From: Heptranchias perlo
Lineage: Eukaryota
Assembly (NCBI RefSeq): GCF_035084215.1
Contig: NC_090358.1
Span: 7,812,001-7,876,000, forward strand
Direction: 5' to 3'
DNA length: 64,000 nucleotides
The number at the start of each line of letters is the position of its first letter. The stretch's first letter is position 1. A model generated the notes under the pieces. That model was given only the letters and a program-made list of their open reading frames with translations, was not told the origin of the DNA and did not search any database. Positions 1 through 64,000 of the stretch are shown piece after piece. A program made the position numbers and the translations under genes.

Positions 1-11749: not shown

Positions 11750-12207
11750 GTCATATTTTCCCATCACCCCTATGCTCACTGACCTATATTTGCTCCCAGT
11801 CCAGCAACGCCTCAGATTTAAAATTCTCATCCTTGTGTTCAAATCCCTCTGTGGTCTTGCCCCTTCCTATCTCTATAATCTCCTCCAGCCCTACAACCCT
11901 CCCAGAACTCTGCATTCCTCCAATTCTGGCCTCTTGCGCATCCGCGATTTCTTTCGCGACCTCCATTGATAGCCACGTCTTCATCTGCCAACGCCCCAAG
12001 CTCTGAAATTCCCTCCCTAAACCTCTCCGCCTCCCTACCTCCCTCTCCCCCTTTAAGATGCTCCTTAAAATCTACCTCTTTGACCAGTCACCTGTCTTAA
12101 TATCACCTTATGTGGCTCGTTGTCAAATTTTGTCTGATTATGCTCCTGTGAAGCGCATTGGGACGATTTACTACGTTAAAGGCGCTATATAAATGCATGA
12201 TGTTGTC
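11750..12207 (+). mobile_element. L2 LINE 3' end
   Basis: ITPMLTDLYLLPVQQRLRFKILILVFKSLCGLAPSYLYNLL (L2 ORF2 C-terminus); 3' end GTGAAGCGCATTGGGACG..AAAGGCGCTATATAAATG. Confidence 0.88.
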
Positions 12208-14119
12208 ATTTTGGCATATATGTGCAGGTGTTGGTTTTTTTTGCTTCTGTTCCCTAGCCAACTCCCGCTGACCAAAGAACATTAAATAGTCCTTACCTCA
12301 CTTTACACCCTTTGGTTTGAGTTATGGTTCGTCCAGTGCTGCCCCTTTGTTAGATGGAGTGTGAACTGGACCATGTAGTAACTCCAGATGCATACATTTA
12401 AGTCATTCAAATTTTCTGTTAAATAGGCCCGAGCTGTTTTTACGCTTCACAATAGGAATGGACTCAGTGATCTCAGTTAATGATCTAGGGAATTGCAATA
12501 GGCACAGAGTGCCAGTTTTCACAGACTGCTGGCAAGGGCCTGCTTACAGCAATACAGCATCAATTGTTGTTCCTGCCACACTTCGCAAAGGATGCGCCAG
12601 TCAGGAATCACTGGTGCAGCTGAACCCAGGTCCCTACTGGCTCATTCTCCTGGGGGAACATTTCAACTGGCAAGGCTGGTGAGAGGCATATCTTGAGCAA
12701 ATGGGGGATGGGTTAAGTATAGTGAAGTGAAAACAGTCTGAAATAATAAGCTCGAGGGGAGATGTATCTTACGGCAGGTAGGAGGGAGGTTAAGGAGAAA
12801 GAAGGAATAAGAAAAATAGAAAGGAAAAGGGTACTGAGGCATATGAATGGGTCAGGGCTGCAGTGTTTATATGCAAATGTGCAAAGCATTATAAATAAAT
12901 TTGGGGAACTGGGACCACTAATAAGGATGGAGTGACATGATGTTGTAGTGTTGACGAACCTTAGATTCAGCAAGGTTGAGACTAAGAACTAAAGGCAATT
13001 TAGTCACATGAGCAGAAAGATGGCTAAGGGACAGAAAGCAAAGAGTAGAGGTAAGTTGATTATTTTCAAATTGGCAGGATGTGGAGTGTTTTGCCCCAGG
13101 AATCTATACTGGAACCTCTCTTATTTTACAAATGGCCTCTTTCTGTTGTGTGATTTCTAGGATTTATACTGCAGGATCTCCGTTCTCTGCTTTTGGAGAG
13201 CCCCCTGGTGGATAATGGAAACTGACAAATAACCCAGAGTCCCCATACCTGGTTTGGTACTTTTATTTAGATTACCTAATCACGTTCCCAGCACGTGCAG
13301 ATAAGATCATGTTTCTCCATTTCAAAAATGGAATATTATTAAAGAATCCTGGCAGCTCGAATTCTGCTCGTGTCAGGACCTGAAGCTAAAAATCAAACAG
13401 CGACTACACTTCAAAAATACTTCATCGGCTGTAAAGTACTTTGGGGCACCCTGAAAGGCACTATATAAATGCAAGTTCTTTCTTTTAAAGCTCTGTGGGT
13501 CGTCTACCAGGTAGTGGATGCCCAGATAATAATTAGTTGGCCTCCTGGGTCAAGAACCCAGAGTCTGTGAATAAAAAACACTCAATTGAATTTTAATTGG
13601 ATTATGCAAAACTAAACCTGAACTGCCCAATTTTTTTTAACCAGTATTTAAGAGTTCAGATAATGGGGAATGGCGATAATGGGGAATTGGGTTTCTGGGG
13701 AGTGAGAATATTGGATAGCAGAGATAATTGGAACTGAGGATATTAGGGAGTGGAGATAATCAAGGTTTCATCATTCTGCTTGTTGTGGCTGCAGGTGTTG
13801 CATTTACAATGTGAGACTGATTCCAGGACATCAGACACAAAAACAACTGCACACATTGCTTAAAGGTTGTAATTTCACACATTGTTTCTGGCTGTAGACC
13901 TTCCCTCATGGCTGGGGAGAATTATATATATGTCAGCTGTGTGAAAACTGCAGTGTTTGCCCACGCAGCTGGACTGAGAGGGCAGGCCACCCTCTGTGAC
14001 AAAAGAAAGGGCACCCTATGGCTTTTAATGCCATCGCTTGAAGCAGTTTATGTTTGCCATGGTTAATGTAAGAAAAATCACCACCTGAGTTGGTACTCCA
14101 CTCCATCAGAGGCAATAGA

Positions 14120-14630
14120 GATGCCTCACGTACATTACGCTGCTACCTCATGTATGTTAAGGCACTGTCTCACATATGTTGGGGCTTCCTCTCATGTATG
14201 TTATGGCACTGCATTGTGCCTGTCATGGTGCTGTTGCTTGTACGGTAAGGTGCTGCCTCATTTACATTATATTGCTACCTTCTATGTTTTGGTGTTGCCT
14301 CGTGTATGTTACGATCCTGCCTTGTACATTACAACACTGTATGCAAAACTAAACCTGCACTGCCCAATTTTTTTTAACCAGTATTTAAGAGTTCAGATAA
14401 TGGGAAATTGGGTTTCTGGGGAGTGAGAATATTGGATAGCAGAGTCCTTTGCATAATAATATGTATGTTACAATACTGCCTCGTACATTACAACACCACC
14501 TCATGTATGTTAGGATCTTCCCTCTTGCATTACAACACTGCCTCATGTATGTTATGATCCAGCCTCATATATTACAACACTGCCTCATTTATGTTAATAC
14601 ATTGCCTCATGTACATTTCGGTGCTACCTT
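14120..14630. repeat. Degenerate ~22-bp tandem array, interrupted by a 105-bp local duplication
   Basis: Recurrent CTGCCTCATGTATGTTA / TACATTACAACACTGCCTC units. Confidence 0.7.
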
Positions 14631-14634
14631 GTGT

Positions 14635-14792
14635 ATATTCAAAAAAGAATTGGATATATATTTGAAAAGGAAAAAATTTCAGGGCTATGGGGAAAGAGCG
14701 GGGGAACGGGATTAATTGGATAGCTCTTTCAAAGAGCTGGCACAGGCATGATGGGCCAAATGGCCTCCTTCTGTGCTGTATGATTCTATGAT
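14635..14792 (+). mobile_element. CR1 3' UTR fragment
   Basis: FKKELDIYLKRKKFQGYGERAG then GGGCCAAATGGCCTCCTTCTGTGCTGTATGATTCTATGATT tail. Confidence 0.8.
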
Positions 14793-14923
14793 TAAGGCAC
14801 TGCTGCTGAGGTTGGGGCTGTTGCGGCAGCTGTAATATCTATGCAGCATAAATCTAAATGGGATCATATAAATCTGCGTTTCCCCTCACTTCAAATTTAC
14901 TTTGTTCTCTTTTCCCTTCCCAG

Positions 14924-15181
14924 GAAAGACATACTAAAGTTTCTGGATGCAGAAAAGGACATTTCGGTGCTAAAGGGCAAACTGAAGGCAGGGGATATCA
15001 TACATTATATATTTGACAGAGACAGGACCTTGAATATATCCCATAGCCTGTACGAGCTGTTACCAAGGACATCGCCAATGAAAAATAAACATTTCAAACA
15101 GTGCGCGATTGTAGGGAATTCTGGGATTCTGCTCAACAGTGGCTGCGGACAAGAGATTGATGCTCACGAATTTGTGATAAG
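14924..15181 (+). CDS. ST8SIA2: ST8SIA2 coding exon 4 (258 nt; start of sialylmotif L)
   Basis: [18 protein letters not shown]...[26 protein letters not shown](R); strong polypyrimidine/CAG acceptor and AG|GTAATA donor. Confidence 0.97.
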
Positions 15182-15304
15182 GTAATACCCAGAAGACTGG
15201 TGTGCATGTAGGCAGCAGGGTGATAAGGAAAATCACTTAGAAAATGGATCAATATTGTATTAAAGGGATGGAAAGGAAGTCTTTGGAGTCCTTTGAAGTA
15301 AATC

Positions 15305-15840
15305 GTAACACTCTCACTTCTGAGTCAGAAGTTTGTGGGTCCAAGCTCTACTCCTGGTCAGGAGCAGTACTGAGGGAGTGCTGTATTGTCTGAAGTGCTG
15401 CCCCTCAGATGAGATGTTTATTTGAGCTTCTGTTGTTTTGTCTTTATCATTCTTTGGGATGTGGGCATTGTTGGCAAGGCCATTATTTCTTGCCCATCCC
15501 TCGTTGCCCTTGAGAAGGTGGTGGTGGGCCTTCTTCTTGAACCGCTGCCGCCCATGTGGTGAAGGTTGGTTCCGGTGGGTGTTAACGATCCTATTTAAAG
15601 AAGAAGAGCGAGTTCTTTTGATCTCCTGACCAACAATCCTCCCTCAACCAACGGCACCAAAAATACATTAGCTGGTCATTCATTCCATTTGCTGTTTGTG
15701 GGACCTTGCTGTCTGCAATTGGCTTCTGCATTTGCCTGTTTAACAACAGAGATCACCCTTTGAAAGTAATTTATTGCTTGCAAAATGCTTTAGAAACATC
15801 CTGAGGATGTGACGGGGTGCTATAGAAATGCAAGTTTTTT
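15305..15840 (+). mobile_element. Deu-SINE interrupted by a short family-2 LINE 3' fragment (15445-15570, -)
   Basis: SINE head/core, then GGGATGTGGGCATTG..GCCCTTGAGAAGGTGGTGG (matching 6216-6330), then SINE core and tail. Confidence 0.75.
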
Positions 15841-16024
15841 CCTTTATTTCCTACCCTGACCCAGTAAAAGATGTCCCACTATTTACTTAGTCAGTGCTTC
15901 TTGGGATGACGTAATCCTCCACTGTGGTGCACAGAGACTCACAATTGTTTCACAGCACCAAATTCACCCTGGGATCTGACTCTCTACTTTTCTCTTCCTT
16001 TCACATCGGTTGATGAAAAATCTG

Positions 16025-16340
16025 GCTTCCCCCCTTGGACTAGTTTGTAAATGTACCAATCGGTGTGGTATTGAGCCAGTAGACCAGGAAAGTCCCAGGT
16101 TTAATCCCTGGTCTATACTGATCTCAGCTGGGATGGCATTGAGGTCCAACAGTTGGGTGACAGGAGGGCACAAATCAGCTCCTTATTGCAATTCAATAAC
16201 CCCTGCTGAAAAGGACATGCCTGTGGACATCAGCTGAGGACAGGCACCAGCTCAGCTGTAATGCTCCCATGGAGGAATTGCTTGCTTAATGTCCAGGCCT
16301 GAAAAATAGCGACTTGGGTGAGGAACTGCAACCCAGCAAC
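16025..16340 (+). mobile_element. Unclassified tRNA-derived SINE (third family)
   Basis: GGTGTGGTATTGAGCC..AGACCAGGAAAGTCCCAGGTTTAATCCCTGG head, similar to 5230-5330. Confidence 0.5.
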
Positions 16341-16839
16341 ATGTCATCAGTCATTACCAAATGCTAATTTCTGGTCCTCCTTAAAAAAAATGACAGTATT
16401 TCGTAAAACAAGTTGGGGCTGCAATGTAAACTGTAGTGGTGTTGGCAAGCCTTGATGCTCTGGTTTGCAAATGATAAGAGTATTTAACTAGCCGATAACA
16501 ATGTAACTCAGAGGTGTAGTTATCAGGATACCAATCAATTGGGAAGTAGTTTAATCAAATATCAGTTCCACTTAGGCAGAGCTACCTTATCGTGACCTAG
16601 TGTCTATTTATTCTGTGTTAAGGTAGCACAGAATCTTATCCTGGACATTTCAGTCCTCTGGTCTAAGCACTGACGTCAACAACTTCAACCCTTAGCTGTT
16701 TGCTGGATCTGAAGGGTTAGCAATCTTAGATAACACGGACTGTCTCCATCTCTCGCCCTGATCCCCACCTGCCCTTTCTGTCGACACAACTTGACAGCAG
16801 CTGCTGGGAGCTGTAGCAATTTCTAAAGTCACTTTTATA

Positions 16840-16950
16840 GTCACAGAAATAAAAGCGGAAGATGTTGGAAATACCCAAATCCCTTCAGCATCTTGAAAGA
16901 GAAAAGGCAGGTTAAGGTTTGGGGTGCAGCCCCTTTCATCGCAATTGAAA
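16840..16950 (-). mobile_element. Old PLE terminal fragment with decayed hammerhead
   Basis: On -: GCGATGAAAGGGGCTGCACCCCAAACCTTAAC, a degenerate CUGAUGA..GAAA motif; related to 62345 and 63390-63752. Confidence 0.45.
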
Positions 16951-17159
16951 ACTAGAAGAGAACTGAGTTCCTTTATAGGCATGGATGGAATGGAACGGGG
17001 GGAGGAGTCAAGAGCCCGGTATACTGACTCCTGTCACAGGTAGGCTCTTGGCTTTAAATATCTGGTAAAAGGTTTTGTAAAAAGCTGGAAAGAGTGAAAA
17101 AGTTGAAAGCGTGAATGACTTTGACGTATACTCATTGTCAGGCAAATCCAATAGCTACA

Positions 17160-17470
17160 GATCCCACAAACAGCAATGAGATGAATGACCAGTTAATATG
17201 TTTTTGGTGGTGTTGGTTGAGGGAGGAAATTTGGCCAGGACACCAGGAGAACATTTAATCTCTTCCTCAAAGAGTACCATGGGACCTTTAATGCTTGCTG
17301 AAACAGATGAATGGGACTTTGGTTTAACATTCATCTGAAGGACGGCACCATTGACAGTGCAGCACTCCCTCAGTAGCGCAATGGAGCATCAGCCTAGATT
17401 ATGTGCTCGAGTCCTGAAGTGGGGCTTGAAACTTCAATCTTCTGTGTTACCAACTAAGCCAAGCTGGCAC
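17160..17470 (-). mobile_element. Deu-SINE, diverged
   Basis: Deu core on the - strand. Confidence 0.75.
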
Positions 17471-17642
17471 GATAGATTGTACATGGTACGTGGAGAGAAG
17501 GGGCTTGATGGGCCAAAGGCCTTTTCTCATTGCGTACTTTCTTATGTTCCTAAGTTCCAGCACAATGTCATTCTAGGGTCATAGGTCAAACACTATTGTG
17601 GAAACAATGAATGATTAATTCACAGTTTAATTTTTTTTGAAG

Positions 17643-17936
17643 ATGCAATCTTGCCCCAGTGGAAGAGTATGCACAAGACGTTGGTTTGAAGACTGATTTA
17701 GTGACTATGAACCCTTCGGTGGTGCAGCGTGCATTTGAGGATTTGAAGAATGAGACGTGGAAGGAGAAGTTGCTTCACCGGCTAAAGATGCTGAACGGCG
17801 GCATACTCTGGATCCCTGCGTTTATGGCTAAAGGTGGAGAAGAGCGTGTAGAATGGGTGAACAACCTCATCATAAAGCACAAAATCCATGTACAGACTGC
17901 CTATCCATCACTGAGGCTCCTACACGCAGTACGGGG
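17643..17936 (+). CDS. ST8SIA2: ST8SIA2 coding exon 5 (294 nt; end of sialylmotif L, start of polysialyltransferase domain)
   Basis: [34 protein letters not shown]...[13 protein letters not shown](G); T-tract-GAAG acceptor, GG|GTGAGT donor. Confidence 0.97.
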
Positions 17937-19203
17937 GTGAGTGCCAGCTCTGCTACAGAGTCTACGTGCAACTTGGGATACAGCCTCCAAACTGATTGCT
18001 CGATTTTCCAATGTAAAGTCACCGTCATGCAGAGGGAATGCTATCTCCTCAGGCAGACTTGCATGGGTTCTGTCACTCGTACACTGTCCTTGGCAACAAG
18101 CGAGAGATTGCCGACGGTTAATTAGGTCACAGTCTCAGAGGGAGATAATGAGATTACAATGAAAATGTTAATACAGCCAGGTCTTTGAGATATTGTGGTC
18201 CAAAGATTTGGGGGTGACTTGCTCATTGTCCATTCATGGAGAATTTGGCAGCTAACAAAGAGTGAGAGTCAGAGTCAGAAAAACAATAACTTGTAAAAAA
18301 AAATCTCTTAAGCATTGGCCTGCTGTTGCAATGGGAAAGGTTTTTATGTCACATTTCTATGGCTTTGAGTCTCAATGGATAAAACATTCCAAAGGCATCA
18401 AATTAGGGCTGCAACAGGTATTTGTTTTTACACCAATTAATCTCCTTCATTAAAGTCCAGACCAACTCAAGGTCTAGAAATGAGAGATTCTACTTGGAAG
18501 TGTGATCCAATTCAGTACCTTAATACGATAATCTTTTTTGTTTGATAAGACACTCTCTGATAGTACAAGTAAACAGCCTTTTGCCAAGCATGTAAATCTC
18601 TTCTTGAAAAGGTGTTTCCCAGCATGCTACCAGCAACACTTGGGCTTTATCACATCTCTCAAAAAGGCCTCAAAGCACTTCACTGAATTACTTTGGACTC
18701 CAGTGACTGTTGTTTTGTCGCCAAACATGGCAGTCATTCTGTGCATAGCAGGACTCCACAAAATGCAAGGAAATGAACAATGTTAATCCATCTTTTGGGG
18801 GATCTTGTAATGTTGGCCAGGATGTTGGGAGAATTCCCTGCACTTCTGTGAATAGCACCATGGGATCTTTGACATCCACCTGAACAGACAGGCAGGGCCT
18901 AGAGTTACTAGGCCAATAATGTGATGGTAAGTGTCTGGTGCTCCCCATATTATTGGGTGTGGAGGCCTAGTGCACCCCAAATAATTGGCTAATGATTGGA
19001 GTGCTGGGTGAATAAGCTGTGCACAAAGTTCATTAAGGTGCCACAAAGCCTGAACAAACACAGATAAAAGCTCCCCCAGTGTGTCTGTACATTGAGTGTA
19101 GGCTGTGATTCAATCATCTTAACCAAGCCCAGTTCTACCTTACTTAATAGGACTGATTTTACAAATGTTCTTTTCCCATTGAAATTGTAATCAGGAAATG
19201 ACA

Positions 19204-21417
19204 GGCACTGAGGACACCATCCAACGTGTTGTGTGGCACTACCACCGTGCTAAATGGGATAGATTCAGAACAGATCTAGCAGCTCAAAACTGGGCATCCA
19301 TGAGGCGCTGTGGGCCATCAGCAGCAGCAGAATTGTATTCCAGCACAATCTGTAACCTCATGGCCCGGCATATTCCTCACTCTACCATTACCAACAAGCC
19401 AGGGGATCAACCCTGGTTCAATGAGGAGTGTAGAAGAGCATGCCAGGAGCAGCACCAGGCGTACCTAAAAATGAGGTGCCAACCTGGTGAAGCTACAACT
19501 CAGGACTACATGCATGCTAAACAGCGGAAGCAACATGCTATAGACAGAGCTAAGCGATTCCACAACCAACGGATCAGATCAAAGCTTTGCAGTCCTGCCA
19601 CATCCAGTCGTGAATGGTGGTGGACAATTAAACAACTAACGGGAGGAGGAGGCTCTGCAAACATCCCCATTCTCAATGATGGTGGAGTCCAGCACGTGAG
19701 TGCAAAAGACAAGGCTGAAGCATTTGCAACCATCTTCAGCCAGAAGTGCCGAGTGGAAGATCCATCTCAGCCTCCTCCCGATATCCCCACCATCACGGAA
19801 GCCAGTCTTCGGCCAATTCGATTCACTCCACGTGATATCAAGAAACGGCTGAGTGCACTGGATACAGCAAAGGCTATGGGCCCCGACAACATCCCAGCTG
19901 TAGTGCTGAAGACTTGTGCTCCAGAACTAGCTGCGCCTCTAGCCAAGCTCTTCCAGTACAGCTACAACACTGGCATCTACTCGACAATGTGGAAAATTGC
20001 CCAGGTATGTCCTGTCCACAAAAAGCAGGACAAATCCAATCCGGCCAATTACCGCCCCATCAGTCTACTCTCAATCATCAGCAAAGTGATGGAAGGTGTC
20101 GTCGACAGTGCTATCAAGCGGCACTTACTCACCAATAACATGCTCACCGATGCTCAGTTTGGGTTCCGCCAGGACCACTCGGCTCCAGACCTCATTACAG
20201 CCCTGGTCCAAACATGGACAAAAGAGCTGAATTCCAGAGGTGAGGTGAGAGTGACTGCCCTTGACATCAAGGCAGCATTTGACCGAGTGTGGCACCAAGG
20301 AGCCCTAGTAAAATTGAAGTCAATGGGAATCAGGGGGAAAACTCTCCAGTGGCTGGAGTCATACCTAGCACAAAGGAAGATGGTAGTGGTTGTTGGAGGC
20401 CAATCATCTCAGCCCCAGGACATTGCTGCAGGAGTTCCTCAGGGCAGTGTCCTAGGCCCAACCATCTTCAGCTGTTTCATCAATGACCTTCCCTCCATCA
20501 TAAGGTCAGAAATGGGGATGTTCACTGATGACTGCACAGTGTTCAGTTCCATTCGCAACCCCTCAAATAATGAAGCAGTCCGAGCCCGCATGCAGCAAGA
20601 CCTGGACAACATCCAGGCTTGGGCAAGTAACTTTCGCGCCAGACAAGTGCCAGGCAATGACCATCTCCAACAAGAGAGAGTCTAACCACCTCCCCTTGAC
20701 ATTCAAATGCATTACCATCGCCGAATCCCCCACAATCAACATCCTGTGGGTCACCATTGACCAGAAACTTAACTGGACCAGCCATATAAATACTGTGGCT
20801 ACGAGAGCAGGTCAGAGGCTGGGTATTCTGCGGCGAGTGACTCACCTCCTGACTCCCCAAAGCCTTTCCACCATCTACAAGGCACAAGTCAGGAGTGTGA
20901 TGGAATACTCTCCACTTGCCTGGATGAGTGCATCTCCCAAAAACACTCAAGAAGCTCAACACCATCCAAGATAAAGCAGCCCGCTTGATTGGCACCCCAT
21001 CCACCACCCTAAACATTCACTCCCTTCACCACCGGCGCACTGTGGCTGCAGTGTGCACCATCCACAGGATGCACTGCAGCAACTCGCCAAGGCTTCTTCG
21101 ACAGCACCTCCCAAACCCGCGACCTCTACCACCTAGAAGGACAAGACCAGCAGGTACATGGGAACAACACCACCTGCACGTTCCCCTCCAAGTCACACAC
21201 CATCCCGACTTGGAAATATATCGCCGTTCCTTCATCGTCGCTGGGTCAAAATCCTGGAACTCCCTTCCTAACAGCACGGTGGGAGAACCGTCACCACACG
21301 GACTGCAGCGGTTCAAGAAGGCGGCTCACCACCACCTTCTCAAGGGCAATTAGGGATGGGCAATAAATGCTGGCCTCGCCAGCGACGCCCACATCCCGTG
21401 AATGAATTAAAAAAAAA
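19204..21417 (+). mobile_element. CR1-group LINE family 2, 5'-truncated, young copy B
   Basis: 495-aa ORF ([43 protein letters not shown]) continuing through frameshifts at ~20620 and ~20935 to ...HHHLLKGN*; AATAAA and poly(A) at 21409-21417. Confidence 0.96.
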
Positions 21418-21729
21418 CTCCCCTTGATCTTCCATCCATTAAGATTAATGAACAGGAAATCATGCAAAGTGTGCCTGCACTTTCCCAACCCATGAGGCTC
21501 CCACCAGAGTAGTGCATTCTTAAAATTGGCCCTGATGTTCACATGTATGACTAGGCCAGCACAGTCACTGCACAGCAATCAGCAGGGGGAACCCTGTGGA
21601 TTTCCCCCTCCTTAGTCCAGGGCCACTGAGGCCATTTGTAACTGGCCTGGCTGAAATCACCAAACACAGCACAGACAGGGGATCAAACCTTGCACCTTCT
21701 TGAGTTGGGGGTGGGGGCAGGGGGTTAGG

Positions 21730-21925
21730 AACATAGAAACGTAGGAACAAGAGTAGGCCATTTAGCCCCTCGAGCCTGTTCTGCCATTCAATGAGATCAT
21801 GGGCGATCTGTGACCTAACTCCATATACCCACCATAGCCCCATAGCCCTTTGGTTAACAAAAATCTATCAATCTCAGATTTAAAATTAACAATTGAGCTA
21901 GCATCAACTGCTGTTTGCGGAAAAG
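21730..21925 (-). mobile_element. CR1 3' UTR fragment
   Basis: Matches the 3' end of the CR1 at 30200-30399. Confidence 0.8.
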
Positions 21926-22919
21926 GGATAATCTGATTGCTATTTGTAGCCAATGTATGAACGCATTCCAGCTATGTTTACGATGTTACCAACACTTGGT
22001 GACCAAAGGAAACCTTTCCCGCTGGTCCTTACAGCTCAGTAACACACCCGGCAGCGTAGTTACCAAACGACGCATGGGGGAAGCTGCTCTGTATGAATCC
22101 TTGAGATACTTCATCTGCTAAGAGCTGAACATCTTTCCTCAGTTTCCAGGAAGCATGAATGAATGGATGCTTGGCTGGAAACATCGGGAATAAGGGTGTT
22201 GCTGTAATGAGTCACTCTATCAACGGGTCTTGCTGGTATTATTTTTTAACTGACAGATTACTTGTAATATACAGAAAGTAAATCATTTTAAAACCCAGTC
22301 ATTTTTCCAGCTTCAAATCACATTAACACCGCGACATATAATTAGACTTGGCAATGATGCAGATAAACGTGGCTCGATAACAGAAGAGGCAAGGCCAAAC
22401 AATTATTTTTTAGCTAATCAGGGGAAAAAAATGAACAACTATTTGTTAGCTAACGTTACATTTTCAGCAAACCAAAATGTTCCTTAAAGAAATAAAAATG
22501 TTAAATCTTAGCAGGGATTTATCAATTATTTTAATTTTTAATTTGCTGTATTTATGTCCTTAAAACAATATTCTAAACAGCAGGAAGTGCAGTAGATTCT
22601 TTAGTAATGAAAAGAGTTGTTTTTAGAAATCCAATTATTCAACTTATATAGTTGGGAAACTGTGTCTCTGTTCACTGATTCATTCTGAATGACTATCTCA
22701 TGAAAATGCTAAATTGGCTTCTTTACCCTGAGCTTTTCTCATTTTGGATCTCAATAATTTAAGTTTCCTGCAGTTGTTAAGGCAGTTGGGTGTAATGCCC
22801 AGAATAATATGTTGTTTTAAGAGTACTTAATAAACTTACATTACTGAGACCCAAAATCAGAAGAGCTCAGGATAAAGAAGCCAATTTGGCATTTTCATGA
22901 GATAGTCATTCAGAATGAA

Positions 22920-23298
22920 TAAATTCTCCTCCTCATGTTCAAATCCCTCAGTAGCCTCACCCCTCCTTATCTCTGTAACCTCCTCCAGCCCTACAATCCT
23001 CAGCAAACTCTGCGTTCCTCCAATTCTGGCCTCTTGCGCACCCCCCAATTCCTTCGCCTTATCATTGGCGGCCGTGCCTTCAGCTGACTAGGCCCCAAGT
23101 TATGGAATTCCTTCCCTCAGCCTCTCCGCTCCTCTATCTCTCTCTCTTTAAGTCACCAATCTCTTTGACCAAGCTTTTGATCACCTGCCCTAATGTCTCC
23201 TTCCTTGGCTCGGTGTCTATTTTTGTCTGATTACGTTCCTGTGAAGCGCCTTGGGACATTATACTACGTTAAAGGCGCTATAAAAATGCAAGTTATTG
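22920..23298 (+). mobile_element. L2 LINE 3' end
   Basis: Homologous to 11820-12207, including the tail. Confidence 0.85.
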
Positions 23299-23989
23299 TT
23301 TTTGGATTGTTACATCCTGTTTAGCTGTGATCTAAATAATAATCTAAAGGCTTGCAGTACATACAGTATATAGAGAACATACCCAAAGAGAATATGCTGA
23401 AGCTAGTTATATGTACTTGCAGAAATATACACGCCAACATAGAAAACTAGCAAAAAATGAGCAAAAGCTTCAAAGAAGCTGGCACAGCCCCTTAAAGCTG
23501 ATAGATTCAAGAACAGCCCTGATTACAAGCCTATGTGACGTGTGAAACAAATAGTTAGATGGGCGTTGTAACTTAAGCTGTCGAAGGCACTTGAAGGGAA
23601 AAAAAAAGTATTTGAAAGCCTGAAGGGATAAATCCAAATATTGAAGGCACAAACTTAGTGGCATTTCTACAGGGGTCTGGGGCACACTTCCCTGGAAAAT
23701 GTTGAATTTTTATTTTAAAAATAATGCATTCTGGTTCATTTTAAGCAGTTTTGCACTTCATAATTAATAGATTTTTAATCTAAAAAAGGAAAAACCAAGT
23801 GATCAAAAGTTACCTCAACAATCACACTTTCACATCCAATCCCCCAAGTCAGTTAAAAGAGGCACTTTACCCCACCCAACTTCCCACCCTTTCACTGGAC
23901 AGTCCCCCCTCTGACCCTCAAGAGTTCATACTGCCAATCTTCTTCCCTTCCAATCCAGTTAAACCTGTAACTCATCTTCCTCCTCCCCA

Positions 23990-24255
23990 TTCATGTTGGC
24001 ATTATTCTTTCCTCCTCCCCATTTCAAGTTGACATTTCTCATCCTTGTATTTAAATTCATCATTGTTTTACCCCTCCCTATCTCTGTAACCTCCTCCAGC
24101 CCTACAACCCTCCCTCCGTTCCAAACTCTCCATACCTCTGATTCTGGCCTCTTGTGTCAATCCACCCTTCACCCCACCATTGCCGGCTGTGCCTTCAGCT
24201 GCCTAGACATTTTGGAATTATCTCCCTAAACCCCTCCACTTTTCCACCTCCACTT
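23990..24255 (+). mobile_element. L2 LINE 3' fragment
   Basis: CTCATCCTTGTATTTAAA..CTCCTCCAGCCCTACAACC..GCCTTCAGCTGCCTAG as in the other L2 copies. Confidence 0.75.
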
Positions 24256-24504
24256 CAACTGTCAGACTGAGGTTGGAAGACTGTACACAATTTTTCTCAT
24301 GGCCGAGTGGAAGAAAAACACTTACCCCAAAACAATAATATCTTCTGACTAGAGTTTTCATAAAATCACAATAAAGGACAATACATGCTAGCTTTAACCA
24401 CTTCACTTCAGGTAATAACTAAAATTAGACATTGACGTTACTTGAAAAACATTTTAAATATAGTATAAATACAGTTTAAAAAAAAGATCAGGTTGAGTTT
24501 CACT

Positions 24505-24860
<356 letters not shown>

Positions 24861-26261
24861 TTATTAAAGTATATATTTTTAAAAAATAACCCAGGCTTTC
24901 CTTGCAGCTGGACTGCATCTAAATTTCTCAGCTGATAAACATGGCTCTGTGCACATATTTGGATATGCACAGGCAGAGCTCTGCTCTTCTCCAATCTGAG
25001 TGGTGCATGTGGGGCGATATAACTTGATGCTGCCAACTTGCTGCAGTCTCAAATCTACACTAGTACAAAACAAATACAGGGTAGTTGCAATATAATAGTA
25101 CAAATAAATGATAGTGGCTGAGACAACATTGATGTTGGAGACTTGAACAGTAACTTTCTAAGTACTTTTTTTGGAGGGGTGGGTGTGAGAGTTTGACAAG
25201 GTACCTTCACAGTAGTTTCAACTTGTAAATGTCAGCAATGTTCACGTTTTCCAGTTATATGTGGAAGAACAAACTTTTAGGTTGTAAACTGCTATTGTTT
25301 CCCATGGGGCAAAAAACAGGGTCACTTCTTAAAAAGAGGTCAACACTACACCGCAATTGAAACCAATTCAATCCAGTTTATATCTGAAATCAGATAGCTA
25401 GAATATAAAACTGCCTTTAGAAGGATTACAATTTCAGTCCTTTGTGCAGGCCTATTTTCAAAAAAGAAAAATTGCAACGCTGACAAGGTGACCGGTAGCT
25501 CAGCGGTTCGGAAAGAAACTTCTTAAGAGGAGTCGGAGTCGACCTCCATCCCACCCCAAAAAAAGCACCAGGAAAAGCACACTGCCTGGAGCGGCCCTCT
25601 GGGTTGATCGGTTGAAGGAGTGGCCGTAGTACACGGGCCAGGATGTGGTGGGTGTTTTCTTTTTAAAGAGCAGCAGGACGAGGCTTGTTTTCTGAGCCCA
25701 ACAAAAGGCGCGGGGCGTGAGTGAATAAAACGGACTGAAATTAAACTCTGGACTGGAAACCCAGATCTCTTTTTACAAACATGTTCCTCCTGGTCCACCT
25801 CCCATTTTAACCCAGAGGCTTCATAGCCACCAGGATCAGGTCGAAAACAGTTTAAAATTTACTGAGAACATGAACCACATCACCTATATTTAAAAAAAAC
25901 CTACTGTTTTGTTTTCTTCAACCCCCCCGCCCTCCTCCGTTTTTAAAAAAAAAATCGAACTTCCCCCCCCCCCTTACCTCTGCTGCTTCTCGTCCTCTAT
26001 CTCCTTTATCACAAAAGACCGGAAGATCTCCTCGATGATGGTTGCCATGTTTGTTCTCCAGCCTGTGCCCTATGACACCCACAATGGACCTGCTCGTCTC
26101 GTCCCCTCTCCCGCCACCAGGGGAGCAGCACGTAGCAGCATTAGGGAGTGAGAGAGCTCAGCGCGTCCTGGTTGATGCTGGACACGTCGGGGCAGCTCTT
26201 CGTGATGAGGTTGATGGGCGGGGGACTCGGCATCGCGGGGAAGCGACCCAATGATTAATGT

Positions 26262-26307
26262 TCTGTGACCCAGTACTGGGTCGAGACCCGTACTTTGAAA
26301 ACCACTG
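26262..26307 (-). mobile_element. hAT/Charlie-type 5' terminus (TIR) of the same fossil element
   Basis: On -: CAGTGGTTTTCAAAGTACGGGTCTCGACCCAGTACTGGGTC; adjacent 8-mer CACTAGAT resembles the Charlie target preference NTCTAGAN. Partner TIR not found. Confidence 0.6.
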
Positions 26308-27447
26308 CACTAGATAGTACTATTCATGCCATTTGTCCAAGCTTGATTACTTCAATGCTCTCCTGTCTGGCCTCCCATTCTCCATCTTCTTTAACTTAAG
26401 TTTATCCAAGTCTGTAGCCCCAATCCAATTCTGCCTCATCCCGCTTGCCTATTGTTATAAACTGGATAGCCAAGTGGTGAAGGATGGAATACTAGAGCCT
26501 GGTCTTCAGTTGCTTCCAAGCCTTTATTCACAGAGATCCCTCTTACACACACACCACACCTCAGATAAGCTCTCGTATAAAAAGGATCCAAGAGAGTCCC
26601 CAATTGACTCACACCACCTGAATACAATTAACGCTAATCGATATAAATCTCATGATACAATTAACACCTATCACTGCTGTCCTTGCTGAACCTTCATTGG
26701 CTCCTGGTCCTCAATACCTCAAATTTAAAATTCTCATCCTTATGTTTAAATCCCTCCAAGGCCTCCCCCTATCTGGGGGTAATTTTGACCTAACCTGCCA
26801 CACGGGAAACGGGCAGGTTCGGGTCGTATGCTCTTTTTAAACCCCGCCCAATTTTACTCTTTATTTACCCATGCAATCTCCTCCAGCCTCTGCTCATCTT
26901 TTTATCTCTGATCTGGTTTGTTTAAAGATAACCTATTTTTTTTCACCAGTTAATGTCTGGAAAGCTAAACTGAAAGAAATTCATTGACATCTGATAGATA
27001 ACCAGCTTTTTTGAACCCTGCAGGCCCCATTAAAATTCTGTTGCCTAGCAACACAGGTCAGCTGATACCAGGCAACCTAGATCAATGTAAATCTGTCCAG
27101 TTTTAACTATAACATCTCAGATTTGGCTGCAGTTTTCAGCGCTGTGCACTTAGTGGTGTTAACACTGTCAGTAGGAAATTTCTCACTGCACCCTGCTACT
27201 TTGGTTAGGGGCCTCTTATGAATTTGGTTCCCTGAAAAGAGAACAGAAAGTCAGACAAATAAGCCATGACACTCAGAGGGCTTGTCCTTAGAGAGGTAAT
27301 AGTTGTCATAGTCTGGTTGGACACCCTAGTTTGTTAAGGATCTTAGAAATGGGACAGAAAACACAAATTCTGCAAAGGGAAATGGATTATTGGGCAAAGC
27401 TGCCTAAAGAATAGTAAAGGAACACGGACACATTTCATATGGAGAAT

Positions 27448-27555
27448 AGGGTGGCATAGTGAGTTAATAGATTGTTCTTTCACCTCCAGGACCTTGGTTC
27501 AAATCCAGCCCAGGCTGATGTGATGAAAGTCTTTCAGCTCTTGCTGGCTGTAACT
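27448..27555 (+). mobile_element. LF-SINE-like head fragment
   Basis: CTTTCACCTCCAGGACCTTGGTTCAAATCCAGCCCAGG..GAAAGTC..GCTGGCTGT. Confidence 0.6.
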
Positions 27556-28490
27556 TTCTTGCTTCAGCAACCCCCAAATGTACATCAAGCAAAACTCCAG
27601 AATATCTATCTAACCATACACTCTATATTATGCATCCTTGACTTGTTGCCTTCCTGCATATGACATTTCCATGGTCTCCACAGCTCAGGTTCCACACATC
27701 ATTCAATTATTTCTGCCTGTCTTGTCCCTATAACCCTCAACATTGTTACCAACCAGATATTCATCCTGTTCTTTTTTTTAAGTGTTAATTAGCCGTTCCA
27801 GATAGGAGCATGTACCACATGGTCACAAGTCTACAGAGATTTAAAAAAGAACAGAGGAGATCTGACAGAGACAATCAAAATTATGGCTGGTTTTGATAAA
27901 CAGGGGAAACAATTTCCACTGGCCTGTAAGTTGGTAGCTGGAGAGCATAAACTTAAGATCATCATCAAATGAACAAAGAGAATCTTTTCATGCAGAGGGT
28001 TGTTAGGACTCTACTAAAAATAGTGGTAAGGGAGGAATCCACAATAATAGTTTTAAACTGAAATGAACAAATACTTGATAAAAAACAAATTTAAAAGAAT
28101 ATGGGAGGGGAATGGGACTAAGTGGATAGCTCTTTCGGAGAATTGGTGTAATATACTTCAATTTTCGGAAAATCGTGGGGTGTAGACGCTCAAATTCCCG
28201 ATATGTGCTCTAGTTGGGTGAAGTTTTGTACTGGGAGTGTGGAGCCTTAAAATTATCCCTCTAGATTGGAAAATTGCACATGTCACTCCGCTTTTTAAGA
28301 AAGGAAAGAGAGGGAAACCTGGGAATTATAGACCAGTTAGCCTAACATCTGTTGTGGGGAAAATGCTGGAGTCTATAATTAAGGATAGGGTGACTGAACA
28401 CCTCGAGAATTTTCAGTTAATCAGAGAGAGCCAGCATGGATTTGTGAAAGGTAGGTCGTGCCTGACAAAGCTGATTCAATTTTTTGAGGA

Positions 28491-29412
28491 CTTGCACAAC
28501 ACCAGGTTATAGTCCAACAGTTTTATTTTAAATCACAAGCTTTCGGAGCTTACCTCCTTCGTCAGGTGAGTGAAGGGTTCTGAAAACGCATAGCATATAT
28601 AGTCAGAGAACAATGCCTGGTGATTAGAGATAATCTTTCCAACTGCCCCCTATCACATCTTGGCTGGGAGACGATCACAGCAATCAAAGGTGTCGTTGGT
28701 GTTCAGACAGGTTAGCCACGGAAAACATAACATCCCAGGATACTGAATACACAACGGGTCAGATTACAAAGACAGAGAGAGAAAGAGACCCGAAAGGCCA
28801 GTTGTATTAAAAACAGATAACTTTTTTTCACTGGTGGGGTTACATGTAGCATGACATGAACCCAAGATCCCGGTTGAGGCCGTCCTCATGGGTGCGGAAC
28901 TTGGCTATCAATTTCTGCTCGACGATTTTGCGTTGTCGTGTGTCTCGAAGGCCGCCTTGGAGAATGCTTACCTGAAGATCGGAGGCTGAATGTCCTTGAC
29001 TGCTGAAATGTTCCCCGACTGGATGGGAACCCTCCTGTCTGGCGATTGTTGTGTGGTGTCCGTTCATCCGTTGTCGCAGTGTCTGCATGGTCTCGCCGAT
29101 GTACCATGCTCCGGGGCATCCTTTCCTGCAACGTATGAGGTAGACAACGTTGGCCGAGTCACAGGAGTATGAACCATGTACCTGGTGGGTGGTGTCCTCT
29201 CGTGTGCTGGTGGTATCTGTGTCGATGATCTGGCATGTCTTGCAGAGTTTGCCGTGGCAGGGTTGTGTGGTGTCGTGGACGCTGTTCTCCTGAAAGTTGG
29301 GTAATTTGCTGCAAACGATGGTCTGTTTGAGGTTAGGTGGCTGTTTGAAGGCGAGTAGTGGAGGCGTGGGGATGGCCTTAGCGAGGTGTTCGTCGTCATC
29401 GATGACATGTTG
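28491..29412 (-). mobile_element. Penelope-like element 3' part (GIY-YIG endonuclease; Cys-rich linker suggests Neptune group) with terminal hammerhead
   Basis: PCHGKLCKTC..VVYLIRCRKGCPGAWYIGETMQTLRQRMNGH..PVGEHF..EQKLIAKF..GLNRD, followed by 3' UTR/pLTR. Confidence 0.93.
28533..28569 (-). ncRNA. Minimal type I hammerhead ribozyme in the PLE pLTR
   Basis: UCAC-CUGACGA-A-GGAG GUAAG CUCC-GAAA-GC-UU-GUGA. Confidence 0.78.
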
Positions 29413-30796
29413 GGGCCTCAATTATTCACAATATTTATTAACGACTTAGATGAAGGCATAGAAAGTCTCATATCTAAGTTTGCCGATGACACCAAGATTG
29501 GTGGCATTGTAAGCAGTGTAGATGAAAACATAAAATTACGAAGCGATATTGATAGATTAGGTGAATGGGCAAAACTGTGGCAAATGGAATTCAATGTAGA
29601 CAAATGTGAGGTCATCCACTTTGGACCAAAAAAGGATAGAACAGGGTACTTTCTAAATGGTTAAAAGTTAATAACAGTGGACGTCCAAAGGGACTTAGGG
29701 GTACAGGTACATAGATCATTGAAGTGTCATGAACAGGTGCAGAAAATAATCAATAAAGCTAATGGAATGCTGGCCTTTATATCTAGAGGACTAGAGTACA
29801 AGGGGGCAGAAGTTATGCTGCAGCTATACAAAACCCTGGTTAGACCGCACCTGGAGTACTGTGAGCAGTTCTGGGCACCGCACCTTCGGAAGGACATATT
29901 GGCCTTGGAGGGAGTGCAGCGTAGGTTTACTAGAATGATACCTGGACTTCAAGGGTTAAGTTACGAGGAGAGATTACACAAATTGGGGTTGTATTCTCTA
30001 GAGTTTCGAAGGTTAAGGGGTAATCTGATCAAAGTTTATAAGATATTAAGGGGAACAGATAGGGTGGATAGAGAGAAACTATTTCCGCTGGTTGGGAATT
30101 CTAGGAGTAGGGGGCACAGTCTAAAAATTAGAGCCAGACCTTTCAGGAGCGAGATTAGAAAACATTTCTACACACAAAGGGTGGTAGAAGCTTGGAACTC
30201 TCTTCCGCAAACGGCAATTGATACTAGCTCAATAACTAAATTTAAATCTGAGATAGATAGCTTTTGGCAACCAAAGGTATTAAGGGATATGGGCCAAAGG
30301 CAGATATATGGAGTTAGATCACAGATCAGCCATGATCTTATCGAATGGCGGAGCAGGCACGAGGGGCTGAATGGCCTACTCCTGTTCCTATGTTCCTATT
30401 AAGCACAAAAGTGAGCAAATATGAGCAGTACAAGATAGAAACCATACTCACATCAAGATGGATAAATTACCCTTTTCAAGAAACCACTATTCTGTTTTAG
30501 TCCATTTTCCTTTATCCTTCCTTCAGTTCATTTATTACCTGCCATCTCTCCTTTCTGGGCCAGGGAACCGTATTGACAAGAGGCAAGAAAGAAAACTCAA
30601 AGCCATTATTTTGTAAATCTGAAACTTTGTTAGAATAATTCCTGTTCAGAAGTCCCTCTAGCACTACACTTGGCCTCAGTATCTCCTGACCAGGGACTAG
30701 GAAATTCAGCCAGTGTTTCCTCTTCTGGTGTTTGTCCAGTGACCCCTGGTGGGAAATACAAATGAGAGGATACTCGGGCTTGGTGTGCGTGGTTGA

Positions 30797-30934
30797 CACT
30801 AACCTGTCGACACTAACCTGACGTGGCTAATCTGCCAACTCTAACCTGTCAACGCTAACCTGTCAACACTAATCTTCCAAATGCTAACCTGCCAACGTTA
30901 ACCTGTCAAAACTAACCTGTCAACACTAACTGCC
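30797..30934 (+). repeat. 10 x ~14-bp minisatellite (consensus aCTAACCTGTCAAC)
   Basis: Units read directly; five contain ACTAAY and nine contain CTAAY. Confidence 0.85.
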
Positions 30935-31302
30935 TTGACTTTTATCAGAGGAATGATCACTTGATCAAGATATGTAAGGGCAGCCAGTTGATTCACAGGG
31001 TTGATTCCCTGCTCCCACAATCCCGCACTCCCAGTGGGAGGGGACCAATGTTCGCAGGGAGTGCGGAAAGCAGTTGCGGCTACAACACGGTTTTCCGCCC
31101 TGCTTTCCATGTGAAAATGGCTTCCCCCTGGGAACACAGGACCGTGGAATTACCCTTCCAACACCAGTGTGAGTCAGCGCCTTCAGGAGAGGAGGGGCAA
31201 TAGCTGGATAAAAGAGAAATTCTGGTTTTAGATATAGAATATGTGACCACAGTTGTAGTTTCAAATGACGATTAGTAATGTAACTGATGTCCTTCTCCCT
31301 AG

Positions 31303-31588
31303 GTACTGGCTGACCAACAGGGTCCTGATCAAACGCCCCACCACTGGCCTGTTGATGTACACTCTTGCCACTCGATTCTGTGACGAAATCCACCTTTACG
31401 GCTTCTGGCCCTTCCCTAAGGACCAAAAGGGAAATGCAGTGAAGTATCACTACTACGACAGTCTGACGTACGAGTATAACTCGCAGGCCACACCGCACAC
31501 TATGCCACTGGAGTTCAAGACACTGAAAAACATGCACCTCCAGGGTGCGTTGAAACTCACTGTCGGAGAGTGCAACTTGGCAACATAG
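31303..31588 (+). CDS. ST8SIA2: ST8SIA2 coding exon 6 (last; sialylmotifs S, III, VS and C-terminal Cys)
   Basis: [37 protein letters not shown]...HYYD...HTMPLEF...GECNLAT-TAG; CCTTCTCCCTAG acceptor. Confidence 0.97.
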
Positions 31589-32289
31589 GGTTGGCAACAA
31601 AGCAAAGCGGAGAGGGTGACTCTCCTTTTGTGGTCAGCGCTGTGGCATCATTGGGAAAATGGAAGGTTAAAGGTCAGCCTCAGACAGGGGGGATCGATCA
31701 CTGTGTGAATGGACTCTGGTGGACAAGCACCAACATCTGGACACATTCTGAGAGTGTTAACATAAGAAAGGGAACTCAAATGTTTTGTTGTCTTTCATAC
31801 AAGAGAGAAGCACCAACCTGAAGCTGCGACCACAGGAATGGACTCTTGCATATAAGATGCAGCGAATGTTCTTTCAAAGGGCTGCGCTTTCATCTGTCAG
31901 GAGAGAACCTGCTTTGTGCAGAATTAGGCCTCTTTACAAAGCAGACACAAGTATAAGAAACTTGAAATATACAAACACTTAAACTTCAAGAAATGTAACT
32001 TTGTTTTCTCAATGAGGCTTGTGAGGGGTCTTCCAAGGACACACAGTGAAAACTATCACCAGCAAATGCGATTTGAAACTAATTACAAAAAAAAAGTTTA
32101 GTTGGAATGTATGCTTGAAAGATCCCCTCTCTGTTTCCTGTTATTTAAACGTGACTAACTGAAGCCAATTTCACCAACCTGAAAGCTTGAACAAAATCAT
32201 TGAAAATTGACATTTGTTGAGTAAGAATGATTCAAGTGAATGTTCTTAAAACAAGAGTTTCAATCAAATGATTAATATACAGTCTCCAG

Positions 32290-33610
32290 CTCACTGTCAT
32301 ATAGAATTTGCTATTCACTGTCATATAAGGTCTGCTGCTTTCTGTAATATAGCACCTGAAATTCTCTATAATGGACATGGGCTGTTTTTCACCAAAAGGC
32401 TGAGGCTGCTATTCACCACATACAGAGTCAGCTATTCTCTATAATACAGGGTCTGCAGTTCCTTATCACAGACACGGGCTGCTATTCACTACAATACAGG
32501 GTCTACTGCGCTCTATAAAACTCAGAGCTGCTTTTCTCTATGATTCATGGGTTGCTATTCAAAATCATGCATTCTCTATAATACACACTCTCTATAAGAT
32601 GGGAACTGCTATTGTCTACAATATTTGCAGGATATACTGTTCCCTTTAATATACACAGGATTTGCTATTATCTATATCACACACAGGGTTTGCTATTCTC
32701 TATAGCACAGAGGGTTTGCTATTTCCTATATCATACCCTATATGGCTGTTGGCAGCTTTTCGACTGCCTCAGATGCAACTGTGCTGTTTCATCCCAATTT
32801 TCTAAGGTTACCTTATTAGCATAATTTCAGGTGTACATTTGCATGGGTCTAGCAAGCACACTAGTAGAGCAGAAAATTGCATGCAAATGCATTTTAAAGG
32901 TATGGGGATAATTAATAGGGTCCATCACAATAGGGTGGCAAACATTTTGAAAGCTCTCGTAGAGCCTTAAAAGAATCAATGGAACTCCAGCGGTATGTTG
33001 AAAATTACCCCACTGGGTTAGTAACTAATTATAATATACACTGGGGCTGATACTCCCTTTAACAGACACAGGATCTGCTGTTCTCCATAATATACAGTTG
33101 AGCTGCTATTCTTCATAATATACACAGGGTTTGCTATTCACTATAATATATAGTGGGGCTGATATTCTCTAATGTACCCTGGTGCTGCTATTCTTTATTA
33201 TATACATATGGTTTGCTATTCCCTATAATATAAACTGGGGCTGATGGTCTCCATAATATGCATTGGACTTGATTATTTCTGTAATAGAATCTAGAATCAT
33301 ACAGCACAGAAGGAGGCCATTTGGCCCATCATTCCTGTGCCTGCTCTTTGAAAAAGCTTTCCAATTAGTCTCCCTCCCCTGCTCTTTCCCATAACTCTGC
33401 AGATTTTTCCTTTTCAAGTATTTATCCAATTCCCTTTTGAAAGTTACTACTGAATCTGCTTCCACCACCCTTTCAGGCAGTGCATTCCAGATCATAACAA
33501 CTCACTGTGTTAAAAAAAAAATCTCCTCATCTCCCCCCTGGTTCTTTCACCAATTATCTTACACATAGGGTTTGCAATTCTCTACAATATACTCCAGGGC
33601 TGCTGTTATT
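32290..33610 (+). repeat. Degenerate ~30-bp tandem array in the ST8SIA2 3' UTR (interrupted at ~32740-33012 and by a CR1 fragment)
   Basis: Recurrent GGGTYTGCTATTCTCTATAATATACACA-like units. Confidence 0.75.
33285..33560 (-). mobile_element. CR1 3' fragment inside the ST8SIA2 3' UTR array
   Basis: IWNALPERVVEADSVVTFKRELDKYLKRKNLQSYG; ATGATTCTA-type tail. Confidence 0.85.
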
Positions 33611-33931
33611 TTTACTTTTACCCACTGAGCCATTAGGGGAAGCCATGATGCTCCCAATGGGAACTGTGCTGAGTGGGACTGGACAGTTGCTCCAGCTGTA
33701 TTTTCTACCATTAAGACAGAAATGCATTCCCACCACAAGGTCTTCCAGCTATCAACACAGCCATTGACCACTGCAGCTTATTGTGGAGGCTGCCTGATCT
33801 CAAATATCCACGAGGCTCGGGACCGGAGCTCCCATCGGAATTACCCGTGAAATTACACTTTAAAATTCGAGTTACAATTCTTAAATGTAGAGTGCAATGG
33901 ACCGTTTGGTTTAATAATGTGTTATAATGTC

Positions 33932-33937
33932 AATAAA
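33932..33937 (+). terminator. Candidate ST8SIA2 polyadenylation signal (3' UTR ~2.35 kb)
   Basis: AATAAA in a U/A-rich, non-repeat context downstream of the stop codon; usage not demonstrated. Confidence 0.45.
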
Positions 33938-34074
33938 ATGACTTGTTACATTTCCAAGCTTGGTTAACAAGCAAAAAAAGGGATTGTTAATTTATTGAGT
34001 CAATCCGCAGCAAAAGGAGAATAAGAATTTTACAGTAGTACAACATACACTGTAGATATTGTTGGAGCAAAGAA

Positions 34075-34402
34075 AGAAAGACTTGCATTTATATAGCATC
34101 TTTCATGACCTCAGGATGGCCCAAAGTCCTTTATAGCCAATGAAGTACTTTTGAAGTGTAATCGCTGTTGTAATGTAGGAAACTTGGCAGCCAATTTGCA
34201 CACAGCAAGGTCCCACAAACAGCAGTGAGATAATGAGCAGTTAATCTGTTTTAGTGATGTTGGTTGAGGGATAAATATTGGCCAGGATACCGGGGAGAAC
34301 TCCCCTGCTTTTCTTCAAAATAGTGCCACGAAATCTTATACATGCACCTGAGAGGGCAGACGAGGCCTCGGTTTAACTTCTCATCCGAAAGGCAGCACCT
34401 CC
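34075..34402 (-). mobile_element. Deu-SINE, 5'-truncated
   Basis: Deu core and (CTTT)n tail. Confidence 0.85.
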
Positions 34403-34542
34403 AACAGGGGAAAGGAAGTGTCCAGCCCTGATGCTCCAACCATCATGAATGCGGGGCATCAATTTTACCCATCGTTTTTGTATGTTCGTAAGCTGAGATG
34501 TCCTCCATGGTGGAATAGCCTCACTGTCTAGATGTTTTTAAA

Positions 34543-34896
34543 TGGCTAGCATGGTGCAATGGGTTAGACGTCTACCTTTCACGCATAGGACCTCAATTTA
34601 ACCCAACCCAAATTTATGAGATGAAAATCTCAATCTGCTGGCTGTAAGGGTCCTTCATGGAATGGTTGTGCGGGATACTCAATTCAGTTCCCATTAGGTA
34701 TGGGTCCACAGCACAAAAACTGCCCCTACATCAGTACTAAATTGGCAATCTCACTCAGAGAGGCCATTGCATGGCTGGTGCAGGAAATGGAAAAAGTCAC
34801 ACTGGTGCAAAAGGTGGTGCATTTCTAAAGTTGCAAACTGGGTAGAGAAGAGGGAGCTTTTCTCTGCATCTTAACCTGTGCTGTACCTGACCTGGG
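34543..34896 (+). mobile_element. LF-SINE-like element, near full length
   Basis: Ordered motifs CCTTTCAC, ATCTGCTGGCTGT, TTCAGTTCC, GTCCACAGCACAAAA, TACTAAATTGGCA, CAGAGAGGCCA, TGCTGTACCTG, collinear with the recalled LF-SINE consensus. Confidence 0.62.
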
Positions 34897-37682
34897 ATTG
34901 CTTAATGGAGCACCCTAAAGAGAGCTGTACTCTCTATTTGAATTAGGAGTGTCTGATGCAGGCAAAGGATGCCTGAATAGAAAGTGTTTTATTCCTCAGC
35001 GCTACCGTCCCTGACCCTGATGAGCACAAAATTCTCATTAGAAAATGGCTAGGAAAGTTCACACAGATTCTTAAATAGAGTCTGAGAGATAGAAATTCCC
35101 ACGGCACGATAACAAACAGCACCAAGGCAGTTAAGAGCATCAAGGTTTTTTATAAAGAGACTGTGCCAGCCAAACAAGGATAACATCTCTTTAACTTGCA
35201 ACCGTCTCTCGGGCTATATATAGGTCAGTGCTACGGTGAATGCTCAATGTTACGACGTGGATGAATAATTCAGGTTTCCCCATGCATTAACTAGTGTTCA
35301 ATTCCTTGTGATATGCGAAGTTGCTGTGTGAGCTTTACTTACCACAAAGATTATTTTGATATGTATTCTGAATGCTTAAAGTGGTTTTGCATATTTTAAA
35401 ATATCCACGCTCTGTTTTCTATATCTGAAATTTCTTGCTGATCTCTGAAACAGAACCCGATGATTGAGCTGTCGTGCAAGCAGGCATACACGCAGCCAGA
35501 GCAAGGTTTGCGATTTATCTAGCTTGGGGTTTATCTTTCTCCATTTGCTAATTTTCACAAAAACGTAGACATGATTATAAAGCAGGGATATCACCTTATA
35601 CTCCGGTCAATTTTTTGCTAATATTATTTAATAGATGAAAATTAGCCCTTTGTTATTGAGTGCTACTGACTATTCTCTCTCTCCTTGCTTGAAGGTGCTG
35701 ACTCTTGATGGGACACACCTCCAATGGACACCCTCCAGTATCTTGCCCAAAGGGTCATTCTTAATGGTTGAGCCTAGACAGTGAGTGTAGGCAGCTCTTG
35801 ACCTCGAGGGAGCCTAATACTCCTCTCACCTGATGCCTCCATTCCCCCCACACCTTTCAGCAGACGTCACTGCATGTCAATCAGGAGCAGGGAAGTTAGC
35901 TGCTTTCCCCTTTATGCCAGGGTTTCTGAATTGTGCAAGTTTTGGGGCCTCTTTGGCTTTGGGGAATAAACACTGATCCAATTTGCATTATCTTCATGTT
36001 GTATTCCACAAATAAATAGTGCAGTTTGCAAGTGAAAGGTTCAGATAAACAGTAACGAAAATTATCTTCTATGCAACATCATCATCATCATCATGAGTGA
36101 AAGGTGGTGATTCTTCTGGCAATATTTTTGCTGTGTTTTTTCTGGGCTGCTGCAATGTGTTGTTTCATTACCCCGAGTCAGTGACCTTCTGGCTTATTCA
36201 GAAAGCTCCTGGCTGGGCTTTTCAATTTTCCCTGTTTTAATTGGTGCCAAGGGCAACATTGCCACTCAGGGTTAATAGCTGCTCTAAAACGACCTTTGGC
36301 AGGCAAGCAAGCAATTTTCTGGTACATCATTGCTTTTCTGCAATATTTAGAGAGCTGTGTAGTTCTGGCAAGCTTCAGACATTAGATGCTTGTGTGTTTT
36401 TAACCTCGAGACTGCCAGCATATCAATAGTATCTCCTAGTTGCATATTGCAAAAAATCATGTTATGCACAATTGTTGTGTCATGCTCCATGGTTCCACCT
36501 TCTCCAAACTGAAGTCAATAACTTAAAACCTGTAGGCAATGTTTTGATTTTCAACATCAATCTCACTGATGGGACAGGAGTCACACCAGGAGCAAATAAA
36601 ATCCATCTTATATTTTCCACTCTATAGCATCAATGCAGTTACAGGGTTATACTGACAATGTGATCAGGCAGGAATTCTGGCTGATTTTTCTCTCTTGGTC
36701 CAAGGACACAGAGGTCAACTGTAGCATCCTCAGCCCCCGCCGCTGTCTTGTTCAACTAAATTAACAAACCTGGATCGAAACTTGGGATCTTCCTGCACAT
36801 GGCTCAGTAGCAAAGAGAACGTGCATTTATATAGTACCCGGTCACATCTTCAGGACACCTCAAAGCACTTCACATCCGACGAGTGTACATCGGAAATGAG
36901 TAGGCCTTTCAGCCATCAAGCCTGGTCCAGCTACAAATGGGATATTTACTGCAGGAGTAATTCAATACTTCTATTTCAGTTTCCACCTATAAATAATATG
37001 CCTGGCAGGTAACCTGCTAACTAGGCAGCAGGGCAGAGCCTAGAACAGGGAAAGCATTGGATTCGTAAGAGACAGATTACAAATCTCCTTATTGAATGAT
37101 TCGGACTTAATTCAAAACCTTGCCCCCAGCAAAGACGAGAGATCGGAGTCTGTCCAAATTACAGTAATTTAAAGAAAACCTTGTTACGGACAAGAAGTAT
37201 ACTCTTCAATTAATTGTGATATAAAAACCATACATAGTGCTATCAGAGCTGCAGAGTGCTGCATGTGAAAAAATATTTAGTTGATTCACTGTAACTAGGG
37301 TTGGGCACCCAGTGGTTGACTGGAGGGAAACAAAGGTCAAATACATCTTTGGTACAGAAGAATGATGTGAGGCACTTGCTGAGGTACAGTTCCACAAACA
37401 GAGGCAGCCTCCTGGTACTGAGCCCAAATGGCCATTGTTTGAATCTTGACAGACTATTGACAAGTGTTCGACCATGGTGACGGGGCATCACGACCAAGCC
37501 AGATACTGACCTCATCCAAACTCTACAGACTGGCGATTCTGGTGGGGGTCACTAGGAAGCGGTCAGGAGAAGAAAGCCTGGCTGAATTCACCCCTCTGCG
37601 CTTAGGAATGCTAAGGCCAGCTGTACCTCAACTGCTGAGCTCATCAAATTCAGTAAAAGGCCAGAGATCAAACCAGAGACCT

Positions 37683-38065
37683 GTCGGCTTGGCTCAGTGG
37701 TAACACTCCTGCCTGAGTCAGAAGATTAATGGATCAACCTGCACTCTAGGAACGGAGAATGTAATCTGGGCTGAATCATCAGTGCAGTACTAAGGGAGAT
37801 CCATCTTTTAGATGAGACGTTAAACCAAGCCCCTGTCTTCCTGTACAGGCGGACGTAAAAGATCCCGTGGCACTATTTGAAGCAGTGCAGGGCGTTCTGG
37901 TCAACATTTATTCCTCGACCAACACCTCCAAAATGAATTAACTAGCCATTGCCATTATGGGAACTTGTTGCTACATTTTCCCCACTTAATAGTGACTACA
38001 CTTTATTTGCAGTGAAGTGGTTTGGGACATCCTGAGTATGTGAAAGGACCTTTATGAATGTCTTT
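37683..38065 (+). mobile_element. Deu-SINE, diverged full length
   Basis: A-box TGGCTCAGTGG; GATGAGACGTTAAACC..GGACGTAAAAGATCCCGTGGCACTATTTGAAG. Confidence 0.8.
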
Positions 38066-39187
38066 TTTTTCTTCCTTCGATTGGCAATTTGACATTTCTA
38101 GTATAGAACAGATTGTCTATAGATGTTACAAACTGTTAAAACTATGCTGAGATTTCTTCTGTGAGAGAAGCGCACACATAAAATTACACATTCCCTGTAG
38201 GACATCCAAGAACCAAAATAAACAATGCAAGAATTCTCACGGTAAAGATATAAATTATTTATTGGTAAGCAAGATGGAGTGATTACAACAGAAATCAGAT
38301 AACCAAATCACAGATTTGCTAATATCCCAGTTTCTTTTCTAAATCTTATACATTTTTAAAATAAGACACAATGTTAAAAATCTACCCAAAATATCCAGAA
38401 TTATTCCAGAAACTACACAAAACAAGAGACAAATATAGCTTTAAAAACAAGAACTTACTGACATAACAATGCTCCAGTGTAACAAATCAAAATGGAATTT
38501 AAATTAGTGGCATTTGAAGTGCAGCTCAACAACCAGTGTTCTACAATAATTGTTTTCTAGTAAATTTCATTGCAACGATTTTATTCTGTGGGTGTATTGT
38601 GCAAATTGATAAAGGACTGAATGTCATGTGTGAAAAGTTAAAACATAATTTCATAGTGCTAAAATACTTAAACTCCTTCCTCCCAATCTCCTGTACATTA
38701 GATGTGATGCGAAGCCTTGAGATACAATTTATATTTCATAAGTCAATGGAATGATTAACTTGAGTAGAATTGCATGTTTGGTCAGCACGAATGAGAGATA
38801 GGTCACATTTGTGGTTATTTGCTTATGTATTCTGTTTATAGCACACAAAATGTAAATGAGAAAAGTTAAGATTAAATTTTAAATCGGAAACGAAAATTGA
38901 TGGTGTTTTCGGTTGATGTATATTCGCAGAGGCATTCTCACGCAAATAAGAGATCATAATTCATTGTGTGTGCGCCAGGTTTGCGTACTCAAACCATTTG
39001 TCTAAAGTCAGTCGCTGATGCTGTATCTTCCATTTCTGTATAGTTTTGTACATCAGAAATGCAGCACATTCATATCAAGCCTTCATTTGCAAAAGGGATG
39101 GCTCACATCTGGAGTGAATAATCTCTAAAATAACTTTTCTTTCAAGATAAGCTTGTACACCAAATTCAAATAAACTTCATGTATTTA

Positions 39188-39520
39188 CATAGAATTAACA
39201 GCACAGAAACAGGCCATTCGGCCCAAAAGGTCTATGCCAGTGTTTATGCTCCACATGAGCCTCTTCGCACCATATTTCATCGCACCCTATCAACATATCC
39301 TTCTATTTCTTTCTCCCTCATGTACTTATTCCCCTTAATTGTATTAATGCTAATTGTATTAATGCTAATGTTCCCCTTAATTGTATTAATGCTAATGGCC
39401 TCAACCACTCCACATGGTAGCAAGTTCCATATTCTCACCACTGAGTAAAGAAGTTTCTCCTGAATTCCTTATTGGATTTATTAGTGACTACCTTATATCT
39501 TTGGCCCCTAGTTTTGGAAT
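39188..39520 (-). mobile_element. CR1 3' UTR fragment
   Basis: CATAGAA..ACAGCACAGAAACAGGCCATTCGGCCC start; homologous to 9160-9385. Confidence 0.75.
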
Positions 39521-40255
39521 CTCCCATTTACTTTCTGTATTCAAACTTTTGAATGTTGTATTCTTCCCCCAAATTAGCTCCATGAACACATTCTACATAC
39601 TTTATCTTCTGATATTTTAATATTCTTACAAATATAGCAAGAAGCACATTGAATTGTTCTTTAGAGCAAAACAGATCTTCTAATGAAAAACTTAACTGCA
39701 CTTCTCCACTATGGCATGGTCCAAGACCAAAAGGTTAAACAGCTCGAAGGAGGCCATTACCTTCCATTATTGCTGATAAATCCAGAGGCCGATAGATTGG
39801 GAGGGAGGAGACGAGATGCTGCTTCGTTCTTTAGTGTGCAACACCGTCTACTTGTGCAGTATTTCATAAAAAGCAGCAACAAAATAGCATAAATCCGAAG
39901 AGCCAAAGTCAAAGGAGCAGTTTACTGAAACTGTGACATTTTGGTTTAATAGGAAAAATATCAAGTTGTGTTTGAGGTTCCCACTATAAAAAGTAATAAA
40001 TTCAAAGAGTTCTAAAGCATTTGGCCTGTTCCACCAAAAAAATTACATGCAAGAAAAATTGGAACATCTGTTCTGAATTTTTCTGATAGTAAAATACACA
40101 TTCTTTCATGTGTACTTTTGTCTCAATCTCTAACAGCCTTAAGCATTTTGCCCCTATTCTCTTGGTCCCGTTGTCAGCTGCTTTGTTACACCGTTACTAT
40201 GGCTGCCTCAAGTTAATTTTACATATGGCAATTGGATGATTAGGCTGTGGGGCCA

Positions 40256-40358
40256 GTGTATGTGTGTGTGTGAGAGAGTGAGAGAGTGAGAGAGTGAAAG
40301 AGTGAGAGAGTGAGAGAGTGAGAGAGTGAGAGAGGAGTGTGAGTGAGTGAGAAAGAGT
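40256..40358. repeat. Compound (GT)n/(GAGAGTGA)n microsatellite
   Basis: Read directly. Confidence 0.9.
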
Positions 40359-40410
40359 GCAATGAATCTGATTTTAACAGTGCTGTTGAGCACAGCTTAT
40401 CCCTAACATG

Positions 40411-40620
40411 ATGTGGAGATGCGGTGATGGACTGGGGTTGACAATTGTAAACAATTTTACAACACCAAGTTATAGTCCAGCAATTTTATTTTAAATTCAC
40501 AAGCTTTCGGAGACTTCCTCCTTCCTCATTTACCTGAGGAAGGAGGAAGTCTCCGAAAGCTTGTGAATTTAAAATAAAATTGCTGGACTATAACTTGGTG
40601 TTGTAAAATTGTTTACAATT
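40411..40620 (-). mobile_element. Palindromic Penelope-like mini-insertion: perfect 86-bp inverted arms, 6-nt loop, tail, 14-bp TSD
   Basis: Arms 40443-40528 and 40535-40620 are exact reverse complements; tail 40411-40442; TTATCCCTAACATG at 40397-40410 and 40619-40632. Confidence 0.92.
40528..40568 (+). ncRNA. Minimal type I hammerhead ribozyme
   Basis: AUUUAC-CUGAGGA-A-GGAGG AAG UCUCC-GAAA-GC-UU-GUGAAU; predicted cleavage 3' of 40562. Confidence 0.78.
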
Positions 40621-41269
40621 ATCCCTAACATGGGATGCCCTCTAGTGGCAAATCTGTGTGCATGGAATGTACAGGACACATTCAAAAAGGCAGGAGTGTC
40701 CTCAGAGAGAACACACACTTATGGAAAGGGACAGATTAGTTGGACCTAATGGCCTCTTGTTGTCAAGAGTTTTCTTGTACAAAAATTTAGATTGGGCCTG
40801 ATTATTAACATGACAGCTATTCAAAGCAAATACCTGTTAATAATTATCAGTGTAACTTTCACAGTCAGCTCATCTCAATTCATCTGTCCAGAGAGAACCT
40901 AGTTTCTCCCATTATAGCATGCAACTGTTTAAATTATTCCGGGGTTTTGTCTCGACTGACCTATCCACAAGTCCATTCCATGTGTTGATCACTGTGAAGA
41001 ACTCCCTGCTATCAGTCGCAGTTTGCTTTTTGTCAGTTTCAACAAAAACATTTTCAACTGGTGCCCTCTTGGCTGGATTTAATATTTCTATACAGTTAAC
41101 TATCTTACATCTCAATGTAAGATCCTGGCTAAGTTACTTCTAATCAAAGCTAAACAGTTCAAGTTTTTAAATCTGCCCTCATTACCTATAGTGGTTTCCA
41201 AAATGCAGAACTGTAGTTATTTAAATACTAGGTACGTAGTAGCTAATTACCTAATACTAGATAGTACTA

Positions 41270-41620
41270 GGTATGAGGGATTAGAGTTATGAAGAGACTT
41301 TCAAAGCTAGGGCTTTTCCCATTAGAGCCGGGAAGATTAAAAGGTATCCTAATGGAGGTCTTCAAGATTATGAAAGTTATGATAGGGTAAACAAAGAGTT
41401 ATTTCCACTGGTTGGCATTATGATAATAAGAGGGCATAAATTGAAGATAATCACAAAAAGAATTCAACAGGAGGTTAGAAAAAATGTCTTTACATAAAAG
41501 ATGGGTAGAATGTGGAGCATTCCTCTGGGAACAGTTTTTGGAACATTGATCACAAATTATTTTAAACAAGGAATTTTATAGTTGTTTAAAATAGAATATT
41601 AAAGGGTACGCATATGGGGA
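41270..41620 (+). mobile_element. Old CR1 3' fragment
   Basis: Degenerate match to the GLSYEE..LGLFSL..RRLRGDL.EVFKI..RGH..K region. Confidence 0.65.
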
Positions 41621-41779
41621 TTAGCATGCTGATGGTTTCCTAAATTATACACCTGGCTGATCAAAAAAAAGGTACTGAACCAACGACCCTCCTTTCTACA
41701 TAACCTGGTAGTACACCACAATGTGCCATTGGTTTCAACCACGAAGGTTGTGAATCAAAACCAGCCTATAAATCGGGAG

Positions 41780-42010
41780 GCTTTGACCTTGAATCCCACT
41801 GCAGAACTTGAATATATAACCTGGGCTGACACTCCAGTACAGTACTGAGGGAATATTGCATTGCTGGAGGTGCTATTCTTCAGGTGAGATATTAAACTAA
41901 GTCTGCCAGTTCTGGTAGTTTAAAATGGACATTAAAGATCCCAAAGTATTACTTAGAAAGCAGGGTGTTCTTCTGGTAGCTTGATCAACATTCCTCCCTT
42001 AATCAACACC
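41780..42010 (+). mobile_element. Deu-SINE, diverged 5' part
   Basis: GGCTGACACTCCAGTACAGTACTGAGGG..GGTGAGATATTAAAC..AAAGATCCC. Confidence 0.7.
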
Positions 42011-45000
42011 ACATAGTTGAGAAATTACACTGTGTAAAAAAATTAACACCCTGTTTTTACAGTTTATATAAAGTTGTATATTAAAAGTTATTGAATCAAT
42101 TTCAAATTATATTAACATTCAAACAGAATGAAAAACTATTCTAAAGTTTAATATCAAGACCTCCCTCTTTAGAGTGGGTCAACTGAATTTCACCAAGACA
42201 GGAACTTTCCAAGAAAAAATATTGAGTCATTCTCAAATAGACCACCCAACTTCAGAATGAGGAATGCAAACTTGTAATGATCGGCTTTGACATACTGTGC
42301 AGACACGTTTCATCAAAATCCAAACGAAAATAAATTTTGGTGTCTTTTTAACTAAGCTTTATCTGTACGTTTAAAAAAAATTCAATCAGTCCCACTGCTG
42401 AACAAAAAATTACTAATTGCCATAAGGCAGAACAGATGAAAATATGTAGAGAACTTTTTGATCAAATTCTTTCTTTTGCAGAAAATGACTGTTGAAAGAT
42501 TTTGCTCTGATCACAGCATGTGAGAAAAAAAATTAAAATAACTGCAGGATGTTAATTATCTAGCTTGCTTCTGGATCTTTGGTCTGCAATTAAATGCTGT
42601 CCCTTCATTATGAACAGCAAATCTACTCTAATCCCATTTCCCAGCTCTTTTCCCCAGACACTAATATCTTTCTTGCAGTAACTATCTACTTTCCTCTTTA
42701 AATGTGATGGTTGACAACTTCAATAGCCACTTGTGGTAAAGTGCTTTATACTCTAATAAACCCTTGGCATGAAAAGTTTCTAACTTCCTCCCTTATGCTT
42801 CTCGTACTAAATGTGCATTTATGCCCCATTGGTACCAATTCATTAACCAGTAGAAATAATCTCACTATTTACAAGTGGTTGCACGTATTGTGCATGTGTG
42901 TCAACAACCAAAACTGTGTGTTTGTTGAAATATTTTAATATTCCAAAAGTTAGTGAATGCCAGTTTTTGCAATAGGTTTGATATTAGCAGTATTAAAACA
43001 AAACAACTTCATAATCTGTGCCACTGAAATACAGTAATTTGCCAACCCCCCTGAACTATTTGCCAATTCAGAAGACCATGTCACCAGTATAAAAGGGGGT
43101 CCCCCAGGGCTTGGTTTGGTGATCTCCCAAACTCGACTACCACTTGTATGATAATGTGCAAGCAAACTATTTTTGATTAGTATAAAATCAGCACTCCAAC
43201 TAGATGTGAATGTTCTGAAAATTAGTATGCACTCATTTAAAAGACAATTTCACTTGTTACTTGGTGATGATTGGGGGCTGGTTTGAAGTGCTTTTTGTTG
43301 TGCAATCAGCTACAAATGCAATTTTTAGAAACAAAGTCATTAGATCCAACAAACCTGTTCCATTTTGAGATCAACTGCACAAACTCACCCCCGAGATGTG
43401 ACAATTTGTCCTTTGAATTCAGTTATCCTGTCTGCTTCAAAGTCCCCTCCCTGTTAACATTGCCCTACAACTCTGCTTTCCTTTGGGTGAAAAAGTTTCT
43501 TTACTTCCCTTCTTACTCCTAACTTACTAAAAATATAATTTAAACTTGTGTCCCTTAATAACTATATCCTTCACCCTGTTGTACCTTAAATAGAAATGAA
43601 TCACTTCCGAAGAACCTCGTGTGTTATAAAGAGTCCGAGAGGGAATTGCCTCATTAAGTCAGTTGAAGGGCTCATTTCACTTTGGCTCTAGGCACATTGG
43701 AAAAAGTAAACAATGAATATTGCATTCTGCTCTCCAAACAACTTCAACTTACTGTTCCGACATTGTCTGAACAAACATCACAAATTTCCAAAAACAAAAA
43801 AAATGCACTGTGTCAAATCTAGATATTAAAATATTTCTTATTTGTATAAAGATGTAAACATAAAGCCAGTAGTGTAACACATAGGATAAAGTTATTTGAT
43901 AAAATAAACATATTGACATGATTTTTAACTCGCTTTGATAGTTCCAAATACACACATTCCTGTTCATTTCCAAGTTCTCTTTAAACAGTGGTTGTACAAT
44001 AGATATAAAAGACTTTTGTTGACTAAAATGTCAATATTCACTAATAAGTGATGCTGATTGTCAATATATGGTATAAAATACCACTTAAAAAGGGAATGTT
44101 TAAACCTGCTATGTGTAACTAATAATTGGTAAGGTGATGTACTTGGATCAGATCTTCATTTCTGTGGATCTGTACTTGGGTTTAAATAAAATAGCACAGG
44201 ATTGTTTGGTAAGGTATGAGTAACAGCACCCACTTTAAAGATTCCAGGGTTGTTAGCCATTTTGAGTGCACCCTGTTTCATGGACTAAATCAAAACCGCT
44301 GTTTTGCAACAGTGCTACTCCAGTTAAAATATTTCTACTTCCCTCAAATTTTCTCCCCCTTCTTCTAAAAAGGTGTTTACTCATGTTGAGGTTTTGTTGC
44401 AAGGATACCAGTTTCCCACAGGTATCTCATCCAAATGGCTATTCTTCACGTCCAAGCCGAGACTACATTACAACAGCGGCTACACTTCAAAAAGTACTTA
44501 ATTGTCTGTAAAGTGCTTTGGGACATCCTAAAGTTGTGAAAGGCGCTATAGGTCTATCCTAGACCAAGAGCATTAGCAAACTGCTCAACTGTGGAGGACA
44601 TCACAGTGGAGTCTAATCCTGTCCTCACCCTTTGGGACCACATCCAAGTGGCCATTCTTGACATAACTGGATTGGTAGGCTATTCAATTGTTAGGGGATC
44701 AAAGCAAGGTACAATCCAGTCTTGCGCAACATCCATACACCAACAGTTGATAGTAATCAGGCAAGGGAAGCCTAGTGAACATCCACCCCCCAAACCTAGG
44801 AACACCAAGGTCAATTGTGCCACCCCTACCCAGCTGAAATCCACTAACTCAACATTGACTGTGGATTCAGAGAGCATGCTTCCAGGTAGAATTACATATG
44901 GGCCAATGCCTTTGAGGGGAGTGGGGGAAGGAAAGAAAAGAAATCCAGGATCAAAAAAAAATCTTTGACCATATGGTAGGACAATGAGCACAGCTTGTAC

Positions 45001-47605
45001 TCAACTGCCTAGCAGCTCTAGATTTCCAAACAAATCTATTCAAGCTCACTTAATAAACCTTAAACCTCTATCACAGTATTCCTTTCCAAAACAAAACAAT
45101 TCATGTAGCAGCAATATTACAAGATTCTTAAGAGCTTACAAGAACTATACTATCAACCCCAATGTATTTGGGGATTCAGGATAGATTATAAGATTCAGTG
45201 TTGTCACGAGGATTGCAGGTGAAACTGTGAAGGGATGTAAAATTTTTGTTATTCATTTGAACTGTGGGGAAAATACCGTATAACTATTTAATCCTTCCCA
45301 TCTGGGTTGTGCCTATGGCGATGTCAAGTATTTGGTGTCAATCTACATAATTAGACATGGCACTCCTTCACTAGTGCAGATTCAGTAATTCCACATCAAT
45401 GCACAAATGCTGAATTTTACCATGGAGGGGTAAAGAAAGATATCTAGCTACTATAATTTACTAGTTATTGATAGATCAGTTAATTAGCTCAGGACACACC
45501 TCAGCCTGCAATGTTTTGAAAGTGCAGTTTTCTGTAGAAAATGGCAAATCACCAGATTTTGTCAGCTTGCGAGTCCTGCTTTTCTTGGCTATGCTGTTTA
45601 GTATTAGGACATTCTGATTAAAACAGGACAGTTAAGAGGTAGCTGAGGACTTAGTCAATCTCCTCTATGATACAAATTAGTGCAACACAAGTTAAACATT
45701 CACACTGTGCATCCATCTTACTTTTACTTCCTTGAGGGAAAAAAAACAAGTTTGAAAGTGTTCCAGTTTGTCTGAGTCAATTTGATTTTTCAATACGTAC
45801 TTCAACAGTCAGTCAATGTGAAGGAACGTCTCCTTCAGTGATATTGGCCCTCTTACCACAGTTGTACTATAGTACTTCTATTCTACCACTAGATGCTCCC
45901 ATTGAGCCAACAGCTTCCAGCTTCAAAATGGAATACATTAACAATGCAGTGTTCTTAGTAGGAGTTACATAAAGTGTAATGGTGAATGTGAAATATACAC
46001 TCCAATGCACGGCAAGCACTCCCCTTCCATCCACCCACCCCTCGTAAAACTTCAGGAAAACACAGGTGATGGGCATGAGAGATTTCTACTGTGCCCACAA
46101 CTATATTGTATCCTTCCAACCATGGATTGTGTCTGCAGAGCACATTTTGAGTGGTGTAACATTTGGTTGCAGGTCTGCCAATAGTAATGCCAGTGTTGGG
46201 AGTAGTTTATGATGAAGAACTAAGACCGTCACATAATAAAAAAAGAGGTTTCGGCACAACAGTATCAGCTTAAGTGTGATTTTTCCTGTAGTGTAATAGT
46301 ACCAATACACTATATAAACCTAGTACCAACACTGCAGTACAATGTAGTGCGTTAATTCCTTTGAAAAATAGCTTTAGATAGTCGAGCCCAGAACCAGAAA
46401 GTTCTCAACTGGGGAACAGTATAATTTTTAAACTTGGGAGTCTGACAAAGTACTCTCTAAAATTGAAGTGCTTGTGATTGGAGCAAGTCTGCCCAAACAC
46501 TAGAAAACTGAAAGACCCACTATGCATTTTCAGTAGTTATTCTTAAACCATAACCAGATATACTCTTGTACACAGAATCTGGTTGTAGTTTGAATAGTAT
46601 CAGCTGGTGCAGACGATTTGGACAAAGGAAATTCAGATTTTTTTTTTAAAAAATGGCTCAGTGACAGATAAAATCTTGGGAGCAGAGGATCAAACTTGCC
46701 AGTAACCCAACAATTGGCACTTGAGTGCACTGCACCACCTAGATCCATATTTTAGTATCCAATTTCAACTCAGCCATATATGCTGCTCCATACTTCAATT
46801 TTCATCATGCATTTGTCTGATGTAAGCAGAAGCAAGTTAATGTATTTGTCCAATAAGTGTTGAGTTATAAATATCGTGCTACTAACTCCTCACAACCTAC
46901 AGGATTAGTTCCTGCCTTGCATCGGCAATGCAGTCAATTGCCCTACAAAATGCATTACTAATTCTTTATTATCTGCTAATCAATTGATTTGCTCCACCAC
47001 CCCAAAAGTATTTATGCTCAGGTTGCAAATATTGCTGGGAATGCTCACAGTACTATATTGAAGGGACAATGTGAACTTGCAGACTTGGTGATGTTTAAGA
47101 TGCCCTGTCAAATTATAGACCATAAGAAATCGGATATTTTAGAAAGCAACCACATGCTTTCTGTCACAATCTAATGGCGTGTATATTATTTTAAAAGCAA
47201 ATATTTAACACTAAACCTCACCCAGGCAACCCATTTAAGTGTTAACTACATTCAACTTCATCTCAGTCTTGTAGTGCAGATATGCTGCTTTGGACAGAAG
47301 ACAAACAGAACTAAGTGTCATACATACAAATAAAATCCTATTCATTTCAAAACACACTACAGAATAAAACCTCGAGTTTAAAAAAAGCTCTCTACAAAGT
47401 CCACAGGAAACAGACAGGAATGTTGCTCTGGACGAAGATAATTTAAATTTTGCTATACACTTGTGTGTACTATATGCAAGAAGCTGAATGAAAAGCTAAT
47501 ACACAGATGACAAGTCAAACACAGTTTTCTTCCAGAAGATTATTGTGGCTGGCGGTTGGCATAGTGTGATTGGCCATCCGTGTAATAGTCATTTCACACA
47601 AATCT

Positions 47606-47609
47606 TCAC
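47606..47609 (-). CDS. FAM174B: FAM174B terminal exon, coding part (G+TGA completing Arg-stop)
   Basis: Strong acceptor CTTTCTTTTTTCTGTCCCTAG|G TGA; completes the phase-2 AG from exon 2 to give R-stop, as in the recalled human ...KYR*. Confidence 0.8.
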
Positions 47610-48779
47610 CTAGGGACAGAAAAAAGAAAGATCAATCACAGAGTATCCAGCCTATAATAATCCAACTGCTTCTTGGAAATTTTAAACCAATTTATTTTCT
47701 CTTTCAGGAACATTGAACTGTCTGGTTCCTTCTTTCAATGAAGCTTCAAACCGATGATTTCATATGCTGGGAAAGTGTTACCAGGGACCACCTGGATTGT
47801 GAATATCTGACCATATCGCATTGTTTAAATTATCCCTTGCTTCAGCTTGTAATTAAAGCTTGCAACAACAGATTCCTGTACCAGGCCTAAATGGGAGTTG
47901 GATTTAAATCAAAACTAGAAAAGAATAACTAATTTTTGTCACAAGAATTAAGTCTGCTGGAGATACAGTTATTACCCTGCAGCACTCCAGCAATCATGGC
48001 ATTTTAACGACATATGTTAATTCAGCTCCTGTTGCACTGTTGGGCTCAGCAATTACCTTAAAGCCAATTCTCTCAGTGAACAGAGTCAGCAGTTACTGCT
48101 TTAAGAACAAACTTGCATTTATACAGTGTTTTACGTCTTCGCATCATTGGGAGAGCAAAACAGACTCGATACAAAATATAATGTTACACTTCCACCCACA
48201 GACAAGTGGACATGAATGAAGAAACAAATTGTGTCCCCCACTTCCCACTGTTTTGTACAGCGATTGTTGAGTCTATTGAACCAGCAGAGAGATCGATATC
48301 ACAATGGGTGCAAGTAAAATAGTGATTCTGGACATTCCAATTATTGATACCACAGTATAAAACTAGATGCTGTGAGGTGTGGAAGCCTGCCAAAAGTTTA
48401 AGAGTCCAAATTTTCCAGGTGTTCTAAGTTCATGCTAATTGCAAATACTGTTTCATGCATCATGTGAATAGTGTTCATAAATAGAATTGTTCAAGCAATT
48501 GAAAGATGCATTGTTTGCATACTTTAGATCATCAGTAACTGTGATAAGCGAGCTCTCTTTCATCCAATAATTTATCACGGGTAATAAAAACCATGCTCTG
48601 AAACATAAAACTTTTCCTTTTAAACCAATTTTCTTCTCCGAAACAAAGTTTCTTCAGTAATGTGCTGGTTCCCCTTCTGCCCTATTTGCCAATTTATACA
48701 GCAGGGCACATTCAGTGATAACAGGAAATAGTGTGCATGTGAAATTTGCATCTGCATAATTGCTGTGAAATCACAAACA

Positions 48780-49990
48780 TGACTGCCAGTCTGGCTGCAA
48801 CCTTCCCTACATCAGGGTAGGTAGGATATATAGGTCCATCTAGTTTCCATAACTTTACAAACAATGGACACACTGGTCTGTAGTTTCCGGAGTTATTTTT
48901 GCTACTTTAAAAAAAATAGGAGCAACATCTGCCATTCTCCTGTCCCCAGTCGTGGTTTCTGGAAAATTTGTGCCAGAGTCCCAATTTCCTCAGAATCTTC
49001 GGAAGTATCTTATCCGGCCCCTGAAATTTATTCACAGCTGTTTGGCAACCATGCCAGTAGTAATGTGAATAGTGTCACAACCTACCTCTAGTGCCCTTTC
49101 CAGATCAAATAAGTTACCAGTCACCCTTTTGGTATAAACGGAGACAAAAAAAACAAACTTATTTAGCACTTTTGCAATCTGCATAACATCAGTTGTCATG
49201 CCCTCTCCTGATTCCACTTTGTGGTCCCACTTCATCCCTCGTTTTTCATTTTCTCTACATTAGAACTAAAAAATATCCTTCATTGCACTTGCCATATCCA
49301 ATTCAAAATTTTTCTTTGCCATTCTGATGCTCATTTTACATTTCAGACATGCCTTTTGATATAGAATCAGTTTTAATTGTGTGCCATTTTCCTTCATGGC
49401 CTCCTTTATGAGTTGCTTAATAGTCCCATTCAACCAGGCAGGAGTGTCTTTAAGCTCAGTACCTTGGCTTTGCATGGGTACACATTGACCCATTGCATTC
49501 AGAATCACTACCTTGAAGGAACTCCATTCTCCTAGCCATATTCAAATATTCAGGGCCCTATCTTTCAAGACTTCTCAAACACTTAAAGTTGATCCTCTTT
49601 AAATCTGGCAATTTTTGGGGGGTTTTAATGACTGCTCCAATTCTAATGTTAAATGTGATCACATTACAATCAGTGCTACTTAAAGCCTCACCCACCTTTG
49701 TGTTGGTGATTTGATGGTCGCTAATAAATCACACCCAGGATGTTTTTTTTCCCTTGTTGGCTCCTTCACAGTCATAAAACAGTCTTTCATTAACTCTAGA
49801 AACCCCTTCCCTGTCTTACCAGTAGAGGCATTATTGCCCCAGTTAATTTCTGGCAAGTTGAAATCTCCTACTAGTCTCCTTCCTTATCTCACCCCACAGT
49901 TCCAAATCAAGGCTTTCAACCTAGCCTAATGCTCTATAGAATAGCATAACACAGTAATAGTTTACCTCTGTTACTTCTACCCAAAGGGAT
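48780..49990 (-). mobile_element. Old CR1 ORF2 fragment (endonuclease/linker region)
   Basis: Degenerate TPAWLNGTIKQLIK..IRMAKKNFE..AKVLNKFV.FVSVYT; GDFNLP.INW and STDCNVITF motifs on -. Confidence 0.65.
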
Positions 49991-50090
49991 CCTGTGTCTG
50001 CACTATCCTTTTTTTAATATCCTCTCACTTGTGCCTCAACACAAGTTGATATATAGTATGTAGAATATGTAATAAAGGGAAAGTTAAATT

Positions 50091-52028
50091 AACATAAGAA
50101 ATAGGAGCAGGAGTAGGCCATATAGCCCCTCAAGCCTGCTCCGCCATTCAATAAGATCATTGCTGATCTTCAACATCAATTCCACTTTCCTGCCTGATCC
50201 CCATATCCCTTGATTCCCCTAGAGTCCAAAAATCTATCTATCTCAGCCTTGAATATACTCAATGACTCAGCATCCACAGCCCTGTGAGGTTGAGAATTCC
50301 AGAGATTCCAAATGAGGGAAGAAATTCCTCCTCATCTCAGTCTTAAAATGGCAACCCCCTTATCCTGAGACTATGCTCCAGTTCTAGACTCTCCAGCCAG
50401 GGGAAACAACCTCTCATCTTCTACCCTGTCAAGCCCCTTCAGAATCTTGTGTCAATGAGATCACCTATCATTCTTCTAAACTCCAGAGAGTATAGGCCCC
50501 TTGTACTCAATCTCTCCTCATAGGAGAACCCTCTCATCCCTGCAATCAATCTAGTGAACCTTCATTACACCACCTCTAAGGCAAGTATATCCTTCCTTAG
50601 ATAAGGAGACCAAAACTCTATGCAGTACTCCATGTGAGGTCTCGCCAAAGCTCTGTTCAATTGTAGCAAGACTTCCTTACTCTTGTACTCCAAACCCCTT
50701 GCAATAAAGGCCAACATGCTATTTGCCTTCCTAATTGCTTGCTGTACCTGCATGCTAACTTTTTGTGTTTCTTGTACCAGGACACCCAAGTCTCTCTGGA
50801 CACCAACATTTAATAGTTTCTCACCAAATATTCTCTTTTTCTATTCTTCCTACCAAAGTGAATAACCTCACATTTCCCCACATTATACTCCATCTGCCCA
50901 ATCATATAACCTGTCTATATCCTTTTGCAGATTGTGTCCTCGTCATAACTTACTTTCCCACCTAGCTTTGTATCATCAGCAAACTTGGATACATTACACT
51001 CAGTCCTTTTATCCAAGTCATTAATAGAGGTTGTAAATAGCTGAGGCCCAAGCACTGATCCTTGCGGACCCCACTAGTTTCAGCCTGCCAACCTGAAAAT
51101 GACCCATTTATCCCTACTCTTTTTTTCTGTCCGTTAACCAATCCTCTTCCCATGCTAATATATTACCCCCAACCCCATGAGCCCTTATCTTGTGTAACAA
51201 TCTTGTGTGGCACCTTATCGAATGCCTTTTGAAAATCCAAATATACGACATCCACTGGTTCCCCTTTATCTACCCTGCTAGTTACATCCTCAAAAAGTTC
51301 TAACAGGTTTGTCAAACACGATTTCTCTTTCATAAAACCATGTTGACTCTGCCTAATCATGATGTACTACGTGCCCTGTTACCACTTCCTTAATAATGGA
51401 TTCCAACATTTTCCCAACGACTGATGTCAGGCTAACTGGCCTGTAATTCCCTGTTTTCTCTCTCCCTCCTTTCTTGAATAGCTGGGTTATACCTTCCAAT
51501 CCGCTGGAACCATTCTAGAATCTAGGGAATTTTGGAAGATCATAACCAATGCACCCACTATCTCTGCAGCCACCTCTTTTAGAACCCTCGGATGTAGGCC
51601 ATCAACTCCAGGGGATTTATCGGCTTTTAATCCAGTTAGTTTCTCAAGTATATTTTCCTCTTCTGATGATAATTACTTTAAGTTCCTCACTAATTAGCCT
51701 CTTTGTTCTCCACTATTTCTTGAATGTTTTTCATGTCTTCTACTGCAAAGACAGATACAAAATATTTGTTTAATGCAACTGCCATTTCCTGATTCCTCAT
51801 TATCATTTCTCCTGCCTCAGCCTCTAGGGGACCAACATTTACTTTTGCTATTCTCTTCCTACTTACACACTTGTAGAAGCTCTTACAATCCATTTTTATA
51901 TTGCTTGCTGGTTTACTTTTATATTCTATTTTCTCCCTTGATAATCAATTTTTTGGTTGTCCTTTGTTGGTTTCTAAAACTCTCCCAATCCTCAGGCATA
52001 CTACTCTTCTTGGCAATATTATAGGCCT
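50091..52028 (-). mobile_element. CR1 LINE, 5'-truncated, same family as 811-1741
   Basis: KSFYKCVSRKR..LNKYFVSVF; IRQSQHGFMKEKSCLTNLLE..DVVYLDFQKAFDKVPH; VQQAIRKANSMLAFIARG; 3' UTR near-identical to 820-1100. Confidence 0.93.
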
Positions 52029-53539
52029 CTTCCGCTCTCTCGCGTCTCTGCTCAGTAGATTGCACATAAAGAGAAGGGAGACAGGTTTGGCTGGGTTAGA
52101 ACAGGTTCAGAACAGGTTCATGCCAAGATTCTGAAGAAACAGGAAGAAAACCAAACCCACACAGCCAGCATCAGAAGCAACAGCTGGAGGAAGAGGATTA
52201 ATGGCCTTTTCTTGTCAAAATCATATCTAAGCTTTCGATTAAAGCGGAATGATTTTTTTTGTCGCCCAATACATATTTGTAGTAACATAATCATACTAAC
52301 CAAGAGATTAGAAAATTGTTAGACTTTGATATAACATATACTCTCACCTCTCAGGAGCAGTGCTCCATTGAGGTTACCAGGCTGATCTGAATGAAGCCTT
52401 TTCATTGGCCAAAATATTTTCCAACATTTTAATGGGTCATCTCAATTACCAGCAACAAAGGAGTTTGCCTGTTCCTGTTTACTAGGTAAGGCCATCAAGT
52501 GATATGGAGCAGTGACAGGCAGATTGAGTTGATGTACAGATCAGCCATGATCTAATTAAATGGCAGAATAAGCTTGGTAGTAGCCTACATTGTAATGAGC
52601 CTTGGTTCAATTTGCCTGACAGGCTGGGTTTATGAAGCATGATATGATGGCGTATCGAACTGAGAAACATGTCCTGCGGGTTTATCAGATATTTTTAGAA
52701 CAGCAGATTGCAAGAAGAATTTCCATTTTGTTCATTACATTAACTTTCAGTGGCCCCCCGAGTTAAGCCTTTGATCCCTTTCTTTGCAATTTTCTATAAT
52801 CCATTCTCACTCAGATTTTCTTTTTTCTCTTTACAGCAAAGCACTCAGTGTTTAAACAAACAATGTTTCCCTTTTAACGCTTCTTCTCAATCAACACATC
52901 CACTGCTAGCAATGCCTTTTAGCATTGTTTCAATCATATTCCCTATCCTCTGAAAGATGACAGATGGCATTTTGTCTACAACTGTGGAGGATGACATCAA
53001 AATGCCAGTGCCTAATAACCTTATAAGCAGGATTGTACTTTCTGTAAAATGCAAAATGGATTTTTCAGTAGAAAGCTGTTGTCAGCTGATACAACAACAA
53101 CTTTGAACTAGTGTCAATCTTATAAAACAATCTCGCTTTCAGGTGATATGAAAATCTACATCAAGAAGAATCTTCTCTCTGCACAGCTGTCGGCAGCACT
53201 TTCAGCAGCAGAGAAAGACAACAGAGATAGCTAACATAGTGAAACAAGTAACATGCCCCAGAAAGGATAATTTCCCACAATGATATAGATTATAAATAAT
53301 TGGGAGCGTGTCCAAGACCATAACATACTAGCTGTGGATCCCATTTATAAACTGCTTAAACTCTGTTTTTGTACCTCATCATCTGAATCTTTGGGTAGGG
53401 TATAGACTTACCAATATTTACAGACTCTGCTACTCCCCTTACAAGCAGAAGCAGAAACTACCAACAGCTCAAGACTGGTTCTAATGAAGGGAGCCCTTCT
53501 GTTTTTCTATTAGAGCATGCAGATGTTTTTATAATGAGT

Positions 53540-53810
53540 TGAGTGTCCTGCCATCATCCTTCCTGTCAAAGCCTTCCGGCTGTTTGATCATCCTGTGTAA
53601 AGAAGTGCTTCCTGGCATCAGTGCTAAACATGCATTCATAACTCAATATGTACCCTCTTGCTCCTTTGGCATAGCAAAGTACTGTTTTGTTTCCTTTCCC
53701 TATTGTGTTAAGTATATTGTATATTTCTACAAGGTGTTCTCTGAATCTTTTGAGGCTTATCAAGTCAATCATTCTTCATAGCTCATCTCCCTAATACCAG
53801 GGATCAGCTT
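53540..53810 (-). mobile_element. Old CR1 3' fragment
   Basis: LISLKRFREHLVEIYNIL..ARKHFFTQ. Confidence 0.6.
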
Positions 53811-56407
53811 CACTCCTCAATGAAGTTCCAATCACGTGGTATAATAGCACTTGAGTTCAAATCACTGCCTGACGTCCACTTCTGTCTATGACTTGGCACA
53901 AAAGTAAAAGCCGTTTGAGAACGGAATAAAACTAGCCACACAAATTTCAGCTATATAGAACCAAATGGAGCACACAACACATCTCGGAGTTCAGGTGACA
54001 TTAAAACTGCTTGATCTTCAATGTCATGGTTTATGATGCTATCTGAGCTGCTTCACATGCAATATTCTCGAGGCTATGTCTTATCCTATAAGTAACGCAC
54101 TGTGGCCATCTGTTCTCTATTGTCATGTTTCCCTATGACAAAATCCCAACTCTGCAGGCAAGTAGTGGTGGACTGAGCGGAGCGGTCTGATTTACAACTC
54201 TCAACGGTGCTGCTCCAAAGCCAATTTTACATTTTAAAAATAAGTGCTTGCATATGCTGCACATTGATTGCTATGCATGCAAATACTTCTAAAAACCAAA
54301 CACCCACAAGTTTTCGTTATTGTATTGGTATCTAGCAGTGTATTTTTGCTTTTGTACTTTGCAGCATCTTTTCAGTAAATAAATCTGGCCAAATAATTTT
54401 ACCCTGTATGTATCGGTTTGTAGGTGTGTTATTATCTAGCTTCTCATAATGGAAGAACATTATGGGCATTCCATGTATCATCAATTTGGGGTTAACCTAT
54501 TTGCCAGAGATTAAAGACACAAATTTCGGTTCAGAAACGGTTCTGATTATGGAGACTGTCTTCTAGCTGTCAACCTGAATAGTTGCTTATGAAGAAGCCT
54601 GAACTGTTTAACATGCATTTCATGTTGATGGTGGAGTCCCTGCTATAGACTGGCATTGCAAATAACCCCAATGTGTTTAGTTTGGTAAAGTAGAAGTCAT
54701 TTTTCATTCATGAGTACTGGAATAAAGATTGTTAATTTACATTAAAAGCATGAGTGGATAACCACCTCCCCCACCCAGCAAAAAACAGGCACTAAATTTA
54801 CAGCAGCTGGTTTTTGAATGGTCATTGACCATGAAATTAGCAGTTCATAACCAGAAAATAGGATGTTTGAGATTGCAACTAATGGCTTCAATATGCAAAT
54901 TAAGAGTCCATAATGCAGCATTTTCCATCATATTATCCAGCTAACTGCTGTAATCCATTAAATAACATCGCAATTGCATCACATTACAGCAGAGATTGGT
55001 TTTTTTACATTGAAATCTGAAAGTCTTAAGTGTTTACGATAGGAATAATCAACTGAATTATTTATTTAGTTTGCCTCAAAAGTAGCTCATTAGGCACTAA
55101 TTTGTCCACCATTAATTTTCTGAGGACTGAATCACTCTATTCAGTTTCTACATTTAATTTTGGAGAGATGAACAAGTACCACAAAATACTGTTCAGAATG
55201 ATAAGATTACAAAAGCAAATATGCCACAATAGTATATTTCACATTTGATACATAGATTAGAAAATGGAAAAGATTAGGGACATAGGAATGTACAGGACTC
55301 CACAAGACCACTGCAGTCTATCTGCTCAGTCCTGAAGTTAAAAGAAGTCACCATTTATCTCTCTAGCTCTGTCCCTCATCATTTCCTTCACCAAAAATCT
55401 ATCCAAATTCCTTTTGTATTTCCCTAAACTATCCACACATTCGAGACTTTCTGAGAGACGTAGTTAAATCTAAACTATCTTCTCCCTTATGAGCTCAAGT
55501 CTGTGCCCTGGTTAGTTTTAATGGGTGTAATACTAACTATAGATTTATGACAAAAACTGACTGTACTGTACAGTCCTTTTGCTTTCATTCAAAAATGAAT
55601 GGGCAGTCCTGCTTGAGCATGTATGCCTACCAGCTGGCTAAATGAAGAGCTGCATCGACATGTCCATGTTGGCTTAGAGGAACCAAAATGTTTTGCTGGT
55701 GAGCAGTGAGACAATTCCTATTCTACTGACTTATACTCTAGGGTTGGAACTTGCTATTTTTACATCCCCACTGTAAAGAAATACATTTCCCAGATTTTGA
55801 TGGGAATATTGTATGGCAAGTGCTGAAACTCACCAATGGAGATTATTTTTGATTACAAATTAGTGTGCAATCACCAATGACCTGTGCTTGCAAGTATAGG
55901 CGTGTGGATGTTAGGTGGGTGAGGTCAGGGTAAATGCCAATACTTTTGGTTGTAGTGTGCAAGGGAGAAAGGGGAAGGTGAAAGGAAAAATTTAGTGTTA
56001 AATAAAACCACGATATCCTTGGAAGGGTCAACAAACTAAGAAAACAAAATAAAATCTATTTGTAGGGAGCTTGTCTTTGCCTAATTACTTTTCTTATCCC
56101 AGTTGACAAGTCAGTCTTGTGACTGTGCTTATGCTGAATGCCAAAGGGAAAAGCTGAACCAGACCTCACTTAAAATAGTATGAGTGACTTCTGCTAGAAT
56201 ACAGTATAAAGTGCTATATTTCTTAGCGCATAGGGTAACTGGACCATGAGATGCCTCATTGCAGGATTTGCTATTTCACTAGGAAAGTATTCTTCATGAC
56301 ATGCATTAAAATAACTGATATTTAAATTACTCTATACGTGTACTTTTTATATTAAAACACTAGTGTCACTGAGATTTGGGGGAAATTGGGAAAATTCTAC
56401 GATGTAC

Positions 56408-56542
56408 CTGCTGTACTTTACATCAAACACTGTTGCATCTTCGTCATCGTCATTATCTTCATTGAGCGGAGTCATTTCCACCTTTTCTGCTGGAGTTGTA
56501 ATAATATCATACTTCCTCGTTTTTCTGAGTTTTCTTCTAGAC
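56408..56542 (-). CDS. FAM174B: FAM174B coding exon 2 (cytoplasmic tail)
   Basis: [44 protein letters not shown](R), matching the FAM174 tail motif [18 protein letters not shown]...TVFD.KY; CCCTCAG acceptor, AG|GTACAT donor. Confidence 0.95.
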
Positions 56543-59500
56543 CTGAGGGTAAGAATATGTGTTTATTCACAAAGCAGAAGTGATCACTAAAGGTGTGTCT
56601 ATTCCATCTGAATAAAGGCATGAGAACTAGCCATTGCGCACTTAATATTGGAGTGATAAAAAGTACTGGCAGTACAATACAAGCCTAAAGGAATCCACCA
56701 GGAAAAAAAAGAGCCTCTTTGGCCACTGTTTACAGAGAAGCAGCGCATGGCAATCTCAGCATTGAGCCTCAGTGATGAAGAAAAATTAATGATCCTGACT
56801 GCGATAGCAGTGACCTCATGGTGAAAAGTTTATTCCTAAATAATTTGTCTTTGGTAATGAACTCATCAAACAAATGCCAGAGATCACGAGGGTGTAAGAA
56901 AACAGAACAAAAAAAAAAAGTTTCTTGGCCCATCCTGTCCATTCATTCCATAAAAGGTTATATACAATTTACATTACCAACTTAACCTCTCGGGGGGTGG
57001 GGCATGGTAGGGGTGAGGGAGTGAAAGTGCAAGGGAACACTCAAAGATGAAAGTGTGAAATTCCTCCCTGATTTCCAAAACTAATCAATCATAAATTCCA
57101 TTGTACAAATCCAACATTACTAATGATGTTATTGACTCCTTATCAGTTGTTTTCTACAGTAGTCCCAGGGCTGTACCACAGCTGCATACAAGGACCACAC
57201 TGTTGTATTAATATTTGATCATCAGTTTACATGTTTCCTCTAACTTTCAATCCCATGTTAGGTATTGGATGCAACCCTTTTTCCAAAAAGAGTTAATTGA
57301 CCTCACATCTATTGTGTGCGAGAAACAATTCTCCTGATCTCTAGTTTGACTTGGTGCTCATTCATTTTGTATTTGTGTCTGCCAGTTCTACCCTAAAGGC
57401 CAAGTTAAACAACAGATATACCTACATTATCCAAATCTTGAGACTAGAATTATGCTCCTTCTCAATATACTTGTCACCAATAAAAACAAGTTCAATTCTG
57501 TGAGCTTCTTTCTTTTTGTAACTTAAAACTCAAAGCCTTAGAATCATCCTGACCATTCTTCTCTAAACTCTCTCCAGTTCATCAGTCTCTAATGTGTCGG
57601 ATCCTAGAGCACTCTTTTCAAAAGGAATGGGGGAAGGGTCCTGGGAGTTCCTTCAGTACAAAATACACATCCCCCAAATGCCTCCCAACCCACCACCACC
57701 CCCTCTAACAAATGTTTTTTAAAAAATTCCTGTCCCTATTTTATACCAGTTATTGAATTGAAAGCAAGTTTCTCCCCTGCATTTCAAGTCTTCATTTGTA
57801 TTACTAACTTTCTGGGATGTACATTACATTTCTGAAAATAGAAAGAAAGTGTGCCCCAGAAAGGAAATTTTCCCACTATTCCCTGGAGAAGTGGTTCATC
57901 TCTTGTTGAGTGCCTCAGAGCTTGGGAACTTTCAACATCATGCCAAAATACATCAGCACACTAACAGATTGCCCATGTCAAGATAGATTTGAATAAAAAC
58001 TTTTATAATGTAGTTGCATGACCTATTTATGACACAGGATCAGCTGTACAAATGAATTTTACAACAAAAGAACCTGTTGTGTCTGTACTTTGTGTACTTC
58101 TTTAAATCCATGCATTTCTGGGCAGTCTGGAACATAACAGAATTGGCAGTATTGCACAAGTCCTCAAATGGCCCTTTGGTTGCTAACAATGTCTTCATTG
58201 ACAAAAACTCCAAGAAATAAAAGTGAGCTGGAGATTTTATTTTACAAAACGCTGGTATTTTAATTGCCCATCTGGTCAGTTGCTAGGACGTGTGCAAGGA
58301 CAAGCTGGGAAGAATTTGCTCTCATGGGGAAAAAAAATTGGAATCATCTTCTCCTCTTTCCAAATACTGGGAGCTTACATAATGGGGAAATTAATAGTTC
58401 AACCTTCACATTACCACTCCATTGCTAAGTAAGTTGGTGAACCAATAGCTTACATTCACCAGATTCTAATTTTTTAAAAAAGATAGACCAGCAATCAATA
58501 TAAATGGAGTTGCAAACAGATAATCTCTCACATTTCCACTGAGAAACTAAGGTGGAAAGCCAGGGCTAATATTGTAATCACTATCAAGGTTAATAAAAGG
58601 AGAGTAGACAAGACAAATTAAGTACTGGGGGCTAGGTGACATCAAAAGGTGATTTTAAAAGCTTGTACATTTAAGATGAAGGGTAGAATTAGGAGTGGTG
58701 GAGACTTCAAGTTTTCATGTCCTGGGAAAAATAAGTTACCCTAGTACAATGAGTCTCGACTTCAATAAACAGAATGCAAGAAGGAGGTATATCTCAGGTG
58801 GTGAGTTTGGAGCAAAGGAGGAACAAGGGGACAAAGTTCATAACAGCAACATAATAATACACCATAGTAGTATAGATAGAACAGAGACAAGAAGGACTGA
58901 GGCAGAGAGAGTAGGGTAACCAACCTTCACCCAGTTTAAGACCAAAATGGATTCAGAGAATTTAAAAAACTTGTAGCACATGGCCAGCTCCATTCATGAA
59001 TACAGCAGTTTCTTAATACAATCAAAATTTGCAGTGCAATTTTCAAACAGAATTACTGGGCAGCCACAAGTAACTTGCAACCTAGAGCACAATTGTGATA
59101 TCTAGCTGCTGTCTTGCCTAGCACACTGCATATTGCAGCCATTCCCAGACACAGCACTGGATCATTTTGAACAGGAGACATGAGTGCATATCAAAACATT
59201 AAATCTTACATCTGCTCACACATCCGGTCACCCTGTCATTACAAATTCCTTTGTCCAAACTTGTCATGCTGTAATTACATCTCATTCTAGCAAAGGTGCT
59301 GCAGCACAGCCATTGGTAGCAGCATGCAACTACAGCATGACAAGTTTACATAAGCAGTTTCCATTATAAAAGTCAACATATGAAATTTATATTGGAAATA
59401 TTTTTTTTAATGCATGACTTTAAAATAAGGAGTGAATTAAATCAGCACATCCTGATCCAATTATACCCAGCCTCTAACCCTATTAGACCAGAAGACTATA

Positions 59501-59851
59501 CTTTTGGTCTCAACTCCATGTGCAACACTACTGGAGATTGACAAGTAACATTAAAAATCTTACATCTGAGCCCATTTGCTAATCTTATATCTCCATATTT
59601 GTAAAGGAAGCTAACTCTATAAAATGTAAACGCCACCCCTACAGGGCTGGAGGGAGTGATTACAACACGCGAGGTTTAGTTAGTTTCCCTTATTAAATGT
59701 AATCATGAGAATTGAATAGAAATGTAAACTACAGAATGTTGTTATGACCTTAAATTGGTGCCTGAGTTGTACCTGCACACCCTGGTCAAATATCCCCTCT
59801 CCCTTAAGCCTGCTTCACCTGAAAGCTACACTTGGGGCTTCACTCTCGGTA

Positions 59852-59875
59852 ACACACACACACACACACACACAC
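59852..59875 (-). repeat. (GT)12 microsatellite at the start of FAM174B intron 1
   Basis: (AC)12 on +, ~36 nt into the intron. Confidence 0.9.
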
Positions 59876-59911
59876 CTCCCCAGTTGCAGCAGTAGCCCCC
59901 AGATACAGTAC

Positions 59912-60165
59912 CTGATTACTCTGACCAGCAGGCACAGGATGAGGAGAAAGGCCCCGGCGGAGGCGGCCAGCACCAGGTTCTTGAAGGTGGAGAAGTGGCG
60001 CACGATGGAGGTGACGCTGTCGAAGGCCGTGGCGGTGCCGTTGCCGTTGCCAGGGGCGGCGGGTAACCCAGTCCGGTTGAGGAGCGCGGGGGCCGCAGCC
60101 AAGGCGGTGCTGGCAGCAGACGGGCTGTAGAGCATCGCCAGCGCGCACAGCCACCAACGGCACAT
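59912..60165 (-). CDS. FAM174B: FAM174B coding exon 1 (signal peptide, short ectodomain, TM helix)
   Basis: GCCATG start; MCRWWLCALAMLYSPSAA...KNLVLAASAGAFLLILCLLVRVI(R); AG|GTACTG donor, phase 2; synteny with ST8SIA2. Confidence 0.9.
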
Positions 60166-60371
60166 GGCCGATCCTCGCCCAAGCCGCAGGTGATCGCTGA
60201 GGGACTCCACCTTCATGAGGCCGCGCCGCTTTACTGTCACTGTCCCGGGCTAAGAGGGGTGTTTCCTCGGCCCAGGGTTGCAGGCCGCTGAGCGGAACGA
60301 CAAGCTCCGCGGGTTTGAGGCGACGCGCTGTTTGTACAGTCAGCTGCGCGCCAGGACGAGGCTAGGGCGGC

Positions 60372-60691
60372 GTTGCCAACTCTGGTTGGACGCATTCCTG
60401 GAGCTTTCGATCACATGACCTCCCTCTTCAAGACGCCCCGCCCCCCCACGCTCTCGCCATTGGTGGACGAACACGTCCATCCTCGGGAGGCACCGCCTTC
60501 CCTCGTCAATTGGCTGATTCTGAAACTGTCAATCAAACAGCCTCCAATTTTTTTTTAGATTAACGACCTTCCAATTTTTTTTTTAAGATAACGAGTGCTC
60601 AAAGAAACTTTCTTTTAAACGCCCAATGATGTTTCTTTTAATCACAGATTGCTGGCAGCAACGTTCTTCCCATTCCTGGAGAGTTGGCAAC
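60372..60691. mobile_element. MITE-like element inside the promoter
   Basis: Perfect 12-bp inverted termini GTTGCCAACTCT (60372-60383) / AGAGTTGGCAAC (60680-60691). Confidence 0.6.
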
Positions 60692-60977
60692 TCTCGGCTC
60701 CGGTGTGGGGTGTAGTGACGTGTTGCTGCTGCGAGCCTTTGTGCGCCTGCGCCAACGGCGTCGCCACGTGACCGGACCGTTGACTGACTCGAAGGGTCTT
60801 GTCGCTCGTGCGCGGGGTTTAAAAAATTAATTGGAGAGGGGCGTCGGCCCGGCGGGGTTTCGTTTTATTTCATTTATGTGACTTTTTTTTAAAAAAAAAG
60901 GGGGCAAGGTTATATTTACTGTCGATGAATATGTGCCGGAAGTTGTGCATCCCCGCTGCTAAGATGCATTGACTGAC

Positions 60978-61019
60978 ATGGAAGAGTTTGTGAGAGAGTT
61001 TGGGGAGCTGAGCAATGCT
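60978..61019 (+). CDS. Candidate first coding exon of an unidentified divergent gene (MEEFVREFGELSNA)
   Basis: GACATGG Kozak-like start; GCT|GTGAGT consensus donor, phase 0. Confidence 0.35.
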
Positions 61020-62114
61020 GTGAGTGTGACGCTCCTAATACCCGTCACTTTACATTGATTTAACTAAAATAACTTGGATGAATCCATAATAAAAAGTTGG
61101 TATGTCTCTTGGACAATCATATTGGCAATGAGTGAACCTTCCCATTGGTCACCTCATTGGCCACTTGTGGCCAAGCGACCACCCATGTTGCTTTCTGGCA
61201 GTTTCACTTGGTCCCAGGTTGAATGAACTGCTTTGCTGGGTTTGGTCACCAAGGCGTGTGGGTCAGGATTCAGATTCAACAGGTCTCATTGTAACACAGT
61301 AGTGGCTGGCTCCTTCCCAACTCGAGCTGATAGAGCTGTTGCCGGGTAGTGAGTGATTGGGGGCAGGCATTCTGCAGTGGCTGTGTGGTGGATTGGACTT
61401 AATGACTATTAGTTGGTGCTAGGGGCTACATAAAAATAAGGTTGTCTGCATAAGTTGAGCAGCTTTCAATGCACAAGCAATGATGCTCTTTCTACAGTAG
61501 TTAGAGTTCTTGTTTTGCTAGTTATCTCCAGTAGGTTGTGGTCGCCATGGCTCCATTTGTTGAGCTCCTAGGTTTGGAGGGCGGCTCCAATGACGAACCT
61601 GTTCTGGAATAAGCAAAAAGACTTGAACATATAATACAGCTCCAGAAATGGACCAGCAGTTGACCTCATTTTAGAGCTCTCTTTGAATACGTACATTAAG
61701 CACTGTCAAGTCAACTACAGCATATAGTTAGATGCAGACTAAAACTCCCTCCATTCTGATCTTAAGGACTGGGTGATGGTGGTGAACTCAATGGTAGTAG
61801 TCCAAAAATGCAATTGGAGATAGAAGAGGGGCAGAGGATGGGACTTTAGCTGATGAGGTGTGTGTGTGCATGTATGTACCGTGAATTCTCGTTTACCACT
61901 GTGTCGTTTATGACTGCCTTGAAAGTGGGGAAAAAAAAGTAATATCAGAACCAGTACTTTGTAAAATGCCTGTTGTAACAGATTTGTGTTGGTGTCCTAA
62001 ATACAGTTTTGCTGTGCCTCAGGATCATCGCAGTTATGGAGCTGTGGTTTAGAATAACTTTACACATTGAGATGCTGGCTGTGAGATTACATTCTTTCTT
62101 GTATTGCCCTACAG

Positions 62115-62305
62115 GAAGTTCAGTGGCTCCAAAATTTGTACAGGTTTACAGGAAAGAACCTCATTTCTGTAGCACTGGATTCTAAAATTACCTGCAAGGA
62201 GTTGAGCAGCTATCTTTTTCAATGCCTGTGCAGAATTTGTCACCATTGCAGTAATCCTTGTTGCCATCAAGGAAACGATGGACTGATTCTACCCTTAAGC
62301 TACAG
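62115..62305 (+). CDS. Candidate exon 2 of the divergent gene (191 nt, Cys/His-rich)
   Basis: TTCTTTCTTGTATTGCCCTACAG acceptor, CAG|GTACTG donor; only the phase-0 frame is open across the exon. Confidence 0.4.
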
Positions 62306-63389
62306 GTACTGTAAATAACAAATCTAATTACATTCTTGGCATAGTTCTGTTCTGATGAAGGGGCCTATCAAAAACATAATCTATCTTCCTTTCAGTTACT
62401 GATTGACTTGTGCATTTGAAACATTTCCTGCTATCCAGCACTACAGTTTCAGTCATGAAACAGCATAGCTGCCAAGCTTAAGAGCACTTGCTTTAAACTG
62501 TGATGCTGGAGAGTTTGTGTCCTATGGCTTGCTTTAATTCATTAGCGCCGTTTATGATGAATTTTGTCCCACTCTTGGCTGAGTTTCTAGATGGTGTGTA
62601 GCTCCTGAGCAAAGGAATTATTCTGTGGCAGGGAGGATGCAGTAGACGCTTGACTTCAGGCTCCAGGCTGCCTGGGGCGATTGGATTGTGTTGGTGCAAG
62701 AGAGGAATGTTGTGAGGAAAAGCCTTTAAGCTTACGAAGCTATGCGATTAATGCAATCCACATAGTTTTAAATCTGTATGATATCTGGGATAAATGTCTG
62801 CTCCCAAATTGTGTTTAAACAATTATTTTAAATTTTCTGAGATTGAATACATTGTTACTGGGAATATTATTAACCAGTGTACTTAAATGCACAAATCACA
62901 ACATAATTCTGCTGGGGAAAGGCTATAGGGCTCGTCACAGTTGCAGTCCTAATCAAAGCTATGTTGTTGTCATGATTTCCCACAATCTTCCAGGTAGAGT
63001 CGTGGAGACAAAAACTTGGGAATCATTCAGGAGGCATTTAAGTGCTATAATGAAGAGATCATAGATTCTGTACAGGGATGAATCAGATGGGATGATGGCC
63101 TCCCTCATCTTTGTGTATTTCAAGGCCCCTGCCATGTGCTGATTTATTCAGTGACTTGTGACTTGAATCTAATTTATGGATCCAGTTGTATTTGTAATAT
63201 ATTAAGAAAGAATTTGCTTTTATACAGCCCCTTATCCTATCCTCAGGTCATTCACTGACCGGTGTTGGATTTGTTCATGTGCCAAGATATTGAATAGCTG
63301 AAAATTGCTATTCACACATGAGCAGGTGCAAAAAAGAACCTTGCCCCCTATGATTACAAATCTACTGTTTGTTAACCAGAGATGAAAGG

Positions 63390-63752
63390 AAAAACTGCTA
63401 ATGTTGGAAATCTGAAAGAACACCCCAAAATGCTGGGAATGAACAGCAGGTCAGTCATTCCCTGAAAGGTAAAAGGCAGGTTAGTGTTTTGATGGGAAAT
63501 TCTTCATTGCAACCAGTGAAGGTAGGCTGGAGATCATCCCCCCCCCACCCCCCCCAACCCCCCCAACCCCCCCCAATCGGTGTCACTAAAATGGGAAGGG
63601 GGGGATTTAGGTCAAGAGTTCAGATATTTAACTACTTTTGAAGGGGATGTTGGGAGATCCTGTTACCAGTTCTGATAAAGGTTCCATTTGTCTTTCCTCT
63701 TTCAGATGCTGACAGAAACGCTATGTATTTACAGAATTTTCAGTTTTTATTT
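63390..63752. mobile_element. Old inverted pair of PLE termini around a C-run tract
   Basis: AAAATGCTGGGAAT..AGCAGGTCAG..TTCTTCATTGCAACCAG, mirrored by CCAGTTCTGATAAAGG..CAGATGCTGAC..ATTTTCAGTTTTTATTT. Confidence 0.5.
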
Positions 63753-63888
63753 TAGCTAGTTAATAATTACGTGTCATCTGATTAAGACTTCTATATCATT
63801 GTCATGTTGATAAGTGTTAATTTAGAGTGGGTAGAGTTCAGATTGACGACCTCTTCCTGCCCAATAAATAAGGATGATTCTGTTGCAG

Positions 63889-64000
63889 ATTTATATCCCT
63901 CTCAGAACTTCAGTCTCAGCAGAAGACCCCATGCTGTAGTCAACTAACATGGAGCACCAGTCGGTTCAAGAAATGGACTCTGCATAAAGAAAGTTTTCTA
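63889..64000 (+). CDS. Candidate exon 3 of the divergent gene (runs off window)
   Basis: TTCTGTTGCAG acceptor; phase-2 frame open to the window end (FISLSELQSQQKTPCCSQLTWSTSRFKKWTLHKESFL). Confidence 0.28.

What the first reader, a model, noticed from the sequence alone, without database searches (positions are those of the whole stretch)
40397..40632. Perfect palindromic ~210-bp mini-retroelement carrying a hammerhead ribozyme
Seen: two exact 86-bp inverted arms around a 6-nt loop, a 32-nt single-copy tail and a 14-bp target-site duplication (TTATCCCTAACATG). The + arm plus loop spells an intact minimal hammerhead (CUGAGGA core, GGAGG/UCUCC stem II, GAAAGCUU, 6-bp stem I). In the mirror arm the core is broken (AUGAGGA). 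Known: Penelope-like elements carry minimal type I hammerheads with palindromic stem III that are proposed to act as dimers, and PLE insertions often have an inverted partial pLTR and a short tail. Inference: this is a coding-free, ribozyme-bearing fold-back unit mobilised by a PLE. It looks like a MITE but is retro-derived. Identical arms suggest recent insertion, and a sister copy at 8.8 kb suggests a high-copy family.
Basis: partly seen in the sequence, partly recalled or inferred. Interest (0 to 1): 0.8.

Follow-up and report, generated by a model that had tools for sequence, protein, structure and literature searches.

The report
Mirror-image stump of a Penelope retrotransposon
This perfect DNA palindrome is a stump left when a Penelope-type jumping gene copied only the first ~120 letters of its RNA twice, once into each side of a cut chromosome, so it is probably a dead by-product that records how these little-understood elements insert, not a new self-spreading ribozyme element.

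Summary
The reading as a MITE-like unit that spreads as such is not supported. Both arms are the 5' end module (hammerhead to tail) of an autonomous Penelope-like element in this genome (3,083-bp unit, 902-aa RT/GIY-YIG ORF). About 10,800 such head-to-head stumps exist; this exact centre is 218 of them, in both tail orientations and several subfamilies. In 50 unselected stumps the tail is on one side in 47, on both in 0, and subfamily variants are mirrored in both arms. Clean target duplications are never under 12 bp. Arms mostly end about 30 nt downstream of a conserved TATA box, and that edge shifts with the TATA spacing. Best model: both ends of a 12-nt staggered cut prime reverse transcription at two sites 35 nt apart, both cDNAs run off the RNA 5' end and are joined by microhomology. 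The hammerhead is a passenger, masked by the hairpin. The start site is inferred, not mapped. The scan noted similar stumps in other genomes.

The parts
40397..40410 (+). Left copy of the target duplication (14 nt); its last 4 nt also match the element at -1..+2, i.e. microhomology at the distal priming site
40411..40442 (-). PLE 'tail' (-34..-2 relative to the ORF ATG of the autonomous element), present on one arm only; this copy lacks 1 nt that the other 29 aligned loci carry
40443..40528 (-). Tailed arm, -35..-120 of the pLTR; inferred cDNA primed at the distal site; starts inside the hammerhead core, so the core is broken
40527..40534 (+). Centre: 2-nt microhomology (CA) plus 6-nt loop; the loop is the extra 5' sequence (-128..-121) of the tail-less arm
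40535..40620 (+). Tail-less arm, ending at -35; inferred cDNA primed at the proximal site
40528..40568 (+). Minimal type I hammerhead motif of the PLE pLTR (predicted cut after 40562); masked by the 86-bp hairpin in a transcript of the stump
   Evidence: activity not tested
40619..40632 (+). Right copy of the target duplication; first 2 nt shared with the arm end (microhomology at the proximal site)
8767..8987 (+). Sister stump with a different centre (tail-less arm -35..-122, tailed arm from -89), 12-nt duplication read by eye at 8767-8778 and 8976-8987
28496..29421 (-). Older, longer arm of another subfamily of the same PLE, running from the pLTR through the TATA box into the endonuclease coding region

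Best explanation
A de novo, probably dead, insertion product of an autonomous endonuclease-positive Penelope-like element (Neptune/Nematis type). Steps: (1, shown) the arms are the element's 5' end module; (2, inferred from the duplications) the enzyme cuts both strands 12 nt apart, leaving two 3' ends; (3, inferred, in line with the in vitro work on the anole element) each end primes reverse transcription on the sense RNA with 1-2 nt of pairing, one at about the ORF start (0) and one at about -35, so the 'tail' is the stretch between the two start points and lies on one arm only; (4, inferred) when priming is in the 5' pLTR, both cDNAs soon run off the RNA 5' end, about 30 nt downstream of a TATA box and just upstream of the hammerhead; (5, inferred) the two cDNA 3' ends are trimmed and joined by microhomology or with small templated inserts, giving a head-to-head palindrome with a different centre each time. 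The hammerhead is carried along because it sits at the RNA 5' end.
For: Autonomous element in tandem with the same module (RVT_1 hit; DKG, C-x4-CxxC and CCHH read from the translation). 10,836 head-to-head loci, control 0; 50,720 exact tail motifs. Of 92 tail-anchored arms, 61 have an inverted piece within 1.4 kb upstream, 46 with its outer end at -28..-45. Of 50 unselected stumps: tail on one side 47, both 0, none found 3; 50 distinct centre strings. Arms identical over 39 diagnostic nt within 28 of 50 loci against 73 of 2,450 between-locus pairs; a subfamily variant is mirrored in 13 of 13 carriers. Ends cluster at -2..+2 (59 of 71) and -38..-35 (55 of 71); duplication 12 nt in 33 of 55 clean cases, none shorter; overlap with the template 1.76 and 1.91 nt against a null of about 0.7. 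A few loci have arms of two subfamilies (L222, L218, L154; L185). TATA box kept across subfamilies, 22,787 loci. Of 92 tailed arms, 41 align only up to TATA+27..+49 (38 after removing three long arms of other subfamilies), 1 ends between TATA-20 and +14. Long-spacer subfamily: 15,217, 12,117 and 4,270 copies reach 9, 13 and 20 nt upstream of the core; short-spacer subfamily: 7,554 and 5,918 reach 9 and 13, and 26 of 35 that reach 13 go on to the TATA box (rows compared by eye). Frangieh 2024 (PMC11167929): PLE protein cuts and extends both strands, starts at two sites flanking the tail, hammerhead not needed.
Against: No RNA 5' ends were seen: the start site rests on the TATA motif alone. In my own sample the test of TATA against hammerhead anchoring was inconclusive (slope -0.48, CI -1.05 to 0.11), the loss between 9 and 13 nt is about the same in both subfamilies (22% and 20%), and 10 of 92 arms end at TATA+15..+25, upstream of the predicted start. 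Most stumps have matching arms, which fold-back would also give; 22 of 50 do not match over the 39 nt, and most of these differences may be later mutation. Frangieh 2024 found priming without homology in vitro, unlike the 1-2 nt excess here, and 16 of 71 loci without a clean duplication were left out of that count; the proximal mean was reached by the extreme tail of the null (max 2.02). The exact centre is skewed 18:7. D. virilis Penelope has a TATA-less internal promoter (PMC2377424). Samples come mostly from the first 13 Mb of one contig.
Confidence: 0.68

Rival explanations
1. Fold-back self-priming makes the mirror arm: one cDNA (or an antisense template) snaps back on 2-6 nt and copies itself, as proposed for PLE inverted repeats by Arkhipova et al. 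2013.
For: Arms usually identical, private variants mirrored (L173, L176, L177); centres often sit on short palindromes or microhomologies; PMC3846280 Discussion.
Against: Fold-back alone cannot put the tail on the shorter arm, as here and in 18 of 25 clean loci with this centre or 16 of 26 one-arm-intact stumps; a second priming event is still needed. Centres that join two subfamilies (L222) cannot be fold-backs. It may still be the joining step in many copies.
Confidence: 0.15
2. Two primings as in the best model, but the common end point is a reverse-transcriptase stall or a trimming limit set by the hammerhead fold or the bound protein, not the RNA 5' end.
For: Ends lie at the 5' edge of stem I; sample test of anchoring inconclusive; shoulder of ends upstream of the predicted start.
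Against: A stall is expected on the 3' side of a structure (general knowledge), whereas these ends lie beyond it; the main drop moves to 13-19 nt upstream of the core when the TATA spacer is 6 nt longer.
Confidence: 0.12
3. A non-autonomous, MITE-like palindromic unit with a working ribozyme, copied from master stumps by the PLE enzyme.
For: 218 loci share the exact centre; the 40 best hits are near-identical full palindromes; dispersed, with duplications.
Against: Those 40 were picked by likeness to the query; the centre is about 2% of stumps, in both orientations and several subfamilies; outer ends run on into sequence that the stump lacks (L015 to +25); no promoter, no ORF start; hammerhead masked.
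Confidence: 0.04
4. Assembly artefact.
For: Long perfect palindromes can be artefacts; no record spanning the whole stretch was listed.
Against: Thousands of loci with distinct centres and 12-nt duplications; contigs of a run of the same sample reach from both flanks 29-30 nt into the element (just under the tool's 31-letter bar, and not independent of the assembled sample).
Confidence: 0.01

Closest known systems
Insertions of endonuclease-positive Penelope-like elements with an inverted 5'-truncated copy and a 30-40-bp tail (Craig 2021 PMC8557442; Arkhipova 2013 PMC3846280; Schostak 2008 PMC2377424)
   Same: Head-to-head inverted arms, tail on one end, target duplication, hammerhead in the pLTR, TATA/Inr-like motif in the pLTR (rotifer Pen2a).
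   Different: Here both arms are cut down to the ~120-nt 5' module, at about 10,800 loci, with a sharp 12-nt minimum duplication and an end point tied to the TATA spacing; published accounts seen invoke self-priming or EN-mediated resolution.
PAc/Poseidon in vitro mechanism (Frangieh 2024, PMC11167929)
   Same: Two initiation sites flanking the tail, both strands cut and extended, predicted dimer, hammerhead dispensable.
   Different: Different clade; there the sites lie inside the ORF, here at -35 and 0; priming there without homology, here 1-2 nt excess; the text read does not derive the inverted arm from the two primings or describe run-off stumps.
Minimal PLE hammerheads (Cervera and de la Pena 2014, PMC4209133)
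   Same: Core, extra base before stem II, G-C closing pair, palindromic stem III; that paper also notes opposite-strand pairs 100-700 bp apart in Schistosoma.
   Different: Here the pair is back to back and one core is clipped; activity untested.
Non-LTR retrozymes (Li 2026, 10.64898/2026.07.22.740005)
   Same: Coding-free, pLTR-derived, type I hammerhead.
   Different: Retrozymes are head-to-tail tandem units with two working ribozymes; this is head-to-head with one masked motif.
LINE-1 twin priming (recalled, not read here)
   Same: Second target strand primes on the RNA and gives an inversion joined by microhomology.
   Different: In L1 the two cDNAs cover different parts of the RNA; here they overlap almost wholly and start at fixed sites.
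MITEs
   Same: Short, coding-free, inverted repeats, high copy, duplication.
   Different: Asymmetric tail, variable centre, 12-nt duplication, derived from an RT element.

Membership tests
Penelope-like element insertion (EN+) | Sequence belongs to the pLTR of an element with one RT + C-terminal GIY-YIG ORF | tested here: met
   95-98% identity to the pLTR of a 3,083-bp tandem unit with a 902-aa ORF; RVT_1 E 3e-10; GIY-YIG read by eye from the translation, no Pfam hit for it
Penelope-like element insertion (EN+) | 30-40-bp tail on one end | tested here: met
   32 nt here; one side in 47 of 50, both in 0
Penelope-like element insertion (EN+) | Inverted 5'-truncated copy, whole unit flanked by a target duplication | tested here: met
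Neptune/Nematis clades | CX2-5CxxC linker before the GIY-YIG domain, CCHH motif, DKG | tested here: met
   Motifs read in the ORF against the definitions in PMC8557442
Neptune/Nematis clades | Placement in an RT tree (Neptune against Nematis) | not tested
   No reference set fetched; Li 2026 lists Neptune and Poseidon as the PLE groups in vertebrates
Minimal type I hammerhead | Core CUGANGA/GAAA/UH, stems I and II, palindromic 15.2-16.2 | tested here: met
   among 79 TATA-bearing pLTRs (36 variants, picked by a pattern that demands the core) stems I and II mostly stay paired while the loop varies; no Rfam hit
Minimal type I hammerhead | Self-cleavage (as dimer or with protein) | not testable with these tools
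   Co-folding of two copies did not give the active dimer as lowest-energy form; genomic trace of cleavage inconclusive
MITE-like non-autonomous family | Copies descend from a master with fixed internal structure | tested here: not met
Non-LTR retrozyme | Head-to-tail tandem units each with an intact hammerhead | tested here: not met
   Head-to-head, one core broken

The most novel reading that the evidence does not exclude
Penelope-like elements have a retrovirus-like 'strong-stop' step, on both strands at once: the dimeric enzyme opens a 12-nt staggered break and primes two short cDNAs in the 5' pLTR, 100-135 nt from the cap; full-length and tandem copies arise only when these cDNAs are transferred to the 3' pLTR or run round a ribozyme-made circle, and the ~10,800 palindromic stumps are the failed transfers, repaired by end joining. 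This would explain tail, inverted pLTR and tandem pLTR by one mechanism.
Probability: 0.3. Interest if true: 0.8.

Novelty: new variant of a known kind. Interest (0 to 1): 0.5.

Why it matters
How Penelope-like elements make their inverted repeats and one-sided tail is stated as open in the papers read (PMC8557442, PMC3846280, PMC11167929). A genome with about 10,800 minimal products gives exact, countable predictions: a 12-nt stagger, two priming points 35 nt apart, and a stop tied to the promoter. A young intact 902-aa copy is at hand to test them. For annotation, such stumps will be mistaken for MITEs or miRNA hairpins, and they seed the genome with thousands of perfect ~90-bp hairpins that could yield double-stranded RNA. 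As a ribozyme element in its own right it is not new.

Tried and rejected
Rfam at gathering score over the window and at E<=10 over the element: no hammerhead family; miRNA hits are hairpin look-alikes far below threshold. First similarity search suggested one fixed family; rejected as selection by likeness once unselected patterns were used. Sequencing runs: no RNA holder listed, contigs only, so no RNA start or cut site could be read; laying four runs on 40362-41300 showed no empty allele and no record across the whole element, and two other organisms hold parts of the same module. A second stop at the hammerhead cut site: among the 50 listed of 1,232 mid-length palindromes a modest excess of short-arm ends near the cut site was seen by eye, but stem I itself creates microhomology there, so inconclusive. 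Regression of stop position on TATA spacing in the fetched sample: inconclusive. Cap signature (an extra G at the stop): none seen by eye. Co-folded dimer not the active form. No protein homology search or structure job was run; the clade call rests on motifs. [quoted passage not shown]

Full report
Observation. The arms 40443-40528 and 40535-40620 are exact 86-nt reverse complements around TTTACC, with a 32-nt single-copy part at 40411-40442 and a 14-nt direct repeat on both sides. The + arm with the loop reads as a minimal type I hammerhead with a predicted cut after 40562; the centroid fold shows stems I and II but is no better than shuffles, and Rfam gives no hammerhead hit. The window lies in a 3.25-Gb genome; the repeats resemble those of cartilaginous fish from recall only, which I did not test.

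Source element. One related locus ran on 25 nt past the tail (L015). Searching with that stretch found a tandem unit of 3,083 bp with a 902-aa ORF and 374 nt between stop and next ATG. The protein hits RVT_1 and shows DKG, a C-x4-CxxC linker and a GIY-YIG domain with CCHH by eye, which fits Neptune or Nematis as defined in PMC8557442 (passages). Counted from the ATG, the stump's tailed arm covers -120 to about +2 on the minus strand and its tail-less arm -128 to -35 on the plus strand. Long copies have the same head-to-head layout with variable breakpoints, one outer end near -35 and one near 0.

One master or many events? The 40 scored hits of 821 candidates were all full palindromes, and 28 of the 30 fetched had the same loop, but they were chosen by likeness. 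A pattern that leaves the centre free finds 10,836 loci, control 0. The exact centre is 218 loci. Of 30 of these, 18 carry the tail on the broken arm as here, 7 on the intact arm, 5 are complex, and at least four sequence variants occur. In 50 stumps taken in genome order, the centre strings are all distinct, though some microhomology joins recur in different subfamilies; the tail is on one side in 47, both in 0, not found in 3. Subfamily variants are mirrored: 13 of 13; arms identical over 39 diagnostic nt in 28 of 50 loci against 3% between loci. So both arms are made at insertion from the same kind of template. A few loci join arms of two subfamilies (L222, L218, L154; L185), which needs two templates.

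Outer ends. Among 71 stumps (unselected and same-centre sets pooled) the tail end lies at -2..+2 in 59 and the other end at -38..-35 in 55. In the 55 with a clean duplication it is 12 nt in 33, 13-15 in 22, never 10 or 11; 16 loci without a clean duplication were left out. Overlap of duplication and template averages 1.76 and 1.91 nt against about 0.7 for random flanks. This points to a 12-nt staggered cut whose two 3' ends prime with 1-2 nt of pairing. The 14 nt here fit 12 plus overlap. Frangieh 2024 (PMC11167929; parts 1-2 of 4 read) showed for an anole PLE that both strands are cut and extended, that synthesis starts at two sites that flank the tail, that the protein is a predicted dimer and that hammerhead mutants insert normally; they report priming without homology, which differs from the small excess here.

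Inner ends. Of 92 tail-anchored arms from 87 loci in the first 6 Mb of one contig, 29 align past a conserved TATA box, 1 ends at TATA+3, 10 at +15..+25, 41 at +27..+49 and 11 further down; three of the 41 (L083, L100, L111) are long arms of subfamilies missing from my donor set, and two of the 10 look like one duplicated event. The TATA motif is kept across divergent subfamilies 36-47 nt upstream of the core (22,787 loci), and a Pol II start is expected about 30 nt behind it (established knowledge). If arms run off the RNA start, the edge should move with the spacer. In my sample the medians fit (TATA+29 and +30) but the test was inconclusive. Whole-genome counts are clearer: with the 46-nt spacer 15,217 copies reach 9 nt upstream of the core, 12,117 reach 13 and only 4,270 reach 20; with the 40-nt spacer 7,554 reach 9 and 5,918 reach 13, and 26 of 35 of the latter go on to the TATA box (rows compared by eye). 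The loss from 9 to 13 is alike in both (22%, 20%), so only the later drop discriminates; T-run variants may lower the last count a little. Palindromes with shorter total length are far fewer (1,232 with a stricter anchor). The start site itself was not observed: only contigs were available.

Mechanism. Shown: source, layout, one-sided tail, variable centres, 12-nt minimum, pile-up of ends. Inferred: two primings, run-off at the RNA start, trimming and microhomology joining. Here the tail-less cDNA reached -128, 2-3 nt short of the predicted start, the tailed one ends at -120, and they share CA. Arkhipova 2013 (PMC3846280; passages and Discussion) explains head-to-head repeats by self-priming on an antisense template and notes TATA/Inr motifs in pLTRs. 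Fold-back alone cannot give a tail on the shorter arm, nor a centre between two subfamilies, but could be the joining step. Schostak 2008 (passages) places the Drosophila promoter in the pLTR but TATA-less.

The ribozyme. Stems I and II are mostly kept among 79 TATA-bearing pLTRs, so the motif is probably selected in the autonomous element. In a transcript of the stump the hairpin is -151 kcal/mol and forcing stem I gives -93; the other strand has a broken core. Cervera 2014 (parts 1-2 of 4) found such motifs inactive as monomers and weak as dimers, and noted opposite-strand pairs. Li 2026 (parts 1-3 of 5) covers tandem retrozymes, a different layout. A trace of cleavage in arm ends was inconclusive.

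Novelty. The layout is known for PLEs. I found no paper that derives it from two primings with run-off at the start site (searches; subscription papers and supplements not seen, and Fig. S2 of PMC11167929 may bear on it). A look-up by sequence in the scan's notes found nothing; by words it found two reports on other genomes that agree on rebuilt centres and on ends upstream of the hammerhead; I read them after forming this view and they are not independent proof. Verdict: real, a new variant of a known kind, valuable as a mass record of PLE insertion; interest 0.5.

Noticed in passing
window 22678-22920: Another self-inverted stretch of about 245 nt at 79% arm identity, unrelated to the PLE; possibly an old MITE or foldback element.
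   Followed up: no
window 6195-7689 and 19613-21416: Two 95%-identical copies of a LINE-type RT ORF fragment in opposite orientation, 388 and 500 codons open.
   Followed up: no
window 815-1742, 29413-30402, 50091-51055: Copies of a second, older LINE-like family with an RT C-terminal frame; several 200-450-nt SINE-like repeats at 3.0, 3.9, 10.2, 11.2, 15.6, 17.2, 34.1 and 44.5 kb.
   Followed up: no
window 40254-40362: 8-nt GA-rich tandem repeat 35 nt upstream of the insertion.
   Followed up: no
L061 (G000:C1:188732800-188742700), L062, L063, L120: Young PLE copies in tandem arrays of 3,083 bp, 99-100% identical; the L061 copy translated has an open 902-aa ORF; a candidate active element for biochemistry.
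   Followed up: partly
L164, L157, L091, L181, L192, L209: Centres with short repeated copies of nearby element sequence, like templated insertions of polymerase-theta end joining (resemblance recalled).
   Followed up: no
L100, L107, L111, L207: A further subfamily with a different sequence upstream of the hammerhead and a variant TATA-like box.
   Followed up: no
window 40362-41300, run X5: Contigs of a same-sample run guessed to be RNA cover both flanks at low depth, so the locus may lie in a transcribed region; the run may hold DNA.
   Followed up: no
L131 and L133 (G000:C1 about 4.00 and 4.01 Mb): The same stump with the same centre twice, 12 kb apart, probably a local segmental duplication.
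   Followed up: no
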